Positions 1-64,000 are shown, counted from the stretch's first letter. The stretch: DNA of 64,000 nt from Microgenomates group bacterium RBG_16_45_19 (GCA_001803415.1 MHDC01000045.1:30747-94746), one strand, 5' to 3'. Notes: generated from the sequence alone by a model not told the origin. Translations and numbers: made by a program.

Positions 1-1383
1 CCGGGAACGACCGTCCATGAAGCCAAATTTGAACCATTGACTAAAGATGAGGTGATTAAGTTAGCTTTGGCCGGCAGCGGGGAAAGAGTGGTGTCGGATA
101 TCACTCGGGAATATATTTGCGGCCGGGCTTGTGCGTCGGTATTGGGGTATACCGGGGAAGTGACCAAAACCGAGTTAAATGAGTTAGGCCGGGAGTATGC
201 CTTGGGTGATAGTTTGGGTAAAGCCGGATTAGAAAAGGTTTATGAACGGCGCTTAAGAGGCCTGCCCGGTATGGATATTTGGGAAGTGGGAGCGGATGGC
301 CAAATTGTCCGGGCCATCGGTCAAACTACCTCACAGGCCGGTCAAGATGTCCAACTGACTTTGGATAGGGGTTTACAGGATAAGTTATATCAAGCCTTGG
401 CGGGGTATAAAGGGGCAGTGGTGGCCCAAGTGCCGCAAACAGGTGAAGTCTTGGCTTTGGTTAGTACCCCGGCGTTTGATCCAAACCAAATTGCCGTTTC
501 TTTAACCGAAGCGGATGAACCCTTTTTTAACCGGGCTTTAGGCGGCGCCTATCCGCCGGGGAGTGTCTTTAAAATCGTGACGGCCGTAGCGGCTTTAGAA
601 TCGGGCGCGATTAACCGGGAGACACTCTTGGAGGACAGCGGCGAAATTGTGATTGGCCCGTATCGCTATGGGAATTGGTTGTTTGAACAATACGGCCGGA
701 CCGAAGGCTCAATCAACCTGGTCAGAGCCATACAGCGGTCAAATGATGTCTTTTTCTACCAGGCGGGTGAGCGGACCACGGCCGAAAAGATAGCCGAATG
801 GGCCCGGCTGTTTGGTTTTGATTCGGCTTACGAGCTGGCCGGTTTTGGCGCGGTCGCTGGAACCATACCCGATCCGGCCTGGAAAGAGAAAGTGAAGGGA
901 GAACGGTGGTTTTTGGGGAATACTTATCATATGGCTATTGGCCAAGGTGATGTCTTGGTCACCCCACTCCAGATCAACCGGATGATGGGAGCGATCGCCG
1001 CCAATGGGGTGTTATGCCCGGTGGTGTTGGCGAAAGATGAGGGGCAGGGAAGCGGGTGTCAACAACTAAATTTGGCACCAAGCACCCTGGAGATTATCAA
1101 GGAAGGTTTAACTCTGGCTTGCCAACCCGGAGGTACGGGGGTGCCTTTCTTTGATAGTACCATTAAAGTCGCTTGTAAAACCGGGACTGCCCAACAAGGG
1201 AGTGAAGCCGCTTTGCCTCATGCCTGGTTTACGGTTTACGCCCCAGCAGAGAACCCGTCAATCGTCTTGACGGTGATGTTGGAACATGCCGGTCAGGGGA
1301 GTGAAGTGGCAGCCCCGATCGCCAAAATAGCCTTGGACTACTGGTGGCAAACCGAGGGTAACCCAGTGAGTACAAGTGATTGA
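1..1383 (+). CDS. Class B penicillin-binding protein (PBP2/FtsI-type transpeptidase), 5' end outside window
   Basis: The frame is open from base 1; the listed ORF at 37 is only the first Met. Transpeptidase motifs SVFK (SxxK), SND (SxN/D) and KTGTA (KTG) are present. Confidence 0.85.
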   Translation, partial: PGTTVHEAKFEPLTKDEVIKLALAGSGERVVSDITREYICGRACASVLGYTGEVTKTELNELGREYALGDSLGKAGLEKVYERRLRGLPGMDIWEVGADGQIVRAIGQTTSQAGQDVQLTLDRGLQDKLYQALAGYKGAVVAQVPQTGEVLALVSTPAFDPNQIAVSLTEADEPFFNRALGGAYPPGSVFKIVTAVAALESGAINRETLLEDSGEIVIGPYRYGNWLFEQYGRTEGSINLVRAIQRSNDVFFYQAGERTTAEKIAEWARLFGFDSAYELAGFGAVAGTIPDPAWKEKVKGERWFLGNTYHMAIGQGDVLVTPLQINRMMGAIAANGVLCPVVLAKDEGQGSGCQQLNLAPSTLEIIKEGLTLACQPGGTGVPFFDSTIKVACKTGTAQQGSEAALPHAWFTVYAPAENPSIVLTVMLEHAGQGSEVAAPIAKIALDYWWQTEGNPVSTSD

Positions 1384-1425
1384 CGAGCAGGTTAAACTAA
1401 AGTCTAATTGACCAATGGAGGTTTG

Positions 1426-3447
1426 ATGAAATTAGTCATTGTCGAATCGCCAACTAAAGCCAAAACCCTGGGCCGCTATTTGGGGGATCGGTTTACCATC
1501 AAGGCCAGTATGGGCCACCTGATTGATTTACCTAAAAGCCAACTGGGAGTGGATGTGAAACATCAGTTTAAGCCGGTATATGAGGTAGGTAAGGGTAAAG
1601 GGAAAATCCTCAAAACCTTGCAGCAAGTAGCCAAGAAAGCCGAGTTAGTTTACTTAGCCACTGATCCGGATCGAGAAGGGGAGGCCATTGCCTGGCATAT
1701 CAAGCAGCAACTGAAACTGAAGCGAGCGGCCGATTTTAAGCGGGTAACCTTCCACGAAATTACCAAAGAAGCGATCGAGGCAGCCATCGCCCAGCCGGGT
1801 AAAATCAACCAAGCTTTAGTCGATGCCCAGCAGGCCCGGCGAGTAGTAGACCGCTTAGTTGGGTACAATTTGTCTCCGGTATTATGGAAGAAAGTCAGGC
1901 GAGGTTTATCGGCTGGACGGGTCCAAAGTGTGGCGGTTAAGTTGATGGTGGAGCGGGAAAAAGAGATTAAAGCCTTTAAACCTCAAGAGTATTGGCAGAT
2001 ATTAGTTAAGCTTCAAACTAAAAGGCTTCAACCAAAGGCTGACTTTATAGCCGAATTGTATGAAGTGGCGGGGAAAAAGGTAGATATCAGGAAACAGGAA
2101 ACAGGAAACAGGAAACAAGAGCAACTGATAATATATTTAGATTCAGAGGCAGGGGTAAAACCAATCGTCGCTGACTTGAAAAAGGCGATTTATCAGGTGG
2201 AGACGGTAGAGCGGAAAGAACGAGTTAGCCGGCCTTACCCGCCATATACCACCTCAACCCTACAGCAGGCGGCGGCGAACGTGTTAGGTTTTTCGGGTAA
2301 GCAGACGATGAGACTGGCTCAAGACCTCTACGAAGCCGGTCTGATTACCTACCACCGAACCGATTCACTGACGCTAGCGCAAGCGGCGGTAGCTGAGACC
2401 CGCCGCTATATTGCGGAGACTTTTGGGAAAGCCTATTTACCGGAAAAAGCGGTATTTTATAAAACCACGGCCAAGAATGCCCAGGAAGCTCACGAAGCCA
2501 TCAGACCGACCGTCGTTACCCGAGTGGAACTCAAAGATGAGACCAATGGGTTTACATCCAATCATCAAAAATTGTACCGCTTAATCTGGCGGCGGCTGTT
2601 AGCCTGTCAAATGATGGCAGCCGTCTATGACGCCACGTCCGTGACGGTTTTAGCTTCGGGGGCAAAGGGGACGACTTATCGCTTGAAGGCCAATGGGTCG
2701 ATTATTAAGTTTGACGGCTGGCGAAAAGTCTATGAGCTTAAAACGGATGAGACCCGATTGCCGGATTTGGTAATGGGGGAAAAGCTAAAATATCTGGATT
2801 TGACCAGTGAGCAGAAGTTTACTCAACCACCGCCTCGATATAATGACGCGTCGTTAGTCAAAGAACTAGAAAAACGGGGGATCGGCCGGCCGTCGACTTA
2901 TGCACCAATCATCTCGACGATTATATATCGGGGTTACGTGGAACGGCTGGAGAAACGCTTTGTGCCGACGCCAGTAGGAGAGACGGTGACCGGATTTTTG
3001 GATAAGAACTTTAAAGTGATTATGGATTATGACTTTACCGCCGAGATGGAGGAGGATTTGGACCGGATTGCCCGGGGAGAGAAAGACTGGACGAAAGTCA
3101 TGGCCGAGTTTTATCGACCGTTTGCCAAACAGGTTAAAACGGTTGAGCGCGAAGCCAAGCGGGCAGCCATTCCGGTGGAGGAAACCGGAGAAAAGTGTCC
3201 CGAGTGTACCAGTGGCCGGCTGGTGATTCGGTCCGGACGGTTCGGCAAGTTTTTAAGCTGCAGCCGGTTTCCGGAGTGTAAATATACCGCCTCATACACC
3301 CAGAAATTGGAGGGTTTCGCCTGTCCTAAGTGCGGCGGCGAAGTAGTCTTGAAGCGGACGCGCAAAGGACGGAGTTTTTGGGGTTGCGGCAATTATCCCA
3401 AGTGTGATTATGCCAGCTGGCAGGACCCCCGACAAAAAAAAGAATAA
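1426..3447 (+). CDS. topA: DNA topoisomerase I
   Basis: N-terminus MKLVIVESPTKAK. Active-site Tyr context GLITYHRTDS. Two C-terminal 4-Cys zinc ribbons (CPEC...CSRFPEC, CPKC...CGNYPKC). GGAGG lies upstream of the ATG at 1426; the ORF-track start at 1408 is probably too early. Confidence 0.95.
   Translation: MKLVIVESPTKAKTLGRYLGDRFTIKASMGHLIDLPKSQLGVDVKHQFKPVYEVGKGKGKILKTLQQVAKKAELVYLATDPDREGEAIAWHIKQQLKLKRAADFKRVTFHEITKEAIEAAIAQPGKINQALVDAQQARRVVDRLVGYNLSPVLWKKVRRGLSAGRVQSVAVKLMVEREKEIKAFKPQEYWQILVKLQTKRLQPKADFIAELYEVAGKKVDIRKQETGNRKQEQLIIYLDSEAGVKPIVADLKKAIYQVETVERKERVSRPYPPYTTSTLQQAAANVLGFSGKQTMRLAQDLYEAGLITYHRTDSLTLAQAAVAETRRYIAETFGKAYLPEKAVFYKTTAKNAQEAHEAIRPTVVTRVELKDETNGFTSNHQKLYRLIWRRLLACQMMAAVYDATSVTVLASGAKGTTYRLKANGSIIKFDGWRKVYELKTDETRLPDLVMGEKLKYLDLTSEQKFTQPPPRYNDASLVKELEKRGIGRPSTYAPIISTIIYRGYVERLEKRFVPTPVGETVTGFLDKNFKVIMDYDFTAEMEEDLDRIARGEKDWTKVMAEFYRPFAKQVKTVEREAKRAAIPVEETGEKCPECTSGRLVIRSGRFGKFLSCSRFPECKYTASYTQKLEGFACPKCGGEVVLKRTRKGRSFWGCGNYPKCDYASWQDPRQKKE
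2088..2115 (+). repeat. Four perfect tandem copies of the heptanucleotide CAGGAAA inside topA
   Basis: Read directly: caggaaa x4, followed by a partial 'ca'. It encodes ..KQETGNRKQE.. in a variable part of TopA. Confidence 0.9.
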
Positions 3448-3486
3448 GGGTTTTGGGAGCGTAGTTTTATATGGTAGAGTGAAGCG

Positions 3487-5682
3487 ATGAAGAAGGGGCG
3501 AAAGACGAAGCGATTACCGACGTGGCAGGTGGTGAAGCTAGAGGGAACCCTCCAAACTTATGATGAACGGAAAGTGATCGATGCCATTTTCCTGGCGGCA
3601 CAGGAAGCCGGCGGGACCGACGAGGCTAGGGCTCAGGCATTAGGACATCAGGTCACGACTTATTTAATCCAGCAGTTTGGCCGGCAAAAACAAATTTCCA
3701 CCCGGGATATTGGGGACGCAGTCGAGCGGGTCTTGATCGAGAACCGCCAAGTCCAAACCGCCAAGGTCTACATTCTCAATCGGGATAAAAAACGGGAGGA
3801 ATACGAAGCCAAAATCCGGTTGGGGGTCAAAGACGATCTGGGTTTGAGTTTGAACAGTTTGGTGGTGATGAAACATAAATACCTACTTAAGCGACGGGGT
3901 GAGCTGGAAACCCCCAAAGAAGCTTTGACCCGGGTGGCTCGGTGTTTAGCTCAGGCTGAAAGTACGCCCAAACGGCAGCAGCAGTGGGGGGAAGCGTTTC
4001 TCACGGTGATGCTCAACCGGCAAATGTTGCCGGCCGGGCGGACCTTAGCTAATGCCGGGACGATCAACAATCAGTTGGCCAATTGCTTTGTCATGCCTTT
4101 TCCGGATGATATCGAGGGGATTTTTGAAGTGGTCAAGGAGTCGTCGATTCTGAAGAAAAACGGTGGGGCGGTCGGTTTTTCCTTTTCCAAGGTCAGACCC
4201 AAGGGGGACGTAGTCCACACCACCAGCGGTGGAGCGGCCGGACCGGTGGCTTTAATGGGGATTTTGGATCATGCCAGTCACATCTTCTTGCAAGCCGGCG
4301 GCCGGCGCTCGGGGAATATGGTCACTTTGGCGGTTGACCATCCGGACGTCTTTGAATTTATAAGCTGTAAGGAATCGGGGACTAACCTACCGAATATTAA
4401 TTATTCTTTGGAAGTGTCGGAAGCCTTTATGCAAGCTTGGGAGACGGACGGAGACTGGCGCCTAGTAAATCCCCGTAACGGTCAAGTGGTGCAAACTGTC
4501 TCGGCCCGGTCAGTGTTGGAGCAGGCCGCCCGCTTGGCTTGGCGTCGGGGTGACCCGGGAGTCATTTTTATTGACGAGATCAACAAGTATAATCCCACCC
4601 CTAAAGTGGGCCGCTTAAACACGGTTAATTTATGCGGGGAGCAACCATTGTTGGATTACGAAGCTTGCAACTTAGGTTCAATTAATTTAGGGGTACATCT
4701 GAAAGCGTTAAAGGGCAAACAAAGCACCATTGGTGACTACACCATCGATTGGCCACTCTTAGAAAAATCAACTCGGGTGGGGATCCGCCTCCTGGATAAC
4801 GTGGTAACAGTCTGCGGCTACCCCCTGCCCCAGATTGAGGCGACGGTCAAAGCCAATCGTAAAATCGGCTTAGGGGTGATGGGCTGGGCGGATATGCTGA
4901 TCCGCTTGGGGATACCCTACAGCAGCGTGGAGGCGCGGCGTTTGGCTTTAAAAGTAATGCGGTTTATTCAGCAAGCGGCTTGGTCGGAGAGTGAGAAGTT
5001 AGGTAAAGAAAAGGGGAGTTTCCCTAATTTCAAGGGTAGCTTGTGGGAAAAACGGGGTTATAAGCAGTTTCGCAACGCCACCACGACCACGATTGCCCCG
5101 ACCGGATCATTGGCCATGGTGGCCGGAGCCAGCGGGGGGATTGAGCCGTTATTTGCCTTGGCGTTTTACCGCAAAGCCATGGGCAGTTATGAACTACCGG
5201 AAGTCAATCAGGATCTAGTCATGGCCTTAAAGCGCCATAACGGCACTTATACCCCGGATCTGTTAATGCAGATTGCCAGGACCGGTTCGATTCAAACCAT
5301 CGAGCGAGTCCCGGAAAAGATTAAGCGGGTATTTGAAACGGCCATGGATATTAGTGCCGAGGATCATGTCTTGATGCAGGCGGCCTTTCAGAAATTTACC
5401 GATAATGCCGTCAGTAAAACTATTAATCTACCGGCTCAGGCTTCGGTGGAAGCGGTTATTGAAGGGTTTAATTTGGCTTGGAAATCTAAATGCAAAGGCA
5501 TCACTATCTATCGCAATAAGTCCCGCGAGGTGCAAGTCTTGAATGTTGGTCAGGCAGAACCAGTTAAGGAAGATCCGGGATCTCAGCTGAGCGGACAATG
5601 CCCCAACTGTGGGGGGAAATTAATGATGGTGGAAGGCTGTGCCACCTGCCAAAACTGCGACTATTCAGCTTGTTCCTTATGA
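3487..5682 (+). CDS. nrdJ: Class II (adenosylcobalamin-dependent) ribonucleotide reductase with N-terminal ATP-cone
   Basis: ATP-cone-like N-terminus (VVKLEGTLQTYDERKVIDAI). Core motifs NLCGEQPL and TTIAPTGS. C-terminal Cys cluster CPNCGG...CATCQNC. Confidence 0.9.
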   Translation: MKKGRKTKRLPTWQVVKLEGTLQTYDERKVIDAIFLAAQEAGGTDEARAQALGHQVTTYLIQQFGRQKQISTRDIGDAVERVLIENRQVQTAKVYILNRDKKREEYEAKIRLGVKDDLGLSLNSLVVMKHKYLLKRRGELETPKEALTRVARCLAQAESTPKRQQQWGEAFLTVMLNRQMLPAGRTLANAGTINNQLANCFVMPFPDDIEGIFEVVKESSILKKNGGAVGFSFSKVRPKGDVVHTTSGGAAGPVALMGILDHASHIFLQAGGRRSGNMVTLAVDHPDVFEFISCKESGTNLPNINYSLEVSEAFMQAWETDGDWRLVNPRNGQVVQTVSARSVLEQAARLAWRRGDPGVIFIDEINKYNPTPKVGRLNTVNLCGEQPLLDYEACNLGSINLGVHLKALKGKQSTIGDYTIDWPLLEKSTRVGIRLLDNVVTVCGYPLPQIEATVKANRKIGLGVMGWADMLIRLGIPYSSVEARRLALKVMRFIQQAAWSESEKLGKEKGSFPNFKGSLWEKRGYKQFRNATTTTIAPTGSLAMVAGASGGIEPLFALAFYRKAMGSYELPEVNQDLVMALKRHNGTYTPDLLMQIARTGSIQTIERVPEKIKRVFETAMDISAEDHVLMQAAFQKFTDNAVSKTINLPAQASVEAVIEGFNLAWKSKCKGITIYRNKSREVQVLNVGQAEPVKEDPGSQLSGQCPNCGGKLMMVEGCATCQNCDYSACSL

Positions 5683-6878
5683 ACATTTCCCGTCGCTTAA
5701 ATCAAGTCCCGGCCTCGCCTATCCGTAAACTGGTACCGTTGGCCGACGCCGCCAAAAAGCGAGGGACTCATGTCATCCATCTCAATATCGGTGACCCGGA
5801 TATTGAGACGCCCAGGGTTATGACCGACCGGCTGAGACAATGGCAGGGTGGCATACCCTATGCTCACAGCCAAGGGGATGCCGAACTGATTGCCGCTTTA
5901 CTGAAGTATTATAGAGGTTTAGGGGCGGATTACCTCAAGGCAGAGAACATCCAAGTCACCGTTGGCGGCAGTGAAGCCCTAACCATGGCGATGGCGGCCG
6001 TGGCCGATCCGGGTGAGGAAATCTTAGTCTTTGAACCCTTTTTCCCGAGTTATCACAGTCTGGCGGTAGTCCAAGGATTAAAAGTGGTACCGGTTACCAC
6101 CTCTATTGCCGACGGTTTTCATTTACCGAAGCTAGAGCAGTTCGAAGCCCTGGTGACCCCAAAAACCCGGGCTATCCTGCTGACCAATCCCAACAATCCG
6201 ACGGGGACGGTTTACCGCCGGGAAGAAGTGGATGGTCTGGTGGAACTAGTCAGACGGAAGGGATTATTTTTATTGGCTGACGAGGTCTACCGGGAAATTG
6301 TCTTTGACGGGCAACCTAGTACTTCGTTGTTGTCATATCTTAAAGTTGAACCGGACCGACTGGTAATTTTGGATAGTCTGTCGAAACGCTACAGCGCCCC
6401 GGGATTGCGGTTGGGGATGATGGTGTCGTTAAATCAGGACTTAATGGCCGGAGGGTTGCGGATTGCCATGGCTCGATTGTCGGCCGGTTATATCGACCAG
6501 AAGGCAGCCGCGGGTTTAAGCCAGGTAAGTCAAGCGGATTTGGCGGCGGTTCGGGATGAGCATCAACGACGGCGGGACGTAGTGTTTGCGGGATTAAAAT
6601 CAATCAAAGGGGTGACTATTCATCAACCCGAGGGGGCTTTCTATTGTGTGGTGGGTTTACCGGTGGCTGAGGCGGAACGGTTTTGTGCCTGGTTGTTGAG
6701 TGATTTTAGCTATCATGGAGCGACCGTGATGTTAGCGCCGATGGCCGGCTTCTACTTAACCCCCGGCTTAGGGAAACAGGAAGTACGCTGGGCTTATGTG
6801 GTCGGAGAGACGAAGCTGAAACAGGCAATCGAGATAATCGGTAAGGCATTGGCGACTTATCCGGAAAGTCGGTACTGA
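5679..6878 (+). CDS. Class I/II PLP-dependent aminotransferase (aspartate aminotransferase-like)
   Basis: PLP-lysine context SLSKRYSAPGLRLG and the NPNNPTG motif. The ATG at 5679 overlaps the nrdJ stop (ATGA); the ORF-track start at 5598 would overlap nrdJ by 85 nt. Confidence 0.85.
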   Translation: MNISRRLNQVPASPIRKLVPLADAAKKRGTHVIHLNIGDPDIETPRVMTDRLRQWQGGIPYAHSQGDAELIAALLKYYRGLGADYLKAENIQVTVGGSEALTMAMAAVADPGEEILVFEPFFPSYHSLAVVQGLKVVPVTTSIADGFHLPKLEQFEALVTPKTRAILLTNPNNPTGTVYRREEVDGLVELVRRKGLFLLADEVYREIVFDGQPSTSLLSYLKVEPDRLVILDSLSKRYSAPGLRLGMMVSLNQDLMAGGLRIAMARLSAGYIDQKAAAGLSQVSQADLAAVRDEHQRRRDVVFAGLKSIKGVTIHQPEGAFYCVVGLPVAEAERFCAWLLSDFSYHGATVMLAPMAGFYLTPGLGKQEVRWAYVVGETKLKQAIEIIGKALATYPESRY

Positions 6879-6935
6879 CATAAATTAGATTTCTATAGTT
6901 GAGTTTGAACCCGTGACTGCAGTATTATCCTATGG

Positions 6936-8501
6936 ATGGATCTATCCAACTGGCCGATACTGTATAAAGATATATTGAGAGTGAAAGATAAGACGCACCC
7001 GGTGGGAGTGTGCAGTTTGTGGACGACCAGGGATGTGGTGCAGCAGATTTTGGCCGAGGTACCGTACAACCTGATCGGCAACCTCTACAGCGCTCAGGGG
7101 ATTAACGCCATCATCCGCAACGTTTTGGCTAATCCTCACTTAAGAGTCATCGTTATTTGGGGGAGTGAGATGTCGCTGTCAGGTCATTCCCTGTTAAGGC
7201 TGATGGATCGAGGGGTGGATGAGACCCGGCGGATCGTTGGTGCCAGAGGGGAAATTGAGCGGGAGATACCGGATCAAGCCTTGAAACTATTTCGGGAAGA
7301 AGTAAAAGTGGTGGATATGCGCGGTCTGGACGCGAAAAAACTCAAAGTCGAGGTAAAAAATTTGGGCCAGAAGCAGTATTTGCCCTTGGCTGCCAGGTCC
7401 CAAACCTTTCCCAAAGCCGAACCGGCGATCCAAGTAATGCCCAGTGAACAAACCGGCTTCCGAGTCCAGGCTAAAACCGTGGCTCAAACGTGGTTACGAC
7501 TCTTAAATGAGATCCATAAATACGGCCGACCCAAGCATACCCGTTATAGCCAAAATAACGAACTTAAAGAAATTTTAAATTTGACGGCGGTAGTGACTCA
7601 TGAAGACCCGGAGAAAGAGTATTTTCCGGCGTATTTACCGTTTAGCCGGGGTGAACTCAAAAGTTACTACGCGGAACTCTTGACAGCGCGGGAAATTCCG
7701 GGGGTAGCTTACAATTACGGCAAGCTCCTCCGTAAAGATTTGGGTATCAATCAGGTGACCCAAGTGAAAAAGCTGTTGAAAAAGCGGCCAGACAGCAAAA
7801 AAATGGCCATGACCTTGTTGTGGCCAAAGCGTTATTGGCATGATGCTACTTCCAGCGACACGCCGTGTTTAACCCAGATATTCGGCAGTGTCCAGGATAA
7901 GCAATTTTTCCTGACGGCTCATTTTCGATCCCAGGATATGGTGCACGGCTGGCCGCGGAATGCCTTTGCCTTGAGAAAATTCCAGGCGGAAATTGCTCAG
8001 GACGGGGGTTACCCCTTGGGTCCGCTGACGATAATCACCCATTCGGCGCATATCTACGGGGATGACTTTAGGCTGGTAGATAATTTGTTAATGGATTGGT
8101 ATGAACCAGAGTTAGGTTTTACCCCCTCGGTGCACTTTGAGTTTGACCAGCGGGGTAACGTGGTGGTGGAGGTGATCAAAGCGAAGGAGGCATTGGTGTG
8201 GTCAGCCTACGCTGAAGCTACGGCCGATAAACCCTTGCCTTACGCGGTGGCGCAGATGTTAAAGCACTTGCCGGATAAGGGTAAGGGGACCGGTCGGTTG
8301 ATTCGGGCGACCCTGTATGCTCCGGACGGAGGCGTACCGTTAAAAGTGTTTGAAGGCCGGACCGCCCAGGAAGTAGCTTGGCAGATCACCGATTGGGGCT
8401 TTGTCCGTTTACCGGCTCACGCCATGTACATCGGCCAGGAGTTACAAAAAGCCGAGGAGTGTATAATTCGGGGACTGAAGTACCACCAAGACCCAGCCTA
8501 A
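6936..8501 (+). CDS. Thymidylate synthase (ThyA) family protein with MtrA-like N-terminal domain and extra C-terminal domain
   Basis: The middle domain has a ThyA-type catalytic Cys context (DTPCLTQIF) and RSQDMVHGWPRNAFA (compare RSxDxxLGxPFNIA). The N-terminal ~165 aa align to MtrA (PVGVCSLWT..NPHLRVIVIWGSEMSLSGH..RIVGARGEI). The C-terminal ~130 aa end in HAMYIGQELQKAEE..YHQD. Confidence 0.75.
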   Translation: MDLSNWPILYKDILRVKDKTHPVGVCSLWTTRDVVQQILAEVPYNLIGNLYSAQGINAIIRNVLANPHLRVIVIWGSEMSLSGHSLLRLMDRGVDETRRIVGARGEIEREIPDQALKLFREEVKVVDMRGLDAKKLKVEVKNLGQKQYLPLAARSQTFPKAEPAIQVMPSEQTGFRVQAKTVAQTWLRLLNEIHKYGRPKHTRYSQNNELKEILNLTAVVTHEDPEKEYFPAYLPFSRGELKSYYAELLTAREIPGVAYNYGKLLRKDLGINQVTQVKKLLKKRPDSKKMAMTLLWPKRYWHDATSSDTPCLTQIFGSVQDKQFFLTAHFRSQDMVHGWPRNAFALRKFQAEIAQDGGYPLGPLTIITHSAHIYGDDFRLVDNLLMDWYEPELGFTPSVHFEFDQRGNVVVEVIKAKEALVWSAYAEATADKPLPYAVAQMLKHLPDKGKGTGRLIRATLYAPDGGVPLKVFEGRTAQEVAWQITDWGFVRLPAHAMYIGQELQKAEECIIRGLKYHQDPA

Positions 8502-8539
8502 ATTACTGTTAGAGACTTTTTATTAAAGGGACAGGTTAT

Positions 8540-8794
8540 ATGAGTGAAAGGGTAAGTTCAGAATGGTTGAAACATCCAGATGATATTGAACCACCACCAC
8601 AGTTGAGTGAATTCGGTTTAGCAGATTGGGTGTGTAGAGTCATGAATACGTTAGGTAGCCAGTTACTCCAAGATCCTTGTTCTTGGCATGTAACACGCGT
8701 AAATAAAGAATCGGCACTGAAAAGCTATGGAGAATTTCATCGCGGATTACCTGCGCAAGTTAAACGTTATCATCATCTACAAAAGCTGGGATAA
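8540..8794 (+). CDS. Hypothetical protein (84 aa)
   Basis: ORF only; no recognisable motif. Confidence 0.3.
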   Translation: MSERVSSEWLKHPDDIEPPPQLSEFGLADWVCRVMNTLGSQLLQDPCSWHVTRVNKESALKSYGEFHRGLPAQVKRYHHLQKLG

Positions 8795-8826
8795 ACAGCT
8801 ATGATTCCGAAAGTGGAGTAGATTAC

Positions 8827-8867
8827 TTGACGAAGTTTCAGGTTTGTTATAACATGGTGTTATAACA
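8827..8867 (+). promoter_or_regulatory. Putative promoter plus double-palindrome operator of the AbrB/Doc TA operon
   Basis: TTGACG (8827-8832) followed by TATAAC/TAACAT at 15-17 nt. The perfect 10-bp palindrome TGTTATAACA occurs twice (8845-8854, 8858-8867), 3 bp apart, just upstream of the AGGAGG RBS. Confidence 0.5.
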
Positions 8868-8876
8868 TATCAGGAG

Positions 8877-9176
8877 GTGGATATGATTCAGATGCAAAAA
8901 GTGGTCAAAGTCGGAAACAGCTTGGCCGTAACCTTGGATAGCAAACAGGCGGCCTTGATGAATATTAAGGTGGGTCAGGAGTTAGCCATGGTTTACAAAG
9001 CCGATAAAGGGGTGATCAGCCTGTCTCAAACAAAAGCTGGCCTGAGCGGGGAGGTGGTAAGAAAGTCGGAGAAAGCAGCAGTTTTGGCCGGTAAAATAAC
9101 ACCGGAGCTTAAGCAATGGACCGACCGGTTTTTGCTGGAAAATGATGAGGCGATGAAGAAACTGGCTGATCTATGA
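8877..9176 (+). CDS. AbrB/SpoVT-fold antitoxin (partner of Doc)
   Basis: VVKVGNSLAVTLD swapped-hairpin motif. 4-bp overlap with the downstream doc gene. The start could be the ATG at 8883, after AGGAGG. Confidence 0.75.
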   Translation: MDMIQMQKVVKVGNSLAVTLDSKQAALMNIKVGQELAMVYKADKGVISLSQTKAGLSGEVVRKSEKAAVLAGKITPELKQWTDRFLLENDEAMKKLADL

Positions 9177-9598
9177 CGAATTATGTCACCCTGGATTTAG
9201 AGCAGGTGATTTACATCCATGAGCGGATAATTGAGGCAGCGGGTGGGGTGCAAGGAGTCAGGGATTATACAATGCTGCATTCTGCTTTAGAGCGGTGTAA
9301 AGCGACGTTTGGTGGCGAGGATTTGTATCCATCAAGTCTACATAAGGCAGCTGCCTTGTTACATTCATTGGTGATGAATCATGCTTTCTTGGATGGGAAT
9401 AAGCGGACAGCCTATGCGGTGATGGTCCGGTTTCTCAATGCGAATGGACTTAAAGTGACAGCGTCTCAGTCTGAAATCGTGACGATGTGCGTTAACGTGG
9501 ACAATGAAGGCTGGAAGGTGAGGGAGATTCTGATGTGGTTGAAACAGCGAAATTTTCACTCCGGGAGTGCAATACTCAAGACATCCCGGGGTGTCTAG
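9173..9598 (+). CDS. doc: Doc (death-on-curing) Fic-domain toxin
   Basis: Fic/Doc motif HAFLDGNKRTA. The size and TA operon arrangement fit. The last ~12 codons are supplied by the palindromic element. Confidence 0.9.
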   Translation: MTNYVTLDLEQVIYIHERIIEAAGGVQGVRDYTMLHSALERCKATFGGEDLYPSSLHKAAALLHSLVMNHAFLDGNKRTAYAVMVRFLNANGLKVTASQSEIVTMCVNVDNEGWKVREILMWLKQRNFHSGSAILKTSRGV

Positions 9599-9620
9599 AT
9601 CACTGCACCCCCGGGGTGAA
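9555..9620. repeat. Palindromic repeat element, copy 1 (composite: inverted full copy plus direct half copy)
   Basis: TTCACTCCGGGAGTGCA (9555-9571) can pair with TGCACCCCCGGGGTGAA (9604-9620). Inner palindrome GACATCCCGGGGTGTC at 9580-9595. Related copies at 25881-25918 and 60677-60716. Confidence 0.75.
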
Positions 9621-9839
9621 TTATAAGTTAGATAACCAGGACGCGCAGGTGTAGTTGGTCGGTTTTATAAGCGAGATTGACCGCGTCTTGGCCTGTAAGC
9701 AGGCGGTACTGGGGAGAATTAGGTTCACTACTAATGGCGGATACCAGGGGCGGAATATAGGTGATAGTTGAGGCTGGGTCGATGAGACCAAAGTCGACGG
9801 GGGTGGGGATTTGGGTGGGTAAATTTAAAGCATGGGTAA

Positions 9840-10658
9840 CTAAGAATTGCTGCCGATTGAACTTTTTTTAGTATCCTGTTGGTGGAGAATTTTAATGGCG
9901 TGTGAGGCGACAAGGCCTGCTCTTTTTTGGTACTCGTCATTGATTTCAAATTCATCTGTAACCCGATTGGCAATTATGACACATACAGCGCCAGCCCGTT
10001 TCTTAAAAAGGGAAGCTAGGGTAAATAGACAGGCAACTTCCATCTCAAAATTTTGAATGCCTGCTTGTTGCATATCGGAAATTAGATTTTGTTTGGTGCT
10101 GGGGAAGTAATTATTGTATCCAGGTCGACCTTGGCCTGTATAGAAAGTGTCTGCGGAAGCAGTAATGCCAATATGGTGTGGAATTTTTAATTCTTGTGCG
10201 GCTTGTATAAGAGCCTGGACGACCTGATAGTGAGCAATAGCCGGATATTCGGGGATGACATAGTCACGACTAGCTCCGTCAAGGCGGACAGCACCAGTAG
10301 AGATAACCAAATCACCCATTTTTTGGCCTGGTTGGATGCCTCCCGTAGTGCCAACACGTATGAAGGTATGGGCGCCAATACGGGTGAGTTCTTCTACGGC
10401 TATAGACATCGCCGGTGAACCGATCCCAGTAGAAGTGCATGAAATGGGTGTTTTATAATAGAAACCAGTAACGGTTCGGTATTCTCGATGGTAGGCTTTT
10501 TCTTGAAATGAGTCCCAAAGCGAAGCGATTTTGCCGACTCTTTCCGGATCACCTGGAGTGAGGACGTATGGGGCAATATCTTTAGGTCCACAAGCAAGGT
10601 GATATTGTTTGCCTTCTAATATTGGGGCAGAAGCGGAAATGGGAATTTTTTTTACCAT
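9840..10658 (-). CDS. udp: Uridine phosphorylase (PNP/UDP family 1)
   Basis: Collinear similarity to E. coli Udp along the whole length: PGDPERVGKIA, STGIGSPAMSIAVEEL, IRVGTTGGIQP, VRLDGAS, TASADTFYTGQGR (the Gln/Arg uracil-specificity pair is kept), EMEVACLF. Confidence 0.9.
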   Translation of the reverse strand: MVKKIPISASAPILEGKQYHLACGPKDIAPYVLTPGDPERVGKIASLWDSFQEKAYHREYRTVTGFYYKTPISCTSTGIGSPAMSIAVEELTRIGAHTFIRVGTTGGIQPGQKMGDLVISTGAVRLDGASRDYVIPEYPAIAHYQVVQALIQAAQELKIPHHIGITASADTFYTGQGRPGYNNYFPSTKQNLISDMQQAGIQNFEMEVACLFTLASLFKKRAGAVCVIIANRVTDEFEINDEYQKRAGLVASHAIKILHQQDTKKSSIGSNS

Positions 10659-10667
10659 TTAGATCTC

Positions 10668-11558
10668 TCAGTTTAATTGTCGGTAAGACCTTTCAAATTC
10701 ATCCCAGTTTTCGTGATAATAACTGGTTTGTTGATGCCATACAGATTCTATCACATGGCTGATTTCATCTTGATAAGCATTGCCAACTACTTGATATTGA
10801 TCATGGTGGTTTATTTGCAGGTCTCCGTTAGGTCGGAGTAAAAGTAAATCATATTTTTCATTGATGGAATAGGTTCTTTGAGCAATGATAGTACTAGGAT
10901 ATTTTTTTTGGAGTTGTTGGCTTTTTAATTTGAAAGCTTTGGTGGTGATTTGGAACTGGTCTCTAACCTTAAAACCGTCTAGTCGTGGTGTATACTGCAA
11001 TAACTTCCACACGATGGGTTTGCCTAGGAAAAATCGAGGGATTTGGTCGATACCATTATGGAAATTTTGCTGATGGACAATAGTGTTCACTTTTAGCTTA
11101 AATGGATGGATTTGAGGATTATAAGTAGTGATGATCCTAGTTGCGGCTGTAAATTGACCTATACCACGATAGTGGTCGTTGAGTGGTTGGTTGTCTGCGT
11201 CAAGGGAAATGGAGAGGTAATCGACCAGGTGCTTAAGTTGATGGAGTAAATTGTCGGTGAGAAGGAGGGCATTGGTGGAAAGGATAGTTTCAAAGCCGAA
11301 TTTTTTTATGAGTTTAAGGATGTTGATAAGATCGTGTCTGACTAATGGTTCACCACCCATGATACCAATAGTGGATATTCGAGCTCTTTGGATATTCTCT
11401 AGGCATAGTTTGATTTCAGAGATCGGTTGGTCGAAGGCGATGTCTTTTTCTCTGGAAAAACAGAATGGGCAAGATTGATTACAGCGTTCGGTAATGCGAT
11501 AACCCAGATAAGTAATTGAATTGACGGGGGGATTGGAAATAATTCGATAAGGATTCAT
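10668..11558 (-). CDS. Radical SAM enzyme, viperin-like (candidate prokaryotic viperin)
   Basis: CNQSCPFCF cluster (viperin CNYKCGFCF) and GGEPLV. Further collinear matches to viperin: YLSISLDAD/ILAISCDSF, LKVNTIV/FKINSVI, IVWKLLQ/VRWKVFQ. About 296 aa, with no SPASM Cys clusters. The radical SAM call is firm (0.9); the viperin-like call is about 0.55. Confidence 0.7.
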   Translation of the reverse strand: MNPYRIISNPPVNSITYLGYRITERCNQSCPFCFSREKDIAFDQPISEIKLCLENIQRARISTIGIMGGEPLVRHDLINILKLIKKFGFETILSTNALLLTDNLLHQLKHLVDYLSISLDADNQPLNDHYRGIGQFTAATRIITTYNPQIHPFKLKVNTIVHQQNFHNGIDQIPRFFLGKPIVWKLLQYTPRLDGFKVRDQFQITTKAFKLKSQQLQKKYPSTIIAQRTYSINEKYDLLLLRPNGDLQINHHDQYQVVGNAYQDEISHVIESVWHQQTSYYHENWDEFERSYRQLN

Positions 11559-11707
11559 TCAAATTCAATAGTACGATAATTTGGCCATAGCGCAACTTGT
11601 AGTTTTGGGTAATAAATTGGAGGTTGTATTGTAGGTAGGATTTGAGTTATCAATAACTTGGATAATTGATTTATCTCGTCACATGCGAGAGTTTTGGCTA
11701 AGGCAAG

Positions 11708-12646
11708 GTGAAAAAAAGCGAGCGTCAGGTATCAGTGACAAAATTGTTGGCCAGCCACCGGCCGTCGTGGCAAGTGTTAAATGAACTGGCCAAAACCGGA
11801 CTGGCTTATCAGTATGCCGATGCCATGCCGGTGTTAACCGATCCGGATGGGGCTAATCAAAATGTCCTGGATGCTTTGGTGGTGCTGCAGCAATTTTATA
11901 AAGCCAAGAATGAAAACGTCATGGTGACTTACGGCCCGATGGCGTCGGGTAAAAGTACGGCACTGGTGAAATATTACCGCTGGCTTAAGTTGCGGCAAAT
12001 TCCGGTGATTATTTACAAACATGAACTGGATGCCGAGCGGATGAGGGGTCAATCGGCGGTAACGGTCAAGATTCAAGCCGGACTCAATGGGACCGATACC
12101 CAAGTGGAAGCTGCGCTCTTTCATCAATTGGATGAGGTGATCCATCGACTCAAGGCGAAAGATTTGGCTGAAGGGGTGATGATTCTGGACGAGTTTATGT
12201 TTGCCGGTGAGGGGGCGATACCCATTGAACAAAGGGAGACCATGCGGCGGTTGATTCGAGCCTGTCAAAAGAAGCCGGTCAAACTGGTAATCGGGGGTTT
12301 GTTTTCTGACTATCGGGGGGTGATTTGGCCGAATATGAAACGGATCATCCCGCTGGCCGACCGGTTAATTGAGTTTCGCGGTCGCTGTGTGGAGTTTGGC
12401 TGTATGAAGCCATCAGTTTTGACGCAAAGGAATGTGACCATCAGTCGGGCTGATGGGGAAGTGATTACGACCCGGCCGTCACATAGGTTGGAAAAAGTGG
12501 TCAGAGTGGGGACGGTGTTGCAAGGTGTAGCCATGCCGGATACTTATTTACCTAAATGTGAAAGACATCATGAGGTGTTATCACCGGCCAAAGCCAAAGG
12601 TTTAGATCAGAAATTTGGAGTGGACATGGGGGACTATAAAACGTAG
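11708..12646 (+). CDS. Thymidine kinase (TK1)-family protein with ~70-aa N-terminal extension
   Basis: P-loop YGPMASGKST, Walker B-like ILDEFMF, GGLFSDYRG (compare GLDxDFRG), Zn-site-like CVEFGC...CERHH. GTG start, so the start is uncertain. Confidence 0.7.
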   Translation: MKKSERQVSVTKLLASHRPSWQVLNELAKTGLAYQYADAMPVLTDPDGANQNVLDALVVLQQFYKAKNENVMVTYGPMASGKSTALVKYYRWLKLRQIPVIIYKHELDAERMRGQSAVTVKIQAGLNGTDTQVEAALFHQLDEVIHRLKAKDLAEGVMILDEFMFAGEGAIPIEQRETMRRLIRACQKKPVKLVIGGLFSDYRGVIWPNMKRIIPLADRLIEFRGRCVEFGCMKPSVLTQRNVTISRADGEVITTRPSHRLEKVVRVGTVLQGVAMPDTYLPKCERHHEVLSPAKAKGLDQKFGVDMGDYKT

Positions 12647-13964
12647 GCAAGGGAATTTAACAGTCATTTACGGGCCGATGTTTTCGGGGAAGACGACGCG
12701 GTTAATTGAGATCGGGCGGAAGCAAAAAGAAATGGTGGTGTTTAAACCGGATATTGACACGCGTTATACGGACCGACCGGTGTTACATACCCATGATGGA
12801 GTGGAGTTTCCAGCGATCAAAATTGGAATTAACCGGCCGACGGAGATTATCAAAAAACTTGATAGTTTACCTAATAAAGCCAAGATAAAAACAATCGCGA
12901 TTGATGAAGTCAATCTTTATCCCAAAGGATTGATTGGTGTGGTCAACAAACTCCTGGAGCGAGGTTATCAGGTGATTGCCACCGGGATTCTGTTGGATAC
13001 CGAAAAGGGGGATTTTGGTCAAACCAGCGCTTTAATGGGTATGGCCGAGACCGTTGAAGCAATATACGCTAAGTGCGCTTTTACCGGCTGTCTCAAACCA
13101 GCCCCGTATAGTTTTGCCAAGAAAGTAAAACAGACGCAAGTCGTGGTTGGGGCGGAAGATTTATATGGGGCGGCATGTGCCGATCACTATGAATTACTGC
13201 ATGTACCGGGAAGGAGTGAGGGGGTGACCCCAATTAAACAAGCTTCAATTGATCAACTGGTGGATTATGGGATTTATCCGGCTTACGCCCAGTGGCTAAG
13301 GGAAATTAACTACCCTCATAACCGTAAAGTCACCCAGAAGAAGAGTCGGTGGCCCAAAATTGAAATTGGGGGTGACGGTTACGCTATGGGCAAGACTAAA
13401 TTGATGAAGCAGTTGGTGAAACTTTTACGCCGACAAAGACTGGCAGTACAAGTGATTGATCAGGACAGTCAGGCTCAATTAAAAGGGGGTGCAGCCCAGG
13501 ATTTTGATGCCCAAGTGGTGTTTAAAGCGGAAATGAAATATTCAAAAGACAAGTTTCAAGCATACGGCCGGTTGTCATCAGCCAAAGCCACGATTGTGTG
13601 TGTACCGCCGGAAATGGAATTTAATTATGCGGTGGCCAATACGGTGGTAGGTAGAATCAGTCTGCAGCAGTTTTATGCTTATGAAGAAAAATATTTCGCT
13701 TTGGGATGGGAGAAGTTTTTGGCTCCTGACATCTTGGTGTATATCAAGGCCGACCAGAAAATTAGTGGCGAGAAACCGGAAGCCTTTATGGCGGTGTTAA
13801 GAGTGGTTAATCGAGCTTGGTTGGCCGGGATAGACCGGCGGCTTAAAGTTGTCGAAGTGGAGCGAGAACTATTAGAAAAAGAGAAGGGAGCTGAGACGGT
13901 GGCAGCTTTAATTTGGAAAACGTGGCAGGCTTTACCTGTGGCTTACAATAACCTTAAGGAGTAA
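12615..13964 (+). CDS. TK1-family thymidine kinase fused to a second P-loop kinase-like domain
   Basis: N-terminal domain: YGPMFSGKTT, AIDEVNL, CAFTGC...CADH. C-terminal ~250 aa carry a second Walker A (GGDGYAMGKT). The only near-canonical start is the TTG at 12615, which overlaps the previous gene by 32 nt. Confidence 0.7.
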   Translation: MEWTWGTIKRRQGNLTVIYGPMFSGKTTRLIEIGRKQKEMVVFKPDIDTRYTDRPVLHTHDGVEFPAIKIGINRPTEIIKKLDSLPNKAKIKTIAIDEVNLYPKGLIGVVNKLLERGYQVIATGILLDTEKGDFGQTSALMGMAETVEAIYAKCAFTGCLKPAPYSFAKKVKQTQVVVGAEDLYGAACADHYELLHVPGRSEGVTPIKQASIDQLVDYGIYPAYAQWLREINYPHNRKVTQKKSRWPKIEIGGDGYAMGKTKLMKQLVKLLRRQRLAVQVIDQDSQAQLKGGAAQDFDAQVVFKAEMKYSKDKFQAYGRLSSAKATIVCVPPEMEFNYAVANTVVGRISLQQFYAYEEKYFALGWEKFLAPDILVYIKADQKISGEKPEAFMAVLRVVNRAWLAGIDRRLKVVEVERELLEKEKGAETVAALIWKTWQALPVAYNNLKE

Positions 13965-13973
13965 AAGTGAGTT

Positions 13974-15095
13974 ATGAAGGTTTACTTTGGGGCAGCGGTA
14001 ACCTTGGATCGGAAACTGCTACCGGTGTATCAGCAAATAGTTAAAGCCTTAAAGGCTGAGGGGCACACGGTTTTGTCCGAACACGTGGTGGACCCGTTGT
14101 TGGTACCCGGAGCCGGGATAAAACCCAAGCAGTTATTCTTAAGAGAGACTAAATTAATTGAGCGAGCCAACGTCATGGTGGCTGAGGTGACGGCGCCGTC
14201 CTGGGGGACAGCTTTTCTGATTGAACATGCGTTAAGTCAAAATATTCCGGTGGTAGCCCTGTATTATAAGGCTTCAGAGATTCCTTTACCTTTAATGATT
14301 CAAGGCCACCCGGAATTGTATTTGGAACACTATGATGAGACCAATGTGGTGACGGTCTTGCGCAAAGCCATGACTCATTTAGAACAGATGCGTCAAATTA
14401 AGGGCAAGTTAATCGTGATCGATGGCGCTGACGGTAGCGGTAAAGCGACGCAAACCCAATTACTGCTGAATTACTTGGAAAAGAAAGGTAAGAAGCGCCG
14501 CTATATTGATTTTCCGCGGTACTACACCAGTTTTCATGGGAAAGTCGTCGGCCGTTATCTGGCCGGTGAGTTCGGTGCCAATAAGAATGCCAATCCCTAT
14601 TTGGTCAGTTTAGCGTATGCGCTGGATCGATTGACGGCCAGAGACGAAATGGTGGAATGGTTGAGGGCGGGGAATATCGTGGTGGCTAACCGCTACACCA
14701 CCAGTAATTTTGCTTTTCAGGGTGCCCGCTTAGAAGGGAAAGCCAGGGAGGAATATATCCAGTGGCAGTACTCCATGGAATACAAAGAACACAAACTACC
14801 CAAAGAAAATTTAGTCATCTTTTTATATGTACCGATCGAAATTAGCCAAAAGTTATTGGTGAAAAAACAAGGACAAGCAGTAAGGCGATATGTTAAAGGT
14901 CAGGCGAAAGATATTCATGAAGCCGATGTGACTTATCAGGCTAAAGTCCTGCAACTCTATTTGGATCTGGCTAAGCGGTATAAACACTGGGAAATTGTCA
15001 GTTGTGTCGATAAGAAGGGTAAGTTGTTAGACAAAGAGGCGATTCATAAAAAAGTGGTAGCGATTCTGAAGCGGCGCCGGATTTTAGCCGGGTGA
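13974..15095 (+). CDS. tmk: Nucleoside 2-deoxyribosyltransferase-like domain fused to thymidylate kinase
   Basis: C-terminal half: VIDGADGSGKATQ P-loop, DRLTARDE, NRYTTSNFAFQG (Tmk motifs). N-terminal ~140 aa: MKVYF..., VAEVTAPSWGTAFLIEHA...PVVAL, resembling the NDT/Rcl-like Rossmannoid fold. Confidence 0.8.
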   Translation: MKVYFGAAVTLDRKLLPVYQQIVKALKAEGHTVLSEHVVDPLLVPGAGIKPKQLFLRETKLIERANVMVAEVTAPSWGTAFLIEHALSQNIPVVALYYKASEIPLPLMIQGHPELYLEHYDETNVVTVLRKAMTHLEQMRQIKGKLIVIDGADGSGKATQTQLLLNYLEKKGKKRRYIDFPRYYTSFHGKVVGRYLAGEFGANKNANPYLVSLAYALDRLTARDEMVEWLRAGNIVVANRYTTSNFAFQGARLEGKAREEYIQWQYSMEYKEHKLPKENLVIFLYVPIEISQKLLVKKQGQAVRRYVKGQAKDIHEADVTYQAKVLQLYLDLAKRYKHWEIVSCVDKKGKLLDKEAIHKKVVAILKRRRILAG

Positions 15096-15098
15096 GAC

Positions 15099-15126
15099 TT
15101 GAACTGGGGTGGGCTAGTGCTATAAT
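15099..15126 (+). promoter_or_regulatory. Putative sigma70-type promoter
   Basis: TTGAAC (15099-15104), a 16-nt spacer, then TATAAT (15121-15126), in the 375-bp gap between tmk and prs. Confidence 0.35.
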
Positions 15127-15154
15127 GCAGTTGTTGTCCTATAGTGAGGGGAAT

Positions 15155-15322
15155 ATGGCTAATTGGGAAAGAATGCCTGATGAGAAAGAAGAAGGAAGTG
15201 GAAATACTGATGGTAATCAAGATGAATCAAAATATGACCCAAAAGGAATGGTTGCCGTTGCAGTTACAGAATTAGAGGCGGTGGTAACTTTAGTACAAGA
15301 TTTATCACCCATTCCAGTATAG
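15155..15322 (+). CDS. Small acidic hypothetical protein (55 aa)
   Basis: GAGGGG RBS 5-7 nt upstream of the ATG at 15155, downstream of the putative promoter. It overlaps a convergent 70-aa ORF (15217-15429, GTG start), so at most one of the two is likely real. Confidence 0.3.
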   Translation: MANWERMPDEKEEGSGNTDGNQDESKYDPKGMVAVAVTELEAVVTLVQDLSPIPV

Positions 15323-15471
15323 TAGTTCTCCATTTGGTAATTGTTTGGGTTGACGGGAAAGCAGATTTCTCGTTTAATGTAATCCCGGAGTCGGTCGTTT
15401 GATTCGCCAAATTGAGGATTAAATGACACGCTCCGGTTTTTTGGGGATAGGTAGGGTAAAATAGGGGGGAA

Positions 15472-16353
15472 ATGCAGGTATATAGCGGTAGTGCCAATGT
15501 CCCTTTAGCCCAAAATTTGGCCAGACGGTTAATTGTCCCAATGGGTGTGGTTGAACGGTCGCGGTTTGCCAATGACGAAGCGCGGGTGTGGGTCAAGGAA
15601 CCAAAGGTGGATCGGGAGGTAATAGTAGTGCAGTCTTTATCCCAACCGACCGATCATCATTTAATTGAATTCTGTTTGATTTGTGACGCGTTGAGGCGGC
15701 GGGGAGCTAAGGAAATTACGGCGGTAATTCCCTGGCTGGGTTACTCCAAACAGGACAAAGTTTTTCGAGCTGGAGAACCGTTAAGCGTCAAGGTGATCGC
15801 GTCGATGATTGAAACGGTTAAGTTGGAACGGATCATCACTATTGATCTGCATAATTTGGCGATTTTGGGCTTTTTTGAAACCCCGGTGGATAATTTGTCG
15901 GCGAAACCGCTATTTATTGATTATTTCAACGGAGTGTCACAGACAACGATGGTGGTGGCACCGGATGCCGGGGCGGTCAAGGCCTCAACCCAATTTGCCC
16001 AGCAAATGGAAGTACCGGTAGCTTACATTGATAAGAAACGGGATTTGGTCAGCGGTCAAGTGTCGATTGTGGGCTTAAGCCGGCCAGTCAAAGGTTTTGA
16101 TTTAATTATTGTGGATGATTTGATTGTGACCGGTGGCACCTTGTTGGAAGTAGCCGATTATTTAATGGCTAAAGGAGCCAAAAGCGTCAGAGTCGGAGCG
16201 ACGCATCACACTTATGTTAAAGGGGTTCAAGGTAAGTTAGATCGGAGTATGATTGACCAAATGGTGGTGACGAATACGATTCAAGCCCAAACGAAATCCA
16301 AAAAACTGAAGGTCTTAGATGTGTCAGGTTTAATTGCTGAAAGTCTGGTTTAA
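15472..16353 (+). CDS. prs: Ribose-phosphate pyrophosphokinase (PRPP synthetase)
   Basis: N-terminus MQVYSGSANVPLAQNLA and PRPP-binding loop IIVDDLIVTGGTL. Typical length. Confidence 0.9.
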   Translation: MQVYSGSANVPLAQNLARRLIVPMGVVERSRFANDEARVWVKEPKVDREVIVVQSLSQPTDHHLIEFCLICDALRRRGAKEITAVIPWLGYSKQDKVFRAGEPLSVKVIASMIETVKLERIITIDLHNLAILGFFETPVDNLSAKPLFIDYFNGVSQTTMVVAPDAGAVKASTQFAQQMEVPVAYIDKKRDLVSGQVSIVGLSRPVKGFDLIIVDDLIVTGGTLLEVADYLMAKGAKSVRVGATHHTYVKGVQGKLDRSMIDQMVVTNTIQAQTKSKKLKVLDVSGLIAESLV

Positions 16354-16360
16354 ACCATTT

Positions 16361-17020
16361 ATGACCAAAACTAAACCAGTCGTGATTGTTGACCAAGCCA
16401 TGGTACAGGATTCATTACGGTATTTAAGGGATAAAGAGACGCAGATTGAGGTGTTTCGCTTTCATTCGAACCGCATTTGTCAGTGGTTATTTGCCGAAGC
16501 GGTGCGGGACTTACCCATGGAAGCGGTTAAAATCCAGACGCCTTTGAGTCAAGCACAAGCGAAAGTGGTGGCCGGTGACGTGATGATTGTGCCTATCCTC
16601 AGAGCGGGGGTAGCCATGTTAGCCGGAGCCTTGCAGGCTTTACCGTACGCACGGATTGGTTTTGTCGGTTTAAAACGAGATGAAAATACCGCCATTGCCG
16701 AGCAGTACTATTGGAACATTCCCTCAGTGACGAATAAAACGACGATCATTATTACCGATCCGATGCTGGCTACCGGCGGTTCGATCTGGTATGTCTTGGA
16801 TCGGTTGAGGGGAGTGGAAGCGGCTTCAAAAAGAGTGGTATGTGTGGTAGCGGCGCCGGAAGGTTTGGCCAAGGTGCAAGCGGATTTTCCCGAAGTCAAA
16901 ATTGTAACCGCGGCCGTGGATAAACGGTTGAACCGACAAGCTTATATCGTGCCGGGATTGGGGGATTATGGTGATCGCTACTGCGGCACCGACGGCAATC
17001 AAGCGGAAATGAGCGGGTAG
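16361..17020 (+). CDS. upp: Uracil phosphoribosyltransferase
   Basis: ITDPMLATGGS and GLGDYGDRYCGT motifs. The ATG at 16361 lies just after the prs stop; the ORF-track start at 16334 overlaps prs. Confidence 0.9.
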   Translation: MTKTKPVVIVDQAMVQDSLRYLRDKETQIEVFRFHSNRICQWLFAEAVRDLPMEAVKIQTPLSQAQAKVVAGDVMIVPILRAGVAMLAGALQALPYARIGFVGLKRDENTAIAEQYYWNIPSVTNKTTIIITDPMLATGGSIWYVLDRLRGVEAASKRVVCVVAAPEGLAKVQADFPEVKIVTAAVDKRLNRQAYIVPGLGDYGDRYCGTDGNQAEMSG

Positions 17021-17062
17021 AATTGGGTGAATAGAATTGGAAATCTTTAATATTAAGAGGCT

Positions 17063-17416
17063 ATGAGACTTTTTTTTATGCGTGAAATATTGCCGGGATA
17101 TCAATCTTTGCTGAAAAGAGCCTTTGAAGAGTTGTCCAGAGAATATGGACCAGATTGGCGAAAACTCTTGAGACATGAATTTATTGAGGCATATTTGGGG
17201 TATACATTAGAGGAGTTGGCCGACGGGGGTGGATTTCATGAAGTGAGTACAAGATACGGAGGCAAAAATCCAACCAGGGAAGGAGAAATTAAGGCACAAG
17301 CTCAAAATGGAGACTTGTCATTTTTAACAACTGAAAGTTTTAGAAATGGTAAACGCCCGTACCGGCCTCGATTAGGTGGATATCCGTCGGAAGATGGTTG
17401 GGTCAGGAGGAGATGA
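17063..17416 (+). CDS. Hypothetical protein (117 aa)
   Basis: ORF only; no recognisable motif. Confidence 0.35.
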   Translation: MRLFFMREILPGYQSLLKRAFEELSREYGPDWRKLLRHEFIEAYLGYTLEELADGGGFHEVSTRYGGKNPTREGEIKAQAQNGDLSFLTTESFRNGKRPYRPRLGGYPSEDGWVRRR

Positions 17417-17467
17417 TTGGGTTGGCAGGGGTGCAGAAGTTTATTACTATATAAGGATGGAGGTGAC

Positions 17468-18331
17468 ATGATTAATATCGGTCGGGTGAGGTGGCCGGGA
17501 CCAGTGGGGATCGGGGCGGGGATTATTAAAGGCACCGCCGCTTTTTTGGATTACAGCCAAAAGGCTGACAGCCTGGAAATTGGCTCAATTACCAAAGAGG
17601 TTTGCCATGGGAATCAAGGCCAAACCATTTGGCGTTATCCTGACTTGTCGGCTTTACGTCATAACGCCGGTCTGCCCAATCCCGGGGCTAAAGAAATTGT
17701 TAGCGAATTAATGACCGCTCAGTCTCAGGTTAAGATTCCCTGGGGATTAAGTCTGGCGGTGACGCCGGGGATCAGGGAGGCAACCGCGGCCGCCGCGGAG
17801 GTGGGGGAAGCAGCTCGGCGGGTGATTAGCGGCGGTTTAAGGCCGACCTGGATAACTTTTAACGTCAGCTCACCGGATACGATTGATGAGACGGGACAGC
17901 TAATGGCTCCGGCAAGAATCAAGCTTTGTTTACAGGCAATCAAAATAAGTATCGGGACGACGGCAATACCGATCTGGCTTAAAATCGGGCCGCTTAAGGC
18001 AATGGAGTCATTGATGGCGGCGGTGGCAGCCGGTAAGCGGCATGGAGCGGAGGTTATAATCGTCAGCAACGCGGTCCCGGATCAGCACGGTTTAGCCGGC
18101 GGTTGGTGCGGGGAACCGGTGCGGGCGTTCACCCTGGGTTTGATTAGGCAGATAAGGCAGGTAGATCAACAAATACCGATAGTTGCCGTCGGAGGGATTC
18201 TGAACGGAGTTCAGGTGAAAGAGGTAATGCAAGCGGGGGCGCAAGCGGTCCAAGTGGTGACGGCGGTGCTGCTTCGGGGTCACCGGGCGGCCAGGATAAT
18301 TGGTGTGGAGTATTCCCGGTTGGTGAAGTGA
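17468..18331 (+). CDS. Dihydroorotate dehydrogenase-family flavoenzyme (PyrD-like)
   Basis: NAGLPNPG, FNVSSPDT (compare NxSSPNT), KIGP, GGWCGEP, VAVGGI. GGAGGTG RBS before the ATG at 17468. Confidence 0.75.
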   Translation: MINIGRVRWPGPVGIGAGIIKGTAAFLDYSQKADSLEIGSITKEVCHGNQGQTIWRYPDLSALRHNAGLPNPGAKEIVSELMTAQSQVKIPWGLSLAVTPGIREATAAAAEVGEAARRVISGGLRPTWITFNVSSPDTIDETGQLMAPARIKLCLQAIKISIGTTAIPIWLKIGPLKAMESLMAAVAAGKRHGAEVIIVSNAVPDQHGLAGGWCGEPVRAFTLGLIRQIRQVDQQIPIVAVGGILNGVQVKEVMQAGAQAVQVVTAVLLRGHRAARIIGVEYSRLVK

Positions 18332-18464
18332 TTTTAAGGGTTGTTTTGATGTGTAGGGCATGTGTAAAATAGCGGTACAAACTGAGCCGAAGTAATTCAA
18401 CACTCAAGTTTGATCCAAGAAACGACAGCCCGCTGAGCGAGCCGAGACCAAGAATCAATTAGGA

Positions 18465-19529
18465 GTGTTTTTTGGTTTTATGGGATTTAGTCCAGAGGTT
18501 AATAGTGATCAGAGTTTACCTTTGGTAATCGCTTGTACCGGATTTGAGAACCCAAAACGGTTACATACCGAAACCTTGCTTCCGGATAATTTGGTTGCCT
18601 CGGCAAAGCCCAAAATGCCGGAGTGGGTATTTAATGGTTTAGATAGACCGGATTACATCGCTGGTTTAAAGCTGGTCCAGGTAATTAATACTGAAGATAT
18701 TCTTGGAATGTTGAGAGGAGTAATTAGTGCGGAACTGGTTAGAAGAAAGGGGTTGGATCCAAGAAACAAAGCATTAATTAGCGACCTACTGAGAAGTGCC
18801 GATTTCCAGCAAAGTTTAACTACAGTCATCGATCAGGTAATAAATGAAGGTGGCTTTATTCTGACAGCTACCGACATTCAATTTCGGAGCGATCACCCAA
18901 GCTTTACAGTTGAAGATATAAATCAACCTGAGGTTGATACAACAGATAAAGAATTAAGGGACCAGCTGTTTAGGTATATGGTGCGAAATCCATATGGGAG
19001 CAGTGACCAATGTTTGATACCTGGGCAATTAGAAGCTGGACTGGGTGTCTTATGGGTTGGTGTCGAAAAACAAACGGAAAATAAAGGATCCGTGAGTAGG
19101 CCAGATTGGCGAGAAAAGCTCGCGTTAACAGAAATCGAAGGTAAATTGGGGAGGTGGAAGGGACCTTTTTTTTATTATCAAACTATGACTGAAACACAAT
19201 TAGATACTTATATTGAAAGGTTTGGTCAAAGAGCAAGAAGTGCGAATAGTGGTTTGTTGTGGGAGGAGTTAGAAAGCTTGATTCTAATTATAGATGGTTG
19301 TGATCGTGATTCAGAAGGTTTTTTTGAAGGATTAACAAAGATCAGGGAGATTTGCAGTGGGGTTCCTAACCAGTTAGCTAATGTTGTGGCCAGCGTGAGG
19401 AAGGCTCAATATACGAGTACCTTGGATACTCAGTTGACCAAAGCAATGATTGATTTGATAATGACAAAATTAGGCAGGTGTACAGAAGTTAGTGAACGAG
19501 TGGTGTGGCGCCCGTGGTATCCTCAATAA
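18465..19529 (+). CDS. Hypothetical protein (about 350 aa), AT-richer than the flanks
   Basis: Long ORF with protein-like composition and no recognisable motif. Start uncertain (18465 or the ATG at 18480). Confidence 0.5.
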   Translation: MFFGFMGFSPEVNSDQSLPLVIACTGFENPKRLHTETLLPDNLVASAKPKMPEWVFNGLDRPDYIAGLKLVQVINTEDILGMLRGVISAELVRRKGLDPRNKALISDLLRSADFQQSLTTVIDQVINEGGFILTATDIQFRSDHPSFTVEDINQPEVDTTDKELRDQLFRYMVRNPYGSSDQCLIPGQLEAGLGVLWVGVEKQTENKGSVSRPDWREKLALTEIEGKLGRWKGPFFYYQTMTETQLDTYIERFGQRARSANSGLLWEELESLILIIDGCDRDSEGFFEGLTKIREICSGVPNQLANVVASVRKAQYTSTLDTQLTKAMIDLIMTKLGRCTEVSERVVWRPWYPQ

Positions 19530-19603
19530 TATGCGGACATTTGCTATACTACCAGGTATGGAGCGGGGGTGAGGACAGGTGATATAATATACAGAGTATA
19601 TAC

Positions 19604-19669
19604 ATGGAATTAGTTTTTTGGAATGAAAAGAAAAACAAGCAGTTAATTAAATATGAAAAAAACATTTAA
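19604..19669 (+). pseudogene. Truncated BrnT-like toxin remnant (21 codons)
   Basis: MELVFWNEKKNKQLIKYEKNI* resembles the N-terminus of BrnT/DUF497 toxins (F-x-W-D/N-x-x-K-N...). It sits directly upstream of, and overlaps, a BrnA-like antitoxin gene. Confidence 0.4.
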
Positions 19670-19925
19670 ATTAACAACTTATGAAAAGGCCATTGAAGCG
19701 AAGGCTAATCAGGTTAAACCTTACCCTAAAAGCCATAAAATCTATCGTCGATTGCGGGTAGCCGCTATAAATACAACCAAGTCTCAAGCAATTAGTTTAA
19801 GAGTGAATCACCAGACATTAAAACTGATAAAGTCTCGAGCGAGGGCGGTGGGTTTACCCTATCAAACTTTAATAAACTCAGTGTTGTATCGATACGCTAA
19901 GGGTGATTATAAACCGATGCTGTAA
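19653..19925 (+). CDS. BrnA-like (CopG/RHH-type) antitoxin
   Basis: C-terminal ISLRVNHQTLKLIKSRARAVGLPYQTLINSVLYRYAKGD matches the BrnA ribbon-helix-helix pattern. Confidence 0.65.
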   Translation: MKKTFKLTTYEKAIEAKANQVKPYPKSHKIYRRLRVAAINTTKSQAISLRVNHQTLKLIKSRARAVGLPYQTLINSVLYRYAKGDYKPML

Positions 19926-19935
19926 ATTAAATTTT

Positions 19936-21246
19936 ATGGATAAGGTGTTTGAGCTGATTGCCAGAGAGCGGGAGCTGCAGGAAACGACGTTGCGGTTGAT
20001 CCCGAGTGAAAACTACACTTCAAAGGCGGTGCGGGAGGCGGTGGGGTCGATCCTGATGCACAAATACAGCGAGGGTCAAGCGGGGAAGCGCTATTACCAA
20101 GGTAATGAAGTGATGGATGACTTGGAACGATTGTGTCAGGAACGAGCTCTTGCAGCCTTCGGCTTAAAGGGGGAGGAGTGGGGGGTCAACGTTCAAGCTT
20201 TATCCGGTACTCCAGCTAATTTAGCCGTTTATACGGCTCTGTTGGAACCCGGGGATAAAATTTTAGCCATGTATTTACCAGACGGTGGTCACCTGTCCCA
20301 TGGTTGGCAATATAAGGGTAAAAAAGTGACTCTGGTAGCTAAAATCTGGGAGGTGACATTTTATCAGGTGTCGGAAAAGACCCAACGGTTTGATTATGAC
20401 CAAATCGCGAAGTTGGCTGAACAAGTGAAACCCAAGCTAGTCATTTCCGGTGGGACTGCCTACCCTCGGGAGATTGATTACCGGCGGATGGGTCAATTGG
20501 CGCATCAGGCTGGAGCCTATTATTTGGCTGACGTGGCTCACGAGGCGGGCTTGATTGCCGGGGGGGTAAACACTTCACCCTTTCGATTTGCCGACGTGGT
20601 AACGATGACGACCCATAAAACCTTACGGGGACCAAGGGGAGCTTTGATTTTCGCTAAAAAAGAATTAACGGGGGAGATTGACCGGGCTGTCTTTCCGGGG
20701 ATTCAGGGCGGACCGCATAATGAAACCATTGCCGGCATGGCCGTGTGTTTGGCCGAGGCTCAGACAGAGGCATTTAAAGCCTATGCAGCTCAAGTGGTGG
20801 CTAATGCCCAGATTTTGGCCAAGGGTTTGACCACCGCCGGGTATGAGGTCATCTCCGGAGGAACGGACAAACATTTAGTGCTGGTGGATTTAAGACGGCA
20901 AAAACTTTCCGGTTGGGTGGCGGCTTGGGCCTTGGAAGCGGCCGGAATTATCGTTAACCGCAACACGGTACCGCAGGAAACGGCTTCACCGTTTTATCCA
21001 TCGGGGATCCGGTTGGGGACACCAACGGTGACCACCCGAGGGATGGCGAAACCGGAAATGGAATTAATCGGTACTTGGATTAACCAAGTCTTGAAAGTCT
21101 GTCATAAGTGGCAATTACCTGAAGAGAAAATGGCCAGACAGGACTTTGTTAAAGAGTTCAGGCAAGAGGTGAGACAGGAGCCAAGATTAATCGAGATTAA
21201 ACAAGCGGTGGCCGAGTTGTGTCGACAATTCCCATTGAAAGACTAG
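19936..21246 (+). CDS. glyA: Serine hydroxymethyltransferase
   Basis: LIPSENYTS and the PLP-lysine motif TTHKTLRGPRG. Full-length collinearity. The ATG at 19936 is used rather than the ORF-track start at 19903. Confidence 0.95.
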   Translation: MDKVFELIARERELQETTLRLIPSENYTSKAVREAVGSILMHKYSEGQAGKRYYQGNEVMDDLERLCQERALAAFGLKGEEWGVNVQALSGTPANLAVYTALLEPGDKILAMYLPDGGHLSHGWQYKGKKVTLVAKIWEVTFYQVSEKTQRFDYDQIAKLAEQVKPKLVISGGTAYPREIDYRRMGQLAHQAGAYYLADVAHEAGLIAGGVNTSPFRFADVVTMTTHKTLRGPRGALIFAKKELTGEIDRAVFPGIQGGPHNETIAGMAVCLAEAQTEAFKAYAAQVVANAQILAKGLTTAGYEVISGGTDKHLVLVDLRRQKLSGWVAAWALEAAGIIVNRNTVPQETASPFYPSGIRLGTPTVTTRGMAKPEMELIGTWINQVLKVCHKWQLPEEKMARQDFVKEFRQEVRQEPRLIEIKQAVAELCRQFPLKD

Positions 21247-21272
21247 TAGATGAAGGTATACTTAGGTCCTAA

Positions 21273-22310
21273 ATGAACCGAGATTTTATTCGCCCGGACG
21301 GAGTGCCGTTTTGGCAGTTTTTGAAAAATAAAAAGATTAGCTATAGTAAAGCTGATTTTCCTTTTTTGACAGCAACGACGATACCGGCGGTGAAACCGGT
21401 ATTTGATTTTTATGAATTTATGACTTTGGAATCCCGGGGTGAGGCCTTGGCTTACCTCTATAAAGGTATGGGACGGTCTTTGAATTACGTGGGGCCGGTG
21501 TTGGATACCGAATTACCGCACGGTTTTAATGACCACACTGACCGCCATACCTTATGGGTGAGTGAGCGGGTAATGGAGTTATTACAGCGGGCAGGGACAG
21601 CTTATGACGGCCGGGATTATTACACCGGCGAGACCGAAGTGTTAGCGACGCTGGTAGGGATGCTCCACGATGTGGGCAATCTTTTGGGACGGGAGGAGCA
21701 TTCGGGGGCGTCGATGTGGTTGTTGGATCGGTTATTCATGCAGCGCCAGCGTCAGCGTCAAGCCTGGCAAGCAGTCAAGTACGCCATCGAGTACCATGAA
21801 GAACCAACCTTAAAAAGGCATCAGCTAGCTCTGAAAGAGGGTATCCCACTGCAGTGGGCCTTAGTTTTGGCCGATAAGATGCACGTGGGGCGGGATCGAA
21901 TCGGAGGCCGGAGTTTTAAGGATGGAATTAAAAAACGGGCTTTTGATGACCTTCATATTTTATTAGAATGTTTGATTGTCCGGTCAACTTGGTGTATTGC
22001 CGCCGGTAAATTCGTTTGGTTTTTGGATTTTTCGGTGGATACTTTACAAGATAAGTTTGAAGCCTTTACCAAAGGGCGAGGGCGGATTTGGGTGCCGCCA
22101 AAGATTCAAACCCGTTTTATTAATCAAGGGACTAAATATCGGGAGACTTTTCGGGAGATGTTTTTGGCCACTTACGGACCTAGAGTCCGGATGGCAGCCG
22201 AAGCCGCGGGACTGTTGTTTCCCTTTCTGCAAGGATTCGAGGTCAGATTGTCGGATACCGACACCAGGGGAAAAGTGGGCAATGGGGAATTAGTAGTGTG
22301 GCAGAATTAA
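21273..22310 (+). CDS. HD-domain phosphohydrolase family protein
   Basis: H...HD...H...D pattern: DRHTLWV, MLHDVGN, EYHEE, LADKMH. Confidence 0.75.
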   Translation: MNRDFIRPDGVPFWQFLKNKKISYSKADFPFLTATTIPAVKPVFDFYEFMTLESRGEALAYLYKGMGRSLNYVGPVLDTELPHGFNDHTDRHTLWVSERVMELLQRAGTAYDGRDYYTGETEVLATLVGMLHDVGNLLGREEHSGASMWLLDRLFMQRQRQRQAWQAVKYAIEYHEEPTLKRHQLALKEGIPLQWALVLADKMHVGRDRIGGRSFKDGIKKRAFDDLHILLECLIVRSTWCIAAGKFVWFLDFSVDTLQDKFEAFTKGRGRIWVPPKIQTRFINQGTKYRETFREMFLATYGPRVRMAAEAAGLLFPFLQGFEVRLSDTDTRGKVGNGELVVWQN

Positions 22311-23647
22311 TTAGTATCATTGCCCAAAAAATGTTTGGCTTGTGGGAATTTGTTGATGATAAGTTTAATGCCGTAATGTGAATTAATCCAGTCAAGGGCT
22401 GACTGGAAACTTTCTTGATAATTGGTGAAATGCCTGAAATTTGGTCGACTACCTGGGTAAAAATAAGTGTTATCCTCGGATGTCTTTGCAAAAGCGCTCA
22501 GTAATTGGGCTAATTCTGGGTAGAGATCTTGGGCTAAGGCCATTATTTGAGAATGAATCTCGAGTAGCAGTCTGTATGAGTGCTGAGGTGGATTGCCGGA
22601 GGATGCCTCTCTTAGTAGTCGACTAACTGTTTCAGATTCATAATTAATATTTGGCCAATTTAATAAAGGCATATAGGATTCTGGGAGGCACGGCATCTTC
22701 GGTATTGCATTGATAATCTTCCGAATTGGCGCGTATGTGTTTTGCTGACCTGATTTTTGAGTGCCCCAGATACAATCGGTGAAAAAGCGGATACTAGCGT
22801 CTGAGGTACCCAAGTTATTAATCATAAACTCTGGATTTAAAAGACTTAAGTCAGAAACGACTGCACGCGCACTGGACTCAAGTCTAACCAGATTTATGAT
22901 ACTGTTTATTATAGGTTTTAGATAGTGTATATCGTCTGCTGGGGCGAAAATTAACCATGGTTTTTGACGTATAGGTGAGTGTCTGATAAAGATTGTGATC
23001 GGTTTTTCTCTATGATCGTTTTCTCTGGCTGAATATTCTGATTTGATGATTTGTATGGTTAAACCATCTGGTGCGTAAATTAGTCGACCGATACTTAAGT
23101 CTGGTAAATCTTGGGGAAAGATTTTCAAAACTAGTTCTGGATGTTTTTGATGGTATTGGGTGATGTTCATTATATTGTCATCTTGATTCGGGTCTAACTC
23201 GCCGATGTAGTACTGCCAAGATAAATCATCCAAGGAATTAATTCCAAGTCTACGTGGCCCGAGAAATAGGTGGGCATGTTCCCTTGGATGTTCTCGGTCT
23301 ATGGGGGCGTTCGGGTCAGCGAAATCAGTACGAATTATAGTACCGATCCAGATTTTCTTTCGACCACGGCTTATTATTGCTCCAATTACATTCTCAATAG
23401 ATTCATAGTCGGTAGCTGGAATAATCCAAGTCTCCTGATCACCTATATTGAGTTCCTGTAATAGAAAATGGGCTAGGGTTTTCTGAGGCGTGAAAGGTAT
23501 TTTAAGAGATTCATAGAATTGGCAAAGTCTATCCCTTGCCCTTGCTAGGTAGGTGGTGCGATCTTCGTTGCCGGTCAGTGGTTCGATAGGATGAAAAGCT
23601 TCTTGACTTTCAACGCATGGTTCAAGCATGAGATTTTCGTGACTCAT
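22307..23647 (-). CDS. Hypothetical protein (about 446 aa), AT-rich ORFan
   Basis: Long uninterrupted ORF with no recognisable motif. The Met at 23647 is preferred because the ORF-track start at 23707 leaves only 5 bp to the divergent folD. Confidence 0.6.
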   Translation of the reverse strand: MSHENLMLEPCVESQEAFHPIEPLTGNEDRTTYLARARDRLCQFYESLKIPFTPQKTLAHFLLQELNIGDQETWIIPATDYESIENVIGAIISRGRKKIWIGTIIRTDFADPNAPIDREHPREHAHLFLGPRRLGINSLDDLSWQYYIGELDPNQDDNIMNITQYHQKHPELVLKIFPQDLPDLSIGRLIYAPDGLTIQIIKSEYSARENDHREKPITIFIRHSPIRQKPWLIFAPADDIHYLKPIINSIINLVRLESSARAVVSDLSLLNPEFMINNLGTSDASIRFFTDCIWGTQKSGQQNTYAPIRKIINAIPKMPCLPESYMPLLNWPNINYESETVSRLLREASSGNPPQHSYRLLLEIHSQIMALAQDLYPELAQLLSAFAKTSEDNTYFYPGSRPNFRHFTNYQESFQSALDWINSHYGIKLIINKFPQAKHFLGNDTN

Positions 23648-23712
23648 AAGGTTGGTTTGACTGAATTTAGCACAAATTTTGTAGAAGTAAAATACTGCTA
23701 CAATCAAACTAT

Positions 23713-24609
23713 ATGGCTGTGATTATCTTTGATGGGCGGGGGGAGGCGAGGAAACGAGAGCAGGTACTGAAGCACCGGGTTGATAGTTTGGGACGAGCGC
23801 CGCGGTTGATGAGTCTGGTGTTCCATGAGGATCAAGGAGGCCAATTATACACCAGACTAAAGATGGAGGCAGCGCTTAGAGTGGGGATAGAGTTTGATCG
23901 GGAAGAATTTTCCCTGAATGATCCGGTGGAACAGTTGGTACCAGAAGTGCAGTCTTTAAGTCAGCGCCCAGATGTTCACGGCTTATTGATTCAGAAGCCG
24001 ACTAAAGCGGTCTGGAAACAGGTAACCGGAACGCACCGACATGGGGAGTTTGGCTGGTGGTGGCAACAACTGACCAGTGCTTTGGCGCCGGCCAAGGATG
24101 TTGATTGTCTGGCCAAAGCCAATTTAGATTTAGTTTATGGAGGGAACTGGCGGATCGTGCCGGCGACGGTGAAATCGATTTTAAGCATTTTGGAAATAGC
24201 CCTGAATCTATCCAATCATGAATTGACCAATAATAATGAATTAAAGCTGAAACAAGCATTGACCGGGACGAAAACGGTGGTGATCGGAAGAAGTGAGATT
24301 ATCGGGCGGCCGCTAGCGGCAGTGATGACCCAAGCAGGAGCGGTAGTGAGTCTGGTCGGATCGCAAACCGAAGACTTGGGTCAGCATACGGCTTCGGCTA
24401 AAATCGTGATCTCGGCGACGGGGGTACCTAAATTAATTAAGGAAGATTTAATTAGACCAGGAGCGGTGGTGATTGATGTGGGGTCACCGGCAGGGGATGT
24501 GGATTTTGAAGCGGTCAAGGACGAAGTGGCTTTTATCACTCCGGTTCCGGGTGGCGTCGGACCCATGACAGTGGTGTCGCTGTTGGAGAATTTGGTGGAG
24601 ATGATATAA
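23713..24609 (+). CDS. folD: Bifunctional methylenetetrahydrofolate dehydrogenase/cyclohydrolase
   Basis: VVIGRSEIIGRPLA (NADP-binding loop), TPVPGGVGPMTV, KDVDCL. Confidence 0.9.
   Translation: MAVIIFDGRGEARKREQVLKHRVDSLGRAPRLMSLVFHEDQGGQLYTRLKMEAALRVGIEFDREEFSLNDPVEQLVPEVQSLSQRPDVHGLLIQKPTKAVWKQVTGTHRHGEFGWWWQQLTSALAPAKDVDCLAKANLDLVYGGNWRIVPATVKSILSILEIALNLSNHELTNNNELKLKQALTGTKTVVIGRSEIIGRPLAAVMTQAGAVVSLVGSQTEDLGQHTASAKIVISATGVPKLIKEDLIRPGAVVIDVGSPAGDVDFEAVKDEVAFITPVPGGVGPMTVVSLLENLVEMI
24565..24602 (+). repeat. Direct repeat copy 1 (folD 3' end)
   Basis: ATGACAGTGGTGTCGCTGTTGGAGAATTTGGTGGAGAT is identical to 25155-25192. Confidence 0.95.
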
Positions 24610-24631
24610 TATATTTTGTTATTATTTAAGA

Positions 24632-24913
24632 ATGCTTCTTATGACGACCATTACGGTATCTTTACCAGATGATCTTGCCTCCCAGGTGGATGTAGTGTCT
24701 GATCGGCAGGGTTTTGCAACCAGATCGGAATTTATTCGCCATTTATTGAGAGGGTATTTGAAGGAAGAGTTGGGATTAGTTGAATTCAAAAAGTTGCCTT
24801 TGGGTGAAATTAAAAAGGGATTGGAGGCTACGGGGAAGTATAATAATAAATTTATTGACGGAGTAATAAAAGGTTTAAGGCAATCCTCCGTATATGAAGC
24901 TAAAGCCACTTAG
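24632..24913 (+). CDS. Ribbon-helix-helix (CopG/ParD-like) antitoxin
   Basis: TITVSLPDDLASQVD...RSEFIRHLLRGYL RHH pattern. Overlaps the downstream toxin gene. Confidence 0.8.
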   Translation: MLLMTTITVSLPDDLASQVDVVSDRQGFATRSEFIRHLLRGYLKEELGLVEFKKLPLGEIKKGLEATGKYNNKFIDGVIKGLRQSSVYEAKAT

Positions 24914-25139
24914 GGATAACTTGCACAGATATCTAGTCAAAAGAGGTTTGACAACGAAGTACAACAAGCAGGTTCAATTGTTTGAGGAGAATTGGCGACA
25001 CCGATCATTGAAAACTGAAATGCTTGAGCCAAAGGAGTTTAAAGTGTATTCATTTCGAATTGACAGAAAATATCGGGCCATTTTCATTATTCGGAAAGAT
25101 GAAGTGGAAGTAGTTGAGATTACCGATCATTATCAATAA
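24894..25139 (+). CDS. RelE/ParE-superfamily toxin
   Basis: 81 aa. C-terminal KYRAIFIIRKDEVEVVEITDHY is typical of the RelE/ParE fold. Paired with an RHH antitoxin. Confidence 0.7.
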   Translation: MKLKPLRDNLHRYLVKRGLTTKYNKQVQLFEENWRHRSLKTEMLEPKEFKVYSFRIDRKYRAIFIIRKDEVEVVEITDHYQ

Positions 25140-25154
25140 GAAGGGTATGGGCCA

Positions 25155-25192
25155 ATGACAGTGGTGTCGCTGTTGGAGAATTTGGTGGAGAT
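25155..25192 (+). repeat. Direct repeat copy 2 (displaced folD tail)
   Basis: A perfect 38-bp copy of 24565-24602 that still reads GPMTVVSLLENLVEIV* in frame. Confidence 0.95.
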
Positions 25193-25230
25193 AGTTTAAA
25201 TTGTATTTTAACTATTTTGTGATATAAATA

Positions 25231-25482
25231 ATGTATATGCAACAAATAGTTTCGATTACTGATCAAGGACAATTGACGATTCCCAAGCAAATATTGGGCC
25301 ATTTTGGGATAAAAAGACGAGTAAAAGCGATTATTGAACTTCAGGATAAGACGATTATTGTCAGACCCAAGCGGGATTTTTGGGATTTGGGTGGGGCATT
25401 GACCGGAAAGATTAGATTAACCGACAAACAGTTAAAGCAGGCAAGAGTGAAGTTTACTCAGGATTGGGCCGATAAGGTATGA
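25231..25482 (+). CDS. AbrB/SpoVT-type antitoxin (VapB-like)
   Basis: ITDQGQLTIPKQILGHFGIK swapped-hairpin motif. 4-bp overlap with the PIN gene. Confidence 0.75.
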   Translation: MYMQQIVSITDQGQLTIPKQILGHFGIKRRVKAIIELQDKTIIVRPKRDFWDLGGALTGKIRLTDKQLKQARVKFTQDWADKV

Positions 25483-25874
25483 AGGCGGTAGTGGATACTA
25501 ATGTTTGGGTTCGTTTTTTTGTCAGGGATAATGAAGCACAGTATCGGCAAGCAGTCGAGTGGTTTAAAACCGGCCGACTGGGCAAACGTAAGTTGGTGTT
25601 GTCAGCGGTAGTGGTGGCGGAAACCTGCTATGTATTGGATACGTTTTATCATAAAACTAGGGAAGAGATTGCTTCGGTTTGGGAAGTAGTCTTGGGGCAA
25701 CGATGGCTTGCCGTGGCGGAGCGATCGGTATTGATCGCAATGTGGCCCGGGTATCGAAACGGTTGGCATTGGGTAGATAGCTATCTTTGGGCTTGGAGTG
25801 GGGCAAATGAAGGAGATATTTTGAGTTTCGATAAGAAACTAAGACACAAAGTCGGTACAAAGAAAAATGATTAA
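25479..25874 (+). CDS. vapC: PIN-domain toxin (VapC)
   Basis: N-terminal VVDTNVWV acidic motif. About 130 aa. TA operon arrangement. Confidence 0.85.
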   Translation: MKAVVDTNVWVRFFVRDNEAQYRQAVEWFKTGRLGKRKLVLSAVVVAETCYVLDTFYHKTREEIASVWEVVLGQRWLAVAERSVLIAMWPGYRNGWHWVDSYLWAWSGANEGDILSFDKKLRHKVGTKKND

Positions 25875-25880
25875 TTTATT

Positions 25881-25918
25881 CCCTGGGTGTCTTGAGTATT
25901 GCACCCCCGGGGTGAAAG
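25881..25918. repeat. Palindromic repeat element, copy 2
   Basis: CCCTGGGTGTCTTGAGTATTGCACCCCCGGGGTGAAAG. Its reverse complement matches 9553-9591 at about 34 of 39 positions, and 25900-25916 is identical to 9604-9620. Confidence 0.8.
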
Positions 25919-25963
25919 AGTGTTGGAGAATGTTATAATGCGTTTTGAAAGAAGAAGCTATTT

Positions 25964-26164
25964 ATGGTTGATGATTATGATGGTTTGACGAGAATGGCAG
26001 TGGGATACTTAAGAGCTTTAGGCGAAGAGCCGAGCGCTCGGCAATTGGTTGAAGAGAAGTCATGGAAAATATTTATTGAAGCGGCTATGGGTAGAATTTC
26101 CCCAGATAAAGCTATTGAGTTACAGCAGGAATTACATGGATCTAGCGATTTAAGTAAAAGATAA
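25964..26164 (+). CDS. Hypothetical protein (66 aa)
   Basis: ORF only. Confidence 0.3.
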   Translation: MVDDYDGLTRMAVGYLRALGEEPSARQLVEEKSWKIFIEAAMGRISPDKAIELQQELHGSSDLSKR

Positions 26165-26286
26165 GGCTAGTTGAAATCTGTTATATTTGAGATAAACTGC
26201 ATTAATTAAATTCGCACACCGGGTGGAGCTCCTGAATAAAGTGCCTGGTGGAGGCTCCGGGGTGACACCGGAGGATAGGAGACAAA

Positions 26287-27135
26287 ATGGCTCAAGCCAA
26301 GAAACCGGTCGTTAAGACTAAGAAAAAGGTCGTACCAGTCAAGAAAGTAGTGGTTCAGCCTAAGAAAACTGAGGTAGTCGAAGTAAAAAAGGTCGAAGTA
26401 GTAGCCAAGCAGCCGGAGCGGGTTAAAGTCAAGTCCGAAGTAACGGTTGATTTAAAGGAGCTATTGGAAGCGGGGGCTCATTTTGGCCACCAGTCAAGAC
26501 GTTGGAATCCCAAGATGAAGCCATATATTTTTACTACCCGGGACGGCGTCCATATTTTTGACCTGACCTTGACGGCGCAAAAAATTAAAGAAGCAGCCGA
26601 CGCCATCGCCGATTGGGTCAGCCAGGGTCAGGAAATTATTTTTGTCGGCACCAAGCGCCAGGCACAACCGATTATCCGGGAGGAAGCGCTGAAAGTTGGC
26701 GCGCCCTATGTAGCCACCCGTTGGCTGGGAGGGATGTTGACCAACTGGACGGAAATGGAGCGGCGGATTAAGCGTTTAAATGACTTAAAAGCGAAGAGAG
26801 AGAAGGGGGAGTTAAAATTGTATACCAAGCGGGAACGAGTGATGATCGATAAAGACATTGCCAAACTGGAACGCTTTTTCGGCGGCATCGCTCACTTGAC
26901 CGAAAGACCCCAGGCTTTATTCGTAGTCGATACCCATAAAGAAGTGGCAGCGGTCAAAGAAGCCAAAAAGTTAAACTTGATGGTTATCGGCTTGGTCGAC
27001 ACTAACGCTGATCCTTATGAGGTAACCATTCCCATTCCCATTAACGACGACGCGGTCCGGTCGATTAAATTAGTGGTAAACAAAATGGCGGAAGCTTATC
27101 GGCAAGGTCGACAAATTAAGGACCAAGGAAAGTGA
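26287..27135 (+). CDS. rpsB: 30S ribosomal protein S2 with Lys/Val-rich N-terminal extension
   Basis: HFGHQSRRWNPKM and ATRWLGGMLTN motifs, preceded by about 55 aa of KKPVVKTKKKVVPVKK... extension. Confidence 0.95.
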   Translation: MAQAKKPVVKTKKKVVPVKKVVVQPKKTEVVEVKKVEVVAKQPERVKVKSEVTVDLKELLEAGAHFGHQSRRWNPKMKPYIFTTRDGVHIFDLTLTAQKIKEAADAIADWVSQGQEIIFVGTKRQAQPIIREEALKVGAPYVATRWLGGMLTNWTEMERRIKRLNDLKAKREKGELKLYTKRERVMIDKDIAKLERFFGGIAHLTERPQALFVVDTHKEVAAVKEAKKLNLMVIGLVDTNADPYEVTIPIPINDDAVRSIKLVVNKMAEAYRQGRQIKDQGK

Positions 27136-27142
27136 GGTAAAG

Positions 27143-27598
27143 ATGGCAAAGATAAAAGTTGAACAAATTAAACAATTGCGCGAAAAAACCGGTGCCGGAG
27201 TAATGGAAGCCAAGCAAGCATTAACGGCCAGTGGGGGTAAGATGGCGGCAGCGGAAGCTTGGATTAAGAAGAAAGGTTTGGATCGAGCGGAAGCCAAAAC
27301 CGACCGGGAAACTAAGCAGGGGGTGGTCTTTGCCTATATTCACCATGATCATAAAAGTGGGGCGATGGTCAAGTTGTTGTGCGAGACCGATTTTGTAGCC
27401 CGGACGGATGATTTTTTAAATTTGGCCCAGGAGTTGGCCATGCAGGCTACCAGTATGCCGGCCAAAAACACAGCGGCATTATTAAGCCAAGCTTACATTA
27501 GAGATCTGGAAATGACAGTGGAGCAATTGATTAAGCAAGTGGCGGGTAAAGTGGGGGAGAATATCCAGCTTAAAGAGTTTGTAAGACTAGGTCTGTAG
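27143..27598 (+). CDS. tsf: Elongation factor Ts (short form, 151 aa)
   Basis: UBA-like N-terminus IKQLREKTGAGVMEAKQAL and the LLCETDFVART motif. Located directly downstream of rpsB. Confidence 0.85.
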   Translation: MAKIKVEQIKQLREKTGAGVMEAKQALTASGGKMAAAEAWIKKKGLDRAEAKTDRETKQGVVFAYIHHDHKSGAMVKLLCETDFVARTDDFLNLAQELAMQATSMPAKNTAALLSQAYIRDLEMTVEQLIKQVAGKVGENIQLKEFVRLGL

Positions 27599-28420
27599 GG
27601 TTTTGGGTTTGAGGAGGAAGTAGAGCGAGGCGGTGAGGTAACCGATAAAGGCCAAATTGAAAACTAGGGGAGTGGGGCGGCCGTAAAGCAGGGTGGTGAA
27701 GAGGTTAATACTTTCGGCGGTGACTAAATTGATCAAAGTGAGCTTGAGATAAAAGGAGAAGCGGAAGGGCGTGCGGTAAAGGCGGCTAAAAAGGGTCAGG
27801 AGTAAGGCGCTGAACAGGCAGTAAGCCAGGCGGGCGGGGAGAAAGGTTAAGAGTAAAACCAGCGTTAGAGTCAAGCTTAATGGGAGGGGAGAAAGCTGGT
27901 TGATTTGATTTTCAAGGTGGGTGATCAAGGCTTGAAATTGAGGGTAGTCAAAGGTGCCGCTCAGGCCCAGCTGGTGATAGGGAATAATCAGGCTTTGACC
28001 CGGCGGCAGGGCAAGACCGAGGGCGGAAACCCCCAATAAAGCATAAGTGCCTTTGGTGAGAACGGCTTCGGCAGGTTGACTGGTATCGAGATACAAGAGG
28101 TAGGGATAAGCGAATGGTGGCTCTTGAGGTAAGGCAAAGGTGACCGGTTGGTCAGCCCCAGAGACGCTAAGTTGATTATTCTGCATGGTTAAGACTAGTT
28201 GGGGTGGAAAGGCAGGCTTGAGGTAAGCCAAAGTGGTCAGGAGGTTGGTTTTAAGCGACGGCAAATAGCCGACCACTAGATAGACGGAGAGCAGGCCAGC
28301 GAAGCCGATATACCAGATCAAGAGGTAGACGACTATGGCTTTAAAATGACTCTTGGCCCCATCCAGGACAGAGTGGGGGTCAAACAACGAACGGCTGAGG
28401 GTCTTGATGGGTGGAAGCAT
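27587..28420 (-). CDS. Polytopic membrane protein, unknown function
   Basis: Several long hydrophobic segments and no catalytic motif. It occupies the slot where pyrH normally sits. Confidence 0.55.
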   Translation of the reverse strand: MLPPIKTLSRSLFDPHSVLDGAKSHFKAIVVYLLIWYIGFAGLLSVYLVVGYLPSLKTNLLTTLAYLKPAFPPQLVLTMQNNQLSVSGADQPVTFALPQEPPFAYPYLLYLDTSQPAEAVLTKGTYALLGVSALGLALPPGQSLIIPYHQLGLSGTFDYPQFQALITHLENQINQLSPLPLSLTLTLVLLLTFLPARLAYCLFSALLLTLFSRLYRTPFRFSFYLKLTLINLVTAESINLFTTLLYGRPTPLVFNLAFIGYLTASLYFLLKPKTLQT

Positions 28421-28474
28421 GATGTTATTATAAAGGCACCAAATCTATTAACCAATGGCGGAGGGTGAAACTCT

Positions 28475-29023
28475 ATGTTTGACGAGATGAAAACGAAAAG
28501 TGACCAAGTGATTAGTCTAGTTAAAGACGATTTAGCCATGATCAAGTCGGGTCGGGCTAAACCGGAGATGGTCGAGAAAATCATGATCGAGGCTTACCCG
28601 GGGACCAAACTGCCGCTGGTGGAATTGGCTTCGATTACGGCTCCGGACCCCCATTTGTTAATGATTCAACCGTGGGATGCGGCGGTAGTGAAAGCGGTAG
28701 CCAGCGGGCTGGCAGTAGCGGAGATGCATTTGAATCCGACGGTGGATGGATCGGTGATCCGGATCAGTCTACCGCCGCTAACTCAAGATCGACGTCAAGA
28801 TTTGGTCAAAATCGTCAAACAGAAATTGGAGGGGGGTAAGGAGATGCTGAGAGAGGTGCGCAACGACACCAAACGCCAGGTGGACGCGCAAAAAGGCAAA
28901 CCAAATGTGTCGGAAGACGATATTTTCAAATGGCACGAAGAATTGCAAAAGATTCACGAAGAGGATGTGGCCAAGTTGGAAGCAATGGCCTCGGCCAAAG
29001 AGGCGGAGTTGATGGCGATTTAG
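28475..29023 (+). CDS. frr: Ribosome recycling factor
   Basis: Full-length similarity (..IRISLPPLTQDRRQDLVK..) and a conserved neighbourhood. Confidence 0.95.
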   Translation: MFDEMKTKSDQVISLVKDDLAMIKSGRAKPEMVEKIMIEAYPGTKLPLVELASITAPDPHLLMIQPWDAAVVKAVASGLAVAEMHLNPTVDGSVIRISLPPLTQDRRQDLVKIVKQKLEGGKEMLREVRNDTKRQVDAQKGKPNVSEDDIFKWHEELQKIHEEDVAKLEAMASAKEAELMAI

Positions 29024-29052
29024 ATCATGGTCATCTGTTATGATAACCCGGT

Positions 29053-30198
29053 ATGAATGTACTCCTGTTTATCGTGGTCTTATCAGTCCTGGTGATTATT
29101 CATGAGCTAGGTCATTTTTGGTGGGCGAGGCGATTTAAAGTCAAGGTGGAAGAATTCGGTTTGGGTTACCCACCCCAGGCTAAAGTCTTAAAGACCGACC
29201 GCTTGGGCACCAGCTATACTTTGAATTGGTTACCGGTGGGCGGCTTTGTCAGGCTCTTTGGCGAGGAAGGCTTGGACGAAGTCAAGTTAACGTCGGCGGA
29301 ACGGAAAAAAGCTTTCTGTTTTAAACCCATCAACCAGCGGCTAATGATTATTGCTGCCGGCGTCTTGGTCAATTTTTTATTTGGGGTAGTGGTGTTTGCC
29401 GGCTTGTACACTTTTTGGGGTATTAAACAAGGTTTACCTCGAGATTTAGGTTACGTGTTGATTGAGGCGGTGGCGCCGGAGACTCCGGCGGCGGCGGCCG
29501 GTTTACTACCAGGAAACAAAGTGGTGGGGGCAGAGGTGGACGGAAAACTGGTACCCTTAAGTCGGAGTGATCGGTTTATTGCCCTGGTCAGCGAACAAGC
29601 CGGTAAGTCGATTAACTTAATTTTAATTGAACCTGAGCGGCGAGTGCCGGTGTACGTGCGGACGCCGACCGAAATTCCTAAAGACCAAGGCGCGCTTGGG
29701 GTTGGGATTACCGATTTTGAGCGGCAGTTTTACCCGTTGTGGCAGGTTCCGTTTCGGGGAATAGGATTAGGTTTGAAATCGGCGGTATCCCTGGGGGGGA
29801 TGATTTTGGAGGCCTTAGGCCAAATGATGACGAGGTTGTTTACCAGGGGTGAAGTACCTCAAGATGTAGCCGGACCGGTAGGGATCGCTTACCTGGCCAG
29901 CAAAGAGCAGTTATTTACTCAGGGTTGGGGGACTTTACTTAATTTTGCAGCCATGTTTTCGATTAATTTAGCCATCATCAATATGTTACCAATTCCGCCG
30001 TTAGATGGCGGCCGGGCAGCCATGCTGATATATGAAGGAGTATTTAAACGGAAGGTAAACCCCCGGTGGGAAAGGGGCGTGCTGACGGCGGGGATGGTTT
30101 TCTTTTTATTACTGATTTTACTGATTTCGGTAAAGGACGTGGGGCAGATTTTGAATGATACCGGAGCGATCGACTGGCTGGTACAATGGCAGAGATGA
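29053..30198 (+). CDS. rseP: RIP metalloprotease RseP (site-2 protease, M50) with PDZ domain
   Basis: HELGHFWWA (HExxH), NMLPIPPLDGG, and transmembrane segments. Confidence 0.9.
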   Translation: MNVLLFIVVLSVLVIIHELGHFWWARRFKVKVEEFGLGYPPQAKVLKTDRLGTSYTLNWLPVGGFVRLFGEEGLDEVKLTSAERKKAFCFKPINQRLMIIAAGVLVNFLFGVVVFAGLYTFWGIKQGLPRDLGYVLIEAVAPETPAAAAGLLPGNKVVGAEVDGKLVPLSRSDRFIALVSEQAGKSINLILIEPERRVPVYVRTPTEIPKDQGALGVGITDFERQFYPLWQVPFRGIGLGLKSAVSLGGMILEALGQMMTRLFTRGEVPQDVAGPVGIAYLASKEQLFTQGWGTLLNFAAMFSINLAIINMLPIPPLDGGRAAMLIYEGVFKRKVNPRWERGVLTAGMVFFLLLILLISVKDVGQILNDTGAIDWLVQWQR

Positions 30199-31913
30199 AA
30201 TACTCTAAGTTGTTTGGCAAAACCAGACATGGGGTACTTAGATCAGGTGAGCTGGTGAGTCACCAATTATTAACTAAAGCTGGCTATATCCGTGAAAGTA
30301 CCGCCGGTCGGTATTTTTTCTTACCGCTAGGCTGGCGGGTGCATGAAAAAATCAAACGAGTGATTAAAGAGGAAATGGACCGAGCGGGAGCCCAGGAGAT
30401 GGTAGCCCCGGTTTTACACCCCTTTGAGTTGTGGCAGGAAACCAATCGGGATAACACCACTGGCTTTGAGTTGATGCAGGTGACCGATCGATCAGGGCGC
30501 CAGTTTGCCTTAGGTGGGACGGCCGAAGAAATGTTTGTCGATGTGGTCAGACGCTTTCAAATTTCCCACAAAGATTTACCGTTTAATATCTATCAATTTT
30601 CGACCAAGTTTAGGGATGAGTTGAGAGCCCGGGGAGGCTTACTTCGGGTCCGGGAGTTTGTGATGAAGGATGCCTATAGTTTTGATCGGGACGAGGCAGC
30701 CTTCAAAATCGAATACGAAAAGATGAAACAGACTTACATGACTATTTTTAAGCGTTTAGGTTTGGAGACTAAAGCCGTCGAAGCGGATAACGGTTATATC
30801 GGCGGCGAATATTGTCATGAATTGGTGGTGGAGCACCCCCTGGGTGAGAGTCATTATGTGGAAAGTGAAGATGGAGCGGTGTGTCAACATGTGGATGTGG
30901 CTAAGTTTAAAAAAGAAGCGAAGAATTTAAACGATGATTTATTACCATATAAACAGGTAGAGGCGGTCAGGGGAAAAACAATGGAGGAGGGAGTGAAGTT
31001 ACATGGTCTGCCGCTGTGGCAGCAGTTGAAAGATGTTTTGTACAAGGATAAGCGGGGGAAATTATTTTTGGCGATAATTCGAGGTGATCTATCGGTGGGT
31101 GAAGCCAAATTATTGCATGTAGCCAAGGCTGATTATCTGGAGCCAGCCGAGGATGAGGATGTGAGTCGAATTGGCAGTTATCCCGGTTTTATTTCGCCGG
31201 TGGGGTTAGAGGATAAAGTAACGATCGTGGCGGATACATCCTTGCGAACGGTGAAAAATATGTATGGTGGGGCGAATAAACAGAATTTAGATGCGCTGAA
31301 CATGAATATTGACCGGGATTTTAAACCACATTTTGAGGGTGATATTGCTCAGGCAAGTGATGGCTTTCAAACCGAAGATGGAACCCAAACCTTGAAGGTA
31401 AAACGGGGGATTGAGGTGGGGAATATTTTCCAGTTGGGTTATCACTATACCCAGAAGATGAAAGATGCGGTTTTTGTTGACAAAGATGGCACCTTGAAAC
31501 CTTATTACATGGGTTGTTACGGGATCGGTTTGGGGCGGACCATGGCCACGATTGTCGAAAAGTTCCATGATGATAAGGGGATTAATTGGCCGACGGTGGT
31601 GGCGCCGTATCAAGCTCATTTAATCACGATAGGGAACAATGAGCAGGAAACGATGAGTCATAGCGAACAGGTCTACCGGCAGTTAACACAAGCGGGGATA
31701 GAAGTGTTGTGGGATGACCGGGAGGAAAGCCCGGGTAAGAAGTTTGCCGACGCGGACTGGATCGGCCTGCCGGTGAGGTTAGTCGTCTCGGCCAAGACCC
31801 TTCGGCAGGGCTCAGGGCAAGCTGGAGAGAAGGTGGAATGGAAAGAGCGGACTAAAGACGCAGCCGAAGTGATCGATTTGGCCGAGGTGATTAAGCGGTT
31901 AAAAACCATATGA
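30195..31913 (+). CDS. proS: Prolyl-tRNA synthetase
   Basis: Bacterial-type ProRS collinearity (HQLLTKAGYIRESTAGRYFFLPLG...). The ATG at 30195 overlaps the rseP stop (ATGA); the ATG at 30186 is also possible. Confidence 0.95.
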   Translation: MKYSKLFGKTRHGVLRSGELVSHQLLTKAGYIRESTAGRYFFLPLGWRVHEKIKRVIKEEMDRAGAQEMVAPVLHPFELWQETNRDNTTGFELMQVTDRSGRQFALGGTAEEMFVDVVRRFQISHKDLPFNIYQFSTKFRDELRARGGLLRVREFVMKDAYSFDRDEAAFKIEYEKMKQTYMTIFKRLGLETKAVEADNGYIGGEYCHELVVEHPLGESHYVESEDGAVCQHVDVAKFKKEAKNLNDDLLPYKQVEAVRGKTMEEGVKLHGLPLWQQLKDVLYKDKRGKLFLAIIRGDLSVGEAKLLHVAKADYLEPAEDEDVSRIGSYPGFISPVGLEDKVTIVADTSLRTVKNMYGGANKQNLDALNMNIDRDFKPHFEGDIAQASDGFQTEDGTQTLKVKRGIEVGNIFQLGYHYTQKMKDAVFVDKDGTLKPYYMGCYGIGLGRTMATIVEKFHDDKGINWPTVVAPYQAHLITIGNNEQETMSHSEQVYRQLTQAGIEVLWDDREESPGKKFADADWIGLPVRLVVSAKTLRQGSGQAGEKVEWKERTKDAAEVIDLAEVIKRLKTI

Positions 31914-32791
31914 TTAAAGATTTAATAACCAAGCCGGTGAAACTGTTAGTGACGCACCAGAACCCGGATCCGGATGCGGTCGGGGCTTGCTGGTTGTTGA
32001 TGAAGTATGGCGGACGCAAGTTGGAAGGAGCCCAGTTTTATTTTGTACCCAGCGGTTCAGTGGTGAGTGACGCAGTCTTAAAGCAGAAAGAAGTGGAACG
32101 GGAGGAAACGGTGCATGTGGATACCGGTTTGGGAGTGTTTGATCATCACCAAGCCGATAATCAGGCCAGAGACAGCGCCACTTGGCGGGTCAATCAATAT
32201 TTGATTAAAGCCGATCCCAATTTGGCCAAGGATGAAGCTTTAAAGCGAGTGGTCAGGTTGATTAACGACAATGATCATTTTGCGGCTTGTTGGTGGCCTG
32301 AGGCCGACCATGACCGCTATGTGTTAATGTTTGAGGAGATCCTTAAAGGTTTAAGGCAAGCCCGGGGATTTTCCGATCGGGAAGTGGTGGAGTTTGGCAT
32401 GATTTGCTTGGATGGTATTTATGTGTCGATGAAGCAAAAGGTTAGTGCCGAGGCGGAGTTAGCGTTAGGTCAAAAATTTGAGAGCCGCTGGGGTCAAAGT
32501 TTAGCCATTGAAAATAATAATGACGAGGTGATCAGGATAGCCCAAAAGCGAGGCTTTAATTTAGTGGTGCGGAAAGAAGCCGATAAAGGTCATATTCGCA
32601 TCAAAGTGGTGCCGGAGCGGGGATTGGATTTGACACCGCTATATGAAGTGATTAAAAAGCGAGATCGGGTCGGAACCTGGTTTTTCCATCCCTCAAAAAC
32701 GATGCTGATTAACGGTTCCCGCCATAATAACACGCACGTCCCATCTCCCCTAACTCTTGATGAGGTCGTGACCATAATCAAGAGCATATAG
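31910..32791 (+). CDS. DHH-family phosphoesterase-like protein
   Basis: THQNPDPDAVGA (DHH motif I-like) and VFDHHQ (DHH motif). ATGA overlap with proS. Confidence 0.6.
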   Translation: MIKDLITKPVKLLVTHQNPDPDAVGACWLLMKYGGRKLEGAQFYFVPSGSVVSDAVLKQKEVEREETVHVDTGLGVFDHHQADNQARDSATWRVNQYLIKADPNLAKDEALKRVVRLINDNDHFAACWWPEADHDRYVLMFEEILKGLRQARGFSDREVVEFGMICLDGIYVSMKQKVSAEAELALGQKFESRWGQSLAIENNNDEVIRIAQKRGFNLVVRKEADKGHIRIKVVPERGLDLTPLYEVIKKRDRVGTWFFHPSKTMLINGSRHNNTHVPSPLTLDEVVTIIKSI

Positions 32792-32813
32792 CATATAGCG
32801 AATAGCATATAGT

Positions 32814-33320
32814 ATGAAGTATAGCCCAAAAAATGGTTTAATTCTTGATTTGATCAATTTGCAGAATCAACCTGATTACAACTTGGTTTTGGCGCAGAGC
32901 CACTTTATTAAAACGGTGGAGGATGTGCACGAGTTGGTGGTTAATTGTGTGCCGGGAGCAAAGTTTGGATTAGCCTTTAACGAGGCCAGTGGACCACTGA
33001 TGATCCGAACCAGCGGCACCGAGCCGAAGTTAATTAAAGAAGCGGTCAGACTGGCCAAGTTGATTGGCTGCGGTCATTTATTAGTCCTAGTCATGACTAA
33101 TGTTTATCCGATCAATATTTTACCCCGGTTAAGCGACGTCCCGGAAATAGTCAGTCTCTATTGCGCCACAGCCAATCCAGTGCAAGTGGTAGTGGCAGCA
33201 AGTCAGCAGGGTCGAGGAGTGTTGGGAGTTATCGATGGGGGGACCCCAAAGGGAGTCGAGAGCGGCCAGGAAATCACCCAGCGTCAGCAATTATTAAGAC
33301 AGATGGGTTATAAGCAATAA
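32814..33320 (+). CDS. Adenosine-specific kinase family protein (PF04008-like)
   Basis: LAQSHFIKTVEDVHE..., NVYPINILP, YCATANPVQVVVA, GRGVLGVIDG all match my memory of this family. Confidence 0.65.
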   Translation: MKYSPKNGLILDLINLQNQPDYNLVLAQSHFIKTVEDVHELVVNCVPGAKFGLAFNEASGPLMIRTSGTEPKLIKEAVRLAKLIGCGHLLVLVMTNVYPINILPRLSDVPEIVSLYCATANPVQVVVAASQQGRGVLGVIDGGTPKGVESGQEITQRQQLLRQMGYKQ

Positions 33321-33404
33321 TATCGGTTTTAAACTTCGTGATACAATACAAAGACATGGTCAATAGCCACACCGTTTATACCAGATGGGAGGTGTTATTG
33401 TTTT

Positions 33405-33608
33405 GTGCCGACTGTTATCAAGGCCAAAAAAGATGAACCGGCAGCCAGCGTGATTCGACGCTTTAAAAAGCAAGTGCTTCTAGATGAAATTTTGAAGGAT
33501 CTGAAAAAGAAAGAATTTTACCTCAAACCTTCGCAAATCCGCAAAGAACGGAAGAAGGAATGGGAACGCCAAAAGAGGCGAGAGCGATTTTTGGCGTCTT
33601 ATCACTAA
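33405..33608 (+). CDS. rpsU: 30S ribosomal protein S21
   Basis: 67 aa, basic. SVIRRFKKQV...KPSQIRKERKK pattern. GTG start. Confidence 0.85.
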   Translation: MPTVIKAKKDEPAASVIRRFKKQVLLDEILKDLKKKEFYLKPSQIRKERKKEWERQKRRERFLASYH

Positions 33609-33612
33609 GAGT

Positions 33613-34014
33613 ATGACCAAGGTGCATATTTGGGCAGATAGTCGCTACCCGATTAGTCGGCGGCGGCTAAGAGCGGCGGTGGCTCGGGTGGTTAAAAGCG
33701 AAGGTGTGACTTCCGCGGTGGCCGTTTCCATTGCCGTCGTCGGCAACCGCAAAATGAAACAATTAAACCGGGAATATCATGGGGTGGACCGGACCACTGA
33801 CGTGTTAAGTTTTGCCTATCTTGACCCTTTAAGCCAGAAAGGGAATTACCACTTTATCACCCCAGAGACGGAAGGCATGGTCTTGGGCGACATCATTGTG
33901 GCCTACCCCCAAGCCGTCAAGCAGGCTGCGCTGAAAGATAAATTGGTAGATGAAGAGATGGATTGGTTGGTTGAGCACGGGATGCAGCACCTATTTGGGC
34001 ATCACCACGAGTGA
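33613..34014 (+). CDS. ybeY: rRNA maturation endoribonuclease YbeY
   Basis: DVLSFAY and the HGMQHLFGHHH metal-binding motif. Confidence 0.9.
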   Translation: MTKVHIWADSRYPISRRRLRAAVARVVKSEGVTSAVAVSIAVVGNRKMKQLNREYHGVDRTTDVLSFAYLDPLSQKGNYHFITPETEGMVLGDIIVAYPQAVKQAALKDKLVDEEMDWLVEHGMQHLFGHHHE

Positions 34015-34086
34015 ACCAAGGTAAAGCAGAATCAGCAATGAATGGCTGTATGCTGGCTGTAGTGGTTAAGTTACAATGGGCGGTGG

Positions 34087-35553
34087 ATGATGAATTTTTA
34101 CCGAAAATACCGGCCGCAAACGGTGGCCGAGATCGATACGACGGCTATCCGGGTAGCTTTGGAGCAGATCTTAACCAAGGGTAAAATTAGTCAAGCTTGG
34201 TTACTGACCGGGCCAAAAGGGGCGGGTAAGACGTCAACAGCCAGAATTATTGCCAAAATTTTGGAGTGCGAGAAGAATCTGCTTAAGCCACAAGCTCTAG
34301 AAGAGCCTTGCAATCAGTGTGGAGCCTGTCGGGCGATCATGAACGGATCTTATTTAGGGGTAGTCGAAATGGATGCCGCCAGCAACCGGGGGATTGATGA
34401 TATCCGCCAGTTGCAGGAACGGATCGGTTTGGCACCAGCCCAGGGAAAATTTACTGTCTACGTGATTGATGAAGTCCACATGCTGACAGCCGAGGCGTTT
34501 AACGCGTTGCTGAAAACTTTGGAAGAGCCGCCAGCTCATGTAGTCTTTATCCTCTGCACCACTGAACTAAAGAAAGTACCGGAGACAATTGTGTCTCGGT
34601 GTACCCAGCTTAATTTTGACAAAGCCAGTCAGATTGAGGTGAAGCGGTCTTTGGGGCGAGTAGTTGACGGAGAAAAATTAACGGTAGAACCGGGGGTCTT
34701 GGATTTAATTGCGGCCGGGGTCGACGGCAGTTTTCGGGATGCAATCAAATTATTGGAGCAGGCGGTGGACGAGACCGGCACGGTGAAACTGATACGAGTA
34801 GAGCCACTGGTGGGGCAGGGGCAGTTATATCAGGTTGAGGAGTTAATTAGAGCCATCAAGCATAAAAACGCCAAAACAGCCTTAGTGCTGGTGGCGGCCA
34901 AGGAACAACAAGGAGTGGATTTAAATCTTTTGGTAGTGAAACTGGTGGAAAACTTGAGATCGGAACTGATGGCTGCCGCGATCGTTCAGAAACCGGAACC
35001 AAAACAAATTGAAGCCTTGACCGAATTAGTGGAGCGGTTAAGTTCGGCTAGCCAGGAAATGAAGTGGTCGCCATTAATCGGGCTACCCTTACAGATTGCT
35101 ATTGTTAAATGGTGTTATTTACCGGGGGAGACTGTGATTGAACCGGTTAAAGTTGAGCCAGTGAGTCAAGCGGCGCCGCCGAAGCTTCAGTCAAAGCCGC
35201 TTCAATTAGCTGAAGTAGAAGGTAAGTGGAGTGAAGTCTTAAAAAAAGTCAAACCGCTAAATCATAGTTTAGAAGCTTTACTCAAAGCCGCCCGGCCCGT
35301 GGCCACGGCCGATTCCTGGCTGACAGTCGAGGTCTATTACACTTTTCATAAAGAGCAGCTGGAACAAGAACGCTATCGAGCCATGCTGGAAAGCCAATGC
35401 AGTGAAGTAATGGGGGCGCCGGTGAAATTGAGATTTAAGTTGGGTCAAAAAACGGCCCAAGCCGTCGCGGCTGCACCCAAAGAGGTGGTGAATGTGACCG
35501 GTCGGGTGAAGGATGAAGATTTGGCGCAAGCGGCTGAGGAAATATTTGGTTAA
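34087..35553 (+). CDS. dnaX: DNA polymerase III subunit gamma/tau
   Basis: Walker A GPKGAGKTS, Zn module CNQCGAC, Walker B VIDEVHML, sensor VSRCTQL. Confidence 0.9.
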   Translation: MMNFYRKYRPQTVAEIDTTAIRVALEQILTKGKISQAWLLTGPKGAGKTSTARIIAKILECEKNLLKPQALEEPCNQCGACRAIMNGSYLGVVEMDAASNRGIDDIRQLQERIGLAPAQGKFTVYVIDEVHMLTAEAFNALLKTLEEPPAHVVFILCTTELKKVPETIVSRCTQLNFDKASQIEVKRSLGRVVDGEKLTVEPGVLDLIAAGVDGSFRDAIKLLEQAVDETGTVKLIRVEPLVGQGQLYQVEELIRAIKHKNAKTALVLVAAKEQQGVDLNLLVVKLVENLRSELMAAAIVQKPEPKQIEALTELVERLSSASQEMKWSPLIGLPLQIAIVKWCYLPGETVIEPVKVEPVSQAAPPKLQSKPLQLAEVEGKWSEVLKKVKPLNHSLEALLKAARPVATADSWLTVEVYYTFHKEQLEQERYRAMLESQCSEVMGAPVKLRFKLGQKTAQAVAAAPKEVVNVTGRVKDEDLAQAAEEIFG

Positions 35554-35610
35554 AGCCATGGTAATATAAACAAAGAATGATAAAGTATTATCGGTAATTA
35601 AAGGAGATTT

Positions 35611-35883
35611 ATGGCTTTTAATCCATTAAAAGGTTTAGGGGATATTAATAAATTGAGACAACAAGCGGTAGCCATGCAGCAGCAATTGGCGGCAGAGGAA
35701 ATTGTGGTGGATGAAGGCGATGTCCATGTGGTGATTACCGGTGACCAACGATTGAAGGAGTTTTCGGTCCAGGGGATTACCAGTGAGGTGGCCATCTCGG
35801 CGATTAACAAGGCGATTAAAAAGTCGCAGGAATTAGCCGCCAAGAAATTGCAGGCGATGGGAGGCTTTGGGGGCGGGCAGTGA
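35611..35883 (+). CDS. ybaB: YbaB/EbfC nucleoid-associated protein
   Basis: About 90 aa. MQQQL... followed by a VVITGDQRLKEFSV-type core. The conserved dnaX-ybaB order is kept. Confidence 0.85.
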   Translation: MAFNPLKGLGDINKLRQQAVAMQQQLAAEEIVVDEGDVHVVITGDQRLKEFSVQGITSEVAISAINKAIKKSQELAAKKLQAMGGFGGGQ

Positions 35884-36815
35884 AACGATTTAAACGGGTG
35901 GTGGTAGTGGGATCGGCGGGGTTTGATCAAATTATGAGTTTACCGGGAGTGTTTAGCGACTGGATCATGCCGGAGAAGATCCATCAACTAAACGTGTCCT
36001 TTACGGTAAAAACGCTCAGGCGAGAGTTTGGGGGGACCGGCGGTAACTGCGCTTATACCCTGGGTTTACTGGGTCAAAAACCGGTCTTGGTGAGTATTTT
36101 AGGTCGGGATGCAGTCGCCTATCAAAAACATTTGCTTAAGGCTGGGGTGAATTTGAGCGGCTTAAGAATGGATCGAGGCTTATCGGCTTCAGGTCAGGTG
36201 ATGACTGATAAACAGGATAATCAGTTATGGAGTTATTATCCTGGACCGCTAAGAAAACTTTCAGCGTATAGCTTAGAGCCTATAGTTAAACCGCATGATT
36301 TGGTGGCCTTGCTGCCGAGCGAACCAAAAGCCTTTGCCAAACATTTGAGAGAAGTGGTCAAGCGCAAGGCCAGGTTTATGTTTGATCCGGCCTTTTTTAT
36401 TCCCAATTTGACTCAGGCGGAATTACGGCTGGGTTTGACCTATGCAGAGATGATCATTGGCAACGATTATGAAATTGCCCTGATGGAGAATAAAGTTAAA
36501 CGGATTATCAGGCACCAGCTAACCAAGAAACAAGTATTAATCAGAACGTTGGGGGAGAGAGGCTCGGAGGTTTATACGGGTGGGATGGTCCACCAGATTC
36601 CGGCAGCTAAGGTTAAGCGGGTCGTCGATCCGACCGGCGCGGGGGATGGCTATCGATCTGGGTTTTTAACCGGATACATCGAAGGTAAAAGTATGTTAGA
36701 CTGCGGTCGGATGGGGGCAGTGGCAGCCGCGTATACGGTCGAAAAATACGGCACCCAAACCCACCATTTCACTTTACAACAGTTCCAAGAAAGGCTAAGG
36801 CAAGCTTATGGCTAA
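35880..36815 (+). CDS. PfkB-family carbohydrate/nucleoside kinase
   Basis: GGTGGN and [13 protein letters not shown] motifs. GTG start overlapping the ybaB stop. Confidence 0.8.
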
Positions 36816-38073
36816 AAAAATAGTGAGCGACATTTGGGAGATTAAATTAGCAAACGAGGGCAGGAAGCGGATTGAGTGGGCGGGGCGGAGTATGGAAGTG
36901 GTGAGGTTAATTGGTGAGCGGTTTAAGCGTGAAAAACCATTTAAGGGTTTAACCATCGGGGCGTGCCTCCACGTCACCAGCGAAACGGCCAATTTAATGC
37001 TCACTTTGAAGGCGGGGGGAGCCAAAGTGGCTTTATGTGCATCTAACCCATTATCAACCAATGATGCGGTGGCAGCCAGTTTGGTAAAAGATTACGGCAT
37101 TAACGTCTGGGCAATTCATGGGGAAGACACCAAAACCTACTATCGACACCTCGATCAGGTATTAGATTTACACCCAGAAATAACCATGGACGATGGGGCT
37201 GATCTGGTATCCAGTTTGCACGCCAAACGACCCAAACAGCTGAAAGAGGTTTTTGGCAGCAGCGAGGAGACGACGACCGGCGTGATCCGGTTGATGGCCA
37301 TGGCGCGGGATCGGGCCTTAAAAATACCGGTAGTGGCGGTGAACGAGAGCGATACCAAGCATTTATTTGATAATCGGTACGGGACAGGCCAGTCGACGAT
37401 TGATGGGATTATCCGAGCCACTAACGTGTTGTTGGCCGGGAAAATAGTGGTGGTGGGTGGTTATGGCTTATGTTCACGCGGGATTGCCATGCGGGCTAGG
37501 GGTTTTGGAGCCAAAGTGGTGGTGACGGAGGTAGATCCGGTCCGGGCTTTGGAGGCGCATATGGATGGGTATCAAGTGTTACCGATGAAACGGGCAGCCA
37601 AAGTCGGAGATATTTTTGTCACGGCAACAGGGGATAAAGCGGTAGTTTCGTTAGAGCATATCCAGCGGATGAAGGACGGGGTGATTTTAGCCAACTCTGG
37701 CCATTTTAATGTGGAAGTTGAATACGATCGTTTAAAGAAAGCGGCTAAGCGGTCGAGGTTGATCCGGGAGAATTTGGAGGAGTTCGAGTATAGAGGTAAA
37801 AAAGTTTATGTGATTGGGGAGGGGAGGCTAGTCAATTTGGTAGCGGCGGAAGGTCACCCGGCTGAAGTGATGGACATGAGTTTTGCTAATCAAGCGTTGG
37901 CGGCGGAGTGGCTGGTCAAGAATCATGACCGGCTCAAACCTAAGGTCTACACTTTACCAAAAAAACTGGACCGCCAAGTGGCCAGGTTAAAACTCAAAGC
38001 CTTAGGGGTGAAAATCGACCGGTTGACTCGAGAACAAAGAAAATACCTAACTTCATGGCAGGAAGGGACTTAA
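36808..38073 (+). CDS. ahcY: S-adenosyl-L-homocysteine hydrolase
   Basis: Full-length collinearity: [11 protein letters not shown]-binding [15 protein letters not shown]. Confidence 0.95.
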
Positions 38074-38084
38074 TAACGGTGCGT

Positions 38085-38128
38085 TTGACATTGGTGATTG
38101 GATGAGATAGTATCTATTTATAGATACT
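38085..38128 (+). promoter_or_regulatory. Putative promoter and inverted-repeat operator of the Phd/PIN TA operon
   Basis: TTGACA (38085-38090), a 17-nt spacer, then TAGTAT (38108-38113). Inverted repeat AGTATCTAT-tt-ATAGATACT (38109-38128) overlaps the -10 element. Confidence 0.45.
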
Positions 38129-38144
38129 AAATAGTAGTATTAAT

Positions 38145-38450
38145 ATGAATATCCAATTACAGAATATCGTGCCGGTGAGCGAGGCTCGAATCAAGTTAAA
38201 TGAGATGGTGAATCAGACTAAGCCGAATAATCCTTACATTATTTCCAAATCCGGTAAGCCTAAGGTAGTTTTAATCGATGTGGGCGAATATGATGAATTA
38301 TTGAAGCTCAAGGCCAAGCAGGAATTGGCTGCCTTGACCATACAAGCTAGAAAAGATTTTACCGACTTTCTGCAAGCTAGGGGTCTGAATTTGAATAAAT
38401 TGACCGACGATGAGGCAGAAGCGATTTTGGTCAATGAGTATTTAGCCTAA
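38145..38450 (+). CDS. Phd/YefM-family antitoxin
   Basis: VPVSEARIKLNEMVNQ...PYIISKSGKPKVVLIDVGEYDEL pattern. Located immediately upstream of the PIN toxin. Confidence 0.8.
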   Translation: MNIQLQNIVPVSEARIKLNEMVNQTKPNNPYIISKSGKPKVVLIDVGEYDELLKLKAKQELAALTIQARKDFTDFLQARGLNLNKLTDDEAEAILVNEYLA

Positions 38451-38864
38451 ATGATGCGGATAATTCTTGATACCAACGTCTGGTTATCGGGGATTTTTTG
38501 GAGAGGTAAACCGGGAATAATTATTGATCGAATCTTTTCAGGCGAGACTGAACTTATGCCGGTTTTTTCAGCGGTAACTTTAGCTGAACTGGAATCCAAG
38601 ATACGGAAGCGTTATCCGTATCGGTTAATCCATAGAATTCGAAGCCTTAGCTTGATGGTGGCAAATGTTCCCAGCACCAAGATAAAAGTTAGAGACCCCA
38701 ATGATCAAATATTAGTAGATTTATGTATCGCAGCAAAGGTATCGGTGTTAATAACGGGGGATAAGGACCTTTTAGTTTTAAAGAAAATCGGTAGAACTAG
38801 AGTCGTTACTCCGAGTGAGTTTGTCTTGATGTTGAGCGTGGCGAAAAGTGATTTCCTGGCTTGA
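38451..38864 (+). CDS. PIN-domain toxin
   Basis: MRIILDTNVW, LITGDKDL. The start abuts the antitoxin stop. Confidence 0.85.
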   Translation: MMRIILDTNVWLSGIFWRGKPGIIIDRIFSGETELMPVFSAVTLAELESKIRKRYPYRLIHRIRSLSLMVANVPSTKIKVRDPNDQILVDLCIAAKVSVLITGDKDLLVLKKIGRTRVVTPSEFVLMLSVAKSDFLA

Positions 38865-38890
38865 CAAGCGGGGGGATAATTATTGCCATG
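38860..38890 (+). repeat. Duplicated gene junction, copy 1
   Basis: CTTGACAAGCGGGGGGATAATTATTGCCATG holds the stop of the PIN gene, a spacer, and the ATG of the next ORF. Compare 39972-40000. Confidence 0.85.
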
Positions 38891-39976
38891 CATACACTTG
38901 AATCTGATTTAACACCAAATGATAGGGCGTTTTGGAAGTCGTTGTTGAAAGTGGATAGGGGACAACTTAGGTGGGAGATACAAGATTTAAATATCCAATT
39001 CCACGAAGAACCGCTAAGATCAATTTTGTTAAATGGACCACCGAGAGAATATAATGCCCGTAATTGTTTTGATCCACGGATTGGTGATAGATACCCATTA
39101 GTCAAGAAAGGGGCAGCAGATTATGTAGCACCTCAAGGAGAGGAGTTAGGTGTCTGGGGATTACTAAGGTCAGCGAGTTTATCGGAGGTTATTTTAAAGC
39201 AATTGGCACCATTAGATCCCCAGAGAATTTTATTAGTTGGTGCGATATCTCAAGAAAGTTTATATGGAATATTAGCATCGATGGATGGGCTGGGTTGGAA
39301 GGAAGCTGAATTGACCGTGGTTGACAAATCCTTGGTCCCTTTAACAGTCTTAAAAAGACTAAATGAGACCGGTCATTGGTCTTGGAAGCCTGGAGTAAGG
39401 CTAGTGCATAGTGATATTAGATATTTCAATGAATGGGGTGCTTATGATTTGGTTTTAATGGATATTGTCAGTGCTTATACGATCGACCGGTTGAATTATT
39501 GCCATCGTGTAGGAGAAAATCCTTTTGCGAAGTATAGGCAAATATTACAAACATGCAAGGCGTTGGTGTCAAATGGGGGATTATTTATCAGTCGGACATT
39601 ATCGTTTAGTGGGTATCAACCAAAAAAGCATCCTGAGCCAGTTGCCGAAGAAATTTTACAGGAGCGATTAGGAATTTTACGGAACCAATTAGGGGAGGAG
39701 ATTTTTAATCAATTAGGCCAAGACTATCTGGCCGAAATGGTAGAGTCAATCTGGTATTATCCGTATCCGGAAACTTCTTGTGGGTTAGCTTTGATCTCTG
39801 CCTGGGGTGGGTGCCAACCAACTTTGCCGGTTGAGATTGAAACGGGTGGACCCGAGACTTTTAGGCAACTGTACGCTGATATTTTAGGAAAGAATGAGGA
39901 AATTCGGGTATTCTCAGCGCCATTAGGTTGGTTACTGCAAACCTTTTGTTGGCCAAAACCGGGTTATCAGTCTTGA
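38888..39976 (+). CDS. Hypothetical protein with degenerate class I methyltransferase-like fold
   Basis: Rossmann-like succession RILLVGAIS / LTVVDKS / HSDIRYF / DLVLMDIV / NGGLFIS, but no GxGxG. The ATG at 38888 is preferred over the TTG at 38861. Confidence 0.5.
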   Translation: MHTLESDLTPNDRAFWKSLLKVDRGQLRWEIQDLNIQFHEEPLRSILLNGPPREYNARNCFDPRIGDRYPLVKKGAADYVAPQGEELGVWGLLRSASLSEVILKQLAPLDPQRILLVGAISQESLYGILASMDGLGWKEAELTVVDKSLVPLTVLKRLNETGHWSWKPGVRLVHSDIRYFNEWGAYDLVLMDIVSAYTIDRLNYCHRVGENPFAKYRQILQTCKALVSNGGLFISRTLSFSGYQPKKHPEPVAEEILQERLGILRNQLGEEIFNQLGQDYLAEMVESIWYYPYPETSCGLALISAWGGCQPTLPVEIETGGPETFRQLYADILGKNEEIRVFSAPLGWLLQTFCWPKPGYQS

Positions 39977-40000
39977 CAAGCGGGGGGAAAATTAGCCATG
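39972..40000 (+). repeat. Duplicated gene junction, copy 2
   Basis: CTTGACAAGCGGGGGGAAAATTAGCCATG. Its first 17 nt are identical to copy 1, and it again spans a TGA stop and the next ATG. Confidence 0.85.
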
Positions 40001-40249
40001 ATGGGAAAGATACCAATTTGGGGAGTAAAAATTATGCCTGCCAAGAAGAAAGCTAAGAAAAGTACAACGGTAGAGAAGGAGACGAGGTTAATTGCCATTC
40101 AGGGAATTTTGTTAGCGGTGATTGCCGGAGTGGTCCTGTTTGGCATTTTGAAAATGGTCCAACTTCGAGACAACGTCGATGCTCTGTTGATGCAGCAATT
40201 GGCGGCACCGCAGGTGCAAACCTTGCCGGTGATGCCCGAGTCGGAATGA
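39998..40249 (+). CDS. Small membrane protein (one TM helix)
   Basis: Basic N-terminus followed by the hydrophobic segment LIAIQGILLAVIAGVVLFGIL. An alternative start is the ATG at 40034, with a GGGGAG RBS. Confidence 0.45.
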   Translation: MMGKIPIWGVKIMPAKKKAKKSTTVEKETRLIAIQGILLAVIAGVVLFGILKMVQLRDNVDALLMQQLAAPQVQTLPVMPESE

Positions 40250-40272
40250 CGCTGAATAAATTCTAAGGTAGA

Positions 40273-40887
40273 ATGGGCGGGATGAGATTGCCGAAAGCGG
40301 TCACTAATTTGATGGAACAATTGGAGAAATTGCCGGGTATTGGGCCCAAAACAGCCCAGAGGCTGGTGTTTTATTTATTACATAATCCGCAAAGTGAGTT
40401 GGACGCCTACGCGAAGGCATTTTCCCAGTTGAAGCAGGGGACGGTGATTTGTTCGAGGTGCCGGAATGTGGGCGAAGCGGAACCGTGCGCGATATGCACC
40501 GATAAAAGCCGGGATCAGACCATTATTTGTGTGGTGGAACAGCCGCTGGATGTCTTAGCTTTGGAGCGGAGTGGTGGCTATCATGGTTTGTATCACGTGC
40601 TCCACGGAGCCATCGCGCCCTTGAATAATATTGGACCGGATCAGCTCTTTATCCAGGAGTTGCTCCCCAGATTAGCGGGTGGTACAATCACGGAAATAAT
40701 TTTGGCGACCAACCCAACCATGGAAGGGGAGGCTACAGCCATGTATATTGCCAAATTGGTTGAAGAAAATCAGATTAAGGGCATTAGATTAACCCGGATC
40801 GGCCGGGGGTTACCGGTTGGGGGCGACCTGGAATACGCCGATGAAGTGACGCTGGCCAAGGCGTTGGAGGGAAGGAGAGAGTTGTAA
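40273..40887 (+). CDS. recR: Recombination protein RecR
   Basis: HhH LPGIGPKTAQRL, Zn finger CSRC...CAIC, Toprim IILATNPTMEGEATA. The start is 40273 or 40282. Confidence 0.95.
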   Translation: MGGMRLPKAVTNLMEQLEKLPGIGPKTAQRLVFYLLHNPQSELDAYAKAFSQLKQGTVICSRCRNVGEAEPCAICTDKSRDQTIICVVEQPLDVLALERSGGYHGLYHVLHGAIAPLNNIGPDQLFIQELLPRLAGGTITEIILATNPTMEGEATAMYIAKLVEENQIKGIRLTRIGRGLPVGGDLEYADEVTLAKALEGRREL

Positions 40888-40888
40888 T

Positions 40889-41458
40889 ATGAAAGTCTAT
40901 TTCACAGCATCAGCAAGAGGTAAACGTAGTTTTGGTAAGTACTACAAAGAGATTTATGAGACGATTGCAGATTTGGGAAATAGGAATGTGGATGATTTGC
41001 TTTTTAAGATTGATGCTAGTGATTTATATCATGGTTCGCATGAAGATCAGGTTAAATTATATAAAAGTGCACTGGAGCATATTCAAAATTCGGATGTAGT
41101 AGTTTTAGAATTGTCAGTTCATAGTTTGTCGATGGGTTGTGTAATGCATAAAGCGTTAGATATTGGCAAACCAGTGATAGCTCTGTTTTTGTCGAAACAT
41201 GAACCATATTTCGCTTTAGGGATCGATGATGAAAAGTTACAGGTAGTTGAATATGATGGAAATAATTTGAGAAAGCAATTGAAACTGGCTTTTAAGTATT
41301 CTGAGGAACAGATGGATACAAGGTTTAATTTTTTCATTTCCCCGAAAATCGGTGCTTATTTAGATTGGGTTTCTAGAATAAAAAGAGTTCCTCGCGCTGT
41401 CTATTTAAGGAAACTAATTCTTGATGATATGAAGCATGAAAGTGATTATGAAGGGTAA
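40889..41458 (+). CDS. Nucleoside 2-deoxyribosyltransferase-like domain protein with C-terminal RHH-like tail
   Basis: MKVYFTAS... N-terminus, paralogous in pattern to the N-domain of 13974-15095. C-terminal TRFNFFISPKIGAYLDWVS...AVYLRKLI resembles a ribbon-helix-helix. AT-rich. Confidence 0.5.
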   Translation: MKVYFTASARGKRSFGKYYKEIYETIADLGNRNVDDLLFKIDASDLYHGSHEDQVKLYKSALEHIQNSDVVVLELSVHSLSMGCVMHKALDIGKPVIALFLSKHEPYFALGIDDEKLQVVEYDGNNLRKQLKLAFKYSEEQMDTRFNFFISPKIGAYLDWVSRIKRVPRAVYLRKLILDDMKHESDYEG

Positions 41459-42287
41459 ACAGAGTAAAAATAGTCTTACAAGCCATTTGAGTGAGAGTGA
41501 TTTAGTTGATTTTCTGATTAACAAATCGAGATGGTCAATCGGTTTAGTAAATAAGTTTCAGGATCACTTAAATAACTGTCATGACTGTTGGACTAAGTGG
41601 AATAAGGTTAGATGGGATAAGGCATTAAATAGTAGAGGAATGAAGGAGTTATACCAATATTTGGGGCATGATTTTAAAGAATATTTTGATTCTTCTTGGG
41701 CGATTGCCGAAGAATGGTTAAGGCAAAATCCTCATACTGAGAAAGAGGTGGCTGAGTTTTATAAAACTAATTCGTCCTATTTATATAACTTGGTCGTATG
41801 GTATGAAAGTGGAGATAGAGAAGATTTTAAAAAGGATTTTGATAATCTAATTGTGCGATTTAAGGTTAATTCAGTCATCGATTATGGTTGTGGGGTTGGG
41901 AATGACGGTTTATTTCTGCTTGAAAATAAATGGTTAGTAAATTTTGTTGATTATGATTGTCCTTCGGTAGATTTTCTTAAGTGGCGAATGAAGAAAAGAA
42001 ATGTCAGAGCTCCCGTGCTAAATGTTGAAGAAATAGATCTTTTACCGGAAATGGATATGTTTTGGGCTATTGATGTACTCGAGCATATGAAAAATCCGTT
42101 GTGGGCGGTAGAAAGATTGCCTTCAAAAACGAGAGTATTTGCGCACCGTTCACAATTTGGAAATAATGCTGGTGGCAGACATCCATGTCATTTTTGTTTT
42201 GATGAAATGAAGTTAGGCAAGGCTTTAAGTAAAAGGGGCTTTAAACATATACCTTGGCCGGTATTATCGGTTTGGATTAAGAATTAA
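41436..42287 (+). CDS. Class I SAM-dependent methyltransferase with N-terminal Cys/His motif
   Basis: SAM motif I VIDYGCGVGNDG, with DVLEHM downstream. N-terminal HLNNCHDCWTKW resembles a putative zinc finger. Confidence 0.7.
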   Translation: MKVIMKGKQSKNSLTSHLSESDLVDFLINKSRWSIGLVNKFQDHLNNCHDCWTKWNKVRWDKALNSRGMKELYQYLGHDFKEYFDSSWAIAEEWLRQNPHTEKEVAEFYKTNSSYLYNLVVWYESGDREDFKKDFDNLIVRFKVNSVIDYGCGVGNDGLFLLENKWLVNFVDYDCPSVDFLKWRMKKRNVRAPVLNVEEIDLLPEMDMFWAIDVLEHMKNPLWAVERLPSKTRVFAHRSQFGNNAGGRHPCHFCFDEMKLGKALSKRGFKHIPWPVLSVWIKN

Positions 42288-42299
42288 GTGAAGGAAAAT

Positions 42300-42587
42300 T
42301 TAACTGGCTGGGGTGAGGGCGAGGTGTTTCTCGATTCGAGTAAGACGTTGTTCGTGGTTCTGGAGTGGAAGAGCGATGGTTTGGCTGATAGTAATTTCTA
42401 ATTGTTCAATTTGCTGCTTAAGCACCAGCATATCTTTTTTGCTGGCCAGTCTTTTAAGATCTGCTTTGGTGGCATAGACTTTAAGATCGGCTTTAGTAGT
42501 AAAGTCCTTGAGATCAGCCTTGGTGGCAAAAATGACTTTTAAAAGACTGAGATCTGCTTGGTTTAAGGTGGGTTTAACTTTAGGCAT
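42300..42587 (-). CDS. Small coiled-coil protein with TKADLK tandem repeats
   Basis: ATKADLKDFT/TKADLKVYA/TKADLKRLA repeats followed by a coiled-coil segment. The Met at 42587 is preferred over the ORF-track start at 42698. Confidence 0.45.
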   Translation of the reverse strand: MPKVKPTLNQADLSLLKVIFATKADLKDFTTKADLKVYATKADLKRLASKKDMLVLKQQIEQLEITISQTIALPLQNHEQRLTRIEKHLALTPAS

Positions 42588-42650
42588 GGGCCCATTGAAA
42601 CACCATCGGGCGTTGAAGTCAATGTGGCAAGTCCCGTATGATGAGGGTGT

Positions 42651-43148
42651 ATGCCGGCTGGAGTACCTGCCCCAATTAAGACAAACCCCATAGGTCAATT
42701 TAAGGATGAGGCGGTGGAGGTCGGCAAACAGATAGCCAAGGATACTCTGAGCGGGGTGAAGTCGGTGGTGAGTCCCAAACAGATCTTAGAAAGCATTTTA
42801 GGTCAAACGCAGGCGACTCAAGCAGGGGAGTCTTTGGGCGTGGAAACTTTAAGCGGGGCTAAACAGCCCACCGATCCGGCTCAACAGGCCAAAGTGGCTG
42901 AGGATCGAAGTAAAGCGGAAGCTCTCCTTCGATTGCACCGGCAGCGACTGCAGGAGCAGGAAGTCTTTATTAAAGAAAAAGAGCAAGCCGAGGAGATGAA
43001 AAAACAACAGGCGAAAGCCGAAGAAGAGCAGCAACAACAGCAGCAAATTGTGCAGCTTAAACACGAGCAGCAAAAAGAAGACGTCTTAGGCTCAATGATC
43101 AAACAATTTGAGGGGAGTAAGGAAATGAAAGCTTGGGGTGCGGGGTGA
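42651..43148 (+). CDS. Hypothetical Gln/Glu/Lys-rich coiled-coil protein
   Basis: ORF with a low-complexity EEQQQQQQ segment. Antisense ORFs here are artefacts of that repeat. Confidence 0.45.
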   Translation: MPAGVPAPIKTNPIGQFKDEAVEVGKQIAKDTLSGVKSVVSPKQILESILGQTQATQAGESLGVETLSGAKQPTDPAQQAKVAEDRSKAEALLRLHRQRLQEQEVFIKEKEQAEEMKKQQAKAEEEQQQQQQIVQLKHEQQKEDVLGSMIKQFEGSKEMKAWGAG

Positions 43149-43161
43149 TACAATGCAAGGT

Positions 43162-44634
43162 ATGAGATTATATAACAGTCTAACCCGGACGCTGGAGGAA
43201 TTTAAGCCGATACGGCCGCCACATGTCGGCATCTATACTTGTGGACCGACGGTTTATGATTATGTGACCATCGGTAATTGGCGGACTTACACTTTGGGTG
43301 ATTTGGTGGTAAGGACGCTGACTTATTTAGGGTTTGAGCCGGAATACGTCATGAATATTACCGATGTCGGTCATTTGACCGGGGATAATTTAGGTGACGC
43401 TGATACCGGGGAAGACCGGATGGAACAGGCAGCCAGAAGCACCGGTAAAACCGCGTGGGACGTAGCCGCATTTTATACGGCTGATTTTTTTAAAGGTTAT
43501 GATGCCCTTCAATTAGTTAAACCAAAAGTCTGGTGTAAAGCGACCGACCACATTGCCGAGCAGATCGCCTTGATTCAAAAAATTGAAAAACAAGGTATTA
43601 CCTATCGAATTGACGATGGCCTTTATTTTGATACCCAGGTTTATGAGCGAGCCGGTCATCATTACGGGACCTTGTCAACTTTGGACTCGATTAAAGCCGG
43701 GGCTCGCGTCGAGACCAATAAGCAAAAGAAGAATTCCAAAGATTTTGCCTTGTGGAAGTTTTCTCCTTCGGTCGCTCCCGCCAGAGGCGGGCGGGCAGGA
43801 CAAGCCCGCAGGCAGATGGAGTGGAAGAGTCCGTGGGGGATTGGTTTTCCCGGTTGGCACATTGAGTGTAGTGCCATGAGCCTGAAGTATTTGGGGGAAC
43901 AATTTGACATTCATATTGGTGGTGAGGATTTACGATCGACCCACCATCCTAATGAGATTGCCCAAGCGGAAGCCGCTACCGGCAAGGAACCGTTTGTAAA
44001 GTATTGGTTGCACGGAGCGTTTTTGCAAGTGGACGGTGGCCGCATGGGTAAAAGTTTAGGCAATGCCTATACTTTGCAAGACATCATGGCTAAAGATTAT
44101 AGTCCGATGGCACTCCGATATTTTTATTTGACCGGCCATTACCGGAAACCGTTAAACTTTACTTGGGACGGCTTAGCGGCGGCCAAAACGGCGCTGACTA
44201 ACTTAACCACGATGGTGGTAAGATTTAAAGATGAGCAAGACCGAGTCATGTTGTCAGAGGAAAAACTGATAAAAGTGCAAGCCTTTCAAAAACAGTATAG
44301 AGAGGCACTGGAAGATGATTTAAATTTACCCCAAACTTTAAGTCTACTCTGGGCGGTGATTAAGAGTAATATTCCCAATCGAGATAAGTACGATTTGCTA
44401 CTTAACTTTGACCAAGTTTGGGGATTAGGTTTAAGTCAGGCGACGGCGCCAATGGAGACCATAGATCTAAAAGCGTTGGACCCCAAAGTTCAGGCTCTGA
44501 TCCAGGATAGAGAGAAATTAAGGGCGGCCGGTGACTTCGAGGTGGCCGATAAGCTGAGACAGGAAATAATGGCTCAAGGTTGGCAAATTGAAGACACGGC
44601 GGCGGGAGTGATTATCAAAAAACGGGTAAGCTAG
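43162..44634 (+). CDS. cysS: Cysteinyl-tRNA synthetase
   Basis: MRLYNSLTR...CGPTVYD, WHIECSAM Zn site, RMGKSLGN (KMSKS-type). The signature motifs are degenerate (see findings). Confidence 0.95.
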   Translation: MRLYNSLTRTLEEFKPIRPPHVGIYTCGPTVYDYVTIGNWRTYTLGDLVVRTLTYLGFEPEYVMNITDVGHLTGDNLGDADTGEDRMEQAARSTGKTAWDVAAFYTADFFKGYDALQLVKPKVWCKATDHIAEQIALIQKIEKQGITYRIDDGLYFDTQVYERAGHHYGTLSTLDSIKAGARVETNKQKKNSKDFALWKFSPSVAPARGGRAGQARRQMEWKSPWGIGFPGWHIECSAMSLKYLGEQFDIHIGGEDLRSTHHPNEIAQAEAATGKEPFVKYWLHGAFLQVDGGRMGKSLGNAYTLQDIMAKDYSPMALRYFYLTGHYRKPLNFTWDGLAAAKTALTNLTTMVVRFKDEQDRVMLSEEKLIKVQAFQKQYREALEDDLNLPQTLSLLWAVIKSNIPNRDKYDLLLNFDQVWGLGLSQATAPMETIDLKALDPKVQALIQDREKLRAAGDFEVADKLRQEIMAQGWQIEDTAAGVIIKKRVS

Positions 44635-46558
44635 ACGGAGTGGCTAATTTTAGGGCATTAGTAAGTTCCAATTCAGCTAAGGCGGTTTGGCCGGTTAATT
44701 GCAGGCTTTGGGCGTAGCGGCGACGAGGCTCGGGGTCACGTGGATTTTTAAGGACTTCATCAAAAGTTTGGTTGAGGGGATTTAAAGGAGCAGTCTCGGG
44801 TGGGGGGGGAACGATGGTGGCGGGTGATGGCGGTGAGGGGAGGCGGGCAAATAATGACTTGGCTAGATCGAGTTCGGCGGGATTGACGGTAGCGTTGATC
44901 AGATGTCTTTGGGCGGTGCCGGCTAGGCGCTGGAGTCGGACAGGGTCGATGGTGGGGTAATGGGTGGTTAAGAGATAATCGGAGTAGGGATAAAGAGTGG
45001 CGGCGGGTGAGGCGGGACTAGTAGTTAAGCGGGCGGCGTAACCTTGGGGGGTGAGGTAAAACAAGCCGCGATTTAAGCCTAAGAGGCGATAATATTCGGG
45101 TTGGAGGTCTAAGACGTAAACCGGGCGAGACTTGAGATTCCAGGAGATATAGTCAAGGAGAACAAAAGGGTTTTGGGGATAGTCAAAACCTTTAAGCTGG
45201 GGTTGGCGGTCTAACTTAAGAGCCACGAATTGATAAGCTTCAGGAACCACAATGACATCCGGTCGGGTGTGGTAGATAGCTTGTTGGAAGAGAAGGGCAA
45301 AACAGGAGACATCGGCGGTGCAAACCAAGAGGCTATCAAGTGGGAGCTGATTCAGGAGATCACGGTAACTTTGGGCCATGGCCGTATCTTGAGCTAGGCT
45401 AATTTGAGGATAGACAGTCATGAGGCGCCAAATTAGAACCAGGATTAAAACCAGGCTGAGGCTGAGGGGAGACAGCCAGCGTTTCAAGTAAATCAGGCCA
45501 AGGCTGAGTAAAAACGGCAAGGTCAGGTAAGTAATCAGGTATTGGCGAGCGACCACCGCCTGTTGGGCCAAGGTTCCCGGCCAGGGCATGATCAAGGAGA
45601 GGGCTAAGACCGGCAGCCAGAAGCATAACAGCCAGATTCGTAGTTGGCGGGGAAGTGGGGAACGCTGGGAGAAGAGACTGAGACCACCGACGAGACCAAG
45701 CAGGCTGGGGAGAAAACCAAAACTTAAGATCAGGTAACGACTATAGTGGACGAGGGCTTCAGGGCGATCGGGAGGCAAGCTGGTTTGAGGTTGGGAAAAA
45801 TAATCGAGCATAAGGGCTTGGCGCCACAAGCCGGCGGCGGTGGCGGGGAAGTGCCAAGAGACGGGCGGGCTGGGACGTAGATTGAGTTGCCAAAGTAACA
45901 GTAAGGGTAAGGCCAAACCCAATAGTAAGCTGAGGAGACTGAAGATAGGGAGGTGACCAGGTCGAGGCCAACGGCTGATCCAAGTGACCAAGATTAAGGG
46001 GGTGAGAAGCCATAAGGATAAGTGGCTAACCAAGGCTAAACCGGTGACAAAAGCGAACAGGTAATAGCGGGTTGACGAAACTTTGGCGGCAGTAATCAGT
46101 TTCAGGCTAAGATAAATAATCAGGGTGGCCAGAACTAGATTCAAGGCATATTTTTCGGCCACTTGAGCATAGAGCCAAAAGGGGTACATCAGTCCCAAGA
46201 CACAAGTGGCGACTAGCGAGAGACAATGGCTGGTAAAACGAGACAGACGGGGGGTGAGAGGTACATGGCGGAGAAGACGGTGGACCGAGAGAAAAATGAA
46301 AGACAAACTCAGAGCATAAAGTAGAGCCGAGAAGAGATGAGCTCGCTGAGCCAAGCTGACGGGCAGGGGTAAGTGAGTGGCCAAGTATACGCCGGAGAGA
46401 TAGAGAGGGTAACCGGGGGGGTGAGCCACCCCACCGTAAGCCCCGGCGGCGATGAGGACGTCGGAATCACCAAAGCCAACGTTGACCGGAGCAGTCCCCG
46501 AGGCGTAGAGGTAAAAAAAGGTTATACCAATTAGGAGAGCGAGACGAGAGGTAGTCAT
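44615..46558 (-). CDS. DUF2723/TMEM260-like GT-C membrane glycosyltransferase
   Basis: N-terminal GDSDVLIAAGAYGGVAHPPGYPLY motif, more than 10 predicted TM helices, soluble C-terminal region. Confidence 0.7.
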   Translation of the reverse strand: MTTSRLALLIGITFFYLYASGTAPVNVGFGDSDVLIAAGAYGGVAHPPGYPLYLSGVYLATHLPLPVSLAQRAHLFSALLYALSLSFIFLSVHRLLRHVPLTPRLSRFTSHCLSLVATCVLGLMYPFWLYAQVAEKYALNLVLATLIIYLSLKLITAAKVSSTRYYLFAFVTGLALVSHLSLWLLTPLILVTWISRWPRPGHLPIFSLLSLLLGLALPLLLLWQLNLRPSPPVSWHFPATAAGLWRQALMLDYFSQPQTSLPPDRPEALVHYSRYLILSFGFLPSLLGLVGGLSLFSQRSPLPRQLRIWLLCFWLPVLALSLIMPWPGTLAQQAVVARQYLITYLTLPFLLSLGLIYLKRWLSPLSLSLVLILVLIWRLMTVYPQISLAQDTAMAQSYRDLLNQLPLDSLLVCTADVSCFALLFQQAIYHTRPDVIVVPEAYQFVALKLDRQPQLKGFDYPQNPFVLLDYISWNLKSRPVYVLDLQPEYYRLLGLNRGLFYLTPQGYAARLTTSPASPAATLYPYSDYLLTTHYPTIDPVRLQRLAGTAQRHLINATVNPAELDLAKSLFARLPSPPSPATIVPPPPETAPLNPLNQTFDEVLKNPRDPEPRRRYAQSLQLTGQTALAELELTNALKLATPSSLPVF

Positions 46559-46560
46559 GA

Positions 46561-47994
46561 TTATTTGGCGTTTGGGTCAATTAAATAGAGTTTAGCCCAG
46601 ATGCCATTATGTTGAAAAGTTTCGAGCAAAGTGTGCGGTAGCGGCTGCAGGATTTCCTGGCAGCGGATTTGGGAGTAGTGGTAGGGATGTATATACAGGA
46701 TAACTGGTGACGGATGGCGGATGACTGAGGCTAGATCGCTGATAGTTTGGCAGTCCTGGAAATTAAGCGGTTGGTTAACATAACTATGAAGCGGTTGAGT
46801 CAACTGGTAGGATTGGGGGAAGCCGCCTAGAATCAGGCTTTGGGGATAATGGGATTCGAGATACTGGGCAGCAGTCAAACCGACTTGGATGTGGTCTTGG
46901 TAAGACAAATCTTCATTGAGGCGAAAAGCAAAAACTTCGGACGGTGGTGGCGGAGGGTGCCAGGCAAGAATAAAACTGATGAAAATAAGGCTAAAAATTA
47001 ATGTGGCTACAGAGCTAGGCCAAACACGCCATAATAGATGGCAAGTGATGATGGTAAAGAGGGGGACTAAAGAGAGAGCGTAGCGGGGGATAAATTCACC
47101 GGTTAGGGTAAAAGTGCCGAGGCCAACTACAAGCAAAGTTATTAGCAGGATAAAGGGGGAATTCGTTAAAGTCGGCTTTTTTAAAGAAACAAGTTTAAGC
47201 ACACCGGCTAAGCCAATGAAAGTTAACAAGAAGCGGTGTTGGCGAAGGAAAAAGACGGAAAAGACGAAACTTAAAGAAGTGATCAGTTGGCTTAGGTTTT
47301 TGGGGTAGACCGTTTCCCGGCCAGGGAGAGTCAGCCACCAGCCAGTGAAATAATGGTGATAGTTAAGATAAAAACCGGCACAGAGTAGCGGCAGAACCAG
47401 CGGTAAGTACCAGCGCCAATGACAGCGTTGTTTTTGATCCAGGAGAGTGAATACAGTCAGAACCAGGATGAGCGGTAATATAGTCATTTTGGTGAGCATA
47501 GCCAGGGAGAGAAAGGCAGCGGCGACAACGGGGCGCTGGTAAAACCAAGCGGTGAGACCAGCCAGACTTAAAGCGGCTAAGGGTAAATCAAGATAAATCA
47601 TACCGACTTCGGCTACCAGGAAAGGAAAACTGGCGGTCAGGAGAGCGGCGGTTAAACCGGTCAGCGGGGAAGACAATTTTTTACCTAAATAATAGGTTGA
47701 GCCAAGGAGCAGGATTAAAAACGGCACCACCGTCAAATGGGCGGCCAGTCGGTTCTGGCCGAAAATAGACCAGGAAAGGGTAACTAAGAAGGGGATGAGC
47801 GGGGGGTGGGCGAACTCGGTAAATTGACTAATAATGGGCCAGGGTTTAAGGCTTAAAGCTTGAGCTGCATTGATGACGTAAGCGGCTGAATCCCAATGAT
47901 AGGGAAGGGTTCGAGTCGGCCACCAAAGAAGAAGGGAGAGGCCGGTGAGGGTAAGGAGACTATAACGGTCTGGCCGTGAAAGCTTGATGACCAT
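46561..47994 (-). CDS. GT-C fold glycosyltransferase (family 39/ArnT-PMT-like)
   Basis: Polytopic membrane protein with the typical GT39-like layout. The Met at 47994 is preferred. Confidence 0.65.
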   Translation of the reverse strand: MVIKLSRPDRYSLLTLTGLSLLLWWPTRTLPYHWDSAAYVINAAQALSLKPWPIISQFTEFAHPPLIPFLVTLSWSIFGQNRLAAHLTVVPFLILLLGSTYYLGKKLSSPLTGLTAALLTASFPFLVAEVGMIYLDLPLAALSLAGLTAWFYQRPVVAAAFLSLAMLTKMTILPLILVLTVFTLLDQKQRCHWRWYLPLVLPLLCAGFYLNYHHYFTGWWLTLPGRETVYPKNLSQLITSLSFVFSVFFLRQHRFLLTFIGLAGVLKLVSLKKPTLTNSPFILLITLLVVGLGTFTLTGEFIPRYALSLVPLFTIITCHLLWRVWPSSVATLIFSLIFISFILAWHPPPPPSEVFAFRLNEDLSYQDHIQVGLTAAQYLESHYPQSLILGGFPQSYQLTQPLHSYVNQPLNFQDCQTISDLASVIRHPSPVILYIHPYHYSQIRCQEILQPLPHTLLETFQHNGIWAKLYLIDPNAK

Positions 47995-48116
47995 GAGGGG
48001 TATTAGTATATAATGTACAGTTAAAGCTAGACAGAGCAATATTACACCTTGACTAGAATATAAATAGATTAAATAATTGAATGAAATAGGAACTTTAAAG
48101 GGGGTGAAACAGAGTT

Positions 48117-48542
48117 ATGGCTTCAAGTAATGTGTGGACTAAAAAAGTTAATAATGAAACTTATGTCAAAGCCAGACTGGTGTATTTATTGGTGCTAATA
48201 GGAATTGCAGTCGTCGTCGGGGTTTATGTCTTTACTGGTTATCTGTATAGCTCCAGTGAAGCTCGAGGGAGAAGATCTCTCCCACAAGATGGTGAAGTGA
48301 CCCGGGCATCCTCCTATAGTAATCAGGCTTTTATCGATAGATATGGGACTCTTAGGGAGTTTACCCTAGGTTCTGATGGTCAAAGACGGTTAACCGAATG
48401 GTGTACTGGGAATAATTGTTATAATGCCAACGGTACCATGCGAACCAGGCAAGAGCGGGATGATGAAGCATGGAGGATCCAGGTGGAAAAACTTCAAGAA
48501 GGGAGAAAGAAATATTGTCTCAAGCCGCCTTGTACCGAATAA
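48117..48542 (+). CDS. Hypothetical membrane-anchored protein
   Basis: One N-terminal TM segment (LVYLLVLIGIAVVVGVYVF). No recognisable motif. Confidence 0.45.
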   Translation: MASSNVWTKKVNNETYVKARLVYLLVLIGIAVVVGVYVFTGYLYSSSEARGRRSLPQDGEVTRASSYSNQAFIDRYGTLREFTLGSDGQRRLTEWCTGNNCYNANGTMRTRQERDDEAWRIQVEKLQEGRKKYCLKPPCTE

Positions 48543-48636
48543 TCACACATAGGATGAACAGGGGTAAATATTATTGAGTGAGAAGGTGAAGATAAAAATA
48601 TAAATATAAATACATTCCCTTTTGGGGAGGGTTGTA

Positions 48637-48840
48637 GTGCCCGTCAAGATTGAACCAACAGAGGTGTTGAAGAAATCAGTCTGGATTATTTTCGGAGTGA
48701 TTTTGCTGTTTGTGTTTTTGTGGGTGATTCGACAGAACCGGGCAGCGTTGACGGATACTTGGGTGTGTGAGGAAGGGAAGTGGGTCAAGATTGGTCGACC
48801 CACGGCGCCTCGGCCTAAAATTCCCTGCAGACAAGAGTAA
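48637..48840 (+). CDS. Small membrane protein
   Basis: GGGGAGG RBS, then a GTG at 48637. One TM segment (VWIIFGVILLFVFLWVI). Confidence 0.35.
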   Translation: MPVKIEPTEVLKKSVWIIFGVILLFVFLWVIRQNRAALTDTWVCEEGKWVKIGRPTAPRPKIPCRQE

Positions 48841-48848
48841 CTTTGGGG

Positions 48849-48917
48849 ACGGAAAAACCAATATTTAGAATTTCACTTCAGTTTCCATCCGCCCAACCCC
48901 AGAAAAGAAAGGATTAT
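48849..48917 (+). repeat. 67-bp direct repeat, copy A
   Basis: A 33-bp perfect core, AAAAACCAATATTTAGAATTTCACTTCAGTTTC (48853-48885), is shared with 50108-50140. The flanking ~30 bp are about 80% identical. Confidence 0.9.
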
Positions 48918-49012
48918 TGTCGAAAGAGACGAGCTTGGCCGGATTATTCACTCCCAGCCTCCACAGTTCAAGTTTTAGCCCATTTCACTAAATAATTTGA
49001 TAAAATAGAGGT

Positions 49013-49336
49013 ATGAAACTTGCCATTCTTCTTTCAACCAACAATGCAGAAACTAACTGGAATGCTTTTCGTCTTGCTAACTTAGCTTTATCTAAAGGTG
49101 ATACTGTTTCTGTTTTTCTTCTTGGTGAGGGTGTGGAATATGGACAAGCAAGCTCTTCTCAATTCAATGTTAAAGAACAGGTTGAAAAGTTCTTGCAATC
49201 AGAAAACACACAGATTATTGCCTGTGGTACATGCTTGGCGATAAGAAAACAAGGAAGCACGAAAGAGTGTCCTGAAGGCAGTCTTGAAGACTGGTATCGC
49301 ATCGTTTCCGAAAGTGATAAAGTTCTTACCTTTTGA
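49013..49336 (+). CDS. DsrE/DsrF-like family protein
   Basis: 107 aa. The pattern MKLAILLSTNN...FLLGEGV...IIACGTCL is typical of DsrE-like sulfur-relay-fold proteins. Confidence 0.6.
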   Translation: MKLAILLSTNNAETNWNAFRLANLALSKGDTVSVFLLGEGVEYGQASSSQFNVKEQVEKFLQSENTQIIACGTCLAIRKQGSTKECPEGSLEDWYRIVSESDKVLTF

Positions 49337-49349
49337 AAATGAGCAAATT

Positions 49350-50006
49350 ATGAAAAAAGTGCTGTTAAGTACTATCCTTTTATTCACTTTGTTACTAACT
49401 CCATCTGCAACCTTTGCTCAAGGTATGATGGGTAACTGGACTAGCTCACCATCATCTGTGACCTCTGACGACCACACTGCTGGTGAAGAAATTGAAGGAA
49501 AAGAGGTCTGGGAAAAACTCCAAGCAAAACAACTTGAGTGTAAGAGCCTCATGGATGACAACTATGAAGTGCTTGGTGAATACTTCATGGGTCAATCTAT
49601 CGGGAATACTCAAAGACACGCACTGATGAACCAAATGATGACCAGTATGATGGGTGAAGAAGGCGAAGAACAAATGCATATTGCTATGGGAAAAAGATTA
49701 AGTGGTTGTGAACCTAATGCTCAAGTTCCTTCAAATGGAGTTGGATTTATGCCGATGATGTGGATGATGGGAGGAGGTGGTAATCCTATGATGGGTGGTT
49801 GGAATGGGTTTGGTATTTTGGGATGGATTCCAATGCTTCTTTTCTGGATACTCCTTATTCTCGGTGTCATTGCTTTAATACGTTATCTTGGAAGGTCAGG
49901 ACAACAGCAGGAGAATAAAACACCACTGGAAATATTGAAAGAAAGATATGCTGGTGGAGAAATAAATAAAAAAGAGTTTGAGGAAATGAAAAAGGACTTA
50001 GCTTAA
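49350..50006 (+). CDS. Secreted/membrane Met-Gly-rich protein with C-terminal SHOCT domain
   Basis: Signal peptide MKKVLLSTILLFTLLLTPSATFA. A Met/Gly-rich segment, one TM helix, and a SHOCT-like tail LEILKERYAGGEINKKEFEEMKKDL. Confidence 0.6.
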   Translation: MKKVLLSTILLFTLLLTPSATFAQGMMGNWTSSPSSVTSDDHTAGEEIEGKEVWEKLQAKQLECKSLMDDNYEVLGEYFMGQSIGNTQRHALMNQMMTSMMGEEGEEQMHIAMGKRLSGCEPNAQVPSNGVGFMPMMWMMGGGGNPMMGGWNGFGILGWIPMLLFWILLILGVIALIRYLGRSGQQQENKTPLEILKERYAGGEINKKEFEEMKKDLA

Positions 50007-50103
50007 TATGTAAAAAAATTTGCCGCCGAAAAAATCTTAATTCTTGCTAATTTATTGCTACAATCTCTAAATATGGGGTTTCAACTTAAAGCTGGCACAA
50101 TCA

Positions 50104-50172
50104 ACGAAAAAACCAATATTTAGAATTTCACTTCAGTTTCAAGCCTCCCAATCCCAGAAAAGAGAGGATAAA
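50104..50172 (+). repeat. 67-bp direct repeat, copy B
   Basis: See copy A. Same orientation, 1255 bp downstream. Confidence 0.9.
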
Positions 50173-50412
50173 ACCTCAGACACCCCCTTTGTTTATCTGC
50201 TAAAATATGGGGAATGAATTTGTCAGTCGGAACTTGCGAGACCCAAACACAGTATTTGCTCTATTCAAGTTCAAATTACACCTTCCACCACTAAGAAAAG
50301 CTAGATTGATAATTGAAAGAAATAGACTCGGACAAGTGGTTAGAGCTCGTGTTCCTTATGTGAAGACCCATCGGGCACGCATTTTGAATCTGGTTGATGT
50401 ATAATTCGCATA

Positions 50413-51492
50413 ATGAAAGAGGCGATAGAAAGGACTTTTAGGGAACTAGCTGCTTTTAATTCTCCTTCAAAAAACGAGGTTCGTGTAGCCTCTTATCTTC
50501 AGGAGCAATTGACGACAATGGGGTTAGAGGTAAAAGTAGATGATTTTGGAAATGTTATTGGATATCTGTCAGGAAGAGGTGAATCGATACTTCTTAACGC
50601 ACATATGGATGGTGTTCCTCCAGCAAAAGGCCATATACCAGTGAAAGAAGGGGATGTGTTAAGGAGTGATGGAAGCACGAACTTACGGGCAGATGATATT
50701 GCTGGAATTACAATTATTTTAGAAGCAACTATAACAATTATTGAAGGAAAGAAAAAACATCCACCGCTTGTATTAGCTTTTACTGCGCAAGAAGAGATTG
50801 GTTTATGGGGAGCGAAAGCATTGGATGTAACTGAATATGATGTAAATCAGGGAATTGTTTTTGACAATGCTTTTGGGGCTGGTACAGTGGTTTCTAAGGG
50901 CGCATGTTATGTTGCATTTGATGTTGAGATAAAAGGTAAGGAAACTCATCCTGGAAAAGACCTGTCTCAAGGAGTAAATGCAGTAAAAGTACTTTTAGAT
51001 ACAGGTATACAAGTTGGAGAAGCAGACAAAGGTCAAACCAGAGTAAACATAGGTACTGTTTCAGCAGGAAAAGCGAGGAATGTCGTACCAGGAAACGCAA
51101 CAATACAAGGTGAAATTAGAAGTTTCTTGACAGGCGATAAACTTTCAGGTCGTTTATCTGAGGTCGAAATGGCTTTCAAAAACGCAGCCAGTAGAAATGG
51201 AGCACAGGTAGAATTTACCCAGAAACAACTTGCTTTTGCTTATAAGGTTGATGAAGATGAACCGTTGGTTCAAAAATATAAAGAGGTAGTTGGGGCTCGG
51301 GGAGGGGAATTCGAAATGGCTGAGACTTTTGTTGCTAGTGATGCCAATGCACTCCGAGAGAAGGGTCTGAAAGTGTTTGTGATTTCAACTGGTGTCGAAA
51401 GTGAACACTCCGTAAACGAGACAGTTAAACTTTCTGACATGGAACAACTTACATCAGACTTAGTTGCGCTTCTTGAATTGCTGCCTCAATAA
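50413..51492 (+). CDS. M20-family metallopeptidase (peptidase T-like)
   Basis: LNAHMDGVPP, ADDIAGITIILEA and FTAQEEIGLWGAKAL are metal-ligand motifs of the M20/M42 clan. Confidence 0.7.
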   Translation: MKEAIERTFRELAAFNSPSKNEVRVASYLQEQLTTMGLEVKVDDFGNVIGYLSGRGESILLNAHMDGVPPAKGHIPVKEGDVLRSDGSTNLRADDIAGITIILEATITIIEGKKKHPPLVLAFTAQEEIGLWGAKALDVTEYDVNQGIVFDNAFGAGTVVSKGACYVAFDVEIKGKETHPGKDLSQGVNAVKVLLDTGIQVGEADKGQTRVNIGTVSAGKARNVVPGNATIQGEIRSFLTGDKLSGRLSEVEMAFKNAASRNGAQVEFTQKQLAFAYKVDEDEPLVQKYKEVVGARGGEFEMAETFVASDANALREKGLKVFVISTGVESEHSVNETVKLSDMEQLTSDLVALLELLPQ

Positions 51493-51624
51493 TCTCACCC
51501 ACCCACCCACTTTTTACGAATACCAAAACCCATTTAACCTCGAAAAAATCTGCGATATAAAATACAAAATGGTTAAAGAGAGAGCTAGAAGTTTAGGGCA
51601 GATTATCGTAAAATCAGAATAAAT

Positions 51625-51879
51625 ATGTGGAATTGGAGCTTTGGCAAATCATTGATATTGGGAGTTGCAATTGGACTGGTGTTAACTCTTGCTGGTTTTT
51701 CTCTACAAGCAGTTGTTGTAATCTCTATAGCTTTTATAGCTTTTGTTTACTGGCTTATACGAGAAATTAATTTTATTAGAAATTCTCATGGGACAAATAT
51801 TGAAGAATTAGAGAGCGAAGTGGAGGAGTTAAAAAAAAGTTGGAAAAACTTAAAAAAGATAAAACATAAAAATGATTAA
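51625..51879 (+). CDS. Small membrane protein
   Basis: Two hydrophobic segments followed by a charged tail. Confidence 0.4.
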   Translation: MWNWSFGKSLILGVAIGLVLTLAGFSLQAVVVISIAFIAFVYWLIREINFIRNSHGTNIEELESEVEELKKSWKNLKKIKHKND

Positions 51880-52384
51880 ATACATTGACAGGCGAGAAAC
51901 ACTCGAGCGTTATAAGGAAGAACACGAAAGTCTCAAAAAACTTGTTCTTACTTTGTCTGAAAGAGAAGCACTTAGTCCCAATACGGTTGATAGATGGTCA
52001 ATTAAAGATGTTATATCTCATTTAGCTGCTTGGAATTGGGAAGCTATTGATGAGGTTGATAGAGTGTTGAAAAATGAGGCTACTTGGCCTGCTAGGTATG
52101 AAGGTAAGATTGGAGAGGATGATTATAATAAAAAAGAAGTTGAAAAGCGTAAAGATAGAGTATGGAAAGATGTCATTCAAGAGTGGGATGATTCATTTTG
52201 GGCACAGGTAAAGCGAATGGAGCAAATTTCAGAAGAGGAGTGGAAGCATCAGAGTGGAAATCAACTCTGGAGCGATGGAACACCAGTAACAGTTTATTCA
52301 TTATTTGCATATGAGTATGAAGGGGAAGGCCATGAGGGAGGACATGCAGTTCAACTAAGAAAATTATTAGTTAAGGAAAAATAA
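51872..52384 (+). CDS. DinB/ClbS-like four-helix-bundle protein
   Basis: WSIKDVISHLAAWNWEAI resembles the DinB_2 / DUF1706 (ClbS/DfsB) signature. Weak call. Confidence 0.4.
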   Translation: MIKYIDRRETLERYKEEHESLKKLVLTLSEREALSPNTVDRWSIKDVISHLAAWNWEAIDEVDRVLKNEATWPARYEGKIGEDDYNKKEVEKRKDRVWKDVIQEWDDSFWAQVKRMEQISEEEWKHQSGNQLWSDGTPVTVYSLFAYEYEGEGHEGGHAVQLRKLLVKEK

Positions 52385-52387
52385 TTT

Positions 52388-53020
52388 ATGGCTCTACATA
52401 AAGACATGAAGCTGTGTGAAATGAAACAATTTTTGCAAGAAGAAGTAAAAGAACAGATACTGCTTGAGATTGCTCCTATTCTTCATATTGGAATTTCACA
52501 GGGAGGTTATTTTGGCGTAACTAGACAAATACTTTGTTTAGTTGATTTTTTAGGAGCTTTATATTCTGGCTATAATGGTGAAGTTGATAAAAAAACTGGC
52601 AGAAAAGTAATATCAAAGGCCGAAAAAGCAATTAAATTTATTGAAGATGTTTTTGGGGATAAAGATACTAACTACAAAACTAACGGAAAATATCTTTACT
52701 TGATGTATCGGCATGGATTAGTGCATTTATATCAACCTAAAGAGTTGGAGCTTAAAGATGGTAAAAAATTATCATGGCTTGCTTATAAGGGAGCGAGGGA
52801 AGGTGCAACTGTGCTTGAAGTACAAAATGTAAGACATATGGAGATTTCCCAAAATCCACACGACCCTAACATAAAATATCTGACCATCTGGATTACGAGT
52901 CTATATTACGACTTAATTACAGCTATGGATTTGTATACTAAGAAACTTGAAAATGATAAGGATTTACAAAACAAATGGATAACAACCGCTAATGCTATCT
53001 GTGAGCCAGAAAAGGTATGA
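52388..53020 (+). CDS. Hypothetical protein (210 aa)
   Basis: ORF only. Confidence 0.45.
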   Translation: MALHKDMKLCEMKQFLQEEVKEQILLEIAPILHIGISQGGYFGVTRQILCLVDFLGALYSGYNGEVDKKTGRKVISKAEKAIKFIEDVFGDKDTNYKTNGKYLYLMYRHGLVHLYQPKELELKDGKKLSWLAYKGAREGATVLEVQNVRHMEISQNPHDPNIKYLTIWITSLYYDLITAMDLYTKKLENDKDLQNKWITTANAICEPEKV

Positions 53021-53111
53021 CAAAGGTATCTTCTGATATATTCATGGAGACAGGTTAGCCTCAACTATCATATTATGTATATTAAGAAGACATACTAACA
53101 GTAATTGATAA

Positions 53112-53594
53112 CCACAAGCTCAAAAATGGAGTGATAAACAGGGTAAGACAGTCGATAAGTCCAAAGAGGGATTAGCACGCCTAAAATCAGCACTAGAGAA
53201 GCTCACAGATGAGGAGAAGCGGTATGTTAAAGCGTTCGGTTCAAAAGTAATTGATTTTGAACAATTCAAGGAAAGCGTGCGTGAAGTTAAAGCAAAGAAG
53301 GAAGCTATAGAATCACAGGTCAAAGAGTTAAATGAGAAAGCCCCTGATGATGCTGTAAACCTCGATAGTTTTGACGATATTTGTGATACACTTTACTACT
53401 CGATGAAGCATGCTCCAGCCTCCGATAGGCAGGAGCATATGAGAAATCTCATAGTATCTATTTATGTCGGAGAAAGGAGAAGTGCCCTAGTAAATGGCCA
53501 TATTCCATTACTAGCACAGGCACAATATATCCAATATGAACCTATCAGTCGGGATTGTTGGCTTGGCGAATGTGGGGAAATCAACCCTGTTTAA
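53112..53594 (+). pseudogene. 3' fragment of a large serine recombinase (no catalytic domain)
   Basis: The frame is open from 53112, after a TAA at 53109. It encodes a coiled-coil region (..LEKLTDEEKRYVKAFGSKVIDFEQFKESVREVKAKKEAIESQVKEL..) and a tail (..DRQEHMRNLIVSIYVGERRSALVNGHIPL), typical of large serine recombinase C-termini. No N-terminal resolvase domain lies upstream. Confidence 0.5.
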
Positions 53595-54558
53595 CGCCTT
53601 GTTACAAAAGCAACAAGCCTTGGTCGCTAATTACCCCTTTGCCACGATTGAGCCTAATATCGGGATTGTGCCGGTGCCGGACGAGAGACTGGATCGATTG
53701 GCGGAAACGATCGCTAAGGAGCGGGTGCATCCGGAGGGGAGGGGAGTCAATAAAGAAATTTTAATGAAGGTTAAGTTACCACCGGTGGTGCCGGCAACGG
53801 TTAAGTTTATTGATATTGCCGGTTTGGTCAAAGGAGCGTCGACGGGAGAGGGCTTGGGCAACCAATTCTTAGCCCAGATCCGGGAGGTGAATGTGATTTG
53901 TCATATCATTAGAACATTTGAGGACGAGGCGGTGGTGAGGCAAGGCTCGGTCAGTCCCAAGGATGACTGGGAGATGGTGAATACCGAATTAGCCTTAGCC
54001 GATTTAGAAACGAAACAGAAACGGGAGACAAAAAAGAAAGGCATAACGGAGGCACTACCGTTGTTAACCGAAAAACCAGTGATAGTGGTGGTGAACGTTA
54101 ACGAAGGTCAGGAAAAACAAGCCGAAACGGTAGCCAGGGGACTAGGTATCGAGCCGCGGTGGGTGGTGGGGATTAGTGCCAAAATGGAAGCCGATCTGGC
54201 CGCTTTACCCCCAGCAGAACAACGAGAATACCTGGCAACCCAAGGCTTGAAACAGTCGGGTTTGGAGAAATTAATTCAGTTGGCTTATGAACGGTTGGAG
54301 CTGATTTCTTTTTTGACGGCCGGAGAGAAAGAAGTCAGAGCTTGGACCCTTCGACGCGGTGATACCGCTCTTAGGGCAAGCTCGGTAATCCATACAGACT
54401 TTGCCAGGAAATTTATTAAGGCTGAGGTAATACCCTGGCAGGAGCTGGTGAAATGCGGCGGGTGGAAGCGGGCGAAGGAAACAGGAGCGGTGAGAAGTGA
54501 GGGTCGGGATTATGTGATTCAAGACGGGGAAGTAGTGGAATTTAAAATCGGAGCGTGA
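53536..54558 (+). CDS. ychF: Ribosome-binding ATPase YchF
   Basis: GIVGLANVGKSTLFNAL P-loop, DIAGLVKGAS, C-terminal TGS-like region. Confidence 0.95.
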   Translation: MNLSVGIVGLANVGKSTLFNALLQKQQALVANYPFATIEPNIGIVPVPDERLDRLAETIAKERVHPEGRGVNKEILMKVKLPPVVPATVKFIDIAGLVKGASTGEGLGNQFLAQIREVNVICHIIRTFEDEAVVRQGSVSPKDDWEMVNTELALADLETKQKRETKKKGITEALPLLTEKPVIVVVNVNEGQEKQAETVARGLGIEPRWVVGISAKMEADLAALPPAEQREYLATQGLKQSGLEKLIQLAYERLELISFLTAGEKEVRAWTLRRGDTALRASSVIHTDFARKFIKAEVIPWQELVKCGGWKRAKETGAVRSEGRDYVIQDGEVVEFKIGA

Positions 54559-54647
54559 TATACTCAGTGATAGTTATTGGGTGAGAGATTCGTTTTTAAG
54601 GCCGGCAGGTACGGCAGAAACTCTCCTATTAGTTATATTTTTTGGTT

Positions 54648-54938
54648 ATGCCAGGATACGAGTTAATGGTAATCAGTCCGACGGCGGCCGACGGCGGTGA
54701 AGCTAAGCTGGTGGTAGCGGTGGTGGAACAGGCTGTGACCAAGGCCAAGGGTAAAATCAAAAACCAAGAAGAATTAGGGGAAAAACCGCTAGCCTATGCC
54801 ATAGCTGGGCATCAACAAGCGGTGTTTAACCTATTTGAAATGAAGGTAGCGGCTGATAAGGTGAAAACTTTGAATAATCAGCTAAGCAATGAAAAAGGCA
54901 TTTTACGTTATTTATTAATCAAGCGAGAGGAGAAGTAG
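54648..54938 (+). CDS. rpsF: 30S ribosomal protein S6
   Basis: MPGYELMVI... N-terminus and the conserved rpsF-ssb-rpsR order. The ATG at 54648 is preferred over the TTG at 54642. Confidence 0.9.
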   Translation: MPGYELMVISPTAADGGEAKLVVAVVEQAVTKAKGKIKNQEELGEKPLAYAIAGHQQAVFNLFEMKVAADKVKTLNNQLSNEKGILRYLLIKREEK

Positions 54939-54939
54939 T

Positions 54940-55584
54940 ATGTCGGCCCGATCATTGAATCGAGTGATGTTAATTGGCAACCTCACCCGGGATCCGGAAT
55001 TAAGGTATACCCCGCAAGGAACAGCCGTGTGTACCTTTGGTTTGGCGACTAACCGAAGTTGGATGCCGGCCGATGGGTCACAGCGACAGGAAGAAACCGA
55101 ATACCATCGGATTGTGGCTTGGGCTAAATTAGCCGAAATTTGTTCCCAATTGTTATATAAAGGGCGTAAAGTTTATGCCGAAGGTCGGCTGCAAACCCGG
55201 CGTTTTACGGGTCAAGATGGCAATGAACGAGAAGTAACCGAAGTAGTCATCGATTCGATGATTGCCTTGGGTCAACCTAAGAGTAAAGAGGAAGGCGAGG
55301 ATGAATATGCTTATGGCGGGGGTGAGTTTGTAGCCACGCCAGCGGGCGGGCAGGCCACGCCAGCTGCCAGGCCAGCTCAGGTGACTCAAAAACCGCCAGC
55401 CGCACCGATGACGACCAGTACGCTAGCTCCGGCAGCCGCTGATGACGACGTGGTCGAAAGTGCCGTGGCGGCTGAAGAAGAGACGGTGGAGACTGACAAG
55501 AAACCGGCTAAAAAAGCGACTAAGATTTCAGCTAAAGCCAGCCAAGAAGAAAAAGCGGTGGCCGCTGATGATATTCCCTTTTAG
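54940..55584 (+). CDS. ssb: Single-stranded DNA-binding protein
   Basis: OB-fold N-terminus NRVMLIGNLTRDPELRYTP, a long Pro/Ala-rich linker, and the acidic tip DDIPF. Confidence 0.95.
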   Translation: MSARSLNRVMLIGNLTRDPELRYTPQGTAVCTFGLATNRSWMPADGSQRQEETEYHRIVAWAKLAEICSQLLYKGRKVYAEGRLQTRRFTGQDGNEREVTEVVIDSMIALGQPKSKEEGEDEYAYGGGEFVATPAGGQATPAARPAQVTQKPPAAPMTTSTLAPAAADDDVVESAVAAEEETVETDKKPAKKATKISAKASQEEKAVAADDIPF

Positions 55585-55586
55585 TT

Positions 55587-55826
55587 ATGCTTAAAACCAG
55601 GCCTTACCCCAAACGTCAGACTAACCAACCGTGCGCTTTTTGCGAAACGGGCTTGGTGCCTGACTATAAGGAAGCTAAAAGCTTAAGAAGTTATTTGACG
55701 GATAAAGGTAAGATTGTGCCGCGAACCCGATCGGGAGTGTGTTTAACTCACCAACGGGCTTTAACCCTGGCGGTGAAACGAGCCCGTTATCTAGCAATGT
55801 TGCCGTACGTGTCGCTGGCTCGTTAA
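55587..55826 (+). CDS. rpsR: 30S ribosomal protein S18
   Basis: CAFC...DYKEAKSLRSYLTDKGKIVPRTRSGVCLTHQR matches the S18 core. Confidence 0.9.
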   Translation: MLKTRPYPKRQTNQPCAFCETGLVPDYKEAKSLRSYLTDKGKIVPRTRSGVCLTHQRALTLAVKRARYLAMLPYVSLAR

Positions 55827-55887
55827 GCTGGGGGTGGCTGAGTTTCCGGGGTATGGTATAGTGGGAAAGTTTTAAGGCTAATTTTTT

Positions 55888-57213
55888 ATGGCTGAAGACG
55901 GTCATCAACTGTATTTACGGGTGGGACGACGACGCTGGCCGTTGACTTTAATCCGGAATGGATTAATGGGAGTGACCTTAGTGGTCTTGGGGGCGGGTTT
56001 AGGTTATGCCTGGGCCTTTAAACAAATTAACCAAACTCAGATCCCGTCAGTGCTGAAGGCTTGGCGGCAGGCGCCGGAGCAGATGAAGCTGGATAAAGAT
56101 GGCTTGGATTTTTCTTTGTACTGGCAAGTGTGGGAGACGTTGGAAAAAAACTTTCTGGAAACAGAGAAGATTGATCCGAAAGAAATGGTCTATGGCTCGA
56201 TTCAGGGGATGACGGCGGCTTTGGGCGATCCCTATACCGTCTTTTTACCGCCGGAAGAAAATCAGCAGACTAAGGAAGATTTAAACGGTGAGTTTGATGG
56301 GATCGGGGTGCAACTGGGTTATAAACGAGACACCTTGGCGGTAATGGCGCCATTGGAAGGTCATCCGGCCATTAAGCAGGGGGTGAAGGCAGGCGATTTG
56401 ATTTTACATATTAAAGATGAACAGAAGCAATTGGATGTAGAAACGGCCGGTTTAACTTTACCCGAAGCAGTGACCATGATTCGAGGCAAAAAAGGCACAC
56501 CGGTGACTTTGACTTTATACCGGGAGGATAAGGGTACTTTTGAAGTGACGATTATGCGGGAAACGATTGCCATTCCCTCGGTGGAATGGGAATACGGGGA
56601 GGTAACCGATAAGGGCTGGGTGAAACAGACCAACGGCACGATCGCTTGGTTGAAATTAAGGCGCTTTGGGGAAAAGACGCAGCCAGAGTGGGATGAGGCG
56701 GTGGCTGATATTGTCAAGCATCGGGATAACCTCAAAGGAGTGGTTTTGGACCTGAGGAATAACCCGGGTGGCTATTTGACTGGAGCGATTGATTTGGCCT
56801 CGGATTTTATTCCTGAAGGAGTGGTGGTCCAGCAGCAAGGGCGAGCGGAGACGCAAACGTTTAAGGTGACGCGGCGGGCGCGGCTAATTAACTTGCCGAC
56901 GGTGGTCGTAATTAACGGTGGTAGTGCTTCGGCTTCGGAGATATTGGCTGGAGCTTTGCGGGATCGCTTGCAAGTGAAGCTGGTAGGGGAGCGCTCGTTT
57001 GGCAAGGGGACAGTTCAGGAAGCAATTGAGTTGGCCGACCAGGCCGGTCTGCACGTCACCACCGCCAGATGGTTGTTGCCTAACGGCGACTGGATCCATG
57101 AAGACGGTTTAAAACCGGATGTGGAAGTGACCTTGCCCGATGAAGTGGCCAGCGAGGCGGCCAACCTCAAAGATAGTCAGTTAGAGGCGGCGGTTAAAGA
57201 ATTAACAAATTAA
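55888..57213 (+). CDS. ctp: C-terminal processing peptidase (S41) with PDZ domain
   Basis: VVLDLRNNPGGYL, NGGSASASEI (catalytic Ser), GERSFGKGTVQ (catalytic Lys). Confidence 0.85.
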   Translation: MAEDGHQLYLRVGRRRWPLTLIRNGLMGVTLVVLGAGLGYAWAFKQINQTQIPSVLKAWRQAPEQMKLDKDGLDFSLYWQVWETLEKNFLETEKIDPKEMVYGSIQGMTAALGDPYTVFLPPEENQQTKEDLNGEFDGIGVQLGYKRDTLAVMAPLEGHPAIKQGVKAGDLILHIKDEQKQLDVETAGLTLPEAVTMIRGKKGTPVTLTLYREDKGTFEVTIMRETIAIPSVEWEYGEVTDKGWVKQTNGTIAWLKLRRFGEKTQPEWDEAVADIVKHRDNLKGVVLDLRNNPGGYLTGAIDLASDFIPEGVVVQQQGRAETQTFKVTRRARLINLPTVVVINGGSASASEILAGALRDRLQVKLVGERSFGKGTVQEAIELADQAGLHVTTARWLLPNGDWIHEDGLKPDVEVTLPDEVASEAANLKDSQLEAAVKELTN

Positions 57214-57260
57214 CCTAATCTTCACAATTGGCAGCTAAAGTACGTGGGGTAAGGAGAATT

Positions 57261-58499
57261 ATGATTGAGCCAACTCAGGACCAAAAGAATCTAGCCGGGA
57301 AACACGGCGGTTCGGCCTGGGTGGGATTTGTGGTCGGTTTAATAGTCATGGGTTTGATGGTGGTGGCTTTTTTCGGTGGGGCGGCAGCGGATCGCTTAGT
57401 GGGCTTGAAGCAATTGGATCAATGGTTACCTGGGTTACAGCGGTTGGCACCGACCGGTCAGAAACAAATATCGCAGACGATTTTAAATGAAGAATCGGCA
57501 GTCGTGGGGGTGGCCGAGCGAGTGTCACCTTCAGTAGTAACGGTAGCGGTAACCACGCAGCGACAGCGGTTACCGTCGTTTTTTATGGATCCGTTTGGAA
57601 TGTTTGGCAACCGGATGATGCCTAATGAAAGCGAATTGGAGCCGATTCAGCAGGATATTGGTTCCGGCTTTGTGGTAGACCAGCAGCAGGGTTTAATCGT
57701 GACCAATAAGCATGTGGTTAGTTCTGCCAACGCCAAATATAAGGTGATTGGCAACGATGATAAAGAATTTGAGGTAGTTAGAATATACCGGGATCCGGTT
57801 AATGATTTAGCCATTTTAAAAGTGGCAGATGCCAGTCTGCCGGCCATTGACTTGGGTGATTCTGATACCTTAAAAGTTGGTCAATTTGTGGTGGCCATCG
57901 GCACGGCTTTAGGTGAGTTTAGACACACGGTGACGACCGGAGTAGTTTCCGGCTTAGGCCGGGGGATTGAGGCGGGTGATGGCTTGGGCGGCGCGGTCGA
58001 AGCCTTGGATAACGTCATTCAAACCGATGCGGCCATTAATCCGGGTAATTCCGGGGGACCGCTACTGAATAGCTTAGGTCAGGTGATCGGGGTGAACGTG
58101 GCTATTGCTTCAGGGAGCGAGAACATCGGCTTTGCCATTCCTATTAATGTAGTCAAACAGTCGCTAGCCAATTTCAACGAAACCGGGCAGTTTGACCGGC
58201 CGTTTTTGGGCGTCCAATATCAAATGATCAGCCAAGAGGCGGCGTTGATGAACGAGGTGCCGGCCGGAGCTTATGTGAGGCAGGTGGTGGACGGTTCTGC
58301 TGCTGCTGAGGCCGGTTTGGAAGCTGGGGACATCATTACCAAGCTAAACGGAAAGAGTTTGAAAGATGCCAAGGGTGGTTTGGCAGAAATTATCAATAGT
58401 TTTAAAATAAACCAGGAAGTAAAAATGGATATTTATCGCGATGGGAAAACCATGGAATTAACGGTGATGCTTAAACCATCGGAACCGGCGGCAGAGTAG
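57261..58499 (+). CDS. htrA: HtrA/DegP-family serine protease with PDZ domain
   Basis: TNKHVV (His), NDLAILK (Asp), GNSGGPLL (Ser). AAGGAGA RBS before the ATG at 57261. Confidence 0.9.
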   Translation: MIEPTQDQKNLAGKHGGSAWVGFVVGLIVMGLMVVAFFGGAAADRLVGLKQLDQWLPGLQRLAPTGQKQISQTILNEESAVVGVAERVSPSVVTVAVTTQRQRLPSFFMDPFGMFGNRMMPNESELEPIQQDIGSGFVVDQQQGLIVTNKHVVSSANAKYKVIGNDDKEFEVVRIYRDPVNDLAILKVADASLPAIDLGDSDTLKVGQFVVAIGTALGEFRHTVTTGVVSGLGRGIEAGDGLGGAVEALDNVIQTDAAINPGNSGGPLLNSLGQVIGVNVAIASGSENIGFAIPINVVKQSLANFNETGQFDRPFLGVQYQMISQEAALMNEVPAGAYVRQVVDGSAAAEAGLEAGDIITKLNGKSLKDAKGGLAEIINSFKINQEVKMDIYRDGKTMELTVMLKPSEPAAE

Positions 58500-59418
58500 G
58501 GGTCGATGTTTCGGGTTGATGGAGGGTGGTGAGGATGGGATCAAGATCACCATCAATAATGCGATCGAGATTTTTCCAGGTTTTAGGGAGACGGTGGTCG
58601 GTAACCCGGTTTTCCGGATAGTTGTAGGTACGAATTTTTTCGGAACGCATGGCCCGGCCAACGGCGGCTTTACGGGATGAATCTAGGGTGTTAAGGCGCT
58701 TTTGGTCTTCAATGTCCCAAAGTTTAGCCCTTAAGATTTCCAGGGCAATAGCTTTATTTTGCTGTTGATAGCGCTCTTCACGGCAGTGAACCACTAAGCC
58801 GGTCGGTTTATGAGTTAAAGTGACGGCGGTATTAACTTTATTAACGTTCTGACCGCCGTGACCACCAGCGCGGGAGAATTTCCATTCCAAATCTTCATCA
58901 CGGAGGTTTATCTGAGCGGGGGGGATTTCGGGCAGGACGGCGACAGTGGCGGTTGAAGTGTGGATCCGACCCGAGCTTTCGGTGATCGGGACCCGCTGGA
59001 CCCGGTGAACCCCGGATTCATATTTTAAACGGCCGTAGGCACCGCGGCCTTTAAGCTTGATGACCCCGCTGGCCAAGAGTTCCAAGCGAAAGCCTTGAGC
59101 TTCGGCATAACGGCGGTACATCCGCAACAGATCATTAGCAAAGATTTTGGCCTCCTCCCCGCCGGCGCCACCCCGAATTTCCATGATGGCCGGGGCATGA
59201 TCCATCCCCACTTCGTCCCGATCAGCAAGACTTCGCGGGGTGGGATTGGTCAGGGCGGATAAGGATTCGGTTAAGGCGGCTTTTTGGGTTTCCAGACGGT
59301 TAATTTCTGCCTGAGCTAACTCGGCTAAGGTCGGATCTTGGAGTAAGCTAGTGGTCTCAGCCAAGCGCTGGTCGATTTTCAATAGCTGGGCTTGGAGTTG
59401 AGTAATCGCGTCGTTCAT
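58471..59418 (-). CDS. prfA: Peptide chain release factor 1
   Basis: GGQ motif ([11 protein letters not shown]). The RF1-type tripeptide region [18 protein letters not shown] (P-x-T) is present and there is no SPF. Confidence 0.9.
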
Positions 59419-59717
59419 TTGGCGGATTTAATATCCTGGAGCATTTCTTTGAGCGATTTGGTCGGGACCGAAGCTTTAGTCGTTTTCTTGGTTTTGGTTT
59501 TGGCTTGATAGCTTTTGGCTTGATTGACTTTGGCTTGAAAGCGTTCGACCCGGCCTTGAATATCGACGAATTTCATTTCCCCGGTAAAGAAGGGGTGGCA
59601 AGCGGAGCAAATATCGACCTTAATCGATTCTTTGGTCGAACCGGTGACGAAGGTATTGCCACAACTACAGGTGACTTGACAGTCGTTATGCCAGGTGGGA
59701 TGGATAGCGGTTTTCAT
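59415..59717 (-). CDS. rpmE: 50S ribosomal protein L31 with Lys-rich C-terminal extension
   Basis: MKTAIHP...CSCG...[10 protein letters not shown] Zn-ribbon core, followed by a KTKTKKTTK tail. Confidence 0.9.
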
Positions 59718-59751
59718 AACTGGGGCATTATAGGTGATTTAGAGCTAAGAC

Positions 59752-60657
59752 TCAAGCGTGGAGCTTAATCTGTCTTCGACGAGATTCGGCCAGGATGACA
59801 CCCAGGACGATGAGCAATAAGCCAAGAAGCTGAGCCGGGTAGAAACGGTCGCCCAACCAGATAATCGATAGAGGAATATAAATAAGGGGTTGGAGGTAGG
59901 TAAACAGAGTGGCCTCGGAGACTTCAATCTTGGCTTGGCCATAGAGAAGCAGGGCTAAAGCCACCGGGGAACCGAGAATGCCCATATAGAGGACGGCGCG
60001 AATGACCTCAGGCGAGGCAAAAAGGTAAGCCATTGAGGGCGTGGGGCCGAGAAGGGGAGCCAGGAGACTAAAACCAACCAAACCGACTAAGCAGCTAATC
60101 GCAGTGACAAATAATTTGTTTTGATGGTGATAGTGTTTTTTGGCCAGTAATAGATAAGTCATGTTGGCCAGTTGATAGAGGAGGAGAAAGAAAATACCCA
60201 GACTGTTATGACTCAAAGTGTGATCAACTGTGGTTGAGGATAAGAGAAGGATTAAAGTCCCGAAGATACTCAGGCTGAGGCCGAACCATTCCCGTTTTTC
60301 TTCCCGTTCCTTCAGGAAAAATAGGCCACCTAAGGTTACAAAAATGGGAGCGGTGGAAGCAATGAGCGAGGCGGTTAGAGCCGGGGTTCGGGCTAAACCG
60401 GCATAAAGGAAACCCAGACTTAAAATAATTTGGACGATTTCGATAGGAATGATCAATTTGAGGCTGGCTAAAGCATGCTTTGGCCAGACAAAGAAAAGGA
60501 GGGGGAGCATGAAGACAGCGGCGACTAAGTAACGGAGCAGGAGGAAGTAGTAGGGGGTGATGATTTCCAGGGCGGGTTTGACAATGGGGAGAGCCGCCCC
60601 CCAGATGACCACATTACCGAGGAGAGCCAAATACGCCAGCCGCCGTTTTTGAGTCAT
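59752..60657 (-). CDS. EamA/DMT-family transporter
   Basis: About 10 TM helices in two EamA-like halves. The Met at 60657 is preferred because the ORF-track start at 60759 would overlap hisS. Confidence 0.8.
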   Translation of the reverse strand: MTQKRRLAYLALLGNVVIWGAALPIVKPALEIITPYYFLLLRYLVAAVFMLPLLFFVWPKHALASLKLIIPIEIVQIILSLGFLYAGLARTPALTASLIASTAPIFVTLGGLFFLKEREEKREWFGLSLSIFGTLILLLSSTTVDHTLSHNSLGIFFLLLYQLANMTYLLLAKKHYHHQNKLFVTAISCLVGLVGFSLLAPLLGPTPSMAYLFASPEVIRAVLYMGILGSPVALALLLYGQAKIEVSEATLFTYLQPLIYIPLSIIWLGDRFYPAQLLGLLLIVLGVILAESRRRQIKLHA

Positions 60658-60676
60658 TAAACCATGATAATGTAAA

Positions 60677-60716
60677 ACACCCCTGGGGTGTAAGCAGCAT
60701 TCACCCCGGGGGTGAA
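60677..60716. repeat. Palindromic repeat element, copy 3 (two perfect hairpins)
   Basis: ACACCCC-t-GGGGTGT (60677-60691) and TTCACCCC-g-GGGGTGAA (60700-60716). The second contains the hisS stop codon (60701-60703). Confidence 0.8.
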
Positions 60717-61954
60717 AGCCGAGGCAAAAGGTTTTCCAGGGTGTCAGTGGTCTGTTCACCGGTTTGCATGTTTTTAAGAGTGACTAGGTTTTTGGCAGCT
60801 TCGTCGGGACCGATGACTAGGACAAAGGGAATGCCCTTTTGGTTGGCGACTTTGAATTGTTTTTCCAAGCGGTCATAAGCGGGGTAGACTTCGGTAGCAA
60901 TGGCTTGATCACGCAGACTTTGGGCTAATTGAAGCGAGGCAGAGGCCAGCGTTTGGTCAAAGATGGTCACTAAGACTGGGGTGGGATTACCGCTAGCGGG
61001 GATGAGGTTGAGTTTAAGGGCGGCTTCGACCATACGATCCAAACCAAAAGCAATACCCACGGCTGGGAGATCGGGTCCACCAAGCTGTTTGATGAGGTGG
61101 TCGTAGCGGCCACCACCGCCAAAAGAACCGATAGCTAAGTCTTCAAGGGGTAATTGGACTTCAAAGATCATGCCGGTATAGTAGTCCAGACCTCTGGCGA
61201 TGGTGGGATCAAAGCTAAAATCAGTTTCAGGCACACCCAGCTCGGTGATCAGGTTAAAAATGGCGGTGAGGTTAGCGGTGGGGGTAGCTGATTTAATTGA
61301 TTGAATGGCTTGGTTAGCTGAGGCGTCGCTTAAACCCTTGACCACCAGTTCATCAATGACTGCTGTTTCGGTGAGTTTGTTTAATTTATCGAGGGACTGA
61401 ATGATAGATAAAACCGAGACTTGGTCGGTGGCGAGGGGAGTGAGAACCTCAGAGAGCACCTGGCGGTCGTTGATGGCTAATTTGATCGCCGGGTAACCGA
61501 CGTTTTTAAAAGCGGCGTAGGTACAAGCGATTATTTCGGCGTCGGCGAGGGGTGCCTTGGAACCAAAGATATCGATATCGCACTGAGTAAATTCCCGGTA
61601 GCGGCCGGCTTGGGGTTTTTCGGCGCGGAAGTTATTCTGGATTTGGTAGCGGCGAAAGTAGGCGGGTAAGTCGTTTTGGTATTGAACTAAAACCCGAGCG
61701 GTAGGGACGGTTTGGTCGTAACGTAAACCGACTTCCCGGCCACCCCGGTCGGTGAAAGTAAAAACCAGTTTATCGGCTTCGGTGCCGTATTTACCCAAGA
61801 GCAGGTCGGCGTATTCTAAAGTCGGAGTTTCTAAGGGTTCAAAGCCATAGAGTTCAAAGGTTTGTTTGACTTTGGCCACGACGAAATCTCGGGTCCGTTT
61901 TTCCGCCGGCAAAAAATCCCGAAAGCCTTTTAAAGTCTGAACCAGTGGAGTCAT
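60701..61954 (-). CDS. hisS: Histidyl-tRNA synthetase
   Basis: Class II motifs: RYREFTQCDIDIFG (motif 2), GGGRYD (motif 3). Confidence 0.95.
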   Translation of the reverse strand: MTPLVQTLKGFRDFLPAEKRTRDFVVAKVKQTFELYGFEPLETPTLEYADLLLGKYGTEADKLVFTFTDRGGREVGLRYDQTVPTARVLVQYQNDLPAYFRRYQIQNNFRAEKPQAGRYREFTQCDIDIFGSKAPLADAEIIACTYAAFKNVGYPAIKLAINDRQVLSEVLTPLATDQVSVLSIIQSLDKLNKLTETAVIDELVVKGLSDASANQAIQSIKSATPTANLTAIFNLITELGVPETDFSFDPTIARGLDYYTGMIFEVQLPLEDLAIGSFGGGGRYDHLIKQLGGPDLPAVGIAFGLDRMVEAALKLNLIPASGNPTPVLVTIFDQTLASASLQLAQSLRDQAIATEVYPAYDRLEKQFKVANQKGIPFVLVIGPDEAAKNLVTLKNMQTGEQTTDTLENLLPRLSPPG

Positions 61955-61993
61955 AAGGTTAGTTCTCCGGTAATTATAACCTGATTATTACCA

Positions 61994-62992
61994 TCAGGGG
62001 TTGATGATTTTAGGTAGAAGTTTGGTAATAAGAAAGCTAGTTGCCTGAATATCATATAGAGAAGCTTGACAACAAGGTGAGTCTTGGCCGGTAACGGGAA
62101 TATTGAGACCAATGGTTTTTGTAGCAGGGGAGACGGTGTTAATAGCTCGAACATTGGTATAACCTTCAAGGGAATCGGGGATTTCGAATTGGATGGGGAT
62201 TTGGTTTTGGGTGGCTGTGGCGATGACTAGACGGCTCAATTCGGCATCATTCACAAAACCAGTACCTTGAACCTGTAAGGCTGGTCCTTGACCGATGGTG
62301 GGGATGGACCAGTTGTTTGTTTGAGTTTGGGGTTGAGTGTAGGCGGAGTCGATGACAATAGCCACTCGTGGCAGTAGTCGTTGAGCAACGGCTGCAGCAC
62401 CTTTGCCTAGTCCTTGCTCTTCCTGGGTGGTAAAAGCAAGATTCAAAGTCCAAGCTGGTATCGGTTTAAGTAATGGGAGGAGGCTGATCAAGACGGCACA
62501 GCCGACTCGATTATCTAAGGCCGGACTGGAGACCAGAGAGTCTTGGGTTTGATAAAAGCGTCTAAAATAGCCAATGGTACCGGGAGGCAAGTCAATAGGG
62601 TTAGGAAATTTTACGGTTAAATCCTGGTAAAACTTCGGTTGGTTTACAGATGAGGCGATTATTCCATTGATAATCGTGGATTTAGTGGTAATGCTGATAG
62701 TACCACCGACTAGTTCCAGTGGAGTTGACTGACCAACGGTGACGAACTGATAGGAAAGGTTATTTAGCCGGTTAGTGAGACAAATACCGACTTCATCTAG
62801 GTGCGCTTCAACTAGCATAATTTTAGAGCCGTCGCCAATTTGAGCTAGAACATTACCACACCCATCAATCTGGGGAGTTAAGCCGGTGTTTTGAATCAAG
62901 TCGGCAACGATATGAGTGATACCTTGTTCTTTTTCAAAGCCAGAGACTCCAGGGTATTTAACTAGTTGTCGGAGGACCTGGGAAATAGTCAT
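61994..62992 (-). CDS. M42-family peptidase (glutamyl aminopeptidase/CelM-like)
   Basis: PGVSGFEKE, VEAHLDEVG, FTTQEEQG motifs. The ATG at 62992 overlaps the upstream stop (ATGA). Confidence 0.8.
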   Translation of the reverse strand: MTISQVLRQLVKYPGVSGFEKEQGITHIVADLIQNTGLTPQIDGCGNVLAQIGDGSKIMLVEAHLDEVGICLTNRLNNLSYQFVTVGQSTPLELVGGTISITTKSTIINGIIASSVNQPKFYQDLTVKFPNPIDLPPGTIGYFRRFYQTQDSLVSSPALDNRVGCAVLISLLPLLKPIPAWTLNLAFTTQEEQGLGKGAAAVAQRLLPRVAIVIDSAYTQPQTQTNNWSIPTIGQGPALQVQGTGFVNDAELSRLVIATATQNQIPIQFEIPDSLEGYTNVRAINTVSPATKTIGLNIPVTGQDSPCCQASLYDIQATSFLITKLLPKIINP

Positions 62993-64000
62993 AGATTTCC
63001 TAAAGTGGCTAAATAATAATAAAGAACGTCGTAGGGTGAGATCTTGGGACCTTGGGGGGCATAACCTTGGTCCGGTCGGCAATAGGGGTAGATGGTGAGC
63101 CAGCGGTCCCAACCCAGAGTCTTGGCAGCCGTATAGACCCGTTCATATTCGGAATAGTCAAGATAAACACCATCGTCCAAGGGAAGGTAATTTAGAAGGC
63201 AGAATTCGAACAAATAGGTAACTTCTTTGGTAAAGAAAAGGATTGGTTTAGGGCTGGCTTTGGCTAGTTTAATTAATTCAGATAAAGGCTCAGACTGTTT
63301 CGGATTATCTTGGTTAATAGTCATAAGTTGGCCATTTTGGATGGTGAGCGATAGGTATCGGAAACGGGGAGGAGTTAGGGTGGTGTCTAGATAACGAAAG
63401 ACATTGCTGCCAAATTGGTTTTGATCCTGACCCAGTCTGATGAGGTCGAGTTTGACCAGATTGTAAATAAGTAGGTCTGGATTGGTGACGCCCTGAGTAA
63501 TCAGGTTACCAAGTTGCATGTCTAGGGAGTTAACCGGCAGGTCGGCCTTAAACATTCTTCGATAGAGACATTGATTCAAGGTTCGACAAAAGGTTTGATA
63601 ACTAATTTGTCCGGAAGTAGGCTCGGTGGCTTGAATTAGGGCTTGTTTTAAGTCTTGGACGAGAATGGCTGAAAGGATATCTGGTTTGATTTGTTGTTTG
63701 TGTTGAAGTTGGTCTATTAGAGCGGTGACTGGGTCCGGGGACATCAGAACGGCCGACAGAGGGACTCGGTTTTGAGATCGGCGCTGGGAATCGCTCATGA
63801 GCCGGTATGGCCGGTTGGGACCAGGATTAATTTTTATAAAGGAAAGATCGAGTAGGCCATCGCTGGGGAAGGGGAGGAGATCTAAAGTAATTTGGCCTAT
63901 TTTAGCTGGTAAGTCGGCAGCGTTGAAGAGAAGTTGGAGTTTGTCTAAGAATGCAAAGGCAGCGAAAAGTTGGTCGGGGGAAGCATTGGCTAAAGTTAAA
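62989..64000 (-). CDS. Hypothetical protein, 5' end probably outside window
   Basis: The reading frame of the listed ORF (Met at 63798) stays open upstream to the window edge (63999). No recognisable motif. Confidence 0.5.
   Translation of the reverse strand, partial: LTLANASPDQLFAAFAFLDKLQLLFNAADLPAKIGQITLDLLPFPSDGLLDLSFIKINPGPNRPYRLMSDSQRRSQNRVPLSAVLMSPDPVTALIDQLQHKQQIKPDILSAILVQDLKQALIQATEPTSGQISYQTFCRTLNQCLYRRMFKADLPVNSLDMQLGNLITQGVTNPDLLIYNLVKLDLIRLGQDQNQFGSNVFRYLDTTLTPPRFRYLSLTIQNGQLMTINQDNPKQSEPLSELIKLAKASPKPILFFTKEVTYLFEFCLLNYLPLDDGVYLDYSEYERVYTAAKTLGWDRWLTIYPYCRPDQGYAPQGPKISPYDVLYYYLATLGNL

What the first reader, a model, noticed from the sequence alone, without database searches (positions are those of the whole stretch)
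24565..25931. Toxin-antitoxin cassettes stacked at the folD 3' end, separated by copies of the folD tail
Seen in sequence: folD ends ..GPMTVVSLLENLVEMI*. The 38 bp ATGACAGTGGTGTCGCTGTTGGAGAATTTGGTGGAGAT (24565-24602) recurs perfectly at 25155-25192, 590 bp downstream. There it still reads GPMTVVSLLENLVEIV* in frame. The DNA between the two copies is exactly one RHH/RelE-ParE TA pair. An 11-bp core of the repeat, TGTTGGAGAAT, occurs a third time at 25921-25931. That third copy follows directly after the next TA pair (AbrB/VapC) and its palindromic element.

Established: integrative elements that target the 3' end of a gene carry a copy of that end and so leave such direct repeats (attL/attR).

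Inference: two minimal TA-only cassettes were inserted successively at a site in the folD tail, each regenerating the folD C-terminus. No integrase is present in the window, so the mobilising enzyme acts in trans or has been lost.
Basis: partly seen in the sequence, partly recalled or inferred. Interest (0 to 1): 0.6.

Follow-up and report, generated by a model that had tools for sequence, protein, structure and literature searches.

The report
Toxin-antitoxin cassettes stacked behind displaced folD tails
Two tiny toxin-antitoxin gene pairs lie between folD and rpsB of a candidate-phyla-radiation bacterium, separated by left-over copies of the folD tail; related loci suggest such cassettes spread by ordinary recombination anchored in a neighbouring housekeeping gene, not by their own integrase.

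Summary
A 38-nt exact repeat of the folD tail (24565-24602 / 25155-25192) brackets one RHH/YoeB-like toxin-antitoxin (TA) pair. A third 11-nt copy follows the AbrB/PIN pair. Three independent assemblies reproduce the layout. Distant relatives have folD directly next to rpsB, so the ~1.7 kb between them is inserted.

The att-site/integrase reading is not supported:
- No recombinase was found among about 60 window ORFs.
- In a survey of 58 unique loci of the same TA family, 16 are bracketed by direct repeats, against 3 of 257 shifted controls. The repeat differs at every locus and comes from the local neighbour gene.
- Where the repeat is a gene tail, the second copy is an in-frame, diverged version with its own stop (31 synonymous vs 15 non-synonymous codon differences). 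It is a displaced orthologous tail.
- At a Curtissbacteria cysS locus, empty and occupied alleles exist. The occupied ones are clean mosaics: the crossover lies inside cysS, and the donor segment is the cysS end plus the TA pair.

Best reading: recombinase-free, homology-anchored acquisition that displaces the resident gene end, repeated to give a stack. The footprint matches "insertion with long target duplication", known for restriction-modification genes. I rate it a new variant of a known kind. For folD itself the mechanism is inferred by analogy.

The parts
23713..24609 (+). folD (methylene-THF dehydrogenase/cyclohydrolase), the functional anchor gene
   Evidence: Pfam THF_DHG_CYH_C 3.2e-40 and THF_DHG_CYH 2.7e-13. 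100% identical to a protein of Microgenomates bacterium RBG_16_45_19.
24559..24609 (+). folD tail copy 1 (exact core 24565-24602); the in-use C-terminus ..GPMTVVSLLENLVEMI*. The stop TAA 24607-24609 lies inside TATAAT 24605-24610, and a -35-like TTGGAG sits at 24583-24588.
   Evidence: hexamers and the 16-nt spacing read directly from the sequence.
24603..24640 (+). Left junction and truncated cassette promoter/operator. The family's TTGACA half is missing. Palindrome TAAGAA-TGC-TTCTTA at 24627-24641.
   Evidence: Comparison with the family consensus CTTGACAAAAATTAAGAAATATTGTTAAATATT..ATG; sequence.
24641..24913 (+). Antitoxin 1, ribbon-helix-helix (the ORF can also start at 24632)
   Evidence: Pfam RHH_1 1.9e-6, 28 bits against a 20.5 cut-off. 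Homologues start MTTLTISLP.
24894..25139 (+). Toxin 1, YoeB/RelE-superfamily fold; overlaps the antitoxin gene by 20 nt
   Evidence: AlphaFold2 pLDDT 90.5. Foldseek PDB top hits are YoeB (7v6w_E, E 4e-5, TM 0.77), then RelE/YafQ/HigB. Pfam YoeB/HigB/ParE hits fall below their cut-offs.
25149..25199 (+). folD tail copy 2 (exact core 25155-25192): a displaced, in-frame pseudo-tail ..GPMTVVSLLENLVEIV* with its own TAA at 25197-25199
25231..25482 (+). Antitoxin 2, AbrB/MazE-like
   Evidence: Pfam MazE_antitoxin 4.4e-5, 23.8 bits, just under the 24.7 cut-off.
25479..25874 (+). Toxin 2, PIN domain (VapC-like); 4-nt overlap with antitoxin 2
   Evidence: Pfam PIN 2.7e-8, 34.9 bits against a 23.6 cut-off.
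25870..25921 (+).
   Evidence: RNA fold -16.2 kcal/mol, z -1.66; no T-run and no terminator call.
25921..25939 (+). folD tail copy 3, degenerate: 11-mer TGTTGGAGAAT (25921-25931) fused to TGTTATAAT (25931-25939). It equals copy 1 minus 11 nt. This is the best promoter-like site of the region.
   Evidence: In relative L006 the folD stop lies inside the same TGTTATAAT.
25964..26164 (+). 66-aa ORF with no family match; possibly a third small insert between copy 3 and the rpsB promoter/leader
   Evidence: No Pfam hit. Relatives have only 78-115 nt between folD and rpsB.
26179..26187 (+). TGTTATATT, an extended -10-like box about 100 nt upstream of rpsB; possible fourth partial copy and present rpsB promoter (weak)
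   Evidence: Read from the sequence. Same position relative to rpsB as TGTTATAAT in L006. Not statistically tested.
26287..27135 (+). rpsB, the gene that directly follows folD in relatives (right border of the inserted block)
   Evidence: Pfam Ribosomal_S2 1.9e-84; synteny in L005, L006 and L007.

Best explanation
The 1.7 kb between folD and rpsB is a stack of minimal, recombinase-free addiction cassettes. Each cassette is only a promoter/operator, an antitoxin gene and a toxin gene.

Proposed mechanism:
1. A cassette arrives on DNA from a related lineage together with the adjacent end of the same housekeeping gene.
2. That gene end serves as the homology anchor for host recombination on one side.
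3. The other junction falls inside or just beyond the resident gene end. The resident tail is therefore not lost; it is pushed downstream as a short, in-frame, diverged ('homeologous') pseudo-tail.
4. The gene keeps a working C-terminus, supplied by the incoming DNA. The cassette ends up bracketed by two copies of the tail.
5. Repeating the process at the still-functional gene end pushes older cassettes and tails outward.

Applied to this window, the RHH/YoeB-like pair behind copy 1 is the youngest insert (38-nt perfect core). The AbrB/PIN pair behind copy 2 is older (copy 3 is decayed).

Shown:
- The block is inserted.
- The family-wide flanking repeats are specific to each target.
- The second copies carry the signature of coding-sequence divergence.
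- Homologous crossovers lie inside the anchor gene at the cysS locus.
- The window holds no recombinase.

Inferred:
- That folD in this genome was hit by the same process.
- The nature of the second junction: illegitimate or short-homology joining, as in homology-facilitated illegitimate recombination, or Campbell-type insertion of a circularised fragment.
- The route of DNA entry.
For: 1. Insertion. Relatives L005 and L006/L007 have folD immediately followed by rpsB-tsf-frr-M50. GC falls from about 0.50 to 0.37-0.38 across TA1.

2. Family survey. Flanking direct repeats bracket the TA pair in 16 of 58 unique loci (E<0.01) and 10 of 58 (E<1e-4). Shifted controls give 3 of 257 and 1 of 257; Fisher p = 1.7e-10 and 2e-7. 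The repeats are 12-75 nt, differ at every locus, and start 3-23 nt after the toxin stop in most loci.

3. Cassette limits. Conservation runs only from the -35 box to the toxin stop, with no shared terminal motif.

4. Displaced tails. In all five loci where the repeat is the tail of the upstream gene, copy 2 is in frame with a stop at the same position (WIN folD, L019 ABC transporter, L046, L047, L085 cysS). Differing codons are 31 synonymous against 15 non-synonymous (0.22 expected synonymous; p = 5e-11). Differences by codon position are 13/9/41.

5. Natural experiment at cysS.
- The empty allele L104-L107 has a single tail.
- Occupied L100 matches L104 at all 51 discriminating sites up to position 3900, then matches L085 at all 57 sites from 4032 through the TA pair.
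- L109 and L098 switch within the last ~18 nt of cysS.
- The protein-tail type predicted occupancy correctly: P0164 (..GLVF) is occupied and P0165 (..GLKF) is empty.

6. Independent stack. L038 has three copies of an ~80-nt gene head separating an RHH/RelE pair and a PIN pair.

7. No mobility enzyme. No integrase, transposase or recombinase was found among about 60 window ORFs. The TA family is absent from viral contigs.
Against: - No close relative of this genome was available; the nearest FolD is 65% identical. A mosaic folD or an empty/occupied polymorphism could therefore not be shown for the window itself. All three assemblies are occupied.
- A 38-nt perfect core with sharply diverged flanks is longer than uniform donor-recipient divergence predicts. 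It needs either strong nucleotide conservation of this stretch (partly seen in relatives) or later gene conversion between the copies.
- 42 of 58 family loci show no detectable flanking repeat.
- The second junction was never observed being made. The consistent position of the right repeat, a few nt after the toxin stop, could instead point to a defined cassette end recognised by an unknown enzyme.
- A large serine recombinase sits near the cysS/tRNA-Gln hot spot in one relative (L108).
- Copy 3 rests on 11 nt plus a -10 box.
Confidence: 0.55

Rival explanations
1. Site-specific integration. The folD tail is an attB. Each TA cassette is, or was part of, an integrative element carrying an attP copy of the tail. 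It was inserted by a tyrosine or serine integrase acting in trans or since lost, leaving attL/attR. This would resemble integrase-less CIMEs formed by tandem accretion.
For: - Direct repeats contain the 3' end of the target gene and restore it.
- A perfect core with diverged arms is what attP x attB products look like.
- Stacking resembles tandem accretion.
- A large serine recombinase lies next to the cysS/tRNA-Gln hot spot in L108.
Against: - No recombinase among about 60 window ORFs.
- The same TA family is flanked by different, locus-specific repeats at many genes, so there is no element-borne att.
- Nothing is conserved beyond the -35 box and the toxin stop.
- In the cysS group, crossovers lie at two different places in long identical stretches (131 nt and ~10 nt), as in homologous rather than site-specific recombination.
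- Repeats bracket the 0.6-kb TA unit tightly in more than 10 independent loci. Precise decay of larger islands each time is unlikely.
Confidence: 0.1
2. True 'insertion with long target duplication'. An unknown transposition-like or double-strand-break repair process with widely staggered cuts (about 40-80 nt) inserts the cassette and duplicates the target in situ. Later allelic replacement or gene conversion makes the copies look diverged.
For: - The footprint matches that described for restriction-modification units: 30-420-bp target duplications, unique targets, no mobility genes, some overlapping gene 3' ends (PMC2853133).
- Some repeats are perfect: WIN 38 nt, L070 64 nt, L040 108 nt.
- The right repeat usually starts 3-23 nt after the toxin stop.
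Against: - Second copies carry many synonymous-type differences and keep frame and stop. An untranslated copy decaying neutrally should not (p = 5e-11). L047 has 9 synonymous and 0 non-synonymous codon differences.
- In the window the 5-6 differences all lie outside the 38-nt core.
- The cysS mosaics show homologous crossovers.
- No terminal inverted repeats or end motifs.
Confidence: 0.17
3. Campbell-type insertion. A cassette already flanked by repeats excises as a small circle (tail + TA) by recombination between its repeats. It re-integrates in a related genome by a single crossover in the short conserved tail core. This needs host recombination but only one homologous segment.
For: - It produces hybrid copies with an identical core and diverged arms, as in the window.
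- It explains stacking at the functional gene end and passenger tails that travel with the cassette. The L085-type displaced tail is also present in L109, on a different cysS body.
Against: - It cannot create the first repeat at a new gene.
- Cores are as short as 14 nt (L047, L085), poor substrates for RecA.
- In L100 the donor tract includes at least 120 nt of cysS upstream of the tail plus the spacer, more than a tail-bounded circle would carry.
- No circular forms are observable here.
Confidence: 0.13
4. Artefact or chance: the second tail copy comes from chimeric assembly of strain variants, and the 11-mer is a random match.
For: - The sequence is a metagenome-assembled genome.
- Occupied cysS contigs often end at the cassette.
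- Copy 3 is only 11 nt.
Against: - Three assemblies made with different assemblers and k-mers (k141 exceeds the repeat length) agree at 99.9-100%.
- The same architecture recurs in unrelated samples and collections.
- The 38-mer has zero expectation. The 11-mer occurs nowhere else in 64 kb.
Confidence: 0.03

Closest known systems
Insertion with long target duplication of restriction-modification gene units (Nobusato et al. 2000, Gene 259:99; Furuta, Abe & Kobayashi 2010, PMC2853133)
   Same: - A small addiction-type gene unit with no mobility gene.
- Flanked by long (more than 30 bp), imperfect direct repeats of a locus-specific target that is single-copy at empty sites.
- Repeats can overlap the 3' end of a neighbouring gene.
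- Noted mainly in naturally competent bacteria; mechanism unresolved.
   Different: - The cargo here is a type II TA pair, not R-M genes. The 2014 review by Mruk & Kobayashi ascribes this mode to R-M systems only.
- The two copies are shown here to be diverged orthologous gene ends, not a simple duplication.
- Mosaic alleles point to homologous recombination.
- Cassettes are stacked.
C-terminal displacement and orphan toxin/immunity arrays of Rhs and CdiA loci (from my own knowledge: Jackson et al. 2009, BMC Genomics; Poole et al. 2011)
   Same: - A functional gene end is replaced by incoming DNA through recombination in the conserved part of the gene.
- The old end is pushed downstream and keeps a fragment of the gene.
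- Repetition gives an array of modules separated by repeated gene fragments, youngest next to the gene.
   Different: - In Rhs/CdiA loci the displaced tip is itself the toxin domain, with its immunity gene.
- Here the anchor is an ordinary housekeeping gene (folD, cysS, ABC transporter). The tail is 15-25 codons with no toxic role, and the TA pair is a separate operon.
CIMEs and tandem accretion at gene 3' ends (integrase-less, att-flanked elements, e.g. the fda locus of Streptococcus thermophilus; from my own knowledge)
   Same: Elements without an integrase, bounded by direct repeats that include the 3' end of a protein-coding gene, arranged in tandem.
   Different: - CIME repeats are true att sites of a known ICE integrase family and are the same for all members.
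- Here the repeats differ from locus to locus, and no integrase is linked.
Minimal mobile elements of Neisseria and homology-facilitated illegitimate recombination in transformable bacteria (from my own knowledge: Saunders & Snyder 2007; de Vries & Wackernagel 2002; Prudhomme et al. 2002)
   Same: - Cargo with no mobility genes moves between related genomes by host recombination in conserved flanking genes.
- One-sided homology with an illegitimate second joint can trap foreign DNA next to the anchor.
- The cysS to tRNA-Gln interval behaves like such a variable slot.
   Different: Systematic retention of the displaced resident gene end as a flanking repeat, and integron-like stacking of TA pairs, are not part of those descriptions. 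Transformation in these uncultured bacteria is unproven.
Integron gene-cassette arrays (many chromosomal TA pairs are integron cassettes)
   Same: Arrays of promoter-poor or minimal cassettes, including TA pairs, separated by similar repeats, with new cassettes entering at one end.
   Different: - No IntI and no attC-type imperfect palindromes.
- The repeat here is a coding gene tail, and each cassette has its own promoter/operator.

Membership tests
Type II TA, RHH antitoxin + RelE/YoeB-superfamily toxin (cassette 1) | Two small co-directional genes, antitoxin first, overlapping or abutting | tested here: met
   24641-24913 and 24894-25139 overlap by 20 nt. The same layout occurs in all homologous loci.
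Type II TA, RHH antitoxin + RelE/YoeB-superfamily toxin (cassette 1) | Antitoxin with an N-terminal ribbon-helix-helix DNA-binding domain | tested here: met
   Pfam RHH_1 1.9e-6, 28 bits, above the 20.5 cut-off.
Type II TA, RHH antitoxin + RelE/YoeB-superfamily toxin (cassette 1) | Toxin with the RelE/YoeB microbial RNase fold | tested here: met
   Model pLDDT 90.5. Foldseek: YoeB E 4e-5, TM 0.77, then RelE/YafQ/HigB. By sequence alone the Pfam hits stay below their cut-offs.
Type II TA, RHH antitoxin + RelE/YoeB-superfamily toxin (cassette 1) | Toxicity neutralised by the cognate antitoxin; autoregulation at a palindromic operator | not testable with these tools
   Only the operator-like palindromes are visible: the family consensus ATTAAGAAATATT..AATATTCTTAAT and, in the window, TAAGAA-TGC-TTCTTA at 24627-24641.
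VapBC-type TA (cassette 2) | PIN-domain toxin preceded by a small antitoxin gene with a 4-nt overlap | tested here: met
   PIN 34.9 bits against a 23.6 cut-off. Genes 25231-25482 and 25479-25874 overlap by 4 nt.
VapBC-type TA (cassette 2) | AbrB/SpoVT-MazE-fold antitoxin | tested here: inconclusive
   Pfam MazE_antitoxin 23.8 bits, just under the 24.7 cut-off.
Integrase-mediated integrative element (attL/attR at a gene 3' end; CIME if the integrase is lost) | Direct repeats at both ends that contain and restore the 3' end of the target gene | tested here: met
Integrase-mediated integrative element (attL/attR at a gene 3' end; CIME if the integrase is lost) | A tyrosine or serine recombinase in or near the element | tested here: not met
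   Pfam scan of about 60 ORFs across the 64-kb window found only TopA and RecR, with no integrase, transposase or resolvase. The rest of the genome could not be searched.
Integrase-mediated integrative element (attL/attR at a gene 3' end; CIME if the integrase is lost) | Members of the element family share one att core (an element-borne attP) | tested here: not met
   The flanking repeats of 16 family loci are all different and derive from the local target. Nothing is conserved outside the -35 box to toxin stop.
Insertion with long target duplication (criteria of Furuta et al. 2010) | Insert under 20 kb without mobility genes, flanked by direct repeats longer than 30 bp | tested here: met
   552-nt insert; 38-nt exact repeat, 61-69 nt with mismatches. 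Criteria quoted.
Insertion with long target duplication (criteria of Furuta et al. 2010) | The repeated sequence is present once at the empty site of a related genome | tested here: met
   For folD this is shown only in distant relatives, which have a single tail followed by rpsB (L005, L006). For the same TA family at cysS it is shown in the same genomic background (L104 empty vs L100/L109 occupied).
Insertion with long target duplication (criteria of Furuta et al. 2010) | Cargo is a restriction-modification unit | tested here: not met
   The cargo is a type II TA pair, so this is a variant rather than a member as originally defined.
Insertion with long target duplication (criteria of Furuta et al. 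2010) | Both copies arise by duplication of one target molecule | tested here: not met
   The copies differ in a coding-type pattern: 31 synonymous against 15 non-synonymous codons, p = 5e-11. The cysS alleles are donor/recipient mosaics.
Integron cassette array | IntI integrase and attC sites (imperfect palindromes) between cassettes | tested here: not met
   No integrase. The inter-cassette repeat is a non-palindromic coding tail.
Rhs/CdiA C-terminal displacement array | Displaced modules each start with a fragment of the main gene | tested here: met
   Copies 2 and 3 of the folD tail head the older modules. L038 has three copies of a gene head.
Rhs/CdiA C-terminal displacement array | The displaced gene end encodes the polymorphic toxin domain, followed by its immunity gene | tested here: not met
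   The displaced ends are 15-25 codons of housekeeping proteins. The toxins are separate genes.

The most novel reading that the evidence does not exclude
Minimal type II TA operons in candidate-phyla-radiation (CPR) bacteria may be a distinct class of recombinase-free mobile cassette.
- They spread by hitch-hiking on homologous recombination of the ends of essential genes.
- They displace the resident gene end each time and build integron-like stacks without an integrase.
- Because cassette and gene end travel together, the addiction module may drive introgression of foreign alleles of housekeeping genes across lineages that differ by about 15-20% in DNA.
- Alternatively, still unexcluded, an unknown trans-acting enzyme recognises the cassette end just after the toxin stop and makes long staggered target cuts.
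Probability: 0.3. Interest if true: 0.75.

Novelty: new variant of a known kind. Interest (0 to 1): 0.6.

Why it matters
How chromosomal toxin-antitoxin modules move when they are not carried by plasmids, phages, integrons or transposons is a long-standing loose end. The 2014 review read here ascribes their mobility to carriage by known elements.

What this locus and its relatives add:
- A concrete, testable footprint: a 0.6-kb promoter-to-stop unit bracketed by a live and a displaced copy of a neighbouring gene end, present in about a quarter of one TA family's loci.
- One case with empty and occupied alleles whose mosaic structure shows homologous crossovers inside the anchor gene.

If general, three things follow:
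- TA pairs would join restriction-modification units in sharing the 'long target duplication' footprint, and that footprint would have a mechanistic reading.
- It would explain how streamlined CPR genomes accumulate TA pairs next to essential genes without damaging them.
- Addiction modules could drag housekeeping-gene segments across species boundaries.

Displaced gene tails would also be a simple annotation marker for such insertions.

Tried and rejected
- The genome-contig scan with FolD found only distant relatives (32% and 26% identity), so nothing usable came from that collection.
- The closest FolD anywhere in the protein database is 65% identical, so no mosaic test of folD was possible.
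- Closest homologues of the toxin are 66% identical, so no donor could be identified.
- The viral-contig scan with the toxin profile found no relatives.
- Rfam and tRNA scans of the window found nothing, so no tRNA-type att site is involved.
- A protein-level search for displaced tails in repeat-negative loci added no new cases beyond the four found by DNA. A first, slower version timed out.
- Extending copy 3 beyond the 11-mer by alignment gave no further similarity upstream.
- The hairpin after PIN is not significantly more stable than shuffles and is not called as a terminator.
- No terminal inverted repeats or shared end motifs were seen in the aligned cassette ends. A weak 7/11 match between the ends of one sub-lineage was judged to be chance.
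- Three literature searches for TA cassettes flanked by duplicated gene ends returned nothing relevant. Pandey & Gerdes 2005 is not held.
- In-situ tandem duplication followed by neutral decay was rejected because of the codon-position pattern.

Full report
**Checking the observation.** The window comes from Microgenomates bacterium RBG_16_45_19, a candidate-phyla-radiation (CPR) genome; its FolD is 100% identical to P0001.
- folD (23713-24609) ends ..GPMTVVSLLENLVEMI*.
- The 38-mer at 24565-24602 recurs exactly at 25155-25192 and nowhere else in 64 kb.
- Similarity extends over 69 nt at 83%.
- Between the copies lie a ribbon-helix-helix gene and an 81-aa gene. The 81-aa product models confidently (pLDDT 90.5) and matches YoeB/RelE toxins (7v6w_E, E 4e-5, TM 0.77).
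- An AbrB/MazE-like gene plus a PIN gene follow.
- The 11-mer TGTTGGAGAAT occurs three times in the window, all in this locus (0.06 expected). The third copy lies 46 nt after the PIN stop, but nothing around it aligns.
- Three other assemblies reproduce folD-TA1-copy2-TA2 at 99.9-100%, so the duplication is not an assembly artefact.

**The block is an insertion.** Relatives L005 and L006/L007 (55-56% FolD identity) have folD followed after 78-115 nt by rpsB-tsf-(membrane protein)-frr-M50 protease, the same order as in the window.
- The 1.7 kb at 24610-26286 is therefore lineage-specific.
- GC drops from about 0.50 to 0.37-0.38 across the first cassette.
- In L006 the folD stop lies inside TGTTATAAT, a likely extended -10 box for rpsB.
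- The window's copy 3 reads TGTTGGAGAAT fused to TGTTATAAT and is the best promoter-like site of the region. This fits a decayed original folD end.
- A further TGTTATATT lies about 100 nt before rpsB, and a 66-aa orphan ORF lies between the two. This last point is weak.

**No recombinase.** Pfam scans of about 60 ORFs covering the window found housekeeping genes and three more TA-like modules. They found no integrase, transposase or resolvase. There is no tRNA gene and no Rfam match.

**The decisive step was to look at the same TA family elsewhere.**
- The toxin's nearest homologue (66% identity, L019) sits behind an ABC-transporter gene. That gene's last 16 codons are repeated in frame just after the TA pair: FQIEGNKKLLEKFEIY* against FQAKGVKKLLEKFEIY*.
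- I fetched 80 more loci with a toxin profile and scored repeats bracketing the pair.
- 16 of 58 unique loci have one at E<0.01, and 10 of 58 at E<1e-4.
- The same geometry shifted by 1-2.2 kb gives 3 of 257 and 1 of 257. Fisher p = 1.7e-10 and 2e-7.
- The repeats are 12-75 nt, 88-100% identical, and different at every locus. They usually start 3-23 nt after the toxin stop and end just upstream of the cassette promoter.
- Across loci, conservation runs only from the -35 box (CTTGACAAAAATTAAGAAATATTGTTAAATATT) to the toxin stop. That is the whole mobile unit, with no shared end motif.
- The window's cassette lacks the TTGACA half. The folD tail and the junction supply TTGGAG-16 nt-TATAAT, and the folD stop lies inside the -10 box.

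**The second copies are displaced orthologous gene ends.** This holds in all five loci where the repeat is the tail of the upstream gene: window folD, L019, L046, L047 and L085 cysS.
- Copy 2 keeps the frame and has a stop at the same position.
- The copies differ at 31 codons synonymously and 15 non-synonymously, against 0.22 expected synonymous (p = 5e-11).
- Differences by codon position are 13/9/41.
- L047 has nine synonymous differences and no amino-acid change.
- An untranslated duplicate decaying in place would not look like this. The two tails diverged as coding sequence in different lineages.
- Other repeats are gene heads or terminators of neighbouring genes.

**A natural experiment at cysS shows how this happens.** L085's anchor gene is cysS of a Curtissbacteria genome.
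- Its homologues fall into tail types that predicted occupancy. P0165 (..GLKF) contigs are empty: cysS, then 20 nt, then a 325-aa gene, with tRNA-Gln further downstream.
- P0162 and P0164 contigs, on the same genomic background, carry the TA pair.
- L100 matches the empty allele at all 51 discriminating sites up to position 3900. It then matches L085 at all 57 sites from 4032 through the cysS end, the spacer and both TA genes.
- L109 and L098 switch within the last ~18 nt of cysS.
- These are clean homologous crossovers inside the housekeeping gene, at different points, bringing in 'gene end + cassette' from a lineage about 15-20% diverged.
- L085 and L109 also carry, after the cassette, a displaced tail of a third type. 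The right sides differ among recombinants.

**Stacking recurs.** L038 has three copies of an ~80-nt head of a prepilin-peptidase-like gene. They separate an RHH/RelE pair and a PIN pair, with the copy nearest the gene most similar to it. Other small units are also repeat-flanked: a PIN pair in L064, and a DUF5678/retropepsin pair in L040 with a perfect 108-nt repeat.

**Interpretation.** The window's architecture is best read as repeated, recombinase-free, homology-anchored acquisition at the folD end.
- The youngest cassette is next to folD.
- Older cassettes and displaced tails are pushed towards rpsB.
- I infer this for folD by analogy. It could not be shown directly because no close relative exists.
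- The 38-nt perfect core is longer than uniform divergence predicts. Conservation of this stretch or gene conversion may explain it.
- The second junction may be illegitimate joining, short-homology joining or Campbell-type insertion; this remains open. So does an unknown enzyme making long staggered cuts.

**Comparison with known systems.**
- The footprint equals 'insertion with long target duplication', described for restriction-modification units (PMC2853133). A 2014 review does not attribute it to TA systems (PMC3874152).
- The geometry also mirrors Rhs/CdiA C-terminal displacement.
- Membership in integrase-mediated elements or integrons fails on tested features.

**Verdict.** The finding is real. 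This is a new variant of a known kind, with moderate to high interest.

Noticed in passing
window 48849-48914 and 50104-50169: A 66-nt direct repeat (91% identical, 1255 nt apart) brackets a two-gene unit: a DsrE-like gene (49013-49336) and a SHOCT-domain membrane protein (49350-50006). This looks like another repeat-flanked insert with no mobility gene.
   Followed up: partly
window 38860-38882 and 39972-39994: A 23-nt direct repeat (96% identical) starts at the stop codon of a PIN toxin gene (Phd/PIN pair, 38145-38864). It recurs at the stop of the next, family-less 371-aa ORF, so that single gene is also bracketed.
   Followed up: partly
window 26200-26286; L005 6975-7050; L006 6945-7008: The rpsB 5' leader has a conserved CACACC..GG hairpin-rich sequence in the window and in two distant relatives, but no Rfam family matches it. 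It may be an uncatalogued S2 leader/autoregulatory element.
   Followed up: no
window 8877-9598, 19653-19925, 38145-38864: Three more TA-like modules sit among housekeeping genes: MazE-like + Fic/Doc, a BrnA/CopG-like antitoxin whose end overlaps the glyA start, and Phd + PIN. That makes five such modules in 64 kb of a small genome.
   Followed up: partly
window 25618-25655 (inside the PIN gene): All four mismatches between assembly L009 and the window fall at 25618-25642. Scaffold L008 has a gap at 25618-25655. This could be a strain-variable spot or an assembly-break point inside toxin 2.
   Followed up: no
L003 3789-4601; L004 6931-8079: In the two closest relatives (62-65% FolD identity), folD is followed by an APH-type kinase gene rather than rpsB. 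The folD 3' junction is therefore a synteny break there too.
   Followed up: no
L108 4400-5857 (minus strand): In one Curtissbacteria relative, cysS is followed directly by tRNA-Gln and then by a large serine recombinase (Resolvase + Recombinase + Zn_ribbon). The cysS/tRNA-Gln interval is thus also used by a recombinase-bearing element.
   Followed up: no
L098 736-803 and L104 6358-6424 (opposite strand): The ~68 nt just after the toxin stop in one cassette sub-lineage recur, inverted, just after the stop of an unrelated small gene pair (65 aa + 122 aa) in another contig. This could be a shared 3' element or terminator; its role is unknown.
   Followed up: no
L100-L103 contig ends: All four contigs with the occupied cysS allele end inside or within about 210 nt after the TA pair, whereas contigs with the empty allele run on. 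This suggests a polymorphic, graph-branching site in those samples.
   Followed up: no
L040 1693-1800 and 2402-2509: A perfect 108-nt direct repeat brackets a DUF5678 + retropepsin-like aspartyl-protease gene pair next to the RelE-type cassette.
   Followed up: partly
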